The notes under the pieces: generated by a model
Told to the model about the DNA's origin: nothing
Databases searched by the model: none
Seen by the model: the letters and a program-made list of their open reading frames with translations, nothing else
Shown here: piece after piece, positions 1 to 64,000 of the stretch
Layout: each line of letters begins with the position of its first letter
Numbering within the stretch: the first letter of the stretch is position 1
Assembly (NCBI GenBank): GCA_965216785.1
Contig: OZ244197.1
Span: 2,592,001 to 2,656,000 of the forward strand
DNA length: 64,000 bases
Origin: Thermodesulfobacteriota bacterium
GTDB lineage: Bacteria > Desulfobacterota_D > UBA1144 > Nemesobacterales > UBA2774
Reading direction: 5' to 3'
Translations under genes and position numbers: made by a program

Positions 1-431
1 GATCAATACTCAAAACAGATCAAGATTTTGCGGTATTCGTTGCGAGAATAGTAATCGGTTTTGTCATGCTCCCGCACGGACTTCAGAAGCTTCTAGGTAT
101 GTTCGGCGGTGCCGGTTTTGCTGGAACTGTGGACTTCTTCGTAGGAAGCGGCATACCTTACATTGTAGCGGTATTGATAATACTCGGCGAGTCTTTAGGG
201 GCCATAGGTCTAATTCTCGGATTCCTAAGCCGTTTATGCGCCGCGGGGATCGCTATAATCATGCTCGGCGCGATCTTTATGGTTCACTTGCAGAACGGTT
301 TCTTTATGAACTGGTTCGGCAGTAACACAGGCGAGGGTTACGAATACCACATACTAGCCGTAGGTCTTGCTCTAGTAGTGTTAATCAAGGGCGGCGGCAA
401 ATGGTCCATAGACGGCGCGATCAGCGGATAG
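1..431 (+). CDS. DoxX family membrane protein (5' partial)
   Basis: Frame is open from the window edge (SILKTDQDFAVFVARIVIGFVMLPHGLQKL). HGxQK and GxEY motifs, GGGKWSID C-terminus, about 4 TM helices. Confidence 0.9.
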   Translation, partial: SILKTDQDFAVFVARIVIGFVMLPHGLQKLLGMFGGAGFAGTVDFFVGSGIPYIVAVLIILGESLGAIGLILGFLSRLCAAGIAIIMLGAIFMVHLQNGFFMNWFGSNTGEGYEYHILAVGLALVVLIKGGGKWSIDGAISG

Positions 432-491
432 GTATAAAGTAATTTCGCTCCGCCATGAATCATATGCCCCTATTTCCGATCTAATATAGCG

Positions 492-1208
492 ATGAATAAA
501 AATAAGGTTGTAGCCGTAGTAGGCGCAGGGCCCGGTCTCGGAGCTTCGGTAGCCCAGAGATTCGCGAAAGAGGGTTATACTATCGCCCTTATCGCACGAA
601 CTCAAAGTAAACTCGAAGAAATACAAAAAAGTATAGAAGCCCTTGGTCAAAGGGCCCTCCCCGTTTCAGCCGATGTAACCAGTGAATCAGATTTAGAGAG
701 CGCTTTCAATCAAATCACCGAAGACGGTGGAAACATAGAAGCCCTCATTTACAACGCAGGTGATTTTAAAATGCAAAGCGTCCTTGATATCGACCCTGAG
801 GGTTTTAAGCGCTCATGGGAAATTAACTGTATGGGAGCTTTTCTAAGCTCAAAGCTTGTCCTCCCCTCAATGATCGAGAATAAAAGAGGTACTATCATTT
901 TCACAGGCGCGACCGCGTCCAAACGAGGCAGCTCGATGTTTTCACGCCTCGCCGTAGGGAAATTCGGCCTCAGAGCACTGGCCCAGAGCATGGCAAGAGA
1001 GTTCGGACCCAAAGGGGTACACATAGCACATGTCGTTATAGACGGTATAATAGCCACCCCGTTTTATATCGAGAACCAACCCGACCGAGATCCCCAAACC
1101 CTCCTCTCTCCCGATTCTATTGCAGAGCAGTACTTACAGCTCCATATACAGGACAGAACTTCCTGGACCCTTGAGCTTGACTTAAGACCTTCGGCAGAAA
1201 AATTCTAG
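492..1208 (+). CDS. SDR family NAD(P)-dependent oxidoreductase
   Basis: VGAGPGLG Rossmann motif, YNAG, TGATAS, KFGLRALAQSMARE, HVVIDG. Confidence 0.92.
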   Translation: MNKNKVVAVVGAGPGLGASVAQRFAKEGYTIALIARTQSKLEEIQKSIEALGQRALPVSADVTSESDLESAFNQITEDGGNIEALIYNAGDFKMQSVLDIDPEGFKRSWEINCMGAFLSSKLVLPSMIENKRGTIIFTGATASKRGSSMFSRLAVGKFGLRALAQSMAREFGPKGVHIAHVVIDGIIATPFYIENQPDRDPQTLLSPDSIAEQYLQLHIQDRTSWTLELDLRPSAEKF

Positions 1209-1382
1209 CCTCACCCTTTCGATTCACGCTTGTCAGCATCCAGTCTTTATTAGAACAAACTGCGATATTGGCATTGTATCCGTCCTCTTAGATTCTCATA
1301 ATGCTCCACATTAGTTATAATACACATAATATGCTGGTTGGTTAGGCATTGCGGTTAAATCTGAATTCCAAGGATAATTCAA

Positions 1383-2552
1383 ATGATTGAAAAAGAGCGC
1401 ATGACAGAGCATGTAATGGACATTATTAGGATCGACAGCCTGTCAAAACAGGAAAAAGAAGTAGCTCTTAAGCTTGAAGCGGACATGACTTCACTCGGAG
1501 CAGAGTGCTATTTTGATGATGCAGGCGAGAAAGTAAACGGCAACGTAGGCAACCTGATAGTCCGCGTTCCCGGCAGCAAAAAGGACGCAGCCCCCTTTCT
1601 CCTCTCAGCGCATATGGATACCGTCGGACCCGGTGAGGGTATTTCACCCAGGGTAGAGGACGGAATCATGAAGAGCGACGGTACCACCATTCTCGGGAGT
1701 GACGACAAGAGCGGTGTTTCTGTCATCACAGAGGTCATTAGGACTCTAAAGGAAAAAGAGATTCCACATGGAGATATAGAGATCGCCTTTACCATTTGCG
1801 AGGAGATCGGGCTTTTAGGTGCAAAGAACATAGAGATATCAAAATTCAGCGCGAGGCGGGGAATCGTTCTTGACAGCAGCACCCCTTCGCGGCTTGTTCT
1901 CAAGTGCCCTTCCGCGGATAAGCTGGAGTTCAGAGTTCACGGCCTTGAGGCTCATGCGGGTCTTTGTCCCGAGAACGGCATAAGCGCTATAGAAATCGCG
2001 AGCGAAGCCATAGCCAACATGAGGCTCGGGAGAATAGACGAGTTCACCACTGCCAATATTGGCATCGTACAAGGAGGCCGCGCTACTAATATTGTTCCAA
2101 ACCTCGTCAGGGTAGTCGGAGAGGCCAGAAGCCATAATGAAGAAACTCTCAAAAACCAGGTTGATCATATGAGAAAGTGCTTCCACGACGCCGTAGCTGA
2201 GCGCCAGGTCACTATAGAAGACGACCTGAGCGTCGAGGGGCAGACCTTTACGGCAAAGCTGGAGGAGTATATTGAAAGAAGCTACGACAAAATGGAAGTT
2301 GGGGCGGATTCAATAACGGCAAGCCTTGTAGACCGGGCTGTAGCAAACCTCGGTCATAACATCGTTCACCACACAAGCGGAGGCGGTTGCGACGCTAACT
2401 ATTTTAACAAGATGGGAATCGAATGCGTAAACCTGGGCACTGGCATGTATGAGCTTCACACGGTAAACGAATACCTCGTTCTTGAAGAGTTTTACCGCTG
2501 CGCCGAGATTGTACTCGAGTCAATCAAGCTCAACGCACAAAACTCCCAGTAA
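1383..2552 (+). CDS. M20 family metallopeptidase (peptidase T-like)
   Basis: AHMDTV, GSDDKSG, CEEIG, AHAG, GGGCDAN and LHTVNE metal-binding motifs. Confidence 0.92.
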   Translation: MIEKERMTEHVMDIIRIDSLSKQEKEVALKLEADMTSLGAECYFDDAGEKVNGNVGNLIVRVPGSKKDAAPFLLSAHMDTVGPGEGISPRVEDGIMKSDGTTILGSDDKSGVSVITEVIRTLKEKEIPHGDIEIAFTICEEIGLLGAKNIEISKFSARRGIVLDSSTPSRLVLKCPSADKLEFRVHGLEAHAGLCPENGISAIEIASEAIANMRLGRIDEFTTANIGIVQGGRATNIVPNLVRVVGEARSHNEETLKNQVDHMRKCFHDAVAERQVTIEDDLSVEGQTFTAKLEEYIERSYDKMEVGADSITASLVDRAVANLGHNIVHHTSGGGCDANYFNKMGIECVNLGTGMYELHTVNEYLVLEEFYRCAEIVLESIKLNAQNSQ

Positions 2553-2623
2553 CCTTTACTACTTAATATTGCCCGGACTGTTTATACCCAAAGGTGAAGC
2601 CTGATCGGCAGCAGGATTATTAA

Positions 2624-3004
2624 ATGAAAAAAAGAGCGTTAATACTCGTAGATCACGGAAGCACCGTTGCCGAGGCAAATGAACTGCTCCAAAAAATCTC
2701 TGAGCGTATTAGGCAAACCCCTGGCTCGGGTTTCGACATTGTAACTCACTGCCATATGGAGCTTGCAGAGCCTACAATCTTACAGGCATTTGAAGAGTGT
2801 GTTTCCATGGGCGCCGAGGAAGTGGTAATTCATCCCTATTTTCTAGCCCCTGGAAAACATTCTACCCAGGATATACCGAGAATGGTCGGCGATGCCGCGG
2901 CTTCTCACCCAGGTGTCTCTTACAGCGTTTCCGAGCCGCTTGGGTTTCACGACAAAATTATTGAGGTTATTCTTGAAAGAGCGCGCGGCGCTGGCCTAGA
3001 TTAA
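2624..3004 (+). CDS. Short CbiX/SirB-type sirohydrochlorin chelatase
   Basis: LVDHGS, MELAEP, PYFLAPGKH and EPLG motifs; single 126-aa domain. Confidence 0.88.
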   Translation: MKKRALILVDHGSTVAEANELLQKISERIRQTPGSGFDIVTHCHMELAEPTILQAFEECVSMGAEEVVIHPYFLAPGKHSTQDIPRMVGDAAASHPGVSYSVSEPLGFHDKIIEVILERARGAGLD

Positions 3005-3062
3005 ACATAGCGCTCCTGAACACGCCGGTCATGACGGGCTGCTCACATTTGGAATAATTAAT

Positions 3063-3809
3063 ATGAAAAAATATACCACTCTCATATTCGATTTGTTCGA
3101 TACCATACTAGATTTCAACTTTAAACAGCTCCCTTACATAGATAAGAACGGAGTGAGATCGAGAACAACAAGCAAAGAAGTTTTCGCAGTGTTCAGCAAG
3201 TACTATCCGGACATAGCATTCGATGATTTCTATCCACATTTTATAGAGAGCTACCACGCTTTCCTTGAGATCAAGAAAAAAGAATTCAGAGAGTACCCGA
3301 ATAGAGAAAGATTTAAGATTATGCTTGATAGTATGGATATTACTCCTGATCAGGATACCTGCAGACTTGAGGATGAAATGGTCAAGGCCCACATGAAGGG
3401 ACTCGCTAGCTGCGTTGAATATCCACAGGCAAATAAAGAGACGCTCTTACTCGCAAAAGCGAAAGGCTACCGTATGGCCATCGTGTCCAATTTCGATTAC
3501 GCTCCCACCGCTCGAATGCTGATAGATAAATTCGGTATCGGAGAGCTCTTTGAGTCCATTATCATCTCTGAAGAAGTGGGCTGGAGGAAACCAAAAGATA
3601 TAATTTTCAAGAAATCGCTTTCAGAGCTTAATATTGACCCGGGTGAAGCTCTATTTATCGGAGATAATTTTGGAGCCGACATTCAAGGCTCAAAGGGTGT
3701 CGGGATAGACGGCGTTTGGATAAATAGGAACCGTGAGTCCGAAAAGAACCTGGCTCCCGAGCCCGTGTATATAATCAAAGCGCTTCCCGAGATTTGTACT
3801 TTCATATAA
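3063..3809 (+). CDS. HAD-superfamily hydrolase
   Basis: FDLFDT motif I, VSN motif II, RKP, FIGDNFGADIQG. Confidence 0.92.
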   Translation: MKKYTTLIFDLFDTILDFNFKQLPYIDKNGVRSRTTSKEVFAVFSKYYPDIAFDDFYPHFIESYHAFLEIKKKEFREYPNRERFKIMLDSMDITPDQDTCRLEDEMVKAHMKGLASCVEYPQANKETLLLAKAKGYRMAIVSNFDYAPTARMLIDKFGIGELFESIIISEEVGWRKPKDIIFKKSLSELNIDPGEALFIGDNFGADIQGSKGVGIDGVWINRNRESEKNLAPEPVYIIKALPEICTFI

Positions 3810-3881
3810 TTAGCGGCCCCTCTATAATTGAATAGCCGCCTGAAAGAATTAAAATAGATATGTTGTGAGACATATCGCGAA

Positions 3882-5567
3882 ATGAAAAAGCATACAAAGC
3901 CAGCAAGAAAAATCCCTATAGTTAATGAGAATCCGGGCTTCCGCACACTACCCGACCTGATAGAGTCAAGCGCAAGTAAGTATGCGCCTAACCTATGCTA
4001 TCTTATTCCCAGAAACGGCGGTATTTATGAGCTAACTTACGCTGAGGTTATTGAGCGCGTCAAAAAACTGGCCGCCCACTTAAAAGACCTTGGACTTGGT
4101 AAGGGAGACCATATTGCGGTTTTGGGAGAGAATAAACCCGAATGGGGTATTTCGTTCTTCGCCGTATCCTGGATCGGCGCGGTCGCGGTACCTCTTGACG
4201 CAAGGGCAAATATACATAACCACAAATTCATTCTGTCCTTTTCCTCAACCAAAGCAATACTTGCCTCAGATAATTTCCTAGAATCAATTGATTCGGCAGC
4301 TCAGGAGCTAACTGAGCTAACACACGTAATTCCCATGGATGATATCGAGGAAATTTGCTCAAATTATGACTCGGGTGCGCAAAGAGAAAATATCGACCCT
4401 GAGGACTTTCTGGAAATAATTTTCACTTCCGGATCTACGGGAGACCCTAAAGGAGTCACGCTAAGCCACAGGAACGTCATGTCCAACGTCTCGGATATTT
4501 ATTCGATTATGGACTACTCTGAAAAGGACAGGGCTTTTTCTATTCTCCCGATACACCACTCCTACGAATGTATTGGAGGGCTGATTTCTCCTTTTTCTTT
4601 CGGCACCAGCGTTTTCTATGCAAGGAGCTTAAAACCAAGAGAGTTATTGGAAGACCTGAAAATCGCAAAGCCCACAATATGGCTTAACGCACCGACCATA
4701 CTCGAAAGGCTCCATTCAAAGATCGAAAAAGAGCTGTCGGACCAAAAAGGTATGAGAAGACTTATGACAAAAGCACTTCCGAAAAAAATATTAGGCAGGA
4801 TGATCAAGCGGAATCTCGGCCTTGAGCACACTAAGCTCATAACCTCCTCTGGGGCGCCTCTGTCAGAGCGGGTATCGACGGGATTAAGGCGCTACGGCTT
4901 TAATATCATAGAGGCATACGGGCTTACGGAAGCCTCACCCCTTATTACAGTGAACCCTGTTTCAAAACCTAAGCCCAGGAGTATCGGTATGGTCATTCCC
5001 AGTGTTGATGTGGAAATACGAGACACCGACAGCGAGGGTAACGGCGAGATATGCGCTCTTGGGCCAAACATAATGATAGGCTATTACAAAAACGAGCTAA
5101 CAACCCGCGAGACCGTAACTGAGGACGGATGGCTCCTTACGGGCGATATCGGTTATTTTGATGATGAGGGATATCTATACATTACCGGCAGAAAAAAATT
5201 TGTTATCGTGACAAAGGGTGGAAAGAACATACACCCCGAAGAGCTTGAAGAAAAATTAACAGCTTCGGCGCTCATAGCGGAAGCCCTGGTATTCAGCCCC
5301 GATGACTCGGCTATACAGGCTCTTCTTTACCCTGATGAAGCCGAGGTGAAGAAACTTCTCGGAGCCAAGGGATTAGAGCATTCAGCAGAAGAGTTGTGGG
5401 AAATATTAAACAAGGAAGTAAGAGAGATAAACCTCACTCTTGAAACCTATAAGAGAATAAGACACTTCGCGCTAAGGCTTGAGGAGTTCCCCAAAACCAC
5501 TACTAATAAGCTGAAGCGTTTAGAATTTAAAGACCTGAGCCTCACCCCGGATACTAAATTTTTATAG
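3882..5567 (+). CDS. Long-chain acyl-CoA synthetase (AMP-binding)
   Basis: FTSGSTGDPKG, YGLTE, TGDIG and GRKK adenylation motifs. Confidence 0.92.
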   Translation: MKKHTKPARKIPIVNENPGFRTLPDLIESSASKYAPNLCYLIPRNGGIYELTYAEVIERVKKLAAHLKDLGLGKGDHIAVLGENKPEWGISFFAVSWIGAVAVPLDARANIHNHKFILSFSSTKAILASDNFLESIDSAAQELTELTHVIPMDDIEEICSNYDSGAQRENIDPEDFLEIIFTSGSTGDPKGVTLSHRNVMSNVSDIYSIMDYSEKDRAFSILPIHHSYECIGGLISPFSFGTSVFYARSLKPRELLEDLKIAKPTIWLNAPTILERLHSKIEKELSDQKGMRRLMTKALPKKILGRMIKRNLGLEHTKLITSSGAPLSERVSTGLRRYGFNIIEAYGLTEASPLITVNPVSKPKPRSIGMVIPSVDVEIRDTDSEGNGEICALGPNIMIGYYKNELTTRETVTEDGWLLTGDIGYFDDEGYLYITGRKKFVIVTKGGKNIHPEELEEKLTASALIAEALVFSPDDSAIQALLYPDEAEVKKLLGAKGLEHSAEELWEILNKEVREINLTLETYKRIRHFALRLEEFPKTTTNKLKRLEFKDLSLTPDTKFL

Positions 5568-5786
5568 AAATATCAGGCAACCTAATTTCATGCCAGTTCA
5601 TCAAATTAATATAGCCTTTATTATCAATAAGTATTATAATTTTAGGGAAGGTGGATGGGCTGCTGAAAAATTTTTCATTTTCATTTATACTAAAATCGGT
5701 AGCCGAGTAATTTGAGAGAGAGAGAGAAAATGGGTCCTTCAGTAGAGTTAACTCTCTTAGCTTGGGTCCTGAGAAATAAAAGAGAA

Positions 5787-7604
5787 ATGATTAGAGAGCT
5801 CATGTTTTTAAGAACTATATCAACATTAGCGCTTGTAGCTATATTATCTGCGACTATTGGCTGTGTTGCCAACCAGGCAGAAGTAATACCCGATCCGGCT
5901 ATAGCCCCACAAGCCCCTAAAGCTGTGAACTCACCTACAGAGATAAGCCATAATATAAGCAAGAGAATTCAGGGCTCTCAATATTCCTCCAATTTGCTCG
6001 TGTCCGGAGAGAGTATAAAAGCAAGTAAATCTCTTCCCGCTATTTATCAAAGCAGGAGTTACAGCCCCATATGGACGGGTGCTGAGGGTCCTTTGCCTCA
6101 GGCTTATGAAATGATAGAGGTAATTAAAGAGAGCCCGGGTGAAGCGCTCGACCCAAGCGACTATAACTTGAGCCAGATAGAACAGGTGCTAAGCAAAGAC
6201 ACAAACCCCGAAACTATGGCGGAGCTTGACCTCCTTCTTACAAACGCCTATTTAAATTACGGCCACGATATGCTTTACGGCCGTGTAAGACCAGAGCAGA
6301 TTAACCTTGAGCTCATGTTCGGCGAGACCCCGGTTTCGCTAAACGAGCTTCTAATTAAATCCTCTGAAGAAAACAATATACGCGGGTCTTTGGTTGGCCT
6401 TGCGCCGGCTTACCCGGTATATGCAAAGCTCAGGGACGCGCTTTCCGGTTACAGAGATTTAGCCTCAAACGGAGGCTGGCCCACGGTACCCGGTACAGCC
6501 AAGTTCCAAAAAGGAGCGCGGGGCCCCAGGGTTTCAGCGCTTAGAGAGCGCTTAAAAGTCACAGGGGAGCTCAGTCCTTCCTCAGCCGACAGCGATGTAT
6601 TCGACGAAGAGCTGCACCAGGCTGTCTTAAGGTTCCAGGAAAGAAACGGACTCTATGTAGACGGCGTGGTCGGCAAATCGACAATTGAATACTTAAACGT
6701 ACCGGCCAGCACACGGGTAAGACAAATAGAGCTTACGATGGAGCGCTTTCGTATACTCCCAAGGAACATGGGCAGCCGCTTCATACTCGTAAACATAGCA
6801 AACTATCATCTTTACGGAGTATCCAACAACCGAGACAATACAACCATGCGTATCGTAGTCGGGAAACCCGAGTGGAATACCCCGATATTCAGCGAGCAGA
6901 TGACGCATATGGTTATAAACCCGTACTGGAACATCCCGCCAAGCATTTTTAGAGACGATATAGCCCCCAGGGTAAGAACGGATCCTAACTATATGTCGGA
7001 CAGAAACATCCAGGCCGTAGGGCTTGAGATGCCTGTAATTGAAGAAGAAGTAAGCGCTCCTGCGGAGGAGACGCTTGAAGTTGCCGAAACTTCCGAAGGG
7101 CAAAAAGCCGCAGAGAGCGAGCAGGCTGAGCCTGCCGAGCACCCGGCCCATGCCGAGTACCGATCTAAAGTTTTAAGCGGGAATTACAGGCTCCGCCAGA
7201 AACCGGGCCCCAGAAACCCGCTTGGAAGAGTTAAATTCCTCTTTCCCAATAAACACTCTGTTTATCTCCACGACACGCCCAACAGAGGGTACTTCAAAAG
7301 AGCGCAGAGAAACTTCTCCCACGGCTGCATACGCGTAGAGAAACCCATAGACCTTGCTGATTTTGTTTTATACACTGATCCTGATTGGAGCGGACAGAGA
7401 GTGCAGTCTGCAATCTATAGCGGTAGGACAAGGACAGTCCACCTGCCTGAGCCGCTGCCGGTGTATATCCTGTATTTTACGGCTTGGGCAAACAAAGACG
7501 GCTCCGTAAGCTTCCACAAAGACATTTACGGTCTCGACTCAACCCTAGCGAACGCGTTAAACTCAAAGACGCCGTATACGGAACAGGCTACCAACATTCA
7601 CTAA
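5787..7604 (+). CDS. L,D-transpeptidase, YcbB/LdtD-like (scaffold, PG-binding and YkuD domains)
   Basis: FQERNGLYVDGVVG PG-binding motif, NPYWNIP, YLHDTP, SHGCIRV catalytic His/Cys; lipobox-like TIGC. Start is probably ATG 5787 or 5802 rather than the ORF-track 5712. Confidence 0.92.
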   Translation: MIRELMFLRTISTLALVAILSATIGCVANQAEVIPDPAIAPQAPKAVNSPTEISHNISKRIQGSQYSSNLLVSGESIKASKSLPAIYQSRSYSPIWTGAEGPLPQAYEMIEVIKESPGEALDPSDYNLSQIEQVLSKDTNPETMAELDLLLTNAYLNYGHDMLYGRVRPEQINLELMFGETPVSLNELLIKSSEENNIRGSLVGLAPAYPVYAKLRDALSGYRDLASNGGWPTVPGTAKFQKGARGPRVSALRERLKVTGELSPSSADSDVFDEELHQAVLRFQERNGLYVDGVVGKSTIEYLNVPASTRVRQIELTMERFRILPRNMGSRFILVNIANYHLYGVSNNRDNTTMRIVVGKPEWNTPIFSEQMTHMVINPYWNIPPSIFRDDIAPRVRTDPNYMSDRNIQAVGLEMPVIEEEVSAPAEETLEVAETSEGQKAAESEQAEPAEHPAHAEYRSKVLSGNYRLRQKPGPRNPLGRVKFLFPNKHSVYLHDTPNRGYFKRAQRNFSHGCIRVEKPIDLADFVLYTDPDWSGQRVQSAIYSGRTRTVHLPEPLPVYILYFTAWANKDGSVSFHKDIYGLDSTLANALNSKTPYTEQATNIH

Positions 7605-7621
7605 GCTTGATTTTCTAAAGA

Positions 7622-7650
7622 GCTGCCTTTCCCTGTGGTTTACCGGCAGC
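7622..7650. terminator. Hairpin between convergent genes (possible terminator)
   Basis: GCTGCC...GGCAGC inverted repeat between the transpeptidase and MscS stop codons; weak U-tract. Confidence 0.35.
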
Positions 7651-7661
7651 CTTAAAACCCA

Positions 7662-8903
7662 TTACCCACATGTTAAGCTCTGAAAGTCAGCGCCCGTAGG
7701 GTTCTGAAAGACTCTTAGCTCAAACTCAGGAATTACAGCCATAATATGGTCGAATATGTCCGCCTGAATCGCCTCATAGTTTGCCCACACCTGGTCGTTT
7801 GAAAACACGTATATCTCTATAGGCATTCCGTTCGGCCCGGGCTCGAGTTGACGGATAAGAAAAGTGAGATTCTTATTTATTTTTGGGTGGTCTCTCAAAT
7901 ATGAGGTGAGGTAAGCCCTGAACGTCCCGATATTCGTAAGCCTGCGCCCGTTTACAAGCTCTGTGTCATCAATATTTTTATCCTTATTATATTCGGAAAG
8001 CTCCTTTCTTTTTTCCTCAATATAACCGCTTAAATGCTGAAATTTCTTGAACTTCTCCAGCATCTCTTCACTGCAGAACTTAACGCTCGACATGTCAATA
8101 TTTATAGAGCGCTTTATTCTCCTGCCCCCTGACTCAGACATCCCGCGCCAGTTCTTTACCCCGTCACTTACGAGCGCAAAAGTCGGAATCGTGCTGATAG
8201 TCTTGTCCCAATTCTGGATCTTAACTGTCGTGAGTGAGATATCTACCACGTCTCCGTCCGCCCCGTACTTCGGCATTTCTATCCAGTCCCCGATGCGCAC
8301 CATATTATTTGCCGAGAGCTGTATCCCCGCCGCAAACCCGAGTATCGGGTCTTTGAAGATAAGCATCAGCACCGCGGTCATCGCCCCGATACCACCTATG
8401 AAAAAAGCAGGCGATCTCCCTATGATGATAGAGAGAATAACTACGCCGATAACCAGATATACCAGTATCTTCACGACCTGGACCATGCTCTTTATGGGCA
8501 TTTTTTGCGATACGGAATAGCCGCGGTAAATATCTACAACTGAAGATAAAAATGCGTCGATAGTAAATACCGCTACCAAAAGCATATAAATCTGTGCTAT
8601 CTTGCGGGTCAATAGAACAGCCGACTCGTTATGGAACACTACTGGGGCCATAATGTAGATAACGATTGCGGGTGTAAAATGAGAAAGTCTTCTGAAAACA
8701 CCTCTTTCTACGAGTAAATCATCCCAGTGCGTAGCCGTTTTATTAGCGAAATGCTCGACCGATCTCAGTATAATTCTCTTCGCGAGAAAATTCGCGGCAT
8801 AGGCAAGCACAACTAGCCCAACGAGAGAGGAAATATCGAACAGCACCGGATACTCCGTGTTATAGGCGCCAAGCTCTTTAAAAAAGTTTGTTATCTGTTC
8901 CAT
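7662..8903 (-). CDS. MscS-family mechanosensitive channel (YbdG-like)
   Basis: FKDPILG, IGDWIEMPKYGADG, NWRGMSESGGRRIKRS, TNIGTFRAY. Start placed at MEQITNF. Confidence 0.93.
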   Translation of the reverse strand: MEQITNFFKELGAYNTEYPVLFDISSLVGLVVLAYAANFLAKRIILRSVEHFANKTATHWDDLLVERGVFRRLSHFTPAIVIYIMAPVVFHNESAVLLTRKIAQIYMLLVAVFTIDAFLSSVVDIYRGYSVSQKMPIKSMVQVVKILVYLVIGVVILSIIIGRSPAFFIGGIGAMTAVLMLIFKDPILGFAAGIQLSANNMVRIGDWIEMPKYGADGDVVDISLTTVKIQNWDKTISTIPTFALVSDGVKNWRGMSESGGRRIKRSINIDMSSVKFCSEEMLEKFKKFQHLSGYIEEKRKELSEYNKDKNIDDTELVNGRRLTNIGTFRAYLTSYLRDHPKINKNLTFLIRQLEPGPNGMPIEIYVFSNDQVWANYEAIQADIFDHIMAVIPEFELRVFQNPTGADFQSLTCG

Positions 8904-8959
8904 AAAATTAACTATAACCGTAAGAACATAATTTAGAGGGAGGATAGACAAAAATAAAT

Positions 8960-9166
8960 TTACTCTTTGTCAATAACCTCTGTATGATTTTTTATAAGCA
9001 CACCATGGATCTGGGCTTCCCTGCCGTCTTCAAACTTTACCAGATAGGCTTTGCCTACCATCTTTTCGACGCTACCTGTAATCTCGCCCCTGAGCCCGGG
9101 TTCAAACACCTGATCACCCAGCTCGATCCTGATCCCGACCTTTATTTTAGTGCCCTGTATATACAT
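8960..9166 (-). CDS. Small hypothetical protein (68 aa, possible SH3-like beta fold)
   Basis: ATG with upstream GGGAAG, fills the intergenic gap, protein-like composition (YLVKFEDG). Confidence 0.65.
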   Translation of the reverse strand: MYIQGTKIKVGIRIELGDQVFEPGLRGEITGSVEKMVGKAYLVKFEDGREAQIHGVLIKNHTEVIDKE

Positions 9167-9320
9167 ATTTCTTCCCTATATCCAGAAGTCTTATTGTAAT
9201 TTGCCGGAGTATAAATTATAAAATTTGGCAGAAGCAAAACTCTCAGGCGCTCTTTGTAATGAGTTGGGCAATACATCATCAGATGCTCAGAACTTTACAT
9301 TCAAGAGCCGTACCGACAGC

Positions 9321-11492
9321 TCAGATCTTAACAGCTGGCTTAGCGATCGCTTCCTGCACCCTTTCACACTCGCCGTACAGATCTCTTGCCACCTGGAGCA
9401 TCTCCGCAGCAAGCTCTTCCTCAGGCTCCTGATCGATCATATCCTTTAGCACCGCCGATATATCGACCCATTTCTCGTCCGCGTCGCCTGTCCTGACCAG
9501 AAGGTTTTCAAACTCCCACATAGTCTGCTCAGTAGTAAAAGGATCTACAAGCTTTGTGTATAGCGGCACATGAGCGCTCGCGGCGCAGGAATGGTAGGCT
9601 TCCATAATAGAGCTCTCATACTCACCGTGCTTAAGTAGAGCTTCAGCCTGCTCCAGACGCTTTTTCGCGTCTTCAAACGTAGGCACTTTCTCCTCAACAG
9701 TTGCGCCTGCGCACTCGCCTTTCATGCCCTTTTTGAGCTCGAACTTCTCTTCTTCATGTCCCCAGTCCTCATAGAAAGAAGGGTCTTCCTCAAAAGTGGG
9801 GATCTCAGTGAAACCGGTAATTTCATCTTTAATCCTATCCCGCCCGAGTCTCTCCATAACCGCATTAAAGTGCTCGTCCCCTTGCCTTTCGTCACGGTAA
9901 AGCTCAAGGAGTCTTTGTACGACTTTAGGAGCGTTTCTTGTTGGAACTTTTATAATTGATGTACCAAGCCGAGTATCGTCGCCATACAGGCCGCCGCCCA
10001 CAAATACCTGCTCTGAAGGCACATTCCGCCCGCCTTTTGCAAGCGATGCACCCTGAAACCCTATGCTCGCGGTTACATGCTGCGCGCATGAGTTGGGGCA
10101 GCCCGAGATCTTAATATTCAATCCATCAGTGAGCTCTTTAAACTCTCCCAAACCGTTTTTCATGCTTTGAGTCAGGTGAGTCGCTAGCCCTTTAGCCGAC
10201 GTGATACCGAGCCGGCACGTATCAGCGCCCGGGCACGCGGTTATGTCTTCGAATGTTTCAGGTCCCGGTGTAACAAGGTCAATTTCTTTTAAAGCCGCAT
10301 ACAGGGAAGGAAGCGAGCCTGCCTTGACCCAGCGAAGAATCAGGTTTTGACTGATGCTGATTCTAATATCCCCCGCTGAGTAAATGTCCGATATATCGGC
10401 AAGAGCTCTGGCTACGTCTGAGTCCATATCCCCGTTATGCACTTTTATATTCACCATGCACAGGTCCTCAAGCTCGTGCGGCAGAACGCAGGACTCTTTC
10501 CATTCCTGATAGTCGGGATCAGACTCTATACCATCAGGAGCCTTTGGGAAATCATCATTCAAAGCCGGGGGTATTTCAGTAGCGGGTATATCTTTTAGAT
10601 AGTCGTTCCATGTTGGGTCAACCTTAAGAGCCGCCCTCTCCTCTTCCACCAGCCTTTTAAACTCATCGAACCCAAGCTTTCTGACTAAAAACTTCATACG
10701 GGCTTTCATCCTTACTTTGCGCTCCCCGAAGCGGTCGAAAATACGCACCACGGAAGCAGAGAACGGAATCATCTCCTCAACCGGCAAAAATTCGGTCCAC
10801 AGAACACCTAGTGAAGGAGAAGCGCCGAGGCCTCCTCCAATGTGCACCTGAAAACCGCGTTTTAGCTCTCCGTCCACTTCTTTCACACGCGCCCTGAACC
10901 CGAGGTCGTGGATCCTCACACCCGCATGGTCTTTGTCCTGGCAGCCTTCAAAGCAGACTTTAAATTTTCTGCCCATGTTCTGGCAAATGGGGTTACGGAG
11001 CATAAAATCTTTAAACGCATCCGCGTAAGGCGTTACGTCAAACGTCTCACTGGGCGATACTCCCGCCTGGTGGCATGCTGTAACGTTCCTTACAGTGTTT
11101 CCGCAAGCTTCACGTGTTGTGATGCCTTCGTCTGCAAGCTCGCGCATCATGTCAGCTACTGTATCTAAGGTTATGTAATATAGCTGGACGTCCTGTCTTG
11201 TGGTCAGGTGCAGGAAATTACTTGCGTATTTGTCCGACACGTCGGCCAGGCGCCTAAGCTGCGCAGAGTTAAGCCCGCCGAAGGGTATCTTGATGCGCTG
11301 CATCTGAACACCCTCTTGCCGCTGCGCATATGTGCCAAGCTGTAGGCGAATTTTCTGGAATTTAATCTCCCCGTATTTACCCGCAAGATAGTCCTTAATC
11401 TGCTTCTCATACAGATCGAGCTCGTTCCTTACTTCCCCGGGAAGTCCGGCTATTATTTCGTCCATTGATTTCTCATTTCTTTTTACTTCCAT
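9321..11492 (-). CDS. Siroheme-[4Fe-4S] sulfite/nitrite reductase with C-terminal helical extension
   Basis: HLTTRQD, ACGNTVRN, RKFK; CPGADTC and GCPNSC supply the four cluster Cys; RBS GAGGG. Confidence 0.93.
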   Translation of the reverse strand: MEVKRNEKSMDEIIAGLPGEVRNELDLYEKQIKDYLAGKYGEIKFQKIRLQLGTYAQRQEGVQMQRIKIPFGGLNSAQLRRLADVSDKYASNFLHLTTRQDVQLYYITLDTVADMMRELADEGITTREACGNTVRNVTACHQAGVSPSETFDVTPYADAFKDFMLRNPICQNMGRKFKVCFEGCQDKDHAGVRIHDLGFRARVKEVDGELKRGFQVHIGGGLGASPSLGVLWTEFLPVEEMIPFSASVVRIFDRFGERKVRMKARMKFLVRKLGFDEFKRLVEEERAALKVDPTWNDYLKDIPATEIPPALNDDFPKAPDGIESDPDYQEWKESCVLPHELEDLCMVNIKVHNGDMDSDVARALADISDIYSAGDIRISISQNLILRWVKAGSLPSLYAALKEIDLVTPGPETFEDITACPGADTCRLGITSAKGLATHLTQSMKNGLGEFKELTDGLNIKISGCPNSCAQHVTASIGFQGASLAKGGRNVPSEQVFVGGGLYGDDTRLGTSIIKVPTRNAPKVVQRLLELYRDERQGDEHFNAVMERLGRDRIKDEITGFTEIPTFEEDPSFYEDWGHEEEKFELKKGMKGECAGATVEEKVPTFEDAKKRLEQAEALLKHGEYESSIMEAYHSCAASAHVPLYTKLVDPFTTEQTMWEFENLLVRTGDADEKWVDISAVLKDMIDQEPEEELAAEMLQVARDLYGECERVQEAIAKPAVKI

Positions 11493-11750
11493 AATTCACC
11501 CTCTTTTGGTCTGAAATCCATAGTAAATTGGTAAAAATTACTTACGGATATTTTATATATAATCCGGCGTTTGCGCAAATTATCGCGCCCTGATTACAAA
11601 CAAATAATAACTGTCTTTGTATACAGATTATATAGATTTTCCGGCGCTTAAGAGTACAAAACTGCGCGCTATCTTTTTTAGAGAGCAAGAACCGGGTTGT
11701 AGATTCAAACACCGTGTTTAATCTATAATATAACAAGTTTTCGGAGGACG

Positions 11751-12611
11751 TTGAGATTGAACATACAACAGGCAGATAAAGATTACAGAAGAGTAGAGAG
11801 CGCTCTTAAGTATTTACAGACAAACTTCCAGAATAAGCCGAGCCTTAAAGAGATAGCCGATAGGGCTTCTCTCAGCGAATACCACTTCCAGCGTATATTC
11901 ACACGGTGGGCGGGGATTAGCCCCGAGCGCTTTATGAAATACCTTACGAAGGAAACCGCGAAAAAAACTCTTGCCGAGTCTAAGAGCATCCTTGACGCCG
12001 CATACAAGAGCAAGCTCAGCAGCCAGGGACGTCTTTACGACCTATTCGTCACTACAGAGGCCGTAACCCCTGGGGAATTCAAATCCTCCGGAAAGGGTCT
12101 CGTAATCAACTACGGTGTCCATCCAAGCCCATTCGGCCGGTGTTTTATAGCATTGACTGAGCGCGGTATCTGCTTTCTCGGGTTTATAGGTAAAGATGAG
12201 CTCGAAGAGGTTCTATCGGAATTTAAACGCAAATGGAAAAACGCTCTAATAACGAAAGACCAAAAAGCCTCGGCCCGTGTCGTAGAGTCAATATTTGATA
12301 GTAACGCGGGTACCCAGAAGGAGCCGTTTAAGCTTTTACTCCGAGGAACTAATTTTCAGATCAAGGTCTGGGAAGCTCTTTTGAAAATCCCTCCCGGATG
12401 CATAGTGTCTTACGAGGGTTTAGCGCATCGCCTGGGCAAGCCCAATTCGGCAAGGGCTGTTGCGGGCGCTGTAGCTTCAAACCCACTGGCCTATTTAATC
12501 CCGTGCCACCGCGTGATCAGGAAAATGGGTGTGATAAGCGATTACCGCTGGGGGGCCGAGAGAAAGATGGCCATGCTCGCGCGGGAATCATCAATATTAA
12601 AAAACCCTTAG
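11751..12611 (+). CDS. AraC-HTH / O6-methylguanine-DNA methyltransferase fusion (Ada-like, no N-terminal Zn domain)
   Basis: LSEYHFQRIF HTH, GTNFQIKVW, IPCHRV active site; TTG start with GGAGG. Confidence 0.92.
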   Translation: MRLNIQQADKDYRRVESALKYLQTNFQNKPSLKEIADRASLSEYHFQRIFTRWAGISPERFMKYLTKETAKKTLAESKSILDAAYKSKLSSQGRLYDLFVTTEAVTPGEFKSSGKGLVINYGVHPSPFGRCFIALTERGICFLGFIGKDELEEVLSEFKRKWKNALITKDQKASARVVESIFDSNAGTQKEPFKLLLRGTNFQIKVWEALLKIPPGCIVSYEGLAHRLGKPNSARAVAGAVASNPLAYLIPCHRVIRKMGVISDYRWGAERKMAMLARESSILKNP

Positions 12612-12629
12612 ACTGTTTTATATGCTTAC

Positions 12630-13448
12630 TTAGAGCTCTGTACCGCAAAACTTACAGTGCTTTGCGTCGTCATCGTGCCCTTCGGCACTGCACTGCCGGC
12701 AGGATAGTGTCGGGAAACCCTGCTTGAACGCCTGTGACAGCTCCACCGTTACAATACCGGTAGGAACAGCGATTATACTGTACCCCATTACCATCACCAC
12801 AACCGACAGTGCCTGTCCCAAAGGCGTGTGGGGCGATATGTCGCCGTAGCCTACGGTCGTGAGTGTTACGATAGCCCAGTATATGCTGATAGGTATGCTC
12901 GTATACCCGTTTTGGGGCCCCTCGATTATATACATCATCGAGCCGAGCACCGTGACGATTGTAATGACCGTGAAAAGAAAGATCGTGATCTTCCTTGAGC
13001 TCGCCGATATAGCCCTAATGAGCAAATTAGCCTCACCCACATACTTGGCAAGCTTAAGCACACGAAATATCCTGAGCACCCTGAGTATCCTGATCACAAG
13101 AAGGAACCTGGTACCGGGAAGCAGGAGGTCGAGGTAAGTGGGAATTACGGTCAAGAGATCGACAATCCCAAAGAAACTTGTTGCGTAGCGGATAGGACGC
13201 CCGACGGATATCAGCCTTAAAACGTATTCTATGCTGAAAATAACCGTGAAGAACCACTCAAACACATAGAAAAGGCGGCCGTACTTCTCGTTGAGTGAAT
13301 CTACACTATCAAGCATAACAATTAGAACGCTCCCGATAATGCAGACTATCAGTACCTCATCAAAAAGCTTTCCCGCGCGTGTGTCGGCCTCGAAAATTAT
13401 TTCATGTATCTTCTCCCTCCAGTTCTTTGAATTATGATTGTGGGCCAT
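12630..13448 (-). CDS. Voltage-gated-type K+ channel (6TM) with C-terminal zinc ribbon
   Basis: TTVGYGD filter, S4 RILRVLRIFRVLK, CRQC...CKFC. Confidence 0.93.
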   Translation of the reverse strand: MAHNHNSKNWREKIHEIIFEADTRAGKLFDEVLIVCIIGSVLIVMLDSVDSLNEKYGRLFYVFEWFFTVIFSIEYVLRLISVGRPIRYATSFFGIVDLLTVIPTYLDLLLPGTRFLLVIRILRVLRIFRVLKLAKYVGEANLLIRAISASSRKITIFLFTVITIVTVLGSMMYIIEGPQNGYTSIPISIYWAIVTLTTVGYGDISPHTPLGQALSVVVMVMGYSIIAVPTGIVTVELSQAFKQGFPTLSCRQCSAEGHDDDAKHCKFCGTEL

Positions 13449-13532
13449 ACGGTATCCTCCGGCAATTTTTTTCTTTGTTCCTATTTTATTTCTGATCCCA
13501 TACTAAGTACAGTATCTTTGTAATTTTTGCTA

Positions 13533-14861
13533 ATGAGTCAAATAAAAAATAATTCCCCGCGTGCCAAAAACGGTGTAAGCGCATTCTCAGCGCTTTCCAT
13601 CGGCATAGGCGGCATGGTAGGCGGAGGCATATTTGCAGTCACAGGGCTCACCGTTGACCTCACCCGGGGAGCCGCTCCCGTAGCGTTTGTCATAGCGGGC
13701 ATAGTAGCGCTCCTAACGAGCTATTCTTACTTAAAGCTCACACTACGCTTCCCGAGTCAGGGCGGCACAGTGGAGTTTTTAAACAGAGGGTTTGGAAAAG
13801 GCGTATTTACGGGGTCCTCCAACATACTTCTTTGTTTAAGCTACATAATTCTCCTTGCTATTTACGCCTACGCATTCGGTAGCTACGGGGCGAGCCTCTT
13901 CCCCAAAGCCGATTATGAATTCTGGAAACACGCATTAATTACCGGGATTATTATTTTTCTAGCAATTGTGAACTTCTTTGGTGCCGAGCTTGCTATACGC
14001 TCTGAGAACCTTTTTAACTCGGTAAAAATGATATTACTCGCCGTATTTGTAGTTGCCGGGCTAATCGCGCCGATTGAGTGGTCGAGGCTATCTATTGAGA
14101 ACTACGTGCCGCCCGTGGCTATATTCTCAGGCGCCATGATCATATTTTTAAACTACGAGGGCTTTGAGCTCATCGCTAACGCCGGCAAAGACGTGATAAA
14201 CCCAAAGAGAGCGCTCCCGATAGCATATATTGGCGGTGTTTTAATTGTCATAGTTCTCTATGTCCTAATCACTATTGTAGTAGTGGGCCATATGGATTTT
14301 GAGTCAATTCATTACGCGAGCAACTATGCGCTTTCTCAGGCAGCGGGCACGTTCTTAGGAAGATTCGGATTCATCATGCTTGTCGTGGCCGCGCTGCTGG
14401 CCACAAGCTCTGCTATAAACGCGACTTTCTACGGCTCCGGTAGACTCACCTACATAATAGCAAAATACGGCGAGCTGCCCAAAGAGCTCGAGCGCGACAT
14501 AAGGAACCAGCCTCTTGAGGGGATGATAATATTCGCTCTCCTCACTTTATTCATTGCGAACTTTATTCCCCTAGACGCTATTGCAACAATGGGGAGCGCA
14601 GGGTTTCTGCTCATATTTATGGGCGTTAATATTGCAAACTTAAGGCTTGCGAAACAGACCCGTAGCTTGGGGTGGATATCACTTTTAGCGGCATTTTTCT
14701 GCTTTATAGCGCTTTTAGCGTTATGCTGGCAGACCTGGAGGGCAACGGAGACCCGGAGCCAGATATGGATACTTGCCGCAATGATCGTATCTTCGGTACT
14801 AATCGAAGTGATATATAGAGCTATAACAAAAAGGGAAATACATATGGGACGGGGCAATTAA
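13533..14861 (+). CDS. APC family amino-acid permease
   Basis: GGMVGGGIF TM1 motif, YEGFELI, about 12 TM helices. Confidence 0.92.
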   Translation: MSQIKNNSPRAKNGVSAFSALSIGIGGMVGGGIFAVTGLTVDLTRGAAPVAFVIAGIVALLTSYSYLKLTLRFPSQGGTVEFLNRGFGKGVFTGSSNILLCLSYIILLAIYAYAFGSYGASLFPKADYEFWKHALITGIIIFLAIVNFFGAELAIRSENLFNSVKMILLAVFVVAGLIAPIEWSRLSIENYVPPVAIFSGAMIIFLNYEGFELIANAGKDVINPKRALPIAYIGGVLIVIVLYVLITIVVVGHMDFESIHYASNYALSQAAGTFLGRFGFIMLVVAALLATSSAINATFYGSGRLTYIIAKYGELPKELERDIRNQPLEGMIIFALLTLFIANFIPLDAIATMGSAGFLLIFMGVNIANLRLAKQTRSLGWISLLAAFFCFIALLALCWQTWRATETRSQIWILAAMIVSSVLIEVIYRAITKREIHMGRGN

Positions 14862-14894
14862 ACATTAAAGAGGATTAAACTGTAGAAGGAAATT

Positions 14895-15137
14895 CTAAAT
14901 CCGGTGTTTACTGCAAAAACTTTCTATCTCTTCTAATACTTTTTCGGTAATCTGCTCTTTTGTAACGCGGGAAAATATTTTCCGCAGCACCCGCCGCTCG
15001 TCTTCATCGATCACGTTGTCTTCGAGCGCTATCTTCTCCAGCATTTTAAGCTCCTTTTCATCGATTGTATCGTCATTAGCAAATACGACAAGAAAAGAGT
15101 ATCCCATCAACTGCTTTGCGGGTGATTTCGGATCCAT
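14895..15137 (-). CDS. Small TerB-like hypothetical protein
   Basis: Two FANDDTIDEKE / LEDNVIDEDE acidic loops resembling the TerB-like fold; ATG 15137 with GGAG. Confidence 0.6.
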   Translation of the reverse strand: MDPKSPAKQLMGYSFLVVFANDDTIDEKELKMLEKIALEDNVIDEDERRVLRKIFSRVTKEQITEKVLEEIESFCSKHRI

Positions 15138-15287
15138 AACGATCTCCACATTTGAATTTTACCAATATTGCATTCTAAAACAAGATTATGAAGCCTATAT
15201 TAAGATTGTAATGTAATACAGATCATAGAAGTTTTTCGACTTAACAGTAATAATTCTCTTCTATAATTCACTCACGCGACTAATTAA

Positions 15288-16019
15288 ATGAATCAATATA
15301 GACCAGTATCTATCGTAATGCCCGTTTATAACGAAGAGGAGATTCTAGAAAAAACGGTTCGTGAGCATTACAGCGAAATAATTGAGGCTATCCCGGGCTC
15401 AGAATTTATAATAGTGGACGACTGCTCCACAGACGACAGCCCAGTGATACTCAAGAGGCTTGAAAAAGAGCTTCCCGGGATAAAAGTGCTGAGGCCCGAA
15501 CAAAACGGCGGTCATGGAAAAGCGCTAAGGCTGGCATTTGAAAACGCGTCTCGCGACTTAATATTCCATACAGACAGCGACTATCAGAACAACCCCAAGG
15601 ACTTTTGGAAGCTTTATGCCGAGATTGACAATTACGATCTTATAATAGGCTATAGATCATCTAGACACGACCCCATTCACAGACTCATGATTACGAGAAT
15701 CGTACGGCTTGTAAGCTTAGTCTCGTTCGGCAGTTACATAAAGGACGCAAATTCGCCGTTTAAATTGATTAAAAAGGAGTGCTTAACGGACTGTCTCGCG
15801 TCTATAGACCCCGAGGCATTCGCCCCGTCAATACTCCTTGCTCTAACAGCTAAATGGAAAGGTTACAGGTTACTTGAGCTTCCGGTCGAGCATTTTGAGC
15901 GCAAAACGGGGAAAGTATCAATCGCCAACTGGAAAATTATAAAAGCCTGTTTGATTTCTTTTTCCGACACTATTAAATTAAGAGGAACTTTAGGTAAGTC
16001 AAAAGACAAGAATCGTTAA
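15288..16019 (+). CDS. GT2 glycosyltransferase (DPM1/polyprenol-phosphate sugar synthase-like)
   Basis: PVYNEE, VDDCSTD, NGGHG, TDSD, R..G.S motifs. Confidence 0.92.
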   Translation: MNQYRPVSIVMPVYNEEEILEKTVREHYSEIIEAIPGSEFIIVDDCSTDDSPVILKRLEKELPGIKVLRPEQNGGHGKALRLAFENASRDLIFHTDSDYQNNPKDFWKLYAEIDNYDLIIGYRSSRHDPIHRLMITRIVRLVSLVSFGSYIKDANSPFKLIKKECLTDCLASIDPEAFAPSILLALTAKWKGYRLLELPVEHFERKTGKVSIANWKIIKACLISFSDTIKLRGTLGKSKDKNR

Positions 16020-16095
16020 ATTCGACCTTGAACGGGAGTACAAAGTAATATATTCAAAGCTTGTATATTTTATTGACCGTCTATTCTATGTTCTA

Positions 16096-17940
16096 ATGAT
16101 TTCGCTTGCGGTTTTCGGCGTAGCGGGTTATGCGGGCTCACTTGCGATTGAAAATCTCACAATAGAATTATGGGTAATTATACTTATAACCAGCTTGGCT
16201 GGCGCGCTCTTATCACTCCTTTACTTTAGACCATATACTGAAAGCGCTAGACAGTTCTCAATTAAAAGTCTCGTCTTGGGCCTTATTCCCTATCTTGTTC
16301 TCTTGCCTGGCGTAATTTCACTTTTCATATGCACTGATATTCAAATTTCACATCATGGCCCGTTTCATTCGGGTTATATATACCAGATACTTCACGGGAT
16401 ATCCCCACCTGACAATGTTGTGCTCCCCGGGTTTTCCGCTAACGTATATTGGCTCTATCATTCGCTCATAGCTACCTTGAGTCAAATATTCGATACAGCT
16501 CCTCCTCTTGTTGCCGCCTTTGTAAATATCATGGCTCTTATTGCTACACTCCATTGGGTCAGAAAATCTCTATCTCTTCTGGAACTCAAAAACAAAAACT
16601 CATTGATTACAAGCTGCTATACATTGTTAGTCCTATTTGGGACAAGCTTATTTTCCGCTATACATCTGAGCTTAGCGTATATAATAAGAGGACATTTTAC
16701 CCTTAAAATATATGAAAATCCTTTAAATTTTGTTGGCGTATTATTTAACAGCGACAAAAGACTTTTATCACTGTTTAAAAAATTCTTAAATCTTACGGGA
16801 ACACCTCTGGGTATATTATTTTTTTGCTTCACCCTCTATATATCTCTTCTCATATTAAAAGGGGAATTGACTACTAAGAAGATTTTACTACTTGCTGTCG
16901 CAATCTCCGGCTCGCTTATTTTTCATACTACCTCAGGAGGGTTTTCATTACTAATAATTCCTATTTCCTTGTTTGTCACTCTCCTAATCATAAATAGGGA
17001 GAGATTGATTCTATATATTCAAAAAATGGATGCTTTTCACTTTATAGTACTAGCATTCATAATTCTTATTCTTTTTATTCCTATCCTCCACTATGTTTTC
17101 GAGGCGGCTAAAGCTCTGCCGGCAAGTACAAGTGTTGGGACATCTGTAGGATTCAATATAGCATCGATAGTTTCTGTTGCTTATCCCGTAATACCCTTTT
17201 CTCTACTTGCAATCTATGTGAAATATAGAGAAAAAACCGATACGATATTGTTTTTCACCACAGCTAGTTTATTAGGATTCTTATTATCAATATTTATAAA
17301 CTTGCCCGATAAGAATCAATATAAATTTATATACCTATCAACAATAACTACTTGTTTTTTAAGTGTAATAGGACTTGACTATATGTACTATAGTTTCAAA
17401 ACCAGATTTAGTTTAATAAGCAAGCTGATATTTTATGCAATATTTGTACTACTTAGCTATAATATACTAAATACCGGTTTTATATACCTTAAATCCATAC
17501 AATATCGTAGCAACGCTTATTACTATAAAAATAAAAATATAAATCTGAAGGCGGGAGTTAAGAATAAAGAGTCCTATGAATGGATTAGGGATAATTCTGC
17601 ACCTGATACAGTTATCATCATACCCTTGCAAGATAAAGATAAAAATGATTTATATTTAGTGGCACAGAGACTTGCTTATGTTGCTTATGGTGATATATAC
17701 GCAGAGGGATTTATTGAATATGATAAAAGAGTAGATAACGTCAACCTGTTCTATTCACAAAACACCACAATCGATAAGAAGGTCGAGATATTAGGTGAAT
17801 TCGAGAAGTTCAGTCAAAAAAGGGATACCATACTTTTAATTCCAAGTGACAACCTCGAACCTATTTCTTCATACTTGGACACTCTTGAGTTGATCTATAG
17901 CGATCAAGAAGCAAACCTCTACTCATTCAAAAACAATTAG
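16096..17940 (+). CDS. Multi-pass membrane protein, putative GT-C glycosyltransferase
   Basis: More than 10 TM helices; periplasmic loop FH...PPDN..LPG...YWLYH; C-terminal WIRDNS..DTVI soluble domain; follows the GT2 gene; AT-rich. Confidence 0.55.
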   Translation: MISLAVFGVAGYAGSLAIENLTIELWVIILITSLAGALLSLLYFRPYTESARQFSIKSLVLGLIPYLVLLPGVISLFICTDIQISHHGPFHSGYIYQILHGISPPDNVVLPGFSANVYWLYHSLIATLSQIFDTAPPLVAAFVNIMALIATLHWVRKSLSLLELKNKNSLITSCYTLLVLFGTSLFSAIHLSLAYIIRGHFTLKIYENPLNFVGVLFNSDKRLLSLFKKFLNLTGTPLGILFFCFTLYISLLILKGELTTKKILLLAVAISGSLIFHTTSGGFSLLIIPISLFVTLLIINRERLILYIQKMDAFHFIVLAFIILILFIPILHYVFEAAKALPASTSVGTSVGFNIASIVSVAYPVIPFSLLAIYVKYREKTDTILFFTTASLLGFLLSIFINLPDKNQYKFIYLSTITTCFLSVIGLDYMYYSFKTRFSLISKLIFYAIFVLLSYNILNTGFIYLKSIQYRSNAYYYKNKNINLKAGVKNKESYEWIRDNSAPDTVIIIPLQDKDKNDLYLVAQRLAYVAYGDIYAEGFIEYDKRVDNVNLFYSQNTTIDKKVEILGEFEKFSQKRDTILLIPSDNLEPISSYLDTLELIYSDQEANLYSFKNN

Positions 17941-17955
17941 GGCAAATCCATGACT

Positions 17956-19062
17956 TTAAAGCAGTAGGGTGAAAATCAAAATTATTCCAAACGCAAAAAG
18001 ATATATATATCTGGCCCACTTCTCTATCATCTTCGCACGCTCTTCGTTCCCTTCAGAGGCGATTTTACTGGTTACGACGGCGGTACCCAGAGCCAAAAAG
18101 ACCAAAATAGTCGAGAAGAGCACGAACTTATCGATCCTGGTAAAGTAAGAAACCTTTGGCAGCTGGTAACTCAGACTGAATCTATATGCGATCAGCGTGA
18201 AAACAGTTGCCGTGGAAAGCCCTACCTGCGGGCCTATTGCAGTCGGGGGAATCCAGAATACCGCCCATGCCATAAGTACTATCAGGCAAAGGGGTATAAG
18301 CACGTTTAGCACGTAATAATTTCTGTCTCTTTGTGCAGACATCCTGAAATCAATTCGAGCAAAATTTCGTACCTCACCTGTGCCTTGAGACTTAACTGCT
18401 TCGCTCGATGTAACCGCATCGAGGAGTCCGACATGCCAACCCTCGATGGAGAAATGATCTCTCGAGCCCGAGAACTTTTTATCCTGTACAAAAACCATAT
18501 GCTCAGCGTCCGGACCGTACGCGGCAAGGATAAAATGAAGTACCTGACTATCAAAGGGAAAGTCTGTGAAATCCAGATCCGAGGAAAGCGTGCCTATGTA
18601 ACGCTGCTTATAATTAACTTTGCCCTCACTGTCCACTCTCACTACTTTTGGAAGCAGTTTTTCCCCTTTACTTCTGTTCACATCAATAAAGGACGGGTGC
18701 CAGATATCCTGGAGTTTTATCGTGCATCTCTCAAGAGACCTACCAATCGACTTCTCCGATAAACGCGGATCATTCCAAGTGGAATTAAACACTATGTCCG
18801 CCGTAAAGGTTTGCTCCACATCGTCTATCTCTTTAACGTCAATGAGGAAAAAACCCATATATACCTTGGTCTTTTCACCCTCGGCCCCTGGTCTTATTGC
18901 CTGGGTATTTTCAGGGACTGTACAGTCCATAGTACTCATGGTTGTATCGTTAGTTTGAGCAAAAGCCGCAATATACGTACACAAGATTAAGAGCAGCGCG
19001 GCAAGCCCAAATCGCATAACTAATCGAGCTCTATAGATCGAGTTGTAGTTTTGTACATTCAT
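17956..19062 (-). CDS. Prokaryotic pentameric ligand-gated ion channel (GLIC/ELIC/sTeLIC-like)
   Basis: Signal peptide, W.DPRL, IWHP, Pro-loop DFPFDSQ, pre-M1 R..NYY, M1 proline (LIP), LPKVSY M2-M3 loop, four TM helices. Alternative start at 19017. Confidence 0.93.
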   Translation of the reverse strand: MNVQNYNSIYRARLVMRFGLAALLLILCTYIAAFAQTNDTTMSTMDCTVPENTQAIRPGAEGEKTKVYMGFFLIDVKEIDDVEQTFTADIVFNSTWNDPRLSEKSIGRSLERCTIKLQDIWHPSFIDVNRSKGEKLLPKVVRVDSEGKVNYKQRYIGTLSSDLDFTDFPFDSQVLHFILAAYGPDAEHMVFVQDKKFSGSRDHFSIEGWHVGLLDAVTSSEAVKSQGTGEVRNFARIDFRMSAQRDRNYYVLNVLIPLCLIVLMAWAVFWIPPTAIGPQVGLSTATVFTLIAYRFSLSYQLPKVSYFTRIDKFVLFSTILVFLALGTAVVTSKIASEGNEERAKMIEKWARYIYLFAFGIILIFTLLL

Positions 19063-19240
19063 TTTAGGCTATGTAAGTAAAAAGGTATCACCAATATTGT
19101 ATATCAAATATCCGCCGTCTTAACAATACACTTAGAAACTGTATTTTTTTGTGACCGTACTTCTCATTTGTATAGTCACCTATTACAAACCAGATAAATG
19201 CTCTTTCATTAATCAATATATCGCAACAGTAGACTCTGCG

Positions 19241-19257
19241 TCATCAAAATTCGGCAA
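19241..19257 (-). promoter_or_regulatory. 17-bp box copy 1 (TTGCCGAATTTTGATGA), upstream of the pLGIC gene
   Basis: 15/17 match to the other three copies; oriented towards the pLGIC start. Confidence 0.7.
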
Positions 19258-19434
19258 ACTATAATTCTGAAGAAATAAAATATCCTCGGTATATATCGAC
19301 AGCGATTTAATGTCTTATCAACAAAATCTATAGCACATAAAGATATATGTTGCACTTGTACAATTTACACCATTTTGCTATCATAACTTGTAGAAATTAC
19401 GCGCTATTAACAATCAAAGACTATAAAGTACTAC

Positions 19435-19451
19435 TTGCCGATTTTTGATGT
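19435..19451 (+). promoter_or_regulatory. 17-bp box copy 2 (TTGCCGATTTTTGATGT), upstream of the patatin gene
   Basis: Identical to copies 3 and 4; ends 128 nt before ATG 19580. Confidence 0.8.
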
Positions 19452-19579
19452 GGTTGCATAGCTCAAGAAGGTATCGTCATTATAAACTTTTTATCAAATA
19501 CTAAAAGCTATCTTAAAGCTAAGTGAAACTAGGCGTTACTCTGCTTTTTGCTTAAATAGTTTCACTAACGAGTACAAAT

Positions 19580-20767
19580 ATGAAAATAAGAGCTACGTTG
19601 ATCCTATTGAGCGTTTTTTTCTTCATCGGTTGTGCGAATATTAAAAGAAACCCTCTTCCTGAAAATAGGTCGTTGGATGCTGTTGTATTAAATACCAAAG
19701 GCATTCGCACGTACGCCGGGGAATTAGACCCTGAATTTCAGGAAGACCTTAAGTTATCCGTAATACAAGAGCTTGAAGAGCACGGTAAATATCCTGATTA
19801 TAAGGTTGATAACAGCATACTACTTTTATCGGGCGGCGGCGCCCACGGCTCATTCGGCGCGGGTTTTTTAAACGGCTGGACCAGCACCGGCACCAGGCCT
19901 GAATTTAAAATAGTTACGGGTATAAGCACGGGAGCGCTCATAGCCCCGGTTGCGTTTGTAGGAAGTCAGTATGATGACGTATTAAAAGAATTGTACACAG
20001 GGGTATCGACACAAGACGTTGCAAATGTGAGAGGAATCGCGACTCTCTGGAACGATTCCCTGGCCGACCCGGCCCCGCTTATGGAGATACTTGAGACTTA
20101 CATAAACAAATCATTCATCGATAAAGTAGCTCAGGCCCACAATGAAGGCAGGAGGCTATATTTAGGAACTACCAATCTGGACGCCCAAAGGCTGGTTATC
20201 TGGAACATGGGTTTACTTGCTAATATTGATGATCCCAGAGTCCCCGAGCTATTCCGAAAGATAATGCTTGCGTCCTCTTCTATACCTATCGTTTTCCCAC
20301 CCGTAATGGTGGATGTGGAATTAGACGGGCTCGAATTTGATGAGATGCACGTTGACGGAGGGGTCATAACCCAAGTCTTTTTTCACCTTGCCATAGTGGA
20401 TATTAAAGAGATAAGAAATGAATTAATGGACGGTTCCATCCCTGTAGAAAAAGGAAAAATATTTCTAATCATGAACGGGACCATTTTGCCGATTTCCGAC
20501 CAAATTAACAGAAAAATACTAGATATTACTGAACGCTCCCTATCTACTATGATTAAATCCTCTGCTATAAACGACCTGAGGAGAATTTACTATTTGGCCA
20601 AAAAGGAAGATCTGGACTTTAACTACGTAGGAATACCTGAGGGCTTTGAATTTACGGCGACAGAACCATTTGATCGTTTAGAGATGATAGAGCTATATAA
20701 TCTGGGATACGGAATCGGCTCCTCAAGCGATAGATGGCAGCATGAAGTTCCCGGAGATGTACAATAA
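19580..20767 (+). CDS. Patatin-like phospholipase, lipoprotein
   Basis: SGGGAHG oxyanion motif, GISTG nucleophile, ASSSIP, DGG; lipobox FIGC. Confidence 0.93.
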   Translation: MKIRATLILLSVFFFIGCANIKRNPLPENRSLDAVVLNTKGIRTYAGELDPEFQEDLKLSVIQELEEHGKYPDYKVDNSILLLSGGGAHGSFGAGFLNGWTSTGTRPEFKIVTGISTGALIAPVAFVGSQYDDVLKELYTGVSTQDVANVRGIATLWNDSLADPAPLMEILETYINKSFIDKVAQAHNEGRRLYLGTTNLDAQRLVIWNMGLLANIDDPRVPELFRKIMLASSSIPIVFPPVMVDVELDGLEFDEMHVDGGVITQVFFHLAIVDIKEIRNELMDGSIPVEKGKIFLIMNGTILPISDQINRKILDITERSLSTMIKSSAINDLRRIYYLAKKEDLDFNYVGIPEGFEFTATEPFDRLEMIELYNLGYGIGSSSDRWQHEVPGDVQ

Positions 20768-20848
20768 TTATGAGAATTCAAGAAAATGATGGTGGCTTTT
20801 ACAGTTTTTGAAACTTCTGTCATACAAATAAAAGAGGAGGTAGTAGAT

Positions 20849-21550
20849 ATGAGATCCAATATATTTATGTTTTCTATTTTTTTGGTTTTAGTAGCTTTAT
20901 TTTCGTTCGGGTGCGCCAAAACTCATGAGAGTGACAAGCCATTGCCAAAAGGCTTCATTTCAGATTTATCACAGCTTGAGGAAGACCCTGAAGGCAAGGT
21001 TGCACTCGTTTATGTCAACGAGAACATTGATTTTTCTTCTTACGACAAGGTATGGCTAGAAACTATCACGATTTATGTTTTTGAAGGATCAAAACTGGCC
21101 GATTTGCCTGAAGAAAAGCTTAACAATCTTGTGGCATATATGAAAGAAGCTTTGGAAAGAGAGCTGGGCAAGAATAATCAAATAGTTGAACAAGCAGGCC
21201 CTGGTGTCGCGCAAGTCAGATTCGCGCTGACTGAAGTTTCGGGCTCAAATGCTCTTATGGATACGGTAACGACTGTAGCGCCGCCCGCAAGGGCATTCAG
21301 TGAGTTAAAAAAACTTGTAACCGGAAAACACGCAGCAGTCGGGCAGGCGGCATTTGAAGGCGAAGCGCTGGATTCAGTTACCGGAGAAAGAATCGCGGCC
21401 GCCATGGGAGTAAGATCAGGCGGTAAGGCAGTTAAGACAAACTTTGATGAGTATCGAGACGTTAAAGCTGCAGTCGACGCTTGGGCAGCCAACATGAGTG
21501 AAAGATTTGAGAGATTGAAACAGAGAAGCGCCGGAAACGGACAGTCTTAA
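20849..21550 (+). CDS. DUF3313-like lipoprotein
   Basis: GAGGAGG RBS, lipobox SFGC, GFISDLSQL, YDKV, E.EALDSVTGERIAA. Confidence 0.8.
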   Translation: MRSNIFMFSIFLVLVALFSFGCAKTHESDKPLPKGFISDLSQLEEDPEGKVALVYVNENIDFSSYDKVWLETITIYVFEGSKLADLPEEKLNNLVAYMKEALERELGKNNQIVEQAGPGVAQVRFALTEVSGSNALMDTVTTVAPPARAFSELKKLVTGKHAAVGQAAFEGEALDSVTGERIAAAMGVRSGGKAVKTNFDEYRDVKAAVDAWAANMSERFERLKQRSAGNGQS

Positions 21551-21680
21551 GAAAACATTGCTCTTTTTAATTATTCGCACGTTTTAGGCTGCTTATCACT
21601 TGCGGCGACTTATGCTTTCTGAGTAGATGGGTTATCCGGCCTTATAGTCTTAGTTACTGAAGACGGAATAACCCGTTTAC

Positions 21681-22199
21681 TCAATTGATAAACATCCTCA
21701 TCAACACGAGTGTTAGAGCGATCAGTACAAACCCGACACCTCCGAGAATGCGCAGTATCAAGTTTTCGGTTCTATATTTTAAAATTGTGAATCCATAGTA
21801 AAAGAGTAGCGAGATAATAATGACTATTGAAACCTTGTAAGCTGCCTTTATTCCTAACAGACCTATCTTGGACAGAGCAAATACTATTATTATAGGGAAG
21901 AGCTCTACAGCCACATAGATAAGCTCCTTCAAGTAGGAGATTCTTTCCTCATGCTCCAAAGCGCGTTTTTCTACGATAGATTTACTAACCATATTTGAGA
22001 ATATCCTGAGGGAATTTATACATAGCACCGTCCAAGAAATAACTATTACGCTCTCGATCGGGCCTGGCGGATTTTCCTGCAGAACTACCAGAAGAACTAA
22101 AATGATTACCGATGCCGTAACCGCGCTTGACACATATGCCTGTGAAAGAATTATAGAAAGGATACGCGTTTTAATAATCGATAAACGGTAGGATATCAT
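21681..22199 (-). CDS. Hypothetical membrane protein (about 5 TM)
   Basis: Hydrophobic helices; lies downstream of box copy 3. Confidence 0.7.
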   Translation of the reverse strand: MISYRLSIIKTRILSIILSQAYVSSAVTASVIILVLLVVLQENPPGPIESVIVISWTVLCINSLRIFSNMVSKSIVEKRALEHEERISYLKELIYVAVELFPIIIVFALSKIGLLGIKAAYKVSIVIIISLLFYYGFTILKYRTENLILRILGGVGFVLIALTLVLMRMFIN

Positions 22200-22273
22200 T
22201 ATCTATGTCCTGCCTAATTCAGAAGCCACAAAAGGGAATTTAATTTAGATTAATGCTTCTAAATAGTCACAAT

Positions 22274-22290
22274 ACATCAAAAATCGGCAA
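22274..22290 (-). promoter_or_regulatory. 17-bp box copy 3 (TTGCCGATTTTTGATGT on the minus strand)
   Basis: Identical copy 30 nt after the AraC stop codon and 74 nt before start 22199. Confidence 0.8.
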
Positions 22291-22320
22291 TCTTGTTGAG
22301 TACAAACGTGTCAGATGGAA

Positions 22321-23283
22321 TTACATCTGCCTTGTTGTTTCAGATGGAAGCTCTCCGAACAGTGACCTGTAGTCTTTGGCGAATTGCCCCAAGTGCCAGA
22401 ATCCCCACTTGTTGGCAATATCCGAAATATTCTTTTCGTCCGGGGGAGTTTTTCTTAAATCTCTCCGCACTTGATTTAACCTTATCATTTTAACAAATGA
22501 TTTGGGAGAAATACCGAAATACTCATTGAATGCGTATCGGAGTGTACGCTCACTCACAAAAGCCGCCCTGCAAAGATCCCTGACAGTAATATCGTTGTAC
22601 CTATAAGCTTCCAGATAGTCTCGTACCCTTCTAATAGTCATATATCTCTGTCTTGGAGAAGGCTTTTTCTCTTTTGTATCCTTACTCGATAAAGCTAGAA
22701 TGATAGCACGAGGAATTTCGTATTCTATTTCATATAGTACTTGCGCTTCACTCATGTTAGGAGCATTCTGCTTTAAATCCCCAATCACATTGTCTACGGT
22801 GCATTGGAGTTTTACAATAGAATCCGGATTGCAGTTAACAACTTCTGCTTGTTTTAATATATCCGTATCGTTACCCTGACCAAGTGTATCGATAACATCC
22901 AAAAGTAATTCCTCTTTATATGAAAGTGTCATCACATCAAAACCCGGTGGAGATTGAGAATCAAGCTCACAGTTTTCGGGGAATACCATAATATTATTTT
23001 TTTGGGTTTCGTGTCCGTGCCAGATAATATTAGGAGATTGGCTTGATAATATACCAAAAGTCCTAAGCCCGAGAGGAGAATGGCCCCTCTGGTCGAGCTT
23101 GCGGCCGAGTTTCGCTTGATTTATTTGCCAGCTTTGAGACCTAACTTGCAGTAAATTAGCCCGAAATTCACCCGAGTCAATCTGGCGAAAATCTAAATCC
23201 CAGGGTTTTGTATTCTGAGCAAAATGATCAAAGTCAGTAAATTGTTCATTTATAACAACGTATCCGCCTAACTCTGCGTCCAT
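22321..23283 (-). CDS. AraC-family transcriptional regulator, EutR-like
   Basis: C-terminal VSERTLRYAF...GISP...RLNQVRRDL and WGFWHLGQFAKDYRSLFGELPSET; N-terminal WDLDFRQI..G.F; ATG 23283 with GAGGGG. Confidence 0.93.
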   Translation of the reverse strand: MDAELGGYVVINEQFTDFDHFAQNTKPWDLDFRQIDSGEFRANLLQVRSQSWQINQAKLGRKLDQRGHSPLGLRTFGILSSQSPNIIWHGHETQKNNIMVFPENCELDSQSPPGFDVMTLSYKEELLLDVIDTLGQGNDTDILKQAEVVNCNPDSIVKLQCTVDNVIGDLKQNAPNMSEAQVLYEIEYEIPRAIILALSSKDTKEKKPSPRQRYMTIRRVRDYLEAYRYNDITVRDLCRAAFVSERTLRYAFNEYFGISPKSFVKMIRLNQVRRDLRKTPPDEKNISDIANKWGFWHLGQFAKDYRSLFGELPSETTRQM

Positions 23284-23685
23284 AGATCCCCTCAACACTA
23301 ATCAAACTTCTTCTTTATTATTATACAATAATATGAAAACTTTGCTGTTTGTTGATGATGTTAGTCCGGGGCTTTCGGAAATATTTTATATTCAGTAAAA
23401 ATGGTTAAGCGTATTATCTATGTACTCTATCCCAATTCAGAGCAAAGAGGCGGCTCATTCCTATTTAATGAATTATACTGCTCAGGTTACCGGGTGGCCT
23501 TTCGTATGAAAACGAGACCTTATACAAGTTTTTCTCATTCTGAGTTAAGGTGCGTTAAGGATATGAACTGAATTCAACTCAACATACCGTATTTACTACT
23601 TTAAATTTACTGAATTCTTCATCCAAACCGATTCCCATCGTTAATCGTTATTGATCATTATCCCTCAATCATGTTATTGTTAAAA

Positions 23686-23702
23686 TTGCCGATTTTTGAT
23701 GT
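23686..23702 (+). promoter_or_regulatory. 17-bp box copy 4 (TTGCCGATTTTTGATGT), upstream of the MBL hydrolase operon
   Basis: Identical copy ending 99 nt before ATG 23802. Confidence 0.8.
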
Positions 23703-23801
23703 AGTTAGTGTAAACCATATTGTAGATTTATTCATTACTTACAATACTATGGTTTAAATACTAATCATCAGACTTTTTCAAAACTGTCATTGGGGGGAAT
23801 T

Positions 23802-25238
23802 ATGAGAAAATTATTTGTATTAGCATTGTTTCTATTGGTTGGGGGAACGATGCTTTATGTTGCAAACGCGCAGGATCAGGCACAGAAACAAAAAGGTGTT
23901 ACCAAAGGCTCTGTAGTTGAGGTAGTCGAGGACTTTGAGGGAGCCGAATTTGAGCAGGATCAGAAAGCTATCGAAAACACCATGATGGGCGGAGTGCCCG
24001 CGGGGCGTTGGAAGGAAGGGCTTTTATTCGAAGGCATAGAACCGCAGCCTTGGCTTAAAAGCGCGGCAAACTGGATGCCGGGAACAGAGAAAGTACAGCC
24101 TGAAGAGATGAGGATTACGTTCATGGGCACTGCTCCTATGCTGAGACCGGGACAGATGAACACATCTATCTATGTCGAGCTGGGAAACGGCGACAGTTTC
24201 ATATTCGATATGGGTGAAGGCGCTGTATCTAATTATATGGCATCCGGCATACCCATAAACAAGTTAAACGACATATTCCTAACTCACCTTCACGTTGACC
24301 ATTATGGTTCTATTCCATGGGTATATGCTTTCGGCGCATGGGCCGGACGCTGGCACGAGCCGCTCAGGATTACCGGGCCTTCTGGCAGAACCGAGAAAGA
24401 CGGCGTTGCCTATATGATAGAGGGAATGAAGATGATGATGCACTGGCACCGTGAGGCGTTCAGTGTATTCCCGACAGCCTGGGAAATCGAAGTAAACGAG
24501 TTTGATTTCGCGGACGCTGGTGGAACCGCTTACGACAAAAACGGTGTAAAGGTAATACACTGGCCCGCCTCACACGCAAAAGACGGGGCCTCAGGTTACA
24601 GGCTAGATTGGAATGGTCTTAGTTTTTGCTACACAGGTGATACGCGCCCTAATACACTGGACATTAAATACTGTAAGGGTGTGGATGTTATGATTTCAGA
24701 AACTCAGCCCGAGGTCGTTGCCATAAGCTCGGGTGTTCAGGGTGTCCCACCTTTTGTCGGACGCTACACTATTGACACTCACCACACCCCATCATACGCG
24801 GCGGGTTATATTTTCAACCAGGTAAAGCCCCGTATGGCGATGACCACTCACATGCCCTATGACCCTTATATAAATGCCGAGACAATCGCTGAGGTCAGGG
24901 AACACTGGAAGGGACCATTCCATTTCGGCGCCCCTGATATGGTTGTAGTGAACGTAACTAAGGATCAAATTTGGGTAAGAGACGGAGTAATTCCTGACTA
25001 TCCCAATGTCAGGGCTCCAAGCGCAAAGGCCTCTGTTGATAAGTACGGCGGCCTGATCGTACCGGTTCCACCGTTTCAACGTGAAGACCTACAGGCACAA
25101 TCAATCCGCGATGCTGAGATTGACCCAAAAAAGTACTACCCCAAGGGTTATCATCCCGAGCTCATGGAGCACTGGCCTGTGGACAAACCGCTCTTTATCC
25201 CGGAAGACAAGATTCCTCCGAGCATGAAAGGAGAGTAA
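23802..25238 (+). CDS. Secreted MBL-fold metallohydrolase (RNase Z/AtsA-like, resembles the GntH-like family)
   Basis: Signal peptide (ANA-Q), FMGT, FDMGEG, THLHVDH, YTGDT, HHT, MTTH. Confidence 0.85.
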   Translation: MRKLFVLALFLLVGGTMLYVANAQDQAQKQKGVTKGSVVEVVEDFEGAEFEQDQKAIENTMMGGVPAGRWKEGLLFEGIEPQPWLKSAANWMPGTEKVQPEEMRITFMGTAPMLRPGQMNTSIYVELGNGDSFIFDMGEGAVSNYMASGIPINKLNDIFLTHLHVDHYGSIPWVYAFGAWAGRWHEPLRITGPSGRTEKDGVAYMIEGMKMMMHWHREAFSVFPTAWEIEVNEFDFADAGGTAYDKNGVKVIHWPASHAKDGASGYRLDWNGLSFCYTGDTRPNTLDIKYCKGVDVMISETQPEVVAISSGVQGVPPFVGRYTIDTHHTPSYAAGYIFNQVKPRMAMTTHMPYDPYINAETIAEVREHWKGPFHFGAPDMVVVNVTKDQIWVRDGVIPDYPNVRAPSAKASVDKYGGLIVPVPPFQREDLQAQSIRDAEIDPKKYYPKGYHPELMEHWPVDKPLFIPEDKIPPSMKGE

Positions 25239-25249
25239 AAGAATATATT

Positions 25250-25314
25250 GCCGGGGCGCTCACCGCTTAAAAGCTAAGATCCCCTTACTGGCTTGTGGCG
25301 TCCCGGTATTTTTT
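25250..25314 (+). terminator. Long interrupted hairpin plus U-tract after the MBL hydrolase gene
   Basis: GCCGGGGCGC-t-CAC pairs with GTGGCGTCCCGGT; inner AAGCTAAG/CTTActgGCTT stem; followed by ATTTTTT. Confidence 0.6.
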
Positions 25315-25353
25315 CAATTGTGATGTACTATGACAAAACAAAGGAGGGTACAA

Positions 25354-25932
25354 ATGTTTAAAATTAAAAGGATAAATGTTATACCGTTATTATTTTTACT
25401 TCTAACAACACTTGCAGTTTCTGCTGACGACAGCAAGATAGAAAAAGAGCAGAATAAAGTAAGGGAGAAATCAACTGAAACGCTGGCAAAGCTCTATCAG
25501 GCCGAGCCGAGAGCAAAAAACGCTGTAGAAAGCGCTTATGGATACGCCACATTTAGTAATTTTGGGATGAAGATACTCGTAGCTGGCGGAGGCAAAGGCC
25601 AGGGATTGGCTGTGAATAATAAAACAGGTGCCGAGACATTTATGAAAATGATTGAAGTTCAGGCGGGGTTAGGCATGGGAATAAAGAAATTCTTAGTCGT
25701 ATTCGTATTTGGAAACGAAAGCGCATTTAATGATTTTGTAAACTCTGGCTGGGAGTTCGGCGGACAGACGACGGCCGCGGCCAAATATGACGACGAGGGC
25801 GGCGCTCTTGCCGGAGCTGTTAGCGTTTCCCCTGGTGTTTGGGTATATCAGATGACCGAGGACGGGCTTGCGCTTGAGCTTACGATGAAAGGCACCAAGT
25901 ACATGAAAGATGACAAGCTAAACCAGAATTAG
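25354..25932 (+). CDS. YSC84/SYLF lipid-binding domain protein, exported
   Basis: AGGAGG RBS, signal peptide, AYGYATF, GGGKGQG, QAGLGMG, GWEFGGQ, GTKY. Confidence 0.85.
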   Translation: MFKIKRINVIPLLFLLLTTLAVSADDSKIEKEQNKVREKSTETLAKLYQAEPRAKNAVESAYGYATFSNFGMKILVAGGGKGQGLAVNNKTGAETFMKMIEVQAGLGMGIKKFLVVFVFGNESAFNDFVNSGWEFGGQTTAAAKYDDEGGALAGAVSVSPGVWVYQMTEDGLALELTMKGTKYMKDDKLNQN

Positions 25933-25960
25933 CTCTATTTGAAAGGAGGGGTAGTGAGAG

Positions 25961-26761
25961 ATGAAGAGGATTTTTTGTTCAGTACTGCTTTGTACTATTT
26001 TAGCTCTTAATCAAAACGTTTCAGCAGATCAAGAAGAAGACCTGGCAAAACAGGCTCAAAACCCAATTGCCGATCTGATTAGCTTACCGTTTCAAAACGA
26101 TATCAACTTTAACCTTGGGCCACACAACCGCACCCAGAATATCTTAAACATTCAGCCGGTTATCCCCTTTAACCTAAGTGAAAAATGGAACCTAATTACG
26201 AGGACTATCGCCCCTTTGATATATCAGCCGGACGTTACCAGAAGCAGCGGCGGCGAGTTCGGGCTCGGAGATATAAACACAACCCTTTTTCTATCCCCTG
26301 CCAAGGAATCAACGGTTACATGGGGCTTAGGACCCATAATCTCTTTTCCCACAGCCACCGATAAATCCCTCGGCACGGATAAGTGGTCAGCCGGCCCTTC
26401 CCTTGTTCTGTTAACTACACCGGGTCCATGGGTGCTGGGTTTTCTTACAAGCAACATCTGGTCATTCGCTGGAGACAGCGACAGAGCTGACGTGAATCAG
26501 TTTCTGCTTCAATATTTTATTAACTACAATTTCCAGGGTGGCTGGTACCTATCTTCAACCCCTATCAATACCGCGAACTGGGAAGCAGATGACGGCAACA
26601 GGTGGACAATCCCCATAGGGGGAGGCCCGGGAAAGGTCTTCAGGGTTGGCAAGCTACCAGTGAATTTTAGGACACAGGTCTATTACAATGTTGAGAAACC
26701 TGATCTGGGACCGGAATGGACGCTCAGGCTGCAGCTACAGTTCCTATTCCCTAAAAAATAG
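25961..26761 (+). CDS. Outer-membrane beta-barrel transporter-like protein
   Basis: LAKQAQNPIADLISLPFQ, QPVIPF, GLGDI, PTATD..LG..KW..GP, C-terminal LQFLFP. Confidence 0.8.
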   Translation: MKRIFCSVLLCTILALNQNVSADQEEDLAKQAQNPIADLISLPFQNDINFNLGPHNRTQNILNIQPVIPFNLSEKWNLITRTIAPLIYQPDVTRSSGGEFGLGDINTTLFLSPAKESTVTWGLGPIISFPTATDKSLGTDKWSAGPSLVLLTTPGPWVLGFLTSNIWSFAGDSDRADVNQFLLQYFINYNFQGGWYLSSTPINTANWEADDGNRWTIPIGGGPGKVFRVGKLPVNFRTQVYYNVEKPDLGPEWTLRLQLQFLFPKK

Positions 26762-26830
26762 ATTAATATGAGGAAAAGGCAGTTCCCCAATAACAGAAAA
26801 ACTTTTACGAAACATTGGAGGTAAGGAGAG

Positions 26831-27883
26831 ATGGAGATGAGAAAAATATGTGCGGACAAAGTTATAAGCCATAAAACTTGGCGTGCTGCCTTACAGGGTT
26901 TATTTTTTCTGTTCATTATGGCAAGTTTATTACCGTTCTCAGCGCTTGCTGAAGAGACCGGCCAAACAGGCAGTACATTCCTTGAGGACAAGCTCAACAC
27001 CGCACGCGAATATGAGCTCGCGGGCAGTTATGCGTTTTCAGACAACGCAGTAGCGCAGGCTGACGAAGCGGAATTCAACGAAGAGTCCAGGGGAACCAAG
27101 CCCTATCTGAGCGGCTCGGGAGGATACTACGGGGACAAAGACTGGCAGGCGTTCGTCGCTCTTTACATGTGGTTTGTGGGGATGAACGGCGAGACCGGTA
27201 AGGGCAATAGGGTCGCCGATGTTGACGTCGGTTTCGGGGATATATGGGATAACCTCGATTTTGGTTTTCAGGCGCACATCGAAGTATGGTACAAGAAGGT
27301 CATTTTCTTTATTGACCCCTTATACATGAACCTCTCGTCTAAAAACAAGAACACTCGTGTAGTGAGCTCTCTTCGCTCCGATCTAGATCTTGAAATGTTT
27401 ATGATGGATATGGCGGCAGGCTACAGAGTGGCGGAAGTTCCACTCGGAAGCGGCACGCAATCAAACAATTTTAAAACTTGGCCTTCGCTTGCTGTGGACG
27501 TCTACGGCGGAGGAAGACTGGTTAGCCTCGATTCAAAACTCGATCTTACTCTTGAGACCCCAATCGGCACACGTGGACAAAGGATAAAACTGAGTGAGAC
27601 ATGGTTTGATTTCATTGTGGGCACAAGACTCATGTTTGATTTCACAGAGAACCTTCTACTTAGCGTAAAGTCAGATATAGGTGGTTTCGGTCTTGGATTC
27701 TCATCCGACATCGACTGGAACTTCGCGGCAAACCTCGGATACCAGCTCCCGTGGTGGGGTATAACGCCTTACGTCGGTTATAGGGTATTATATTTAGACT
27801 ATAAAGACGGAAGCGGCGACAACAAATTCGTTTATAAAGTATGGAATACAGGCCCTCAAATTGGTCTAGGAGTTAGGTTCTAG
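26831..27883 (+). CDS. Outer-membrane beta-barrel protein
   Basis: Signal peptide, Y.W..G..G, W.D.IVG, DIGGFG.G, GYRVLYLDY, C-terminal GP.IG.GVRF (terminal Phe). Confidence 0.82.
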   Translation: MEMRKICADKVISHKTWRAALQGLFFLFIMASLLPFSALAEETGQTGSTFLEDKLNTAREYELAGSYAFSDNAVAQADEAEFNEESRGTKPYLSGSGGYYGDKDWQAFVALYMWFVGMNGETGKGNRVADVDVGFGDIWDNLDFGFQAHIEVWYKKVIFFIDPLYMNLSSKNKNTRVVSSLRSDLDLEMFMMDMAAGYRVAEVPLGSGTQSNNFKTWPSLAVDVYGGGRLVSLDSKLDLTLETPIGTRGQRIKLSETWFDFIVGTRLMFDFTENLLLSVKSDIGGFGLGFSSDIDWNFAANLGYQLPWWGITPYVGYRVLYLDYKDGSGDNKFVYKVWNTGPQIGLGVRF

Positions 27884-27894
27884 AGGTCGAGGAT

Positions 27895-29481
27895 ATGTTC
27901 TCTTTAACTAAAAGAGCTAATCTTGCGTTTTCGAGTTTAATAAAGACAAAGTCCGCCCAGGACTTAACAACGCTATTCATACTGATCCTGCTTATAATCT
28001 CCACAGCGGGCTATTCATGCGGACCCAAAAAGAGCGCGCAAGAAGAGATTTCAGCCGAGCCTGAAAACACGAAATATAAGCTCGGTAAAAAAGGAATAAG
28101 AGAGAAGCAGAAGGAAGAACAATCCGATAGTCAAAAAGTGGATGAGGTAGAAGCCGATACAGTCGTCTATGAAGAGTTTCCCGTATTGAATGCAAGTGAA
28201 ATTCTGGATGAGGATTTACTTAAGAGCGATCACCACCGGGTTAACGAAGAGGTCGTAAGCGACTGCGTATGGAACTCATATCAGATAGACAGTGACTTCG
28301 GCGAGTTTCAGGCCTATAATACGAACATCCTTAAAACCCGCGTTAATGAAATACAAGCCATAGCAAAGCTTCAACAGACCTCAGGCGCGGAAGCCATGGC
28401 CTCCGGGGCGATCGACTCTGTCATTAATCCCTTTACATCTGCGATAAATATCGCTACAAACCCTGTCGGCACCGCTGTGGGAATTCCGGGAGGGATCGTC
28501 ACCTTCTTTAAGAAAATCTATTACACCGGCGAAAAAACGGTAAAGATTGGCAGTCAAACCGTGCAGAATGTCGGCGGTGCTGTTACAGGCTCTGGGGATG
28601 ATGAAGACGGAGATTCATATTCAGGTCTTACAGGCGACGCGAGCTATCTCATTGACTGGTATTTGGGCGTTAGCGGAGGTGAGAGACGGGTGGCAAAAGG
28701 GCTTGGAGTGGACCCCTACACCTCAAACCCCGTGCTCGCGGCAGAGCTTAAGAGAGTAGCCAAGTACGAGAGAATCGGAAAACTCGGGTTCGGGTTTGCC
28801 GACATACCCTCGGTGCCGGGCATGGGTTATGTAAAAGACGTCAATCACTACGTTTGGGATAAAGACCCAAGAGAGCTAAGGGACTTCAATAAAAAGAGCC
28901 TTGTAGAAATGGGGGTCGAGGAAGAGCTTGTTGAGAATTTTTTGAGCTCACCTTATTACAGCCCGACTTTTCAGACCGCGATTGTTTTTTCACTCAAGGA
29001 AATGGATGGGGTAAAAAACAGAGAAGAAATAATAGAAGACGCCGTAGTGGCCTGGACTATACCGCAAGCCCAGCTATATACCAATATGGTGGTACTGATG
29101 GCCTGGTTCCACAACACGCAAAGCCCGTTCACTGAGATCATTAACCACTCTGATATAACGTCCGGTCTCACAGAAGACAATAGGATAATCACCATTTTAC
29201 CGGTCGATTATTTGTGCTGGTCAGAGCAGGTCTCGGAAGTCGCGAACTTTCATAATGACGTGCTATCGGATATCGAAGCCGAGCAAAAAGAGTTCTGGTT
29301 CGCTGGCACTGTGTCCGATAGAGCCAAGAGCGAAATAACGGATCTTGGCTGGATCGTATACGACGAAGTCGCGGTAGAGAATATAGACTCTAAATATGAC
29401 GATAAAAATAAAGCGACCAAAGAAATAAATACCGAAGTGTACAGATCTTTTGAGACAGAAGAAGTGGATGTACAGAATTAG
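27895..29481 (+). CDS. Hypothetical exported protein / lipoprotein
   Basis: 528-aa ORF 11 nt after the previous gene; hydrophobic stretch ending GYSC; acidic; start uncertain. Confidence 0.7.
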   Translation: MFSLTKRANLAFSSLIKTKSAQDLTTLFILILLIISTAGYSCGPKKSAQEEISAEPENTKYKLGKKGIREKQKEEQSDSQKVDEVEADTVVYEEFPVLNASEILDEDLLKSDHHRVNEEVVSDCVWNSYQIDSDFGEFQAYNTNILKTRVNEIQAIAKLQQTSGAEAMASGAIDSVINPFTSAINIATNPVGTAVGIPGGIVTFFKKIYYTGEKTVKIGSQTVQNVGGAVTGSGDDEDGDSYSGLTGDASYLIDWYLGVSGGERRVAKGLGVDPYTSNPVLAAELKRVAKYERIGKLGFGFADIPSVPGMGYVKDVNHYVWDKDPRELRDFNKKSLVEMGVEEELVENFLSSPYYSPTFQTAIVFSLKEMDGVKNREEIIEDAVVAWTIPQAQLYTNMVVLMAWFHNTQSPFTEIINHSDITSGLTEDNRIITILPVDYLCWSEQVSEVANFHNDVLSDIEAEQKEFWFAGTVSDRAKSEITDLGWIVYDEVAVENIDSKYDDKNKATKEINTEVYRSFETEEVDVQN

Positions 29482-29533
29482 GATAAGTAAGGGATTGTGA
29501 TTAAAATGATACTCTTTTTACATTCAATATCAG

Positions 29534-29710
29534 CTAAGTAGTAGATCTTAAAATCCTACTCATTCTTTGAATCCTGTTGGTCCTATTTCTGTCGTGAAGA
29601 TTCATTACCCTGTTACGGATAAAGCTCCTATGTTTATCCGGATCTATCTTTTTTCGATACTCTGAGCGCTTGGGAATTTCTTGATTAGATCTCTTAGGAT
29701 AATCCGCCAT
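29534..29710 (-). CDS. Unannotated 58-aa Arg/Lys-rich small protein
   Basis: GGGAGGATAAT-ATG RBS; MADYPKRSNQEIPKRSEYRKKIDPDKHRSFIRNRVMNLHDRNRTNRIQRMSRILRSTT*; below the ORF-track cutoff. Confidence 0.5.
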   Translation of the reverse strand: MADYPKRSNQEIPKRSEYRKKIDPDKHRSFIRNRVMNLHDRNRTNRIQRMSRILRSTT

Positions 29711-29890
29711 ATTATCCTCCCAAAGTTTTAGTCATAATAAAAAGCAACTTACATACCAAAAACCTAACCACCCTATATCGTTCATTATTTTAATTTCGCG
29801 TATCCATTGTATGTCTACTACGTTTACAATCTGCAAATCCCGTTGACGCTTTATTAAATAAAATGTCACAGTCGTAAATGTAGCGGCAAC

Positions 29891-30270
29891 ATGAATAAAC
29901 AAAAAAACAAGAAAAGGAGCTTGAGCAGCGGATTCTATATAATCTCCGAAGTATGATGAGAGCGGAGAAGGACCTTGATGTACTACATGATTCTATCGTG
30001 GAGGAATCTGCTCGAATTGTAAATGCCGATAGGGCCAGTCTATCTCTATTCGATCGTGCGGCGAGTTAGCAATATGGTCAAAGATTGCGCTTGGAGCTGC
30101 AGAGACAGTTCGCTTCGAAGCAGAACTAGGAATTGCGGGAGAAGTTTTCACATCCGGGTCAGCTCAGAATGTAGATAAAGTTTATTATAACAAAAAATTC
30201 AACCTAATAATAGATAGGAAGACAGGTTATATAACAAAAACCTTACTGTGCGTTCCTTATCCTTATTTAA
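29891..30270 (+). pseudogene. Disrupted GAF-domain gene (PDE/adenylyl-cyclase-type GAF)
   Basis: Fragments DLDVLHDSIVEESARIVNADRASLSLFD and IWSKIALG...GIAGEVFTSG...NVDKVYYNKKFN..IDRKTGYITKTLLCVP lie in different frames, with a TAG between them; truncated. Confidence 0.85.
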
Positions 30271-30273
30271 GAT

Positions 30274-31398
30274 TCATTTCTGATGGGCAGTTTTCACGGA
30301 ATAATTAAACTCTTTATCCAGTAGGTACAAAAACATGACGGCCATAGAATCCTGGTCTTCGTCACTGGTATTATTGTATACGCTTATGACCTGATACTCA
30401 TGGTCCTTATAAATGGGGATACCTTCTTGACTAGAATAATATTCGACACTTTCAATACCGATCCTGTTAGCCGTCCCGACTACATTACTCCTGAAGACCG
30501 TCTCCCCGGTAGTCAAATCTTTTAATTCCATAGACTCCGCGAAAGGATGAAGGTGGACGGCAATATAGTGGATTGTCGTATCGTACGGCACGTTCAGGAT
30601 TTCCGTAACGAGCGTGTGATTTACTTCCCTACCCGGCTTTACGACCCAGTGGCCGGTGAAACTGCGGTTAAATTTGTCTTTATAATCACTCGTATCCGCG
30701 TTCTCTCCAACCAGGCAGCCTTTCCCATGTTTCTCGTCGGCATTTTTCACATTAAAGTGCCCGTCATCGCCCTCTAGTAGCTTTAGCCCATAAGCTGAAA
30801 CCGGGAACAATGCTTTCATGGGGGCATCCAGATCACTATCATTTACATGGTCAATAGTAACTTTGTGCCTTACTTGATGTTTATTTTCAGCGTCGTTTAG
30901 ATTGAGCACCTGTGTTGTGAGAGACAGTTTTTCTTCGGATAATATGGGTATTCCATATCCTTCTGGAAACTTAATTTCAAATTGGCCCTGAGAGAGTGTA
31001 AAGAGCCTTGAGCTGGAGTTGTTCTTTTTCCAGCCCATTATCTTTGAGTGATTACCGATATCAAAATCAAGGTTACTATGACACATAAATTCCTGCGACA
31101 TCGGCGATTCACCGTCAGGCTCGACCATGACTGCCTTAAACCCCTTAATCCATATGAGGTCCCGCTCGCCGTCATCTGAAAGAGACAGCTCCTGCGTGCT
31201 TTCCGGGCCTTTCATCGATCTATAAATCCTATCTATTTCGTATGTTTCCGATAGCACGGTCAGACCCTTTTCGCCTCCTTCAAATGTAGAAGTCCCGCTC
31301 CTTAAAAGAACTAGGACAGCTATGATAACGACCAAAGCGGCAAGACCCGCTCCAAATAAGTAGATACGCTTTTTATTATTCGTACTCTTCTCTGTCAT
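30274..31398 (-). CDS. Membrane-anchored copper type II monooxygenase (PHM/DBH)-like protein
   Basis: N-terminal TM; FPEGYGIP; VHLHPFA (HxH) and YNN...DSMAVMFLY (Met) match the CuM-site pattern. Confidence 0.6.
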   Translation of the reverse strand: MTEKSTNNKKRIYLFGAGLAALVVIIAVLVLLRSGTSTFEGGEKGLTVLSETYEIDRIYRSMKGPESTQELSLSDDGERDLIWIKGFKAVMVEPDGESPMSQEFMCHSNLDFDIGNHSKIMGWKKNNSSSRLFTLSQGQFEIKFPEGYGIPILSEEKLSLTTQVLNLNDAENKHQVRHKVTIDHVNDSDLDAPMKALFPVSAYGLKLLEGDDGHFNVKNADEKHGKGCLVGENADTSDYKDKFNRSFTGHWVVKPGREVNHTLVTEILNVPYDTTIHYIAVHLHPFAESMELKDLTTGETVFRSNVVGTANRIGIESVEYYSSQEGIPIYKDHEYQVISVYNNTSDEDQDSMAVMFLYLLDKEFNYSVKTAHQK

Positions 31399-31585
31399 GA
31401 TCGCTCGCTAAATATTTTTCCTCCAGCCACCAATAATTATATACTCAATTCTAACATACGGGCATTATAGCGCTCTACCATAATCTTTCTTCAAATGATA
31501 GGCCCTTCAAACATTGTCCGGCGGCGGTGCGTGGCGGGTATTGAGCCATAGTTCCGAAGAGAAAATAATTCACTTAAAATTATTC

Positions 31586-31641
31586 GTCTATATTAGATAT
31601 AGACAAAATATATTTACATTAGGGGGTAAATGTTCTAACAT
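31586..31641 (+). promoter_or_regulatory. Palindromic operator-like site and sigma70-like promoter of the DUF4332 gene
   Basis: GTCTATAT-TAG-ATATAGAC at 31586-31604; TTTACA-17nt-TAACAT at 31613-31641. Confidence 0.5.
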
Positions 31642-31672
31642 GGGTTAAAAGACACATTGGGAGGAAATCACA

Positions 31673-32083
31673 ATGGCAAGTTTAACAAAAGTAGAAGGAA
31701 TAGGTAAGAAGTATAAGAAGCAGCTGCAAAAAGCTGGCATCTCGACAACGGAGACGCTTCTTAAAGAAGGCGCTACCAGAAAGGGCAGAAACCGCATCGC
31801 CAAGGAATCCGGAATCACGGCCAAGCTGGTACTTGAGTGGGTAAACCACGCGGACCTCTACAGGATAAAAGGAGTCGGAAATCAATACGCAGACTTACTC
31901 GAAGCAAGCGGCGTTGACACGGTGGTTGAGCTCGGAAAGAGAGTACCCGAGAACCTTCTCACAAAGATGTCCCAGGTAAACTCCAAAGGCAGAAAAAAAC
32001 TGGTCAGACAGCTTCCAAGTATCAAACTGGTCAAGGCTTGGGTAAAACAAGCTAAGAGACTAAAGAGAGTTATTTCCCACTAA
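31673..32083 (+). CDS. DUF4332 domain protein (helix-hairpin-helix)
   Basis: VEGIG, WVNHADLYRIKGVG..YADLLEASGVDTV.EL, VRQLPS; GGGAGG RBS. Confidence 0.9.
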   Translation: MASLTKVEGIGKKYKKQLQKAGISTTETLLKEGATRKGRNRIAKESGITAKLVLEWVNHADLYRIKGVGNQYADLLEASGVDTVVELGKRVPENLLTKMSQVNSKGRKKLVRQLPSIKLVKAWVKQAKRLKRVISH

Positions 32084-32169
32084 AAAGTCTATTAGTCTAC
32101 TCTCTTGAACTGACTTCTTTTCTATCCCGACAAGTTTAATCCGGATAAGACTGTTATATGTAAAATGAA

Positions 32170-32254
32170 TGGTGCCGAAGGCGGGAGTCGAACCCGCACG
32201 CCCGAAGGCACAGCCCCCTCAAGACTGCGTGTCTGCCAATTCCACCACTTCGGC
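32170..32254 (-). tRNA. tRNA-Leu(GAG)
   Basis: GCCGAAG acceptor stem, anticodon arm CAGTC-TTGAGGG-GGCTG, long variable arm, GGTTCGACTCC T-loop, encoded CCA. Confidence 0.97.
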
Positions 32255-32345
32255 ACATATAAATGAGGGTGTAATTACATTGATTCTAGGGAAGGATTAA
32301 ATTATCACAAATGCGCAAAAGTTCAAGATTAAACGAGAGCTAAAT

Positions 32346-33569
32346 TTACGCCCCGTACTTCTGAAGCCTTCCCGCGTGAGAGAGTATTAATGTCATCAGG
32401 TCAACCGCCCTGAATGTACCCAGCTCCCCCTTCAAACACTCCCGCTCACCGAAGCTTTCCGCTCCCCCTCCCCTTGCGTACGGCGAGCTAATGAGTATCG
32501 GCACCGGGTGCCAGCTATGAGCTCTCATTGTAGCGGGCGTCGAATGATCTCCAGTTACCACTATTACGTCCGGCTCCAGCTCCAAAATATCGGGGACAAA
32601 GCTGTCAAATTCTTCGATGACTTTAACCTTGGCGTCAAAATTCCCATCCTCTCCGTAGCTGTCAGTTTTCTTAACGTGTAAATAAAAGAAGTCGTGCTTG
32701 CTAAAGTCCCTCTTTAGTGTGTCGATCTCGCTCTTTATGGAATAGTCCTCAACCTCGAGCACCTCCATCCCGACGAGTTTCGACACGCCTCTGTACATGG
32801 GATAGGTCGCTATGCACGCAGCGTCGAGACCGTACGCCTCGCTGAATGTAGCCAGCCTCGGGTGTTTCGCAAACCCTCTCATCAGCAAATAATTTGCTTT
32901 TTCCTCATCTCTAATTATTTCCGCGACCCGGTTTACGAACTTCTCCACGACCTTAGCGACCTTATCCGCCTGCGGATTATTTCCTGTCGGCGGTATCGGG
33001 CTTCTGCCCTCTTGCTGAGGGTCAGTGTCGTGGATCGCGTCCCCGCCGTCGGGGATCGGCTCCGGGAACGTAAACACAATAGCCGAGCGGTGCTCCATGC
33101 CCGAGGTCATGTTCACTTTAACACCGTCGATCTCCTTTATCTCCTCTGAAATTCTGGATACTATTCTGATATTCTCTTCAGTCGGTATCCTCCCCGCCCT
33201 TCTGTCTGTCACGACAGGCGTATCGCCCTCATATTTTACAGTTGCGAAATTTCCTCTTATAGCCAGGTCGTTCGGGCTCAGATGTAGCCCCAGCCCCAGC
33301 GCCTCCAGTACCCCTCTACCAATTTCGTGCACAAGCGGATCATATCCGAACAGCCCCAAGTGCGCCGCCCCGCTCCCTGGAGTAATGCCCACCGCTACAG
33401 GTGTGTGATGACCCGTAGAGCCTCCCCTTGCTAGCCTGTCCATATTAGGCGTATTTGCCGCCTCAAGCTCCGTCACTCCTCCCTGAGGGAGTCCCCCTAC
33501 CCCGTCCAGTACGCAGAGTACTATTTTAGTGCCGTTAGGCTGCTGTAATTTCTTTATTATTTCCTGCAT
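32346..33569 (-). CDS. apgM: 2,3-bisphosphoglycerate-independent phosphoglycerate mutase, archaeal type
   Basis: LDGVGG, TPNMD, PGSGAAHL, GRG.LEALG, DRRAGRI, TGDHSTP, HSWHPVP. Confidence 0.93.
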   Translation of the reverse strand: MQEIIKKLQQPNGTKIVLCVLDGVGGLPQGGVTELEAANTPNMDRLARGGSTGHHTPVAVGITPGSGAAHLGLFGYDPLVHEIGRGVLEALGLGLHLSPNDLAIRGNFATVKYEGDTPVVTDRRAGRIPTEENIRIVSRISEEIKEIDGVKVNMTSGMEHRSAIVFTFPEPIPDGGDAIHDTDPQQEGRSPIPPTGNNPQADKVAKVVEKFVNRVAEIIRDEEKANYLLMRGFAKHPRLATFSEAYGLDAACIATYPMYRGVSKLVGMEVLEVEDYSIKSEIDTLKRDFSKHDFFYLHVKKTDSYGEDGNFDAKVKVIEEFDSFVPDILELEPDVIVVTGDHSTPATMRAHSWHPVPILISSPYARGGGAESFGERECLKGELGTFRAVDLMTLILSHAGRLQKYGA

Positions 33570-33625
33570 ATCACCCCTCTTATATGTGCTATAAACATTC
33601 TCCCCGACTTTTTCGGGGAATCAAG

Positions 33626-34393
33626 TTACTGCTCACTTAACTCAACTTCCATACCGTCGTATGCGGGCACTATACCTTCGGGAAGCTCACTCTTTAGCTT
33701 ATCGTAGTCAAGCTCATGACCCATGTGCGTAAATACCGCGAGCCCTGGATTTAACTTTTCCACTGTCTTCACAGCTTCTTCTACATTAAGATGCGCTTCA
33801 TGAGGTCTATATCTGAGCGCGCTTATGATCAAAAGCTCAAGTCCCTGGAGCTTGTCCATGGATTCAGGAGGAATACCGCTGCAGTCTGTAAGGTAGGCCA
33901 TATTGCCGATTCTGTATCCGTATATCATCCAGTCGGCATGATATATTTCCACCGGAATCACACTGGCTTCACCGATACCGAACTCGCCGTTTATGATATT
34001 TAGCTCCAGCTTTGGCTTTCCTCCCGCAGATTTAACCCCATCGAATATATAATTAAAATTATTTTCAATGTTTGTAAGGGTTTGAGTGTTTCCATAGCAC
34101 GGAATCACCATCCGGTTCATGAAATTATATGTCCTTAGCTCATCTATCCCGTGAGTATGGTCCGCGTGGGAGTGAGTATAGAGGACAGCATCAAGCTTAG
34201 TAATGCCGTGTCTTAACGCCTGGAACCTTAGATCGGTTGAAGTGTCAATGAGTATATTCTTGCCCCGTGTCTCTACAAACAAAGAGCACCGTGTCCTTTT
34301 GTTTTTAGGGTTTTCAGAAGTACAAACCGGGCATGTACAGCCGATTATAGGCACCCCTGTAGAAGTCGCGCACCCAAGAATAATTACCCTCAT
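33626..34393 (-). CDS. MBL-fold phosphodiesterase, PhnP-like
   Basis: GCATSTGVPIIGCTCPVC, THSHADHTHGIDELR, YLTD, THMGH, AYDG. Confidence 0.92.
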   Translation of the reverse strand: MRVIILGCATSTGVPIIGCTCPVCTSENPKNKRTRCSLFVETRGKNILIDTSTDLRFQALRHGITKLDAVLYTHSHADHTHGIDELRTYNFMNRMVIPCYGNTQTLTNIENNFNYIFDGVKSAGGKPKLELNIINGEFGIGEASVIPVEIYHADWMIYGYRIGNMAYLTDCSGIPPESMDKLQGLELLIISALRYRPHEAHLNVEEAVKTVEKLNPGLAVFTHMGHELDYDKLKSELPEGIVPAYDGMEVELSEQ

Positions 34394-34533
34394 CAGGGAA
34401 AATTTATCATTATCTATGGGTTATTTCAAAAAATAGCCCCTGAAAAACTCCGATAGCCATGGTAAAATGTTAAAGTAAATTATAAAAAATAGTTTACAAA
34501 CGACCACAAACCTAATATAATTATATTTCTAAG

Positions 34534-36228
34534 ATGATGAGGATGACTACTAAGATACCGCTGATTGCTTTGTTTTTGCTACTATTCGTCTCGCTCGCGC
34601 CTTCTCACGCTGAAGACAGGGGTGAAAAACTCTACACGGAGACCTTTACACTCTATAAAACTCTCGCGGTAGACCCCGACAAAGTTCAGAATAAAGAAAT
34701 ATGGCAAACAATAGCAAGGGCTTTCTATAGTATTTACAAAAATCACCCTTCCAGCTCAAAGGCCCCCAACTCGCTGTTCTTGTCAGGAAAAATGTACGAG
34801 GAAATGGGTGAGCGTTTCAACTCCAGGGACAATCTAGATACGGCAGTCGAATATTCAAGACTGTTCGTCAGGGTATATCCCGATAACCGCCTTGCCGACG
34901 ACGCCCAGTTAAGGGTCGCGCGCATAGTGGAAAAACGAAGCAAACGGGACGCTTATACAGAATATGAAAAGGTAGTAAATGACTTCCCGAACGGCGATAT
35001 GAAAAAGATCGCCGCTCACAAGCTCAAGGATCTAGCTCCATTTAAACCCTCTACAAAGACCGCTTCATCCAAACGTACAAGTAGCTCGGGACTCGTGAAA
35101 GTAAGCCAGATACGTCATTGGTCAACGGATGATTTCACTAGAGTCGTGATTCATGTAGACAAAGAAATGCCCTTTACCTCAAGATTCCTAAAGGCTGACC
35201 CAAAGAACGGCAAACCTCCTAGGTTATTTGTGGACATAAAAGGCACGAGCGTCGATAAGAACCTGTATGTCGAGCCCATAAAAAACGGACTACTTGAGGA
35301 AATTAAATTCGCCCGTAATACCCGAAACCAGGTAAGGGTCGTGCTATATATCAACAGTTTTGATGACTATAAAGTTTTCGCGCTTCAGGAGCCTTTCAGG
35401 ATTGTTATGGACATACACGGGAGCGGAGCAAATAAGGGCGGATATTATGCAAAAGACAACAGCGACTATAAATACGAATCGGGACTTCCGGAGGACAATG
35501 TGTCTTCGTTATCAGAGGCGCTCGGGCTGAAGATAAGGACCGTGGTGATCGACGCAGGCCACGGGGGGCACGACCCGGGAGCGATCGGGCACAGCGGGCT
35601 TAAGGAAAAGGACGTTAACCTAAAGGTCGCAAAAGCCCTTAAAGCCAAACTGGATAAGGACGGAAAGAAGTTTGGTATCACAAAAGTCCACCTTACCAGG
35701 AGCAGCGATAAGTTTATCCCCCTTGAGGAAAGAACCGGTATTGCGAAGAAGCTCGGCGCGGATCTGTTTATCTCGATTCACGCAAATGCGGCCCGGAGTA
35801 AACAGGCCTACGGTACCGAAACCTACATACTCAGCCTAACGAACGACCAGCGCTCACTTGCGGTCGCGGCCAGAGAGAACGCCACAACGAACATATCGAG
35901 GAGCGATATGGAGAATGTGCTCAAGCAATACCTCCTGAGCGCTAAGGTTGAAGAATCAGAGCGTTTTGCCAATTATGTTCAGAAATCTATAATCAGAGAG
36001 GTTTCAAAAAAGCATAAGCCTGTAAAGGATAAGGGTGTTAAGAAGGCGCCGTTCATTGTGCTGATCGGAGCAGATATTCCCTCTATCCTGGTAGAGACAG
36101 CGTTCGTAACTAACCCGATGGAAGAAAAGAGGCTAAAATCCAAAGACTACATTGATGATCTTGCGGACGGCATCTTCACAGGCATCAAACGCTACTCCAC
36201 AGAAGTCCAAACCGCCTCGGTACATTAA
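34534..36228 (+). CDS. N-acetylmuramoyl-L-alanine amidase (TPR + AMIN + Amidase_3)
   Basis: Signal peptide, TPR-like LADDA, TRVVI AMIN segment, IDAGHGGHDPGA, EK, SIHAN, LVETAF. Confidence 0.93.
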   Translation: MMRMTTKIPLIALFLLLFVSLAPSHAEDRGEKLYTETFTLYKTLAVDPDKVQNKEIWQTIARAFYSIYKNHPSSSKAPNSLFLSGKMYEEMGERFNSRDNLDTAVEYSRLFVRVYPDNRLADDAQLRVARIVEKRSKRDAYTEYEKVVNDFPNGDMKKIAAHKLKDLAPFKPSTKTASSKRTSSSGLVKVSQIRHWSTDDFTRVVIHVDKEMPFTSRFLKADPKNGKPPRLFVDIKGTSVDKNLYVEPIKNGLLEEIKFARNTRNQVRVVLYINSFDDYKVFALQEPFRIVMDIHGSGANKGGYYAKDNSDYKYESGLPEDNVSSLSEALGLKIRTVVIDAGHGGHDPGAIGHSGLKEKDVNLKVAKALKAKLDKDGKKFGITKVHLTRSSDKFIPLEERTGIAKKLGADLFISIHANAARSKQAYGTETYILSLTNDQRSLAVAARENATTNISRSDMENVLKQYLLSAKVEESERFANYVQKSIIREVSKKHKPVKDKGVKKAPFIVLIGADIPSILVETAFVTNPMEEKRLKSKDYIDDLADGIFTGIKRYSTEVQTASVH

Positions 36229-36249
36229 ATACTATCGTATCAATCATCT

Positions 36250-36281
36250 TGTCATTCCCGTATGTATTTATCGGGAATCCA
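36250..36281. repeat. Degenerate REP-like palindrome
   Basis: TGTCATTCCCG-tatgtatttat-CGGGAATCCA just downstream of the amidase stop codon. Confidence 0.55.
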
Positions 36282-36445
36282 TTTACTTCCTTGCTGTGGA
36301 AAAGTACGAGACTCCAAAGAAGCCCCGGCATATTATCAGCTCCGCATACTAAATTAAATTCTCACGTGTTACATGTTATTATTCATTCCAATTATACTAA
36401 TAATGTGTAGCCAATTAGCCTTATCCAGTAATTTTAAGGAGCTCT

Positions 36446-38176
36446 ATGAATAAGAACCAGGAAATAGCCCTCATCTTCGAGCGCATCTCAAACATGCTTA
36501 GCGTGCTCGATGAAAACCCCTTTAAGATACGCGCTTACAAAAAAGCTGCGTTAAATATTTCAGAGCTCGGTGAGGACATAGAGGAAAGAGCCGGTAAGGA
36601 TGACCTGACTTCGATTCCGGGGGTCGGGAAAGACCTGGCGGCCAAGGTTAAGGAATATGTAGACACCGGCAAAATTGCTGAGTATGAGAAGCTTTCAAAG
36701 ACCGTGCCGCTTGAGCTTATCGAGCTTCTAAGAATCCAGGGCTTGGGACCCAAAACCCTCTCGCTGCTGTTCAAAGAGCTGGGTGTGAAGTCAATCTCAG
36801 ACCTTGAAAAAGCGCTCGACGGGGAAGAGATTTTAAGCTTTAAGGGACTTGGCGAAAAGAAGATAAATGACATTAAAAAGGGAATCTCGATTTTTAAACA
36901 GAGTAAAGAGAGAACGCTTCTAGGAGCGGCGCTACCTATTTCAGAGCTCATAATAAACGCAATTGACAATATCCCCGGTACAGAAGGCACCGTGGCCGCG
37001 GGCTCGCTCAGGAGGTTCAGGGAGACCGTGAGGGATATAGACATCCTAACCATGTCCGATAACACTGAGGATACGGTTAAAGCGTTTACCGAAATGCCGT
37101 TTGTAAAGGACGTACTGGCATCCGGCAGCACCAAAGGGAGCGTTATTGCGGGAGACGGGCTTAATTCCGGCATACAGGTCGATCTCCGGGTCGTCGGGCC
37201 CGAGTCCTACGGCGCGGCGCTTCAGTACTTCTCGGGCTCAAAAGCCCATAACGTAAGAGTAAGGTCGCTTGCCACAAAAAAAGGGCTCAAGATAAACGAA
37301 TACGGTGTGTATAAAGGTGACAAAAAAATAGCAGGCGAGACAGAGCGAGAGGTATATGAATCCCTCGGCCTCCCTCTCATCCCGCCCGAGCTCCGTGAAG
37401 ACCGCGGAGAGATTGAAGCCGCGCTTGAAGGCAAGCTCCCCGATCTTATCGAGCTGAGCGATATAAAAGGCGATCTTCACATGCACACCACCTGGAGCGA
37501 CGGTAAAGCGACAATAAAAGAGATGGCCGAGAGCGCTAAGAAGCTTGGATATAAATATGTTGCAATCACAGACCACTCACCCTCATCCGTAATTGCAAAC
37601 GGCCTTTCCGTTAAAAGGCTAAAGGAAAAGAAAAAAGAGCTTGAGGAAGCCGACAAAGAGATAAAGGGAATCAAGATACTTATGGGTACGGAGGTCGATA
37701 TAAAACCCGACGGCACTCTCGACTATCCTGACCAGGTGCTTAAGGAGCTGGACATCGTCATCGCTTCGGTCCACAGCGGATTCAAAATGGATATCGAGAC
37801 AATGACAGAGCGCATTCTGAGCGCTGTAAAAAACCCCTATGTACACGCGATCGGGCACCCTACAGGCAGGCTGATAAACGAGCGCGATCCCTACGAGGTC
37901 GATATCGACAGACTCATTCAAGCGGCTCTAGAGCACGGTAAAGCCCTTGAAGTAAACGGGTCCTACCCAAGGCTCGACCTTAAAGACCTACACGTTAGAA
38001 AGGCTGTTAAGGCGGGGGTAAAAATCATTATCTCGACCGACGCTCACAGTCCCGAGCAGCTTCTCCAGATGAAGCTCGGCATAGGCACGGCAAGAAGGGG
38101 CTGGGTGGAGAAAGGCTCCGTTCTCAATACATTAGAAACTAAAGAGCTTTTGAAATGGCTCTCAATGAACCGGTGA
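36446..38176 (+). CDS. polX: DNA polymerase X with PHP 3'-5' exonuclease domain
   Basis: GSLRR...DIDIL, VDLR, YFSGSK.HN, PPELRE, DLHMHT, TDHS, GHPTGR, STDAH. Confidence 0.96.
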   Translation: MNKNQEIALIFERISNMLSVLDENPFKIRAYKKAALNISELGEDIEERAGKDDLTSIPGVGKDLAAKVKEYVDTGKIAEYEKLSKTVPLELIELLRIQGLGPKTLSLLFKELGVKSISDLEKALDGEEILSFKGLGEKKINDIKKGISIFKQSKERTLLGAALPISELIINAIDNIPGTEGTVAAGSLRRFRETVRDIDILTMSDNTEDTVKAFTEMPFVKDVLASGSTKGSVIAGDGLNSGIQVDLRVVGPESYGAALQYFSGSKAHNVRVRSLATKKGLKINEYGVYKGDKKIAGETEREVYESLGLPLIPPELREDRGEIEAALEGKLPDLIELSDIKGDLHMHTTWSDGKATIKEMAESAKKLGYKYVAITDHSPSSVIANGLSVKRLKEKKKELEEADKEIKGIKILMGTEVDIKPDGTLDYPDQVLKELDIVIASVHSGFKMDIETMTERILSAVKNPYVHAIGHPTGRLINERDPYEVDIDRLIQAALEHGKALEVNGSYPRLDLKDLHVRKAVKAGVKIIISTDAHSPEQLLQMKLGIGTARRGWVEKGSVLNTLETKELLKWLSMNR

Positions 38177-38192
38177 TTTGAAAAGAAATATT

Positions 38193-40226
38193 ATGACAGC
38201 TGATACTAATAAAATATCGAAAAAAGACGCGGCTCAGAAAATCAATGAGCTTTCTAAAGAGCTTGAGCGTCACAACTATCTTTACTACGTGAAGAATAGC
38301 CCCGAAATTTCAGACTCAGAGTTCGACGAGAAGTTAAATGAGCTTAAGAAGCTGGAAGCCCAATTCCCGGAGCTTATAAAACCCGACTCCCCCACCCAGC
38401 GCGTAGGCGGCGCAGTCGCAGAAGGTTTTAAGTCCGTCAAACACTCAGTGCCGATGATGAGCATAGATAATATCTCCGACATTGACGGCGCGCTAGACTT
38501 CGATAAAAGGGTAAAGAAAATCCTGGGACTCGAAAACGGTGTCATCGATTATGTGGCCGAACCTAAATTTGACGGCGTCTCCGCCTCACTCACTTATGAG
38601 AACGGATTATTCACAAGGGGCGCTACACGAGGAAACGGCACTGTAGGAGAAGACGTCACCGCAAACCTAAAGACTATAAATACCATCCCGCTCAGGTTAA
38701 GCGGCAATGGGAGCATACCCGAGCTTATCGAGATCAGGGGAGAGGTACTCTATCCGCTGGAGTCCTTCAAGGCACTCAATAACGAGCTTGCCGAGCAGGG
38801 AGAGCCTCTGTTCGCTAATCCCAGGAACGCCGCCTCCGGGGCCATCAGACAGTTGGATTCCGCTATTACAGCGGGAAGACCGCTTGATTTTTATTCCTGG
38901 GGTATAGGAGCTGTACAAGGCTACGATATAAACACAGAGTGGGACATTGTGCAGTCGCTCCGCACTTGGGGGTTTAAGGTCGAAGACCGAATCATGAGAT
39001 GCAAAGGTATAGAAGAGGCCATTTCTTATCAGAAAGAGATTGAGACGGTAAGAGATGATCTCCCTTACGAAGCTGATGGCATAGTGATTAAAGTAAACCG
39101 TAAGGACTATCAAAGAGAGCTAGGAACAACAGCTAAGCACCCGCGCTGGAACATAGCGTATAAATTCAAGCCCCGCCAGGCAACAACGAAAATAAACGAC
39201 GTCACCATACAGGTCGGGCGAGTCGGTCTTCTCACGCCGGTGGCAGAGCTCGAGCCTGTGAAGATTTCAGGTATCACCATAAAGCGCGCGTCCCTTCACA
39301 CGATGGACATAATAAATGAAAGGGACATACGCATCGGCGACACGGTTCTTGTGCAAAGAGCCGGAGACGTCATACCCGAGGTCGTGATGCCTATTAAGGA
39401 AAAGAGGAGTGTGGAGGAAAAAGAAATTGTTATGCCGGACACCTGCCCTTCCTGCGGGACTCCTGTCGAAAAAGAGGGCTCATATTACTACTGCCCCAAC
39501 ATTGCCTGCACAGCCCAGCTAAAGGGACGAATCACACATCTTGCCTCCCGCAGAGCCTTCGACATCGAGGGTCTCGGAGAAAAAATAGTGGAGCAGCTTA
39601 TGAAAGAAGGCCTCGTACATGATATGGGCGATATCTTCAACCTCAAGAAAGAGGCGCTTCTTCCACTTGAAAGATTCGCGGAAAAATCGGCTGAGAACCT
39701 TGAGAAGGAAATAGAAAACGCTAAGTCCGTTAATTTTGAGCGCTTTATAAACGCCCTCAGCATCCGCCACGTCGGTGAGCGCACGGCTCAGATACTGGCC
39801 CACAATTTTCCCGATATATCGGCGCTGATGAGCGCGTCCAGAGAAGAGCTTACTTCAATTCACACCATCGGCTCTGAAATTGCGGAGAGTGTTGCTCACT
39901 TTTTTGAGACAGAGAAAAACACGGAGCTCGTCGATAAAATGCTCCACGCTGGAATCACCATACAATATCCGGAGAATACTCAGGAAAGTGATGAGCTAAA
40001 CGGGCAAACCTTCGTATTTACCGGTGGACTCGAATCTCTCACCAGGGATGAAGCCGCAAAGCTTGTCGAAAACCACGGGGGCCGTACGACATCGTCAGTT
40101 ACCAAGAAAACAAGCTATGTCGTCGTAGGAAAAGACCCTGGGTCCAAATACGAAAAAGCTCTCTCGCTCGGGATCGAGATACTCACCGAAGATGAGTTTA
40201 AAAAACTAATAGATTCATACAAGTAG
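38193..40226 (+). CDS. ligA: NAD-dependent DNA ligase
   Basis: EPKFDG, TRGNG, ANPRN, DGIVIK, RAGDVIP, C4 zinc finger, HhH repeats, BRCT domain. Confidence 0.98.
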   Translation: MTADTNKISKKDAAQKINELSKELERHNYLYYVKNSPEISDSEFDEKLNELKKLEAQFPELIKPDSPTQRVGGAVAEGFKSVKHSVPMMSIDNISDIDGALDFDKRVKKILGLENGVIDYVAEPKFDGVSASLTYENGLFTRGATRGNGTVGEDVTANLKTINTIPLRLSGNGSIPELIEIRGEVLYPLESFKALNNELAEQGEPLFANPRNAASGAIRQLDSAITAGRPLDFYSWGIGAVQGYDINTEWDIVQSLRTWGFKVEDRIMRCKGIEEAISYQKEIETVRDDLPYEADGIVIKVNRKDYQRELGTTAKHPRWNIAYKFKPRQATTKINDVTIQVGRVGLLTPVAELEPVKISGITIKRASLHTMDIINERDIRIGDTVLVQRAGDVIPEVVMPIKEKRSVEEKEIVMPDTCPSCGTPVEKEGSYYYCPNIACTAQLKGRITHLASRRAFDIEGLGEKIVEQLMKEGLVHDMGDIFNLKKEALLPLERFAEKSAENLEKEIENAKSVNFERFINALSIRHVGERTAQILAHNFPDISALMSASREELTSIHTIGSEIAESVAHFFETEKNTELVDKMLHAGITIQYPENTQESDELNGQTFVFTGGLESLTRDEAAKLVENHGGRTTSSVTKKTSYVVVGKDPGSKYEKALSLGIEILTEDEFKKLIDSYK

Positions 40227-40234
40227 CTTACAAA

Positions 40235-40388
40235 TGTCATTGCGAGCGAAGTAATACCATTCTTATTGTCACCCCGGATTACGTGCCGGGATCTCATCTT
40301 TTTCATTCGCTTTTTTCTTCTCCTCCCCCCATTGCGGGGGAGGATTAAAGGTGGGGGGGCCATCCTACCTTGAGGCCTTCTAATGACA
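40235..40388. repeat. Composite degenerate REP/MITE-like element
   Basis: Ends TGTCATT...AATGACA; internal TGTCACCCCGG...CCGGGATC and CTCCCCC...GGGGGAGG palindromes. Confidence 0.55.
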
Positions 40389-40430
40389 TGTCCTTTACAA
40401 CCATAACGTTTATTCTGTAGAATAGGAGCT

Positions 40431-40781
40431 ATGAAAAAATTTCAAACAACTAAATCAGCGCCCGCCGTAGTAATTATTATCGGAATTTTCACCCTAATAT
40501 TCTCAGGCTGTTTCGGCGAGAAATACAAAATCGAATCACCCAAGGTAAGCGGTGCGGAAGAAGTCTCAAATAGCTGCTCGCAAAACCTGGGACTTGACGA
40601 AGAAGACAGAGAGCAGCTCGCGAAGGTACTCAAGAATAACGGCAGCAAATATAACGATGAATTTAAACTTGAGGCGATGTTGATAATCACAGAATCCGAC
40701 GGCGTCGCGCCCGAGGACAGGAATGCGGTCGAAAAAACCTATTTTTCCTGTATTGAGAATGCAGTCAATACCTCAAAGTAA
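40431..40781 (+). CDS. Hypothetical lipoprotein
   Basis: AGGAG RBS, lipobox FSGC, two further Cys. Confidence 0.75.
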   Translation: MKKFQTTKSAPAVVIIIGIFTLIFSGCFGEKYKIESPKVSGAEEVSNSCSQNLGLDEEDREQLAKVLKNNGSKYNDEFKLEAMLIITESDGVAPEDRNAVEKTYFSCIENAVNTSK

Positions 40782-40813
40782 ACTCTGATGGCAATATTCA
40801 GAGAGTCTGCTCA

Positions 40814-41548
40814 CTACCGGGCTCTCTGCCTAACAATCTCATAGAGCATCATCCCGGCTGCGACCGAAGCGTTAAGTGAAGACACTTTCCCTGACTTTGG
40901 GATAGAAACCAAAAAATCGCAGGAATCTTTTACGGATTTAGATAGCCCCCTGCCCTCGCTCCCTATCACGAGAGCTATGTCGAGGTTCTTAAAATCCTGC
41001 TCATATATTGTCTGCTCCGAGTCGGCATCGGCACCGACTATCCAAACCCCGTCTTTTTTTAATTCCTTTATTTCACGCGTGATGTTAACAACCCTGGCGA
41101 CAGGAACATGGTTCACCGCTCCGGAAGAAGCTTTAATTACAGACGGGGTCACGGCAGCGGCCCTGTCTTTTGGTATCACAACTCCGTGCGCTCCCAGGAA
41201 ATCCACCGTTCTGACTATAGCCCCGAGGTTCTGAGGGTCTTCAATATGGTCTAGAATGACAATCAGCAGGTTTTCAGAGCTTTTTCCTGCGGTTTTCACG
41301 ATTTGTGAAATATCCGAGTACTGAAAATCCCGTATTTTTGCCACTACACCCTGATGAGAAGAGTTTCCCGCAAGCCTGTTTAGCGCTTCACGGGGGAGGA
41401 AAGAGACCTTTACGCCTCTTTTTTTAGCAAGCTTTACTATATCGGAGACGTTTGCGGATTTTACGTCCTTATTGACAATAACCTCGTCGATACCGGATCC
41501 CGGGTCAGAAAGGGCTTCATTGACGGGATTTTTCCCGTAGATAATCAT
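40814..41548 (-). CDS. rlmB: 23S rRNA (G2251-2'-O)-methyltransferase
   Basis: YGKNPV.EAL, HQGVVA, DPQNLGAIVR, GSEGRG, SLNASVAAG. Confidence 0.95.
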   Translation of the reverse strand: MIIYGKNPVNEALSDPGSGIDEVIVNKDVKSANVSDIVKLAKKRGVKVSFLPREALNRLAGNSSHQGVVAKIRDFQYSDISQIVKTAGKSSENLLIVILDHIEDPQNLGAIVRTVDFLGAHGVVIPKDRAAAVTPSVIKASSGAVNHVPVARVVNITREIKELKKDGVWIVGADADSEQTIYEQDFKNLDIALVIGSEGRGLSKSVKDSCDFLVSIPKSGKVSSLNASVAAGMMLYEIVRQRAR

Positions 41549-41592
41549 ATTATTACTCTCATGGTCTGAAATAGTTCCGGGATACTGAGAAT

Positions 41593-42939
41593 TTATTGAT
41601 CTTGTGCGCTCTCTTTTCCAAACTCTGTGCGAGCTTCATCAATTTTAAGAATCACGTTGTCCTTTATCCACTTATTGTCCCACCACTCAATCGGTCTCAC
41701 GGCAACGCCGTTTACATACACCCCATAGTGAAGGTGATCTCCGGCGGCAAGCCCGGTCTCACCGGTTTTACCTATTATATCGTTTTTCTTCAGCCGGTCT
41801 CCCACGTTCACGTCAATTGTGCTCATGTGCCCGTATAATGTAGAAACTCCCATACCGTGGTCTATTATCACCGTATTCCCGTAAATGCCCAGATCGCCCG
41901 CGTATACGACTACGCCGTTATTTGCGGCCTCAATCGGGTAGCGCTTGGTTACAGCCAGGTCATAGCCCAAATGATACTGATTATCTATCGGCTCACCGTT
42001 ATAAATGTAAGTTCTGTGATCCGCGAAATTGGCCTCTACTTTTGAGTTTGAAAGCTGCGTAAACGGCCCTTCCCACATAAGCTCACCTTTGGAATCGCTC
42101 GAGACTTCATTTATCGTAGAATCATTTGCTTTCCTTAATTCGTTGTTAACTTTAAGAAATTTTTCCTTTTGAGTAAGCTCTGTGCTGCTCTCACCGGTAA
42201 GCGGTCCGATTACGTTCTGTATGAAGTTTTCGCTTATGTTTATATCGCTTTCTCTGTAATTTATATTCTTCAGGTCATACGCAAGCCCCGTACGCTTCAT
42301 GTTCCCGGCTTCGTCAACCGCTGCGACAAAGATACTCTGCCCCGGCTCAACGTCGTAGGGATAAGCAAAGAACGCAAAATGCACGTTTTCATCGGAGAGC
42401 CCGGCTTTGTAACCCGGGAAGTAGTAGTCCCCTACTAACACGCCGCTATCGGCTACGTCCGGGGACGTTCTATAGACCACAAGACCCGATCCTCCATGGT
42501 TTATGTACTGCTCAGTACTCACTATATCGAGCTCCGGAGGCTTTAAGTCCAATATGAGTTCCTTATATAAAGTAGATTCATTGCCTGAAAATATCTTTAT
42601 TTTCGAGTGATCCTTAGCGGTTACGACAAGCTCGACCTTCCCCTCTTGAGCCCCCGCTTTTTTCGGATCCAGGACGATTTCGATATTATCCCCCTTTACT
42701 CCTGGAGGATAGTTCTTACTAAAGAGCACAGCTTCCCCACCCTCGCTATTAAGGACAACAGAGACCATTTTCAACCCTGTTCCCTCATCCCTTACCTCAA
42801 GATCAAAAGGCTCTACACCCAGATACTCAGAGTCCAAACCAAGATCTATCTCAGGTGACGTCCACTCGACGGCAGGGTAAATATAAGATAATCCTGCCAC
42901 TATCAATAAAAACAAAGCTATATATAGGTATCTTCTCAT
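41593..42939 (-). CDS. M23 family metallopeptidase
   Basis: HLGYD, YGNTVIIDHG, LYGHMS, GDHLHY; N-terminal anchor. Confidence 0.93.
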   Translation of the reverse strand: MRRYLYIALFLLIVAGLSYIYPAVEWTSPEIDLGLDSEYLGVEPFDLEVRDEGTGLKMVSVVLNSEGGEAVLFSKNYPPGVKGDNIEIVLDPKKAGAQEGKVELVVTAKDHSKIKIFSGNESTLYKELILDLKPPELDIVSTEQYINHGGSGLVVYRTSPDVADSGVLVGDYYFPGYKAGLSDENVHFAFFAYPYDVEPGQSIFVAAVDEAGNMKRTGLAYDLKNINYRESDINISENFIQNVIGPLTGESSTELTQKEKFLKVNNELRKANDSTINEVSSDSKGELMWEGPFTQLSNSKVEANFADHRTYIYNGEPIDNQYHLGYDLAVTKRYPIEAANNGVVVYAGDLGIYGNTVIIDHGMGVSTLYGHMSTIDVNVGDRLKKNDIIGKTGETGLAAGDHLHYGVYVNGVAVRPIEWWDNKWIKDNVILKIDEARTEFGKESAQDQ

Positions 42940-42984
42940 AACTCTTGCACTCAGTCTCCGTGTTTATGTTTTCCCAAAACCAAT

Positions 42985-43269
42985 CTAGAAATATCGACTA
43001 ATCTCTTTCTCATAGTCGGCGAAATACCTTGGTATAACACTTATGTTAAAGCTGCTCAATATAGATTCCTTAGGCTCACGTTCGAGCAGATATATAAAAG
43101 ACACTTCGACCAACCGTGGCGCCACAATCTTACCTTCTGTAAGGGTCTCGCAATACTCTCTGTCCAGTGTAACCCGGTGCGATGTGCTCGAATCCCCCTC
43201 CACAACCTCCACATCAAAGACCATGTCCGCAGAATCAGAATCAATCTCTTTAATTTTGATTTCAGCCAT
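42985..43269 (-). CDS. Hypothetical protein (94 aa)
   Basis: GAGGTG RBS; SF.YLLEREPKESIL..F.I.VI.RYF segment looks like a conserved small-protein family. Confidence 0.8.
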   Translation of the reverse strand: MAEIKIKEIDSDSADMVFDVEVVEGDSSTSHRVTLDREYCETLTEGKIVAPRLVEVSFIYLLEREPKESILSSFNISVIPRYFADYEKEISRYF

Positions 43270-43353
43270 ATGTTTACACCTCTTTTGAATCTTATCGGGA
43301 ATTATTATAACCTACTCTAAATTAAGCAGAAACAACTTTTTACCAAAATTCTA

Positions 43354-43989
43354 ATGGATATTATCAAATTCGACCACGAAACACACAGTATACGCAGAGC
43401 AGCCGATCTTGTGCTCAGCGCTTATGAGCTCAGCTCACCCGATAACGACCAAACCAGAAAAACTGTTATGGGTCTGATCGAATCCGGCAATAATTTCCTC
43501 GGGCATGAGAACATGTATATATCAATCGAGAACGGTATTATCACAGGACTGATAGTATGTTACGCCGGCAAATCCGGGACTACTTTCCAGGCGCTCATCC
43601 GGCTTCTCACTGAGCTCCGCTTAAAGGAGCTTATTAACCTTATCATTCTTAACGCGGAGCTTTTACATACGGGATACACGCCTGAGCTCTGCGAAGACGA
43701 TTTTTATATCAGCCTCATCGTCGTTGATGAAAACCACAGGGGAAAGAGTCTTGGAACAAAATTGATACAAAAGGCGATAGAAATTGCTAAGGATAAAGGC
43801 TGCACTAAAGTTGTTTTAGACGTCGATTTCGACAACGGGCCCGCCAGAGCGCTCTACGAAAAATTAGGATTTACATTGAAAAATGAAAACCCGACATCAG
43901 TCAAAGGCGCTGTTCCCTCCGAAATTTTTACAATGGAGTATTCAATTGAATATAGGGATCAGGAAATTCGGCATCAGGTAAAGGCATGA
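43354..43989 (+). CDS. GNAT family N-acetyltransferase
   Basis: FYISLIVV...RGKSLGTKL, N..ARALYEKLGF. Confidence 0.92.
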   Translation: MDIIKFDHETHSIRRAADLVLSAYELSSPDNDQTRKTVMGLIESGNNFLGHENMYISIENGIITGLIVCYAGKSGTTFQALIRLLTELRLKELINLIILNAELLHTGYTPELCEDDFYISLIVVDENHRGKSLGTKLIQKAIEIAKDKGCTKVVLDVDFDNGPARALYEKLGFTLKNENPTSVKGAVPSEIFTMEYSIEYRDQEIRHQVKA

Positions 43990-43993
43990 GCGG

Positions 43994-44920
43994 ATGAGTG
44001 ATTTCAAAAACAATTTCAGCTGGTCCATTTCCCGCGACTCCCTGTTTAGGGAATGTAAAAGGAAATACTACTACAATTACTACGGCTCTTGGGGCGGCTG
44101 GGAAAGAGATAAAGCCGACAAAGTAACCCGTACTCTCTACGTACTTAAAAACCTTCAAAACATACACATGTGGAAAGGCTCCACCGTGCATTGGGAGATC
44201 GAGAGAATTCTAAAAGAGCTTACCTCTACAGGCCGATTGCCCCCGGAGAGTAAATCGACCCAGAGAGTAACCGAGCTTATGAGAGAGGAATTCAAGTCTT
44301 CCCGCGAGGCTGCGTATTGGAATAAGCAGGGCAGCATGAAAAACGAGACCGCTCTTTTCGAGCACGAATACAAAACAAATACACCCAACGAAACTTGGAA
44401 ACAAAACTACGATGATGTGATTATGTGCCTAGGGAATTTTTACAACTCCGATGTGCTGAGACGTATGGAGAAACTTCCCAAAGAAGCCGTGATTTCGATA
44501 GAAAGCATGACTGCGGCATCACTTTCGTTCACCCCCGAGATCATTTTCGTCAAGCTGGACCTTGCTCTAGAATCAGGGGATGGAATTGAGATTATCGACT
44601 GGAAAACCGGTAAAGCAAAGTCAGATGAGCTTCAGTTCAGGGTATATACACTGTTTGCAAACGAGGAATATGATCTCCCGCCCGATGAAATTATAGTAAA
44701 CGAAGTTAATCTCATGAACGACGAATCATTCAAGCATAATTTTAGCCCCAGGGAGCTAATTGAATCACAAGAGTATATAAACAAAAGCATTGGCGCTATG
44801 AAGAGCATGCTGAAAGATCCTGATGAGAATATAGCCGTCATGACCGATTTCCCCAGAACCGATAACGAAAGGATTTGCGAGTCCTGCAACTTCAAAAAAA
44901 TCTGCTTTGATCTGGATTAA
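43994..44920 (+). CDS. PD-(D/E)XK nuclease, RecB/AddB/Cas4-like
   Basis: C.RKYY, GSTVH, KLD...IIDWKTG, Q..VY, C-terminal CESC.FKKIC. Confidence 0.88.
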   Translation: MSDFKNNFSWSISRDSLFRECKRKYYYNYYGSWGGWERDKADKVTRTLYVLKNLQNIHMWKGSTVHWEIERILKELTSTGRLPPESKSTQRVTELMREEFKSSREAAYWNKQGSMKNETALFEHEYKTNTPNETWKQNYDDVIMCLGNFYNSDVLRRMEKLPKEAVISIESMTAASLSFTPEIIFVKLDLALESGDGIEIIDWKTGKAKSDELQFRVYTLFANEEYDLPPDEIIVNEVNLMNDESFKHNFSPRELIESQEYINKSIGAMKSMLKDPDENIAVMTDFPRTDNERICESCNFKKICFDLD

Positions 44921-45027
44921 CTTCAATACCATAATATCCGGCAATTAATTAAACGATCTGCTTTACACTGTGATTTCTGTCATATTACGAATAATGATAT
45001 TATATTTAAGCATAGGGAAAAGATCAC

Positions 45028-46371
45028 ATGTCTGAGCTAGTAAAGAAAATAAACTATTTTTTCACAAACCAACTGTGGTCCATAGATACGAACGCGCTCA
45101 ACAGAACCCGTTCGTTCTTCGTCAATCTGATCAGGCTGCTTTACGTAACCGTCCGTGAATTCATGGAAAACGAGCTCACGCTAAGAGCCATGAGCTTGGT
45201 ATATACCACACTCCTATCACTCGTTCCCCTTCTGGCATTCTGCATTTCACTGCTAAAAGCGTTCGGGGTTGTGGATAATAAGCTCGAGCCTTTTTTATTG
45301 AGTTTTTTAGAGCCTCTTGGCCCCAAGGGTGTTGAAGTATCCAATCAAATACTTGAGTTCATAGGGCGTATAAACTTCGGCGTACTCGGGTTTATCGGGC
45401 TTCTGCTTTTAATATACACTTCAGTATCGGTTATAAATAAGATCGAGGATTCTCTGAATATAATTTGGAAGGTCAAGAAAGGAAGGGGCCTGGCCAGAAG
45501 GTTCAGTGATTATCTTACAATTCTTTTAGTCGGACCGGTACTTATGGTAGCGGCACTCGGCGTGATGGCTACGCTCGAGAGCAATACGGTAGTTACAAAA
45601 ATTTTATCCATAGAACCCCTTGGCACCATAGTCCTATTCGCATGGCAGTTGATACCCTACCTTTTCGTAGTCCTTGTTTTTAGCTTTATTTATATACTGA
45701 TTCCCAATACGAAAGTTAATGTAAAATCAGCACTCCTTGGAGGCGCGATAGCCGGCTTGGTGTGGCATATAGCAAGCTGGGGCTTTACTATCTCGGTCGC
45801 GTCTTCGACCAAGTACGCCGCGATCTACTCGAGCCTGGCGCTTCTTATCATATTTATGATCTGGCTGTACTTAAACTGGCTCATCCTGCTTGCGGGGGCG
45901 CAGATCGCCTTTTGCTATCAGAACCTCAAATTCCTAACGGTCAAAAAAGAGGTGTTCAACCTAAGTACCAAACTGAAAGAGAAACTATCATTAGTTGTGA
46001 TGTTCCTGATCGGACACAGCTTTTATCACGGTGAGGAGCGCTGGACACTCCATTCACTCACCGAGCATCTAAAGCTTCCCCAGGATCCTGTGGAGGAAGC
46101 GGTCAAGGAGCTTGAAGAGAATAAGCTCATTATAGAGACAGGAGACGAGACCCCCTACCTAATCCCGTCAAGATCATTAGAGAACATTAAATTAAAAGAC
46201 ATACTCTGCTCAACAAGATCGGGGTATCATACGGACGAGCTTGAGAATAAGTACCTTTCCATTCCCGAGGTAGACTCGGTTTCTACCGAGGTGGAGAAGG
46301 CAATAGACCATGCGTTAGGCGAGAAATCATTAAGGGACCTAGTGACAATAAAGCCATCTAATAAGAATTGA
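45028..46371 (+). CDS. YihY/BrkB family membrane protein with C-terminal wHTH-like domain
   Basis: RAMSLVYTTLLSLVP, IEDSLNIIW, IPNTKV, IYSSLA...WLYLNW..LL.GA. Confidence 0.92.
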   Translation: MSELVKKINYFFTNQLWSIDTNALNRTRSFFVNLIRLLYVTVREFMENELTLRAMSLVYTTLLSLVPLLAFCISLLKAFGVVDNKLEPFLLSFLEPLGPKGVEVSNQILEFIGRINFGVLGFIGLLLLIYTSVSVINKIEDSLNIIWKVKKGRGLARRFSDYLTILLVGPVLMVAALGVMATLESNTVVTKILSIEPLGTIVLFAWQLIPYLFVVLVFSFIYILIPNTKVNVKSALLGGAIAGLVWHIASWGFTISVASSTKYAAIYSSLALLIIFMIWLYLNWLILLAGAQIAFCYQNLKFLTVKKEVFNLSTKLKEKLSLVVMFLIGHSFYHGEERWTLHSLTEHLKLPQDPVEEAVKELEENKLIIETGDETPYLIPSRSLENIKLKDILCSTRSGYHTDELENKYLSIPEVDSVSTEVEKAIDHALGEKSLRDLVTIKPSNKN

Positions 46372-46471
46372 TTTACCCTAAAATGCGGCCCAACATCCTT
46401 CTCTACGTTATGTACCGTAACAGCTTCTTTACTAGGATGTTCAAATTTCTCTCTGTAGGTATTGTTTAAAG

Positions 46472-47080
46472 CTAATTTTTAATACATTGCCTAATGCCTT
46501 CCGAAGCTAAACATTTACCAAACAACCCAGATCCTGAAGAGACTAAAAATAGAAATGATGTACTAGTATCAATAGTTAAATTTACGCCTAAGATGCTTAT
46601 ACCTCCAACTATATATACAGTTCCTTTAAGATATTTTAAGTATGATGAATCAACTTTCCCATCAGTTGATAACGCACAAACCGTTCCTGTAATATCCTTA
46701 AGTCTATTTTCAATATCATCATAACCATGAAAATCGTCACTTAATATAGTAGTTGTGATATTTTTAGCATCTTGGAACAAATAATTGACCATTTTAGGAT
46801 CCATACCTGCTTCCAACATAAGTCCTTTTTCAAAACGTATAAAAGTAGAGAGAAAATCTCCCATTGCAATTCTACTTCTTTTAATCTCGCCTTGAAAATC
46901 TTTTACAAGGTTATTCTTTAGATGTTCTTTAAGGATCTGATCATTTAGAATATTGTTTAAAGCGGCACATCCAATCGAAAAAAATTGTCTGAGTGATTCT
47001 GGATCGATATCACCTTTCTCTAAATACTTCAGAGAACCAATCATCGAGTTTGATGCTTCAATTAAATATCTAGCTGACAT
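46472..47080 (-). CDS. AT-rich hypothetical protein with C-terminal hydrophobic segments
   Basis: 202-aa ORF; no recognised motifs. Confidence 0.6.
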   Translation of the reverse strand: MSARYLIEASNSMIGSLKYLEKGDIDPESLRQFFSIGCAALNNILNDQILKEHLKNNLVKDFQGEIKRSRIAMGDFLSTFIRFEKGLMLEAGMDPKMVNYLFQDAKNITTTILSDDFHGYDDIENRLKDITGTVCALSTDGKVDSSYLKYLKGTVYIVGGISILGVNLTIDTSTSFLFLVSSGSGLFGKCLASEGIRQCIKN

Positions 47081-47194
47081 AGGATATTTCCTTTAAATAT
47101 TTTTATAATAACTAGTTATCGATATCTTATTATAGTCGCTAATTGCTGTCAAGCTTTAACCCTTATAATTGTATTGAAGAATGTGGGTATCACC

Positions 47195-48010
47195 CTAATT
47201 ACACCTAAGCTTCCCGTTATCATTCCAGAGACCGTTTTTACAGTTTTTAAACCTTATGCTCGTATGCTTCCATTTTCCGTTCTTATTCCTGCACTCGGCC
47301 TCCAGCACATTACCTTCTTTATAGATGTTCTTACAGCTGTCCTTATAGCTTCCCGGAGGGAGTTTTCCACTACCTCCGCCAGCGCTGCCGCATACCAGTT
47401 TGCCGTTATCGTTTGAAATATTCTTATTGCATTTTTTATAGTTAATACTCGTGTTCTTCCACTTCCCGTTTCTATTCTCGCATTTAGAGTAGAGTCTGCC
47501 TCCCTCGGTGTAGGAGTCTTTGCACGAGTTTTTGTAGCTTCCTTTGGGCAGCTTTGATCCGTTTTTCTTGCTGCAGCTAAGCTCTCCGTTATCGTTCCAT
47601 ATATCTCTGTTGCAGTTTTTATAGTTAATACTTGTCTGCTTCCATTTGCCGTTTCTGTTCTCACAGCTCGCTTTTAGCTTTTTCCCCTGTACCTTAATAT
47701 CTCTACAGCTATTTTTATAACTCCCCGCCGGAGGCTTCGGAGCTGGTTTCTGTTTACATTTGAGCGCCCCGTTTTCGTTCCGGATATCCCCTTCGCAGAA
47801 CTCTATATTTATCTTCGTACTTGTCCATTGACCTTTTTCATTTTCACAGTTCGCGATTAAAAAATCACCTGCAACGTGTAGATCCTTGCATGTTTTTTTA
47901 TAGCTTCCTTCCGGTATCTTCGACTGTGCCGCCGCAAAAACGCCCGATAGCGCGGTCAGCGCAAGCACGACTGAAAAAACACGGATAAATTGAAGTAGAT
48001 ATAAATTCAT
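47195..48010 (-). CDS. Secreted protein with four cyanovirin-N (CVNH)-like repeats
   Basis: Signal peptide; 4x P.GSYK.[ST]C...G..L...C.N..G.W..T.I....C.....N.NG.L.C; start at ATG 48010 (GGGGG upstream). Confidence 0.85.
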   Translation of the reverse strand: MNLYLLQFIRVFSVVLALTALSGVFAAAQSKIPEGSYKKTCKDLHVAGDFLIANCENEKGQWTSTKINIEFCEGDIRNENGALKCKQKPAPKPPAGSYKNSCRDIKVQGKKLKASCENRNGKWKQTSINYKNCNRDIWNDNGELSCSKKNGSKLPKGSYKNSCKDSYTEGGRLYSKCENRNGKWKNTSINYKKCNKNISNDNGKLVCGSAGGGSGKLPPGSYKDSCKNIYKEGNVLEAECRNKNGKWKHTSIRFKNCKNGLWNDNGKLRCN

Positions 48011-48205
48011 AATAGTATTTCCCCCTAAATTTTCTTTCCAGAATACTAAAACATTCACACTCACCTTGTCAATCTGTTTTATGGAAGTTTACTCATTATA
48101 CTATTGCAGTAATATATAGATAAAATTAAGACCCCTACGCATTGTTTTTGAATAAGCCGGTGTAGTGTATAATTTGATTTCTTCATCCCTACAGGAGAGA
48201 AGCTA

Positions 48206-50620
48206 ATGTACGGTATCACCATTAAATATTTCTTAACATTATCAGCGGCTTTTCTCTTTATACTACAAATCACGGCACCGTCGCTCGCGGCGAATATAGG
48301 AATAGTATTCGACGGCCCGTCTAATCTGAATAAAAGTACGCTGGATGCCTATAAAAAAGAGATTATAGACCTTACCGAAGGCGAGTTTGATATATCTTTT
48401 CCTGAAAAGGATATCCTAGTATCGGATTGGACTGCTTCTGGTGTTAGAAGCTCCATAGACAAGCTTCTTAGAGACTCTAGCGTCGATATAGTTATCACTC
48501 TCGGCATTATTGGATCAACCGAAATCTCGCGGAGAAATAACCTTCCCAAACCTGTCATCGCCCCCTGGATTATAGACACCAACCTTTTGGGTATAGAGAC
48601 TACTCAAGACGGCACCAGCGGCATTAGAAACCTTTATTTTCTTGACACACCCGCGACACTAGACAGAGACATAAGCGCGTTTAAAGAAATTGTGGGATTC
48701 CAAAAATTGGCTCTCCTTTACATGCCGATTGTAACCGACCTTGTGCCCGAGATTGAAGGCTATGTCATCGATGTAGCCAGAGCAAACGAGATAGAGATTT
48801 TCTTGCTGCCCGAAAGGGAATCTGTGGAAAGCACTCTTTCGGCCATCCCGCCCGACATTGAGGCTGTGATAGTAACACCGCTTCTTAATTATACGGACGT
48901 TGAGATTGCCAAGCTCTACGACGGGCTCATCGAGAGAGGACTGCCGAGTTTCTCGATGATCGGCCTGAGGGAAGTAGAGCAAGGCGCCCTTATCGGTCTC
49001 ACCCCTGTGCTCGACATCACGAGACAAGCAAGAAGAGTCGCGCTCGCCGTGCAGAGCATACTCCTGGGCGAGGACCCGGGGGATCTACCGGTTGAGTTCA
49101 AAGAGCAAGAAAAACTGACGATTAACATGTCCACGGCAAGAGCTATTAACTTTTACCCGAGATGGAGTGTAATGACCGACGCCGATCTCATAAACGATGT
49201 TTCCGAGGATACGGGACGCGCCCTCACTCTCGAGCAAGCCGTCGATGAATCCGTAAAAGTTAATCTAGACATCCTAGCAGCCGATCAGTTCGTTGCCGCA
49301 GGTGCAGAGAACGTAAGGCTTGCGCTCTCAGAGCTACTTCCCCAGTCAGAGATATTTCTCGATAACAACTATATAGATAAAGACCGCGCCGCGGCGAGCT
49401 TCGGCACCCAGCCCGAGCGCTCTATCAGCGGTGTTGCAAACCTGAGGCAGCTAATTTACTCTGACTCCGCCTGGTCAAACCTCACTGTGCAGAAACGCCT
49501 TCAGGACGCGAGAAAATACAGCCGCGACGAAATCAGGCTCGACATCATCGCAGCGACCTCAATTGGCTATTTGAACGTGCTAAGGGCAAAAACAATAGAA
49601 AACATACAAAAAGACAACCTCAAGCTCTCCAAATCAAACCTTGAGATCGCAGAAGTACGCCGCGATATAGGGGTCGCTAGCCCTGCGGAAGTATACCGTT
49701 GGGAGAGCGAGATATCCTCAGACAGGATCGAGGTCGTAAACGCGGAAGCACAGAGAAAGAATACAGAAATACTCCTAAACAGACTCCTTCACAGACCTCA
49801 GGGCGAGAAATTCAGCACAGTCGAAACTGGTCTTGACGACCCTACCCTGATCGTAAGCGACCCCAGACTCAACCGCTATATCAATAACCCCGGGGTTTTT
49901 GAGATATTTCTTAACTTCATGGTAAGCCAGGGTCTTGAGCAGTCACCGGAAATATCAAATCTCGAATCTCAAATCGAAGCGCAGGACAGAATACTTAAAA
50001 CTAGTAAAAGAGCATTTTGGCTCCCCACTCTCAGCGCATTCGGCGAAGTGAGACAGTTTTTCTATGAGGGTGGTGCCGGAAGCGAGGTAGAAACCGGATC
50101 AGAATTCCCCGTACAACTCTCTGAGCAGGACGACACAGAGTGGCTCGTGCAGTTTCAGGCTTCGTTCCCGCTCTTCAGAAGCGGCGGGAAAATAGCAGAT
50201 TACCGCCAGGCACGCTCAGAACTCTCACGGCTCAGGTTTGAAAAAGACTCTACAATGACAAAGGTAGAGGAAGAGATAAGAACCTCGCTCAACAACTCGG
50301 GCGCTTCATTTCCAAGCATCCGATTCGCAAACGACGCTTCAGAGGCGGCCCGCAAAAACCTCGAGCTTGTAACCGACTCCTATTCACGTGGAGCGGTTTC
50401 CATCATTGATCTCTTGGACGCGCAGAACGCGGCCCTCTCAGCAGAGCTCAACGCGGCAAACGCAGTGTATGATTTTCTCATAGACCTGATGAACGTACAG
50501 CGCGCGGTGGGTAAATTCGATTTCTTTACCACACCTGAGGAGCGTATGGAATGGTTCAGGGAGCTTGAAGAGTTCTATCTCGACACCAAGCGTCCGCAGG
50601 AAAAACCCAAGACCGAGTAG
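48206..50620 (+). CDS. TolC-family outer-membrane factor fused to an N-terminal ABC-type solute-binding domain
   Basis: N-terminal about 330 aa with GLPSFS...VEQGALIG and LTINMSTARAI; C-terminal TolC region LTLEQAV..., PLF.GG, Y..G..S.IDLLDAQ. Confidence 0.85.
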   Translation: MYGITIKYFLTLSAAFLFILQITAPSLAANIGIVFDGPSNLNKSTLDAYKKEIIDLTEGEFDISFPEKDILVSDWTASGVRSSIDKLLRDSSVDIVITLGIIGSTEISRRNNLPKPVIAPWIIDTNLLGIETTQDGTSGIRNLYFLDTPATLDRDISAFKEIVGFQKLALLYMPIVTDLVPEIEGYVIDVARANEIEIFLLPERESVESTLSAIPPDIEAVIVTPLLNYTDVEIAKLYDGLIERGLPSFSMIGLREVEQGALIGLTPVLDITRQARRVALAVQSILLGEDPGDLPVEFKEQEKLTINMSTARAINFYPRWSVMTDADLINDVSEDTGRALTLEQAVDESVKVNLDILAADQFVAAGAENVRLALSELLPQSEIFLDNNYIDKDRAAASFGTQPERSISGVANLRQLIYSDSAWSNLTVQKRLQDARKYSRDEIRLDIIAATSIGYLNVLRAKTIENIQKDNLKLSKSNLEIAEVRRDIGVASPAEVYRWESEISSDRIEVVNAEAQRKNTEILLNRLLHRPQGEKFSTVETGLDDPTLIVSDPRLNRYINNPGVFEIFLNFMVSQGLEQSPEISNLESQIEAQDRILKTSKRAFWLPTLSAFGEVRQFFYEGGAGSEVETGSEFPVQLSEQDDTEWLVQFQASFPLFRSGGKIADYRQARSELSRLRFEKDSTMTKVEEEIRTSLNNSGASFPSIRFANDASEAARKNLELVTDSYSRGAVSIIDLLDAQNAALSAELNAANAVYDFLIDLMNVQRAVGKFDFFTTPEERMEWFRELEEFYLDTKRPQEKPKTE

Positions 50621-50636
50621 AGGATATAAATGTCAG

Positions 50637-51800
50637 ATGGCCAATTTAAAAAATAAAATCTCATTATCCAAAACATTACTTGCATCCCGCCCTCTCTTGG
50701 CGCTTTGCGTGTTCATTCTACTGCCCGTGTTCGGGTGCGGCGGGGGCGGAGATGAAGTTACCGAATCCATCAGGCCGGTCCGCTACCTGGAGGTCCTGTC
50801 AATCGGGGGAGGAAAGCTAAGGACTTTCACAGGGGTTGCCAAAGCCGGAGTCGAGTCAAACCTGAGCTTTAAGGTCGCGGGCACCATTCTCGATCTTCCC
50901 GTCAAACTCGGAGATAAAGTCACGGAGGGCGCACTCATAGCCGAGATCGACCCTAGCGATTACCTGATACAAAAACAGGAGGCTGAGGCCTCGCTTATAA
51001 GCTCTCAGGCACAGGCCAGAAACGCGCAATCCGACTACAGCCGCATTAGAGCGCTTTACGAGAACAATAACGCTTCCAGAGGAGAGCTCGATAATGCAAG
51101 GGCCTCTTCAGAATCCGCAGACGCACAGGTAGAGGCCGCTAAAAAGAGGCTCGAGCTTGCGGACCTTCAGCTGAGCTACACAAAGCTCACCTCTCCTGTA
51201 GACGGCGCGATAGCCGACGTATACGTTGAAGTCAACGAAAACGTGTCCACAGGTGAAAAGATCGTCACCATAACGTCGGGCTCAAATACGGAAGTTAACG
51301 TAGCTGTACCTGAGATCCTTATATCGTCTATAACAGAGGGGAGCCCGGTTGATATCAAGTTCGATGCGATTCCCGGGAAGATGTACACAGGCACCGTAGT
51401 GGAAGTTGGGGTTTCCTCAACAAGCGTTGCCACCACTTTTCCCGTAACAGTCAGGGTTAACAGTGAAAACGGCAATATTCTCCCGGGTATGGCCGCAGAG
51501 GTCATTTTCCGTTTCGAGTCCGCGGACGGTAAAAGTAAGATAATCGTCCCTTCTGTCTCCGTTGGCGAAGACAGGGAGGGGCAGTTTGTGTTTATTCTTG
51601 AGACAAATCCAAACGTTGAGGGAAACTCCCAAAACGCGGTCGCAAGGAAAAAGGCTGTTAGTATTGGCGACATATCCGCTGAGGGCATTGAAATTACAGA
51701 GGGTTTAGTAGGTGGAGAGCTCATCGTTACAGCCGGAGTAAGAAGGATAATCGACGGACAAAAGGTCAAACTGCTAGAAGCGCCTGAAACCGCTCAATGA
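50637..51800 (+). CDS. RND efflux periplasmic adaptor (MFP)
   Basis: LSFKVAG, V..GDKV, YTKLTSPVDG, LPGM, GL..GE.IVTAG; lipobox FGC. Confidence 0.93.
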   Translation: MANLKNKISLSKTLLASRPLLALCVFILLPVFGCGGGGDEVTESIRPVRYLEVLSIGGGKLRTFTGVAKAGVESNLSFKVAGTILDLPVKLGDKVTEGALIAEIDPSDYLIQKQEAEASLISSQAQARNAQSDYSRIRALYENNNASRGELDNARASSESADAQVEAAKKRLELADLQLSYTKLTSPVDGAIADVYVEVNENVSTGEKIVTITSGSNTEVNVAVPEILISSITEGSPVDIKFDAIPGKMYTGTVVEVGVSSTSVATTFPVTVRVNSENGNILPGMAAEVIFRFESADGKSKIIVPSVSVGEDREGQFVFILETNPNVEGNSQNAVARKKAVSIGDISAEGIEITEGLVGGELIVTAGVRRIIDGQKVKLLEAPETAQ

Positions 51801-54800
51801 ACATTACTCGCTTTTCTATAGAAAAAAACAGAATCACCCTCACCGCGCTCGTCGTAGTAGTGCTTGCGGGGTTCCTATCATATTTCAATATGTCCCGCTC
51901 AGAAGACCCGGGCTTCATCATACGTACCGCCCAGGTTACTACGTACTGGGGCGGCGCAAGCCCCGAGCGCGTGGAGCAGCTGGTCACGGACAAGCTTGAG
52001 AAAGTAATACAGGAAATGCCCGAGATTGACTTTATCAACAGCACCTCAAAAACCGGCATATCCGTAATAAATGTAAACGTTAAAGAGAGTTACACGGACA
52101 TGAGGCCCATCTGGGACAGTCTCAGAAGAAAGGTCGACAGGGCCCGCACAGAGCTTCCGGATGACGTAGAAGGCCCTTTTGTAAATGACGAGTTCGGAGA
52201 CGTATTCGGGATCGTGATTACCCTCATCGGCGAAGGCTTCAGCTACAGAGAGCTCAAGGACATTGCCGACGAGGTCCGTGATGAGCTCTTATTCATACCC
52301 GATGTCGCAAAGGTCGAGATTTACGGGGCCCAGGAAGAGCGGATATTCGTCGAATACAGTAACGCCCAGCTCTCTGAGCTCGGCATATCCCCTAGCCAGC
52401 TAAGGGACATACTCACTTCAAGGAATATCATAGTGCCCGGCGGAGATATAGACACGGAGTACGAGAAGATTGTACTCGAACCCTCTGGAAATTTCTTTTC
52501 ATTTGACGAAATAAAAACCGCGAAAATCCAGCTGCCCGATATGAATGAGGTCATATACCTCCAGGATATAGCGGATATCTCAAGGGGTTATATAGACCCT
52601 CCGGAGCAGATGATGAGGTGCTCTGGAGAGAGATGTCTTGGGCTAGCGGTATCCATGCGCGAGGGCGGCAATATAATAGAGATGGGCACTCAGGTAAAGG
52701 AAGTTATCGACAGGGTCCAGGGCTTCTACCCGATCGGAATCGAGTTTGATTACGTCCAGTTCCAACCCGAGCCCGTGGCTAAAAAGGTTAATGACTTTAC
52801 CAGCAACCTGCTGCAGGCTGTAGCCGTTGTAGCGCTCGTAATGCTATTTACGCTCGGGCTTCGAACCGGCTTGATCGTGGCTTGCCTTATTCCCGCCGCC
52901 ATGTTGATGTCACTCATGATAATGGGTTTTCTGGATATCGGACTTGACCAGATCTCTCTTGCAGCACTCATTATTGCGCTCGGTATGCTTGTTGATAACG
53001 GCATCGTGATGTCTGAATCGATTATGGTACAGATGTCGGGAGGTAAATCCGTAAAGGACGCCGCCATAGACTCCGCCAAAGAGTTAAGACTGCCGCTTCT
53101 GATTGCGTCCCTGACAACCGCGGCAGCGTTTCTTCCCATTTATCTTGCTGAATCAGCTGTGGGCGAATATACGGCGTCACTATTCAAAGTAGTCTCCATA
53201 ACGCTGCTTAGCTCATGGATACTCTCAATTACAGTAATCCCGCTTCTTTGTGTGAAGTTTTTAAGAGTAAAACCCGAGAGCGTGAAAGACAGGTTCGGAT
53301 CAAACTTCTACACTCTGTACAGAAATTCTCTGATAAGAGGACTCAAAAGCCCCTATATCTCCATATGTATTATTGCCGTCATCTTCGCGCTCTCGATCTA
53401 CGGCTTCCGTTTTGTACCGTCGATATTTTTTCCCCCGAATGACAGACCTACTTTTACAATAGACCTGAATTTACCCACGGGAACCCCGATTAAACGCACC
53501 GAAGCCGTAACGATTGAGATTGAAAAATTTATAGAGAAAAACTTTGAGGTAAACGAAGACAGAAAAGAGGGTATTACCAATTGGGCCGCATTCGTCGGCC
53601 AGGGAGCGCCCAGGTTCATACTGTCATATGGTCCCGAGCCGCCGAGTCCTGATTACGCTTTTATTATTGTTAATACATCGTCAAGGGAAATTATCGACAG
53701 TATCATCCCCGAGATAGAAAAATTCTGCCTGGACAACTTTCCAGATCTCAAACCCACTATCAGGCCGCTTGATCTCGGCCCCCCGGCCTGGCCTCCTGTA
53801 GAGGTACGCATATCGGGACGCGACACTGACAAGCTCTTTGATATAGTGAGCGAAGTGAAAGCAAAGCTCGCGTCGATTCAGGGCACCAAGCTTATTGACG
53901 ACGATTGGGGAGCCAGATCCAAGAAGTTTTTAGTGAACATAAACCAGCCGCGCGCTCTGAGGGCGGGCGTCACAAGCCAGGACATAGCTGTGTCGCTTCA
54001 AACATATCTTAGCGGCATGGACACTACAGAGTTCCGGGAGGAGGACAAGCTTATACCCATCACCATGCGCTCAGTGGCTTCTGACCGTGACAACATCGGC
54101 AAGCTCGAGAGCTTAAACGTATTCGTACAGAGCTCAGGTAAATCACTCCCGCTTAAGCAGGTAGCCGATATCGAAGTCGCCTGGCAGCCGGGGAAAATCG
54201 TAAGACGAGACAGACTAAGAACCGTGACCGTGGAATCTCTGCTCGACCCGGGCTATACCGCCAGTGAGATTAACGCCCAGCTCAGACCATGGCTGGAAAA
54301 GGAGCAAAAGTCTTGGGGACTTGGATATTACTGGGAGCTCGGCGGAGAAACCGAAGAAGCGGATAAGGGGAACGCGTCTATCGCCGCGAAGCTTCCAATA
54401 GCCGCTATGATCATTCTTCTCCTCCTGGTCGGCCAGTTTAACTCACTCCGAAAACCCGCCATAATACTAATAACCATACCTCTGGGCATTATCGGAGTGG
54501 TAATCGGACTGCTCGTAACCAATTTATATTTTGGCTTCATGACGCTCCTGGGGATAATTTCACTCTCGGGGATTGTAATAAATAACGCGATTGTACTCCT
54601 GGACAGGATAGATATAGAGATTAATGAGAACGGGCTCGAGCCCGCAAGAGCCGTAGTCGTTTCCGCCGTAAGACGGTTCCGTCCGATAATACTTACTACA
54701 GTAACGACTATTTCAGGCCTCCTTCCACTCTGGATAGGCGGTGGTCCCATGTGGGAGCCTATGGCGGTCGCAATTATTTTCGGTCTGCTCTTCGCAACCA

Positions 54801-54874
54801 TGCTTACCCTTGGAGTTGTACCGGTACTATATTCTCTGTTCTACAGGGTAAGTTTCAGAGACTTTAAATACTAG
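51797..54874 (+). CDS. RND efflux permease (VDN/INN subtype)
   Basis: RSEDP, ERVEQLVT, NDEFGDV, ALGMLVDNGIV, GIVINNAI, RFRPI; overlaps the MFP stop (ATGA). Confidence 0.95.
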   Translation: MNITRFSIEKNRITLTALVVVVLAGFLSYFNMSRSEDPGFIIRTAQVTTYWGGASPERVEQLVTDKLEKVIQEMPEIDFINSTSKTGISVINVNVKESYTDMRPIWDSLRRKVDRARTELPDDVEGPFVNDEFGDVFGIVITLIGEGFSYRELKDIADEVRDELLFIPDVAKVEIYGAQEERIFVEYSNAQLSELGISPSQLRDILTSRNIIVPGGDIDTEYEKIVLEPSGNFFSFDEIKTAKIQLPDMNEVIYLQDIADISRGYIDPPEQMMRCSGERCLGLAVSMREGGNIIEMGTQVKEVIDRVQGFYPIGIEFDYVQFQPEPVAKKVNDFTSNLLQAVAVVALVMLFTLGLRTGLIVACLIPAAMLMSLMIMGFLDIGLDQISLAALIIALGMLVDNGIVMSESIMVQMSGGKSVKDAAIDSAKELRLPLLIASLTTAAAFLPIYLAESAVGEYTASLFKVVSITLLSSWILSITVIPLLCVKFLRVKPESVKDRFGSNFYTLYRNSLIRGLKSPYISICIIAVIFALSIYGFRFVPSIFFPPNDRPTFTIDLNLPTGTPIKRTEAVTIEIEKFIEKNFEVNEDRKEGITNWAAFVGQGAPRFILSYGPEPPSPDYAFIIVNTSSREIIDSIIPEIEKFCLDNFPDLKPTIRPLDLGPPAWPPVEVRISGRDTDKLFDIVSEVKAKLASIQGTKLIDDDWGARSKKFLVNINQPRALRAGVTSQDIAVSLQTYLSGMDTTEFREEDKLIPITMRSVASDRDNIGKLESLNVFVQSSGKSLPLKQVADIEVAWQPGKIVRRDRLRTVTVESLLDPGYTASEINAQLRPWLEKEQKSWGLGYYWELGGETEEADKGNASIAAKLPIAAMIILLLLVGQFNSLRKPAIILITIPLGIIGVVIGLLVTNLYFGFMTLLGIISLSGIVINNAIVLLDRIDIEINENGLEPARAVVVSAVRRFRPIILTTVTTISGLLPLWIGGGPMWEPMAVAIIFGLLFATMLTLGVVPVLYSLFYRVSFRDFKY

Positions 54875-54877
54875 ATT

Positions 54878-54906
54878 TTGACAAATGCAGTTATTTTGCA
54901 TATTTT
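54878..54906 (+). promoter_or_regulatory. Sigma70-like promoter for the second RND operon
   Basis: TTGACA-17nt-TATTTT; the spacer region contains an ATGCA-N7-TGCAT palindrome. Confidence 0.5.
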
Positions 54907-54965
54907 CATATCCTAAGGCGGGGGTCTTAATATAATTTTCAGTACATCTGTGAGGACTGGAGATA

Positions 54966-56138
54966 ATGACTAAATACATATATTGCACTTCTTGTTACGT
55001 AATACTCGGCGCTCTCTTTTTGATCACCGCAGCCTGCGGTGGGGGTGATGATCCATCTAACCTACCGCCGCCTAAGATACAGGTATATGTAACAGAGGCT
55101 ACCGATGTCCCGATATTCAGGGAATTTGTAGGTGAAACACTTGGGGACAGTAATGTAGACATAGCTGCCCGTGTGCAGGGTTTTCTGGAAAAAAGGCATT
55201 TTGAAGAGGGCTCTTTTGTAAAAGAAGGTCAACTTCTCTACACGATAGAGAGCCAGCCGTTTGAGGAGAAGGTAGCAGAGGCACAGAGCGTGCTTGCCAC
55301 AGCCCAGGTAAACCTGGCAAACGCCGAAAGCGACCTATCAAGGATAAAACCCCTAGCCGCAGAAAACGCTATAAGCCAGATCGACCTTGACGCGGCCCAG
55401 GCAAGGTATGAAGCGTCTGTTGAGGGCGTGAAAGCTGCCGAAGCGGGTCTCAGAGCAGCCGAGCTTGAGTTAAGCTATACGAAAGTATACTCACCCATAA
55501 ACGGCGTTATCGGCAAATCAAGGGCCGAAGAAGGAGATTTCGTCGGCGGAAGCGCTAGTACAGTAGTCCTAACCACTGTCTCATACATCGATACGATGGC
55601 AGTTCAGTTCTACCTCACACAGGACGAATACCTCGAAGCCGCCCGCAGGATTGATGCGGAGACAAAAGAAGAAGATGTAGAACCTGAAGATGATACGAAC
55701 AACCTTGTGCTCATACTATCTGACACCCAGGTTTATGAATATAAAGGCAAATTTGATTTCATAGACAGAAATTTTGATACTCAAACTGGCTCAATTCTCG
55801 TCCAAACCCTTTTCCCCAATCCAAACCAGCTTCTACGCCCCGGGCTCTTCGCAAGGGTGCGCGCAGAGGTAGATGTTATTAAAGACGGAATACTAGTACC
55901 CCAAAGGTGCGTTATGGAGCTTCAGAGTAAATTCAACGTCCTTGTAGTTACACCTGAAAACAAAGTAGAGAACCGCCAAGTAGTCACAGGTCCTACTGTA
56001 AAGAGCTTCTGGCTCATCAAAGAAGGCCTCAAACCAGGAGAAAGGGTAATTTATGAAGGGCTCCAGCAAGTAAAAGAAGGCCAAGTCGTAACCCCGGAAG
56101 TAGTAGACATCAAAATCCCTGATCTAGAGAGTATATAA
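54966..56138 (+). CDS. RND efflux periplasmic adaptor (AcrA-like)
   Basis: Lipobox AAC, ARVQGFL, LSYTKVYSPING, TGS....LFPNP...LRPG.F, VPQR. Confidence 0.94.
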   Translation: MTKYIYCTSCYVILGALFLITAACGGGDDPSNLPPPKIQVYVTEATDVPIFREFVGETLGDSNVDIAARVQGFLEKRHFEEGSFVKEGQLLYTIESQPFEEKVAEAQSVLATAQVNLANAESDLSRIKPLAAENAISQIDLDAAQARYEASVEGVKAAEAGLRAAELELSYTKVYSPINGVIGKSRAEEGDFVGGSASTVVLTTVSYIDTMAVQFYLTQDEYLEAARRIDAETKEEDVEPEDDTNNLVLILSDTQVYEYKGKFDFIDRNFDTQTGSILVQTLFPNPNQLLRPGLFARVRAEVDVIKDGILVPQRCVMELQSKFNVLVVTPENKVENRQVVTGPTVKSFWLIKEGLKPGERVIYEGLQQVKEGQVVTPEVVDIKIPDLESI

Positions 56139-56144
56139 GAGTAA

Positions 56145-59100
56145 ATGGGCAATTTTTTTGTAAACAGGCCAATAGTAGCAATGGTGATCGCCATTGTTAT
56201 GGTTATAGTAGGATTCGTTTTTATGGGCGGCCTGCCTATTGAGCAGTACCCTGATATAACTCCCCCCATCGTCCAGGTAAGAGCAAGCTATACCGGCGCT
56301 AACGCCATCAGCGTGGAAGAGTCGGTTGCGACACCGCTTGAGCAGGAGATAAACGGCGTTGACAACATGATCTACATGAAATCAACGAACGCTAACGATG
56401 GTACTATGGCCATTGACGTCTCCTTTGAGGTAGGCACTGATCCTGATCTAAATACCGTTTTTACGCAAAACAGGGTTGCCGCGGCAACAGCTAAGCTCCC
56501 CGAAGAGGTTACAAGACTGGGTGTAACGACCGAAAAGTCACTTCCGAATATACTGATGCTGATCACTCTCACTTCTGATGACGGGAGATTCGATCAGAAC
56601 TTTCTTGGAAACTATGCACTTATAAACATCCAGGACACCCTGGCGCGTATTAGGGGCATCGGCCGTGTTCAGGTACTAGGCGCGAGCGACTACTCTATGC
56701 GCATATGGATAAAGCCCGACCGAATTGCACAGTTGGGTATAACAGTGAATGAAATAGTAGACGCTATACAGCAGCAGAGCGTACTTGTCCCGGGTGGACA
56801 GTTCGGTGCAGAACCCGCGCCTCCCGGTACTGAATTTACATATACCGTAAGGCTGCCTGATCGGCTGAATTCCCCAGAGGAGTTCGGCGAGGTCGTGGTA
56901 AGGACCGGCGAAGGCGGCTCACAGGTTAAGATCAAGGATATAGCCAGAGTTGAGCTTGGGGTCGAGACCTATAATGCCTTCACCAGGCTAAACGGGCAGG
57001 AATGCACAGTTATCGCTCTATACCAGGCGCCCGGGTCAAACGCTACCGAGCTTGCGAGTATTGTTAAAACCACAATGGAAGATATTTCAAAGTCCTTCCC
57101 CCAAAGCATGCAGTACGACATCTCTCTTGATACTACGCTTGCAATCACTGCAGGTATAAAAGAGATTGTTATCACCCTTTTTGTGGCACTTGCCCTTGTT
57201 ATCCTTGTTGTATTCATTTTCATTCAGGACTGGAGAGCGGCTCTTATACCGACCATAGCCATACCGGTATCGCTTGTCGCTGCATTTATGGTATTCCCCG
57301 CTATTGGTTTTACCATCAACGTGCTCTCTCTTCTCGGTCTCGTGCTTGCCATCGGCATCGTGGTCGATGACGCGATCGTGGTAGTTGAGGCCGTGCAGGT
57401 AAATATTGAAAACGGTCTGTCGCCCAAGGAAGCGACAGCTAGAGCCATGAGCGAGGTTACTGCGCCCGTGATTGCCACCACACTCGTTCTCGTCGCGGTT
57501 TTCATTCCGGTCGCCGTAATGGCCGGCATTACCGGGCGATTATACCAACAGTTCGCTATTACAGTTGCGGTCTCAGTCGTATTCTCTTCAATTAACGCCC
57601 TGACGCTCAGCCCCGCCCTGTGCTCGATGCTGCTCAGGAAAAGACAACCCGCAAAAGGAATTCTCGGCCGTTTCTTTGAAAAATTTAATGACGCCTTTGA
57701 TAGGGTGACAGATAAATATACAAGCCTTGCGCGGCTTACGACCGTTAACGTGAAACGCGGACTGGTATTCATAGGGATACTTGTAATCGGGCTGATTTTC
57801 CTGGCTAGGATACTCCCCGGAGGGTTTATGCCTGAAGAAGACATGGGCTATCTTTTTGTTAATATCCAGCTCCCCGACGCGGCTTCTCTACAGAGATCAG
57901 ACGCTGTAACTAAAAAAGTAGAAGGGATAATAGAGCAGTTTGATCAGGTTGAGTACATCACTTCAGCCGCAGGGTTCAGCCTTCTTTCAGGAAGCTTTTC
58001 ATCAAACGCTTCATTCATATTCGTTTCGCTCAAAGACTGGAGCGAGCGGGACGAGACAGCAAACGAAATCGTTGATCTACTCAATATAGCATTCAGGACT
58101 CAAATCAATGAAGCCCAGGTCTTTGCGTTCGGGCCACCCGCTATCCCAGGACTGGGCAGCGGCTCGGGTTTTACAATGATGCTTCAGGACCGAAGCGGTA
58201 ACACCCCCGAGTACCTTGCAGAACAGTCTGCAAGATTCATGCAGGCAGCGCTTCAAAGACCCGAAATAGGAGCTATATTCACAACATTCCGCGCGAATGT
58301 ACCTCAAAGATTTATGGATATAAATACCGATAAAGTGCTTAAAGCGGGCATTCCGCTTAACAACATTTACAGCACCGTAGGGACCTTCCTCGGAGGAACA
58401 TATGTAAACGACTTCACACGGTTCGGAAGACTGTACAAAGCGTATGTACAAGCAGAGCCGGAGTACAGGCAGAGCCAGAATCAAATCAACTTTTATTATG
58501 TTAAGAATTCAAACGGCGACAGTGTCCCGCTTGCCGGTTTTGTGAATATTAAAGATATTACCGGGCCTGACTATACGAACCGCTTTAACTTATATAGATC
58601 AGTTGAGCTAACTGGCGGCCCTGCACCGGGATACACTTCGGCGCAGACACTTACAGCGCTTGAAGAGGTTGCTGCACAGGTACTTCCCGCCAACATGGGC
58701 TATGCTTGGAGCAATATGTCCTATCAGGAAAAGGCAGCTTCAGGCTCAGCCGGGGTAGTGTTTTTGTTCGCGCTCGTATTCGTATTCCTCATTCTATCCG
58801 CTCAATATGAAAGCTGGTCACTACCGTGGAGTATTTTGCTCGGCACACCGTTTGCAATATTCGGAGCGTTCCTGGGACTAGTCATAGCAAGGCTTTTCAG
58901 TGAGAGTTACGAGCTTAATATTTTTGCCCAGATTGCGCTGGTTATGCTAATTGCCATGGCGGCTAAGAACGCCATTCTAATCGTGGAATTCGCAAAACTT
59001 GAGTTTGATAAGGGACTATCCCTCTTCGATGCAGCGATTAAAGCGGCACAGTTAAGATTCAGACCTATTCTAATGACGGCATTTTCGTTTATTCTAGGAG

Positions 59101-59291
59101 TGCTTCCGCTCGTTGTGGCCTCAGGCGCAGGAGCCGAGGCTAGGGTTGTAATGGGTGTTGCACTACTGGGCGGTATGTCTATAGCGACACTTCTTGGAGT
59201 GTTTTTCTACCCGATGTTCTTTGTGTTGATAGGAAAGATTGGAAAATACGAGGAAAAACGTGATTTAGAGGCCAAGACTGAAACCACTTAA
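56145..59291 (+). CDS. HAE1 RND efflux permease (AcrB/BepE-like)
   Basis: FVNRPI, EQYPDITPP, YSMRIW, GIVVDDAIVVVE, AAKNAILIVEFA, RFRPILMT. Confidence 0.96.
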   Translation: MGNFFVNRPIVAMVIAIVMVIVGFVFMGGLPIEQYPDITPPIVQVRASYTGANAISVEESVATPLEQEINGVDNMIYMKSTNANDGTMAIDVSFEVGTDPDLNTVFTQNRVAAATAKLPEEVTRLGVTTEKSLPNILMLITLTSDDGRFDQNFLGNYALINIQDTLARIRGIGRVQVLGASDYSMRIWIKPDRIAQLGITVNEIVDAIQQQSVLVPGGQFGAEPAPPGTEFTYTVRLPDRLNSPEEFGEVVVRTGEGGSQVKIKDIARVELGVETYNAFTRLNGQECTVIALYQAPGSNATELASIVKTTMEDISKSFPQSMQYDISLDTTLAITAGIKEIVITLFVALALVILVVFIFIQDWRAALIPTIAIPVSLVAAFMVFPAIGFTINVLSLLGLVLAIGIVVDDAIVVVEAVQVNIENGLSPKEATARAMSEVTAPVIATTLVLVAVFIPVAVMAGITGRLYQQFAITVAVSVVFSSINALTLSPALCSMLLRKRQPAKGILGRFFEKFNDAFDRVTDKYTSLARLTTVNVKRGLVFIGILVIGLIFLARILPGGFMPEEDMGYLFVNIQLPDAASLQRSDAVTKKVEGIIEQFDQVEYITSAAGFSLLSGSFSSNASFIFVSLKDWSERDETANEIVDLLNIAFRTQINEAQVFAFGPPAIPGLGSGSGFTMMLQDRSGNTPEYLAEQSARFMQAALQRPEIGAIFTTFRANVPQRFMDINTDKVLKAGIPLNNIYSTVGTFLGGTYVNDFTRFGRLYKAYVQAEPEYRQSQNQINFYYVKNSNGDSVPLAGFVNIKDITGPDYTNRFNLYRSVELTGGPAPGYTSAQTLTALEEVAAQVLPANMGYAWSNMSYQEKAASGSAGVVFLFALVFVFLILSAQYESWSLPWSILLGTPFAIFGAFLGLVIARLFSESYELNIFAQIALVMLIAMAAKNAILIVEFAKLEFDKGLSLFDAAIKAAQLRFRPILMTAFSFILGVLPLVVASGAGAEARVVMGVALLGGMSIATLLGVFFYPMFFVLIGKIGKYEEKRDLEAKTETT

Positions 59292-59301
59292 GAGAGTAGT
59301 A

Positions 59302-60765
59302 ATGAAAAAACTGAACTTACAAATTCTAATACTCTTAACAGCATTCATATTTTTGAGTGCTTGCATGGTTGGGCCTGACTTTAGAGAGCCTGAGTTCAGT
59401 GATTTACCAGACGAATTCAGGTTCGCAGATGAATATGACCAGGAAGAAGTAAACCTTAAGTGGTGGGAGCTATTTAACGACCCGGTATTGGTTTCCCTTG
59501 TTAATACCGCTCTTGCTGAGAATAAAGACCTCCTGATAGCCATTAGCCGAATAGAGGAAGCGCGCTCTTTTTTAGTTTTTACAAAAGCCGATCTCTACCC
59601 CAGATTTGACCTGCAAGGAGGGGCAAATAGAGGCAACTTCAACGGCGGTATTATTACGAGTGACCCCGATGAGCCCACGAACAGCGCGTTTATATCCCCT
59701 GTTGTAAATTGGGAGATAGATTTCTGGGGCAAGTTCAGAAGAGCCAATGAATCTGCCAGAGCACAGCTTCTTTCTACAGAATACGCGATGAACACTGTCC
59801 AGATCAGCTTGATTTCTGAAGTTGTGGGTACGTATTTTCTTCTCCTTGATTTTAAAGAGAGGCTAAGGGTATCAGAGGAGACCCTGCAGTCACGGCAAGA
59901 TTATTTAGAGATAATACAAAAGCGTTTTAATAAGGGTGTAATCCCTGAGATTGATCTAAATCAGGCTCAGGTGCAAAAAGAGATAGCCGCAGGTGCTGTT
60001 CCCGTAAATAAGAGACTCATTGCCAATACTGAAAACGCATTAAGCATATTACTGGGCAGGTTCCCCGAGTCCATACAGACCGATCTTGACCTGTATGAGC
60101 AAACTATCCCGCCCGATGTGCCGGTTGGGCTGCCCTCTTCACTTTTAGAGCGAAGACCCGATATACTCGAAGCTCTATACTTCATACAGGCGCAGAACGC
60201 GCTTATAGGCGTTGCGGTCGCTGAAAGGTTCCCGGCCATAAGCATTTCCGGAGCGGTAGGAGCTGCAACAAATGAGGCGGCGCAGATGACCATTGACGGC
60301 TTTGTGTGGTCAATCGCCGCAGGGTTAACAGGGCCTATATTTAACTTCGGTCAGGATAAAGCCCGGGTTGAGATTGAAGAGGCAAGAACAGAGCAGGCGC
60401 TATATAACTACCAGAATGTAGTGCTTAACGCTTTCAGAGAGGTATCGGACGCACTCATAGAAATAACGACATACAGAGAGCAGATCGCCGCGCTCAGCAA
60501 GCAGGCAGCCGCAGCCGAGAACGCAAATCGTCTCTCAAAGCTCCGCTACGACCAGGGGTTTTCAAGCTACTTGGAGGTGCTGGATTCAGAAAGGGCTCAG
60601 TTTGACGCAGAGCTTGCGCTGTCTCAGGCAACCCAAGAGTACTACAGCTCCTATGTGAGATTATACAAAGCCCTAGGCGGCGGCTGGATATCGCCTGAGG
60701 AAATGGCTGAGAGTAAAAACCAAGAATCCGAGTTCAATCAAGATTTCCAGTATAATACAAAGTGA
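59302..60765 (+). CDS. NodT/OprM-family outer-membrane efflux lipoprotein
   Basis: LSACMVGPDF, WWELFNDP, WEIDFWG, LLERRPDI, LYKALGGGW. Confidence 0.95.
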   Translation: MKKLNLQILILLTAFIFLSACMVGPDFREPEFSDLPDEFRFADEYDQEEVNLKWWELFNDPVLVSLVNTALAENKDLLIAISRIEEARSFLVFTKADLYPRFDLQGGANRGNFNGGIITSDPDEPTNSAFISPVVNWEIDFWGKFRRANESARAQLLSTEYAMNTVQISLISEVVGTYFLLLDFKERLRVSEETLQSRQDYLEIIQKRFNKGVIPEIDLNQAQVQKEIAAGAVPVNKRLIANTENALSILLGRFPESIQTDLDLYEQTIPPDVPVGLPSSLLERRPDILEALYFIQAQNALIGVAVAERFPAISISGAVGAATNEAAQMTIDGFVWSIAAGLTGPIFNFGQDKARVEIEEARTEQALYNYQNVVLNAFREVSDALIEITTYREQIAALSKQAAAAENANRLSKLRYDQGFSSYLEVLDSERAQFDAELALSQATQEYYSSYVRLYKALGGGWISPEEMAESKNQESEFNQDFQYNTK

Positions 60766-61418
60766 TGCAATTCTTATACGAGTTGTTTTCCTACATTATA
60801 GTTGTAGTGGTCGGACTGCTTCCGATAGCAAACCCCTTCAGCACGGCGCCCGTATTCCTCTCGCTTACCTCTAAGCTTGATCCTGTTTCCAGAAAGAAAG
60901 TACTGAAACTAACCTGCATATATATGTTCTCAACATTGATAATATTCCTTCTTGCTGGGGCGCTGATCCTGAGCTTTTTTGGAATTAGCGTCGAAGCGCT
61001 AAGGATAGCTGGCGGCCTCATTCTGACAGTACTGGGCTTCAGGATGCTATTCCCAAGCCCTGTAGCGGAAAACGAACATACAGATGTCCGTACATTCGAG
61101 CAGGCAAGAGGGCTTGCTTTTACCCCGCTCGCCATGCCCATGCTCAGCGGCCCGGGCTCAATAGCCGTTATAATCAGCATGGCGGCCCAGATATCAGAGA
61201 ACCCGAGCTTTCCCATGAGGCTTGCGGGTTATGCGGTCGTAGCGCTGGGAATACTGATCACAGTGAAAATTTGCTGGATTGTGCTGCGAAGCTCAACAAA
61301 GATAACAAAATTCCTCGGTCCCACAGGCATCGACGCTATGACAAGGATTATGGGTTTTATAATCATATGCATCGGCGTTGAGTTTACAGTCTCGGGGATT
61401 AAGGGATTCATCCAATAG
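60762..61418 (+). CDS. MarC family (NAAT) membrane protein
   Basis: ANPFS, LRIAGGLIL, PLAMPMLSGPGSI, RIMGF. Confidence 0.93.
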   Translation: MMQFLYELFSYIIVVVVGLLPIANPFSTAPVFLSLTSKLDPVSRKKVLKLTCIYMFSTLIIFLLAGALILSFFGISVEALRIAGGLILTVLGFRMLFPSPVAENEHTDVRTFEQARGLAFTPLAMPMLSGPGSIAVIISMAAQISENPSFPMRLAGYAVVALGILITVKICWIVLRSSTKITKFLGPTGIDAMTRIMGFIIICIGVEFTVSGIKGFIQ

Positions 61419-61475
61419 ATTTAATCAATTTTATACCCAAGATTCTATAAACCGAGATACAGAAAAGCCTCCGGA

Positions 61476-61859
61476 CTATTTTTTCTTTTCTGGCTCAAAG
61501 ACCTCGGGGTCAGCGCAAAGGGCCCAGGACATAGCCTGCGCCTCACCAGGATTGTTATTCATATTCGTGCAAACCGCAAACCACGCGTTATTAGCGTCCG
61601 GGCTCGGAGCGCTTACTGTCAGTAGAACCCTATTCTCTGTACCCATGAATCCGAGGCACACCCCTCCCCCGCTGATTAAAGTTTTCCCGGACGGGCATGT
61701 ACTGGTCGCAGATACGGTCTTCCCCGAGGGTATGGAAACGACATCAGACTCCACTTTTACAGTGGTTATACCACCATTTTCCGCGTTTACGTACATTGGA
61801 AGCACCGCTAGAAAACCTAGCGTAAATACTAAAGCAAATGTGATATAGCTGTTATTCAT
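61476..61859 (-). CDS. Small secreted Cys-containing beta-domain protein
   Basis: GGAGG RBS, signal peptide, TCPSGKTLISGGG...W.A.C...WALC. Confidence 0.75.
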   Translation of the reverse strand: MNNSYITFALVFTLGFLAVLPMYVNAENGGITTVKVESDVVSIPSGKTVSATSTCPSGKTLISGGGVCLGFMGTENRVLLTVSAPSPDANNAWFAVCTNMNNNPGEAQAMSWALCADPEVFEPEKKK

Positions 61860-61984
61860 TTTAAACCCTCCATCTGTTTAGATTATATCTATAAGAATAC
61901 TCAATCTAACTTATAATCCGAAAGTGTTTTAACACATAGTCTTACCGGCCTAAGGGGGTTATAATTAAAGTTGTAAGTTGTAAT

Positions 61985-62536
61985 ATGAAACAAGTGCAAA
62001 ACTGGAGCGTTACAATTAAAAAAATCTGTCTTACAGCAATAATACTTACTTTCCTGCTCACGGCCACAGCCGGCTTCACTCAGACTACGGAATCCGGTGA
62101 ATCTGAGAGTCAAGAAGCCCTTGAACAAGCGCCTAAGGTTATAGAGCAGCCAGCCTATGAGTATTACTATTGGCCGGAAGAGGATTTAAACAATTTTGAT
62201 CTTTCCACCATGGGATCCGGTAAAAGCGGCAGTACTCTTGGTGATAAATCCAAGAGGACAAGTAATGTAGAAGCAAATGAATATCTAAAGTCAAGAAAAG
62301 AAGAGCGGCAAGAGAAAACCGATAGTAAAGAAGACACTGAGTCCGCTAAGAAATCGAGTGAACCTCTTTATGTAGAGCCTGTAGAAAAACCCCTCACAAA
62401 TTCACCTTCTGGAAAGCCAATATACGAATGGAAGGATGAAAACGGCACTTTACACATGACAAACGACTTGGGCAAAGTTCCGACCGAATACCAAAACCAA
62501 TTTTTCGAGTCTGAGACTCAAGACTCCGGCCAATAA
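61985..62536 (+). CDS. Secreted protein with C-terminal DUF4124-like domain
   Basis: Signal peptide; IYEWKDENGTLHMTND...VP.EY. Confidence 0.8.
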   Translation: MKQVQNWSVTIKKICLTAIILTFLLTATAGFTQTTESGESESQEALEQAPKVIEQPAYEYYYWPEEDLNNFDLSTMGSGKSGSTLGDKSKRTSNVEANEYLKSRKEERQEKTDSKEDTESAKKSSEPLYVEPVEKPLTNSPSGKPIYEWKDENGTLHMTNDLGKVPTEYQNQFFESETQDSGQ

Positions 62537-62570
62537 AAGATTTTAAGAATTACATCAAAGTAGGTGGAGC

Positions 62571-62792
62571 CTACTTATCGTGAAAGCGGCCTTCTCCGTG
62601 CTGTTGATCAGGCGCATTCCTCTTTGAGTCGAGTTTTTCCTCATACTGCTCTTTATATTTATCACACACGGAGGGATCGGCCTGATTTTCCCTCATGCAG
62701 TCTCTATATCTTGCTGAGGGCCTGTCCCACTCAAGCCCGCTGCATCCGCCCGCGAATATTACTACTGCCAAAAACATAATGATTTTTATCAT
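62571..62792 (-). CDS. Small lipoprotein
   Basis: Lipobox AGGC; GGGGTGG RBS-like element; Cys pair. Confidence 0.7.
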   Translation of the reverse strand: MIKIIMFLAVVIFAGGCSGLEWDRPSARYRDCMRENQADPSVCDKYKEQYEEKLDSKRNAPDQQHGEGRFHDK

Positions 62793-62854
62793 TCACCACC
62801 CCGCCTTTTAAGTTAATACATCGAAAAACAGAATAAACACAGAGAGTTAAACAT

Positions 62855-62880
62855 GGCCCGGGCCGAAACCCGGACCGTTT
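62855..62880. terminator. GC-rich hairpin, probable terminator of the glycine-zipper gene
   Basis: On the minus strand GGTCCGGG-TTTCGG-CCCGGGCC followed by ATGTTT. Confidence 0.55.
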
Positions 62881-62911
62881 AAGTTTATCTGGCTTAATGG
62901 GTTAAGAAAAC

Positions 62912-63286
62912 TCAATTAAGAACGTTGTAACCCCTACCTCTCATACAGTTTCTGTAAATATCCTCATAACCTTTTTCCGAGTCGTATACACCCTTGGCTC
63001 CGCCCGCTACGCCTCCGATTACAGCTCCGTATGCAAGCCCCTTAACTGCGTCGCCCGCAATTGCGCCGATCAGCGCTCCGGTACCGGTTCCTACAGCTCC
63101 GCCCACTACCGTATCCTTTGCGGTGTCTTTCCAGCCGGGCGCTCCCTGCTTGGCTATGGCTCTGCATTCAGCCTGGTCCCTGTAATACCTGTCAGAGTTA
63201 TTAACACTCTGAGGGTCTACGACAGGCGTATAGGTCTGACATCCGAGAACTGCTAGGCTTAATACTAAAAATGCGATTATTTTCAA
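62912..63286 (-). CDS. Glycine-zipper lipoprotein
   Basis: TTG start with GGAGG, lipobox VLGC, D.AEC, GGAVG...GALIGAI.G zipper, NCMRGRGY.VLN. Confidence 0.85.
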   Translation of the reverse strand: MKIIAFLVLSLAVLGCQTYTPVVDPQSVNNSDRYYRDQAECRAIAKQGAPGWKDTAKDTVVGGAVGTGTGALIGAIAGDAVKGLAYGAVIGGVAGGAKGVYDSEKGYEDIYRNCMRGRGYNVLN

Positions 63287-63351
63287 TTTAATTTCCTCCG
63301 TATCGGTATTTTCTTTCGATAATAACAGTTTACTGACAGATAACTTCAATG

Positions 63352-64000
63352 CTACTGTTTTATCTCTTCCGCAACTTCAACGTGATCGCCACCTATAGCG
63401 TCTTTGAGCTCATAGCCGACAAGCGGCTCGTAATCCCCAAGCTCGTAATCCCGTATTGTCAGCTCACATTTACTAAGCCCGTTCTCGGCAAAACAGGAAT
63501 AGGACAAGTTTGTTCCGGCTATACCGTTCTTCCCGTCTTTCACGACTACAGAAGGAATGAGTCCGAAGTTATGCACATCAAAGCCGCCTTTTGCGTTCTT
63601 GGAAACACGGAACAGACCAATGAACTCGACTTCATTAGTGTCAAGCGGCGCGGCGTCGGGGTTCTCAACCGTAACCCTTCGCGCCTCTTCGTAAATAATA
63701 GCCGTGTTGCCAAGGTTATTTACCCTATCAAGGATATTCACCGTGATCTTTTGTATCATCCTACCGTCCTGAGTCTTAGTAATTACCCTCTGTACCGGCA
63801 CTTCAAAAGAGTTGCCACCTGAATTTATAGGCTGTCCGAATTTTCTTTCGGTTACTACCTGAATACCATTTTCCTCAACTGTCGTTGAAAGAGTTTTTCC
63901 CGCTAGCAGACTGTCATAGAGCTGCCTGAATTCCGCGGCGCTCATATCAGGCTCCGCAGCCTGAAGGCCCACAGCGCCCGCCATCATTAACGCTATAGCA
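63352..64000 (-). CDS. Hypothetical secreted protein (5' partial)
   Basis: Frame is open to the window edge (AIALMMAGAVGLQA, the tail of a signal peptide); beta-rich with a Cys pair. Confidence 0.7.
   Translation of the reverse strand, partial: AIALMMAGAVGLQAAEPDMSAAEFRQLYDSLLAGKTLSTTVEENGIQVVTERKFGQPINSGGNSFEVPVQRVITKTQDGRMIQKITVNILDRVNNLGNTAIIYEEARRVTVENPDAAPLDTNEVEFIGLFRVSKNAKGGFDVHNFGLIPSVVVKDGKNGIAGTNLSYSCFAENGLSKCELTIRDYELGDYEPLVGYELKDAIGGDHVEVAEEIKQ

Follow-up and report, generated by a model that had tools for sequence, protein, structure and literature searches.

EutR of E. coli and Salmonella, a member of the AraC/XylS family, is described as binding just upstream of the -35 element and as being autoinduced through P1 (PMC5821096). 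For XylS, a box A (TGCA) and a box B (GGTA) 6 bp apart have been reported (PMC5481539), and the consensus given for BenR fits a TGC-N7-GNT frame (PMC6449761). SlfR, an AraC-type regulator of an alkyl-sulfate operon on Psychrobacter pP62BP1, is encoded divergently from the sulfatase genes, and XylS-like sites and autoregulation have been proposed for it (PMC3346939). Among the enzymes, S4 arylsulfatases are reported to adjoin RNase Z (PMC5066984), and for PNGM-1 the reported role is that of a beta-lactamase/tRNase Z; the sections of that account consulted here do not mention a sulfatase role.

In the window analysed here, a stretch of 64,000 nt from a 3.12-Mb genome, copies of a 17-bp box surround the gene of an AraC/XylS-family regulator (22321-23283, minus strand, 320 aa). 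This protein shares with EutR both the family and the signature of the second helix-turn-helix, and the 17-mer ahead of E. coli eutS begins with the same 13 bases as box 1; the 3' half of the site differs, as do the targets, which are here hydrolases and envelope proteins. Whereas EutR is autoinduced through P1, the box of the window's subfamily overlaps the regulator's own promoter in antisense. With the XylS and BenR sites at Pm (TGCA-N6-GGNTA) the box has the TGC-N7-GNT frame in common, and 20 nt after the proximal Pm site comes TAGGCT, the same 17+20 spacing as at most of the window boxes. However, XylS dimerises and has two direct repeats 21 bp apart while the window boxes are single, and only the C-terminal 104 residues of the two proteins align (37% identity). 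The SlfR system is likewise different in its proposed direct-repeat pair (TTGA-N6-AGGACA) and in its targets, an SdsA-type alkylsulfatase and fatty-alcohol genes (PMC3346939).

Box copies and promoter geometry

A scan of the window confirmed the four copies given in the initial annotation, three of them exact: box 1 at 19241-19257 (minus, two mismatches), box 2 at 19435-19451 (plus), box 3 at 22274-22290 (minus, 30 nt past the stop codon of the regulator gene) and box 4 at 23686-23702 (plus). When up to three mismatches are allowed, five matches are found against 0.30 expected, a number reached by 0 of 100 shuffles; the fifth, at 52043 (minus), has three mismatches, lies inside coding sequence and is followed by no -10 at +20/21. 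The four copies are oriented with the genes that they precede, and the distances of 74-178 nt first given hold: they are 178 nt to the ATG of a ligand-gated channel gene, 128 nt to that of a patatin gene, 74 nt to that of a 172-aa gene and 99 nt to that of an MBL-fold hydrolase gene. A genome-wide scan, which had been proposed as a check, found only three exact copies, one with one mismatch and one with two. One of these five intact copies lies outside the window (contig C1, position 2053403, minus, one mismatch), 558 kb from the window cluster and 67 nt ahead of a gene for a paralogous MBL-fold hydrolase, so that the regulon, first described as local on the strength of the four copies in one block, is not solely local. 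The annotation also had boxes at every transcription unit of the block except the regulator. This stands for the four targets, but the regulator gene is not box-free, because a decayed copy with four mismatches (23342-23358, plus) overlaps its predicted -35; the copy lacks a -10 at +20 and is intact in a congener (G002), where TAATGT follows at +20.

Downstream of each of the five intact boxes stands a TAnnnT hexamer, at 20 nt in four cases and at 21 nt in one (P about 1e-4 after correction for 30 offsets, or 5e-4 when the AT-rich local sequence is taken as background), which would place the boxes at about -49 to -33. In the window the predicted -10 elements are TATATT (19215-19220, minus, 20 nt past box 1), TATCGT (19472-19477, plus, 20 nt past box 2), TAATCT (22247-22252, minus, 21 nt past box 3) and TAGATT (23723-23728, plus, 20 nt past box 4); the congener has identical hexamers after boxes 1 and 4, TATCAT after box 2 and a spacing of 20 nt at box 3. 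The predicted -10 of the regulator's own promoter, TATAAT (23320-23325, minus), has the same letters there. None of 22 weaker PWM matches in the genome, examined as possible further members, has a -10 at this spacing, and the combination of box and -10 was found in no viral contig. A generic promoter scan was uninformative as a whole, with 27 sites against 24.6 expected; a -35/-10 pair was scored at only one of the four box promoters of the window, so that most of them look activator-dependent. No offset from -70 to +43 supports a second half-site (best mean score -13 bits over 42 distant sites and -9 bits over 11 own sites), although both direct repeats of Pm were detected as a positive control. 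The geometry is thus that of an AraC/XylS activator site: asymmetric, about 17 bp long, beside the -35 and in promoter orientation.

Conservation in the congener and in distant relatives

Between the two congeneric genomes the boxes are identical at 82 of 85 positions (15/17, 17/17, 16/17 and 17/17 for boxes 1 to 4), against 57 of 100 in the spacer and 56 of 100 upstream, and TAnnnT stands at +20 in all five orthologous sites of the congener even though its letters have changed; since the two genomes are kin, this agreement counts as one event. In a survey of 120 genomes of the class, the window's genome has five sites and the congener six, three genomes have one each and 115 have none. The congener alone has a close ortholog of the regulator (83% identity; other relatives in the class are at 25-34%), and five or more boxes occur only in the two genomes that carry it.

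Motif discovery upstream of related loci, also suggested initially, was carried out on a distant set of AraC relatives that are 30-45% identical, with the congener left out. Applied without a seed to 181 upstream regions of 70 distant loci, EM returned TTGCGGaTTTTTGATGT (log-likelihood 356 in 759 starts, against 68 on shuffles in 120 starts), a box hardly different from that of the window and equally spaced from the -10: nAnnnT stands at +20 in 28 of 39 distant sites, against 0-11 at other offsets, and downstream lies a tATAAT element of sigma-70 type. When the distant loci were searched for TTGCC(G) as the literal start, no clear signal had emerged, because most relatives carry G at position 5; the unseeded search resolved this. 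A held-out test recovered the box from 30 of the 34 protein clusters and, on the control strand, from none of 34; the result has some circularity, since the training sites were chosen by a PWM for which part of this set had itself served as training material. The test failed in the other four clusters. At 11 of the 76 distant loci no box reaches 17 bits; the score at the Ruegeria locus is only 12.8 bits, and at another (L167) no box was found. Across the 76 loci the upstream boxes run antisense to the regulator gene in 64 cases and sense in none, and the usual place of the box in relatives is immediately ahead of the regulator gene, on the strand opposite to it. Co-occurrence was also followed within one genus: in 121 genomes the regulator was found at E<1e-60 only in G120, which has six boxes, and one other genome has one.

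Regulator, proposed mechanism and rival readings

The C-terminal double helix-turn-helix of the regulator is clear (PF12833, HTH_18, 76.8 bits, cut-off 33.6). In an AF2 model (pLDDT 82.8) residues 8-122 are all-beta, and the top Foldseek matches are CuxR, ToxT, Rns and the N-domains of AraC and RhaR, consistent with an N-terminal beta-barrel effector domain; the Foldseek search gave no clue to the effector. Two HTH_18 proteins were found in the genome, the other being an Ada-type gene, so that this regulator is the only non-Ada one found and the likely box binder. Comparative evidence thus supports the assignment of the box to the 22321-23283 protein made at the outset. We consider it likely that the adjacent protein binds the 17-mer and that, from this single site, it would activate promoters of the sigma-70 type. 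Binding, activation and the existence of an effector are what we infer from AraC/XylS biology, by analogy with which the regulator would sit at about -49 to -33, abutting the -35 region, with its two C-terminal HTH motifs reading the halves TGC and GAT; activation would be turned on by a small-molecule effector in the beta-barrel, and the bound protein would bring polymerase to promoters whose -35 is poor. The upstream antisense box of the relatives would drive the divergent target and at the same time occlude the regulator promoter, an autorepression that may have decayed in the window's genome together with the box. The box, first termed an operator, is better read as an activation site adjoining the -35.

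It is improbable that the same protein binds the box mainly as a repressor whose site overlaps the -35 of the target promoters. A site abutting the -35 might indeed block polymerase, and the copy that lies antisense by the regulator gene can be read as repressive; but a 20-nt spacing fixed across phyla suits contact with polymerase, whereas a steric block needs none, the spacing equals that of the activated Pm and eutS promoters (CACGAT follows the eutS 17-mer after 20 nt), and the paucity of -35/-10 pairs at the box promoters argues in the same direction. Just as unlikely is that something else recognises the box, be it some other transcription factor or an alternative sigma (sigma-54 with a -12 TTGC, or an ECF sigma with its -35). 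The box does start with TTGC, and one 83%-complete genome of the class (G098) has a box ahead of the ortholog of the remote hydrolase while the regulator was not found there. For sigma-54, however, GG stands at -24 in none of five sites on the box strand, which thus lacks the GG-N10-GC pattern, and the opposite strand has no GC partner; the downstream element is moreover of sigma-70 type, and the motif follows the AraC gene across phyla.

By its sequence the regulator resembles EutR and XylS without being an EutR, so that only the family resemblance in the original label "EutR-like" is retained. Its best NCBIfam match is EutR, relatives are labelled "ethanolamine operon activator" in some databases, and the box at 19241 agrees with the E. 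coli eutS site at 14 of 17 bases. The eutS 17-mer, presumably the footprinted EutR site, is also the top match of a distant-only PWM in 23 kb; at the eutB site of V. pelagius no TAnnnT stands at +20/21. The match to the EutR model NF007522 is nevertheless 113.9 bits against a cut-off of 319, identity to EutR is 25%, and in a quick IQ-TREE analysis of 82 rows the E. coli and V. pelagius EutR proteins form a clade (SH-aLRT 97) that excludes the window protein. EutB (PF06751) was found neither in the window's genome nor in the congener (92% and 82% complete), with a positive E. coli control. A true EutR acting at an ethanolamine- or cobalamin-responsive site is thus very improbable, though an amine or phospho-ethanolamine-type effector may be considered. 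Finally, next to no probability attaches to the reading that the copies derive from a dispersed repeat or from duplicated promoters and are unconnected with a regulator. Three copies are identical and the targets have many paralogs, but in the 40-nt flanks identity among the five copies is 30% and 33% where 29% is expected; between genomes the box is far better conserved than the sequence on either side of it, and it is strand-specific, gene-oriented and recurs in other phyla, unlike the orientation-free repeat that the annotation had named as a possible refutation.

Predicted target genes and possible role

Box 4 precedes the gene of a predicted target, an MBL-fold hydrolase of the PNGM-1/GntH/RNase Z type (23802-25238, plus, 478 aa). 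It passes the GntH model cut-off (NF041257, 528 bits, cut-off 333), matches PNGM-1 (E 3e-57), the MBL-fold arylsulfatase 8gyg (E 9e-13) and RNase Z, and has an HLHVDH motif; in contrast to a cytoplasmic tRNase, it has a signal-like segment at the N-terminus. Assignment to the S4 sulfatases would call for about 30% identity to AtsA over the length, HxHxDH and sulfatase activity. The four genes downstream (25330-29481, plus), encoding a YSC84/SYLF protein, probable outer-membrane proteins of 266 and 350 aa and a 528-aa protein, are in the same order in the congener and probably share a transcript with the hydrolase gene, judging by their arrangement. Box 2 precedes a gene for a predicted target, a patatin-like lipoprotein (19580-20767, plus, 395 aa, PF01734, lipobox at C18), with which a DUF3313 gene (20849-21550, plus, 233 aa, PF11769) is likely co-transcribed, being on the same strand after a short gap. 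Box 3 would serve a 172-aa membrane protein (21681-22199, minus) with four hydrophobic segments, which is kept in the congener and has no match in Pfam or NCBIfam searches.

The predicted target of box 1 is a prokaryotic pentameric ligand-gated ion channel (pLGIC; 17956-19062, minus, 368 aa, PF02931 and PF02932). It was considered as a core member of the regulon and rejected, because six homologs of 55-60% identity, in genomes without the regulator, are box-free within 600 nt (best score 11.3 bits) and only 2 of 99 distant loci, which are mostly short, hold a pLGIC. Only 2 of 8 MBL paralogs in the genome have a box, and none was found ahead of its 4 other pLGICs, 2 patatins, 6 other MBLs and 6 sulfatases (PF00884), the best score being 11.1 bits. 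Some of these box-less paralogs may be inner operon genes.

Among 41 targets at distant boxes, 18 are sulfatases and 7 are MBL proteins. The core targets, formylglycine-family sulfatases in the relatives and PNGM-1-like MBL hydrolases here, together with envelope proteins, are predicted to be exported ester hydrolases and envelope proteins. We put forward only tentatively, as the weakest step of the argument, that the module would switch on the scavenging of an external sulfate or phosphate ester; the lack of a box at all six PF00884 sulfatases and at most MBL paralogs of the window's genome speaks against it, as does the beta-lactamase/tRNase Z role reported for PNGM-1. The mechanism itself is textbook AraC/XylS activation and should not surprise a specialist; the regulon, although conventional in its working, is apparently undescribed. 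A literature search found no paper on it and no match to the motif string; most subscription papers and RegPrecise lay beyond its scope, and an earlier in-silico description may exist. Box, promoter geometry and targets become predictable for a widespread subfamily of regulators that are labelled ethanolamine activators or left unnamed, and a box reporter would make the search for the effector a simple screen. Knowing the effector would give a lead to what the orphan sulfatases and PNGM-1-like hydrolases act on, and possibly to the cue for one bacterial ligand-gated channel. On a bolder reading, which we hold to be less likely than not, the effector would identify the natural substrate of these enzymes, PNGM-1-like proteins would be recast as exported scavenging hydrolases, and a bacterial pLGIC would gain a physiological cue and a candidate ligand. 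Cultured hosts among the relatives are Bradyrhizobium sp. Ai1a-2 and Thalassoglobus neptunius KOR42.

Box copies and promoter geometry

The box is real and a regulon around it well supported; the proposed mechanism is ordinary and the extent wider than the initial annotation had it. The four copies claimed there, at 19241-19257 (-), 19435-19451 (+), 22274-22290 (-) and 23686-23702 (+), were found at precisely those positions when the window was re-scanned; allowing 3 mismatches gives 5 matches there, compared with 0.30 expected (0/100 shuffles reach 5). The local regulon stands for these copies but not in its strictly local scope: the 3.12-Mb genome (G000) holds three exact copies, one with one mismatch and one with two, and no more at up to 2 mismatches, the fifth at G000:C1:2053403 (-) lying 67 nt upstream of a gene for a 439-aa metallo-beta-lactamase-like (MBL-fold) hydrolase, 36% identical to the window's 478-aa MBL-fold hydrolase (23802-25238, +). 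The second cluster there (G000:C1:2047420-2053335) encodes three hydrolases resembling PNGM-1, along with paralogs of the window's outer-membrane genes (266 aa and 350 aa); a box stands only before the 439-aa hydrolase.

Each of the five boxes is followed, after 20 or 21 nt, by a TAnnnT hexamer: TATATT, TATCGT, TAGATT and TAAGAT at +20, and TAATCT at +21 after 22274-22290. Given a background of 0.031 per intergenic position in G000 (0.044 locally), TAnnnT at one offset in 4/5 boxes has P ~1.4e-4 (5e-4 with local background), 30 offsets being allowed for; for the five sites PWM scoring is circular, whereas this spacing test is not. TAnnnT stands at +20 in 0/22 weaker PWM matches in G000. Taking the -10 as -12..-7, the box spans about -49..-33. 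Two known promoters used as controls show this spacing too: 20 nt separate the proximal XylS site of Pm, with its distal repeat 21 bp upstream, from TAGGCT, and likewise 20 nt separate a 17-mer upstream of E. coli eutS, whose first 13 bases equal those of box 1 (19241-19257), from CACGAT.

A weaker box-like site at 19101-19117 (-), ~40 nt upstream of the ion channel gene and inside its predicted 5' leader, scores 17.5 bits (22.5 bits for its counterpart L029:11581 (+) in the congener G002) and has no -10 at +20. Upstream of box 2 (19435-19451), a block common to the window and G002 (~19354-19388 (+), CACTTGTACA ... TTTGCTATCAT) scores as a -35/extended -10 pair and is possibly a second promoter of the patatin gene (19580-20767, +).

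Conservation and distribution

In G002, of the same genus and with an 83% identical regulator orthologue, all five sites are kept. Ungapped identity between the two genomes is 82/85 in the boxes, 57/100 in the spacers, 56/100 upstream and 41/70 downstream, and TAnnnT stands at +20 in 5/5 orthologous sites despite changed letters. Allowing 2 mismatches, G002 shows 8 matches in all: besides the five there is a sixth close to the regulator, which has a -10 of its own, and two that lack one at +20. The counterpart of the sixth, at 23342-23358 in the window, has decayed: its box carries 4 mismatches, and its -10 is degraded as well. This site overlaps the position of the -35 that goes with a TATAAT at 23320-23325, which would serve the regulator gene (22321-23283, -). 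The regulator-hydrolase spacer (23430-23660) has no ORF of 80 aa, although about 80% of its bases are shared with G002 across 500 nt; in G002 an intact box promoter is directed into it, and it may encode a small RNA or a short peptide.

Further loci comprised 20 from genomes and, out of 584 matches in metagenomes, the best 80, with regulator relatives mostly 30-45% identical. Leaving out the G002 locus (L029), near-duplicate L035 and the partial L040 and L047, 96 loci entered the motif search, 70 of them giving 181 usable upstream regions. This search, which the initial annotation had proposed, recovered a near-identical box: unseeded EM, started at random 759 times, settled on TTGCGGaTTTTTGATGT, 1 base different from the window box, with a log-likelihood of 356 against 68 for shuffled regions (120 seeds) and 44 sites over 39 loci. 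At +20, in 39 distinct sites with sufficient downstream sequence, nAnnnT occurs in 28 and TAnnnT in 15, compared with 0-11 and 0-5 at other offsets. A nearly full-length regulator match with 250 nt of upstream sequence was available at 76 loci, and at 65 of these a 17-bit site lies near the regulator; by placement, 64 are upstream antisense to it, 0 upstream sense and 7 downstream sense, a partly circular count (reversed-sequence control: 0). Holding out one cluster at a time (34 at 50% identity, from the 70/76 loci that translated cleanly) gave 14 bits or more on the antisense strand in 30/34 and on the sense strand in 0/34, with nAnnnT at +20 in 20/30 of those passing; some circularity remains here too. 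Named hosts with a box include Alpha-, Delta- and Gammaproteobacteria, one planctomycete and one Rhodothermota bin, but no box was seen at the Sulfurovum locus. A PWM built from distant loci only ranked the five G000 sites 1-4 and 6 genome-wide; its top match in 23 kb of E. coli is the eutS site, and at the V. pelagius eut locus a site before eutB with no TAnnnT at +20/21.

Across 120 genomes of the class, box sites number 5 in G000, 6 in G002, 1 in each of three and none in 115; a regulator homologue (E<1e-20) occurs in 13/120, close only in G002. Two single-box genomes lack a -10 after the box. In the third, G098 (L141, G098:C257), the box precedes an orthologue of the remote hydrolase, with TAGTAT at +21, and the regulator was not found in the 83% complete assembly. 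Among 121 genomes of an unrelated genus, the only one with the regulator (E<1e-60) has 6 boxes, and one other has 1. At L048 (G120:C1:318219-328757) and L166, the regulator 5' end with both boxes occurs in three copies, one inverted and truncated, making six boxes.

Proposed mode of regulation

Box sites, spacing, conservation and linkage are observed here, as is the regulator's domain architecture. AraC/XylS proteins contact an element of 15-17 bp adjoining the -35, in which two recognition helices read two sub-sites, and bind effector through the N-terminal domain, as described in PMC5481539 and in the EutR section of PMC5821096. No second half-site accompanies the box at any offset from -70 to +43, which suggests that one regulator unit binds a single box. 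Acting like XylS and EutR, it would then contact sigma-70 polymerase and activate; the antisense box, which in relatives lies 3-124 nt away from where the regulator match begins, may damp the regulator's own promoter. A tentative candidate for effector is an external ester of sulfate or phosphate, or a product of one.

The initial annotation's "EutR-like" holds for AraC/XylS membership, but EutR itself is rejected on cut-off, identity, tree and the failure to find eutB in G000 or G002 (92% and 82% complete). XylS has tandem repeats, unlike this box, and the Psychrobacter regulator SlfR, analogous in function, has a different proposed site (PMC3346939). We found no description of the regulon in the literature searched, where most subscription papers were out of reach; it appears undescribed, yet the AraC/XylS-type mechanism proposed for it is a known one. 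Besides the regulator, the one HTH_18 protein detected in G000 is an Ada-type AraC/methyltransferase (11751-12611, +). A distant (28-30%) AraC paralogue in another genus of the family (L003, L005, L134, L138; G004:C1:195966-197549, G013, G022, G096) has its own box variant, TTGCAAAATTCGGATAG, upstream of and antisense to it, with a -10-type hexamer at ~+20 and three exact copies in G004; it fits the XylS/BenR consensus TGCA-N6-GGNTA (for BenR, part of PMC6449761).

Predicted target genes

Eight of the nine window gene products listed for the locus have a hydrophobic segment within the first 45 residues; the ninth has a signal-like start, judged by eye. Compared with solved structures, the 478-aa hydrolase matches PNGM-1 best (E 3e-57), followed by an arylsulfatase of MBL fold (E 9e-13) and by RNase Z. 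Boxed genes in relatives (41/44 scanned, three near-duplicates left out) comprise 18 PF00884 sulfatases, 7 MBL-fold, 3 outer-membrane barrels, 1 efflux porin, 1 glycine zipper and 11 without a family, three of which match the window's 350-aa barrel. Boxes are absent from G000's six sulfatases (0/6) and from six of its eight MBL paralogues, which counts against a simple sulfur reading. Of 99 distant loci, only 39 of them as long as 5 kb, those with homologues of window targets number 16 for MBL, 2 each for pLGIC (pentameric ligand-gated ion channel) and DUF3313, and 1 for patatin. The pLGIC (17956-19062, -) is probably a lineage-specific recruit to the regulon, since six homologues in relatives without the regulator have no box (0/6). 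A second adjacent patatin/pLGIC pair in G000 (1885098-1887451) has no box; the genome encodes five pLGIC, eight MBL-fold paralogues and three patatins. At L077, a distant locus, a box heads two sulfatases and a pLGIC, all on one strand.
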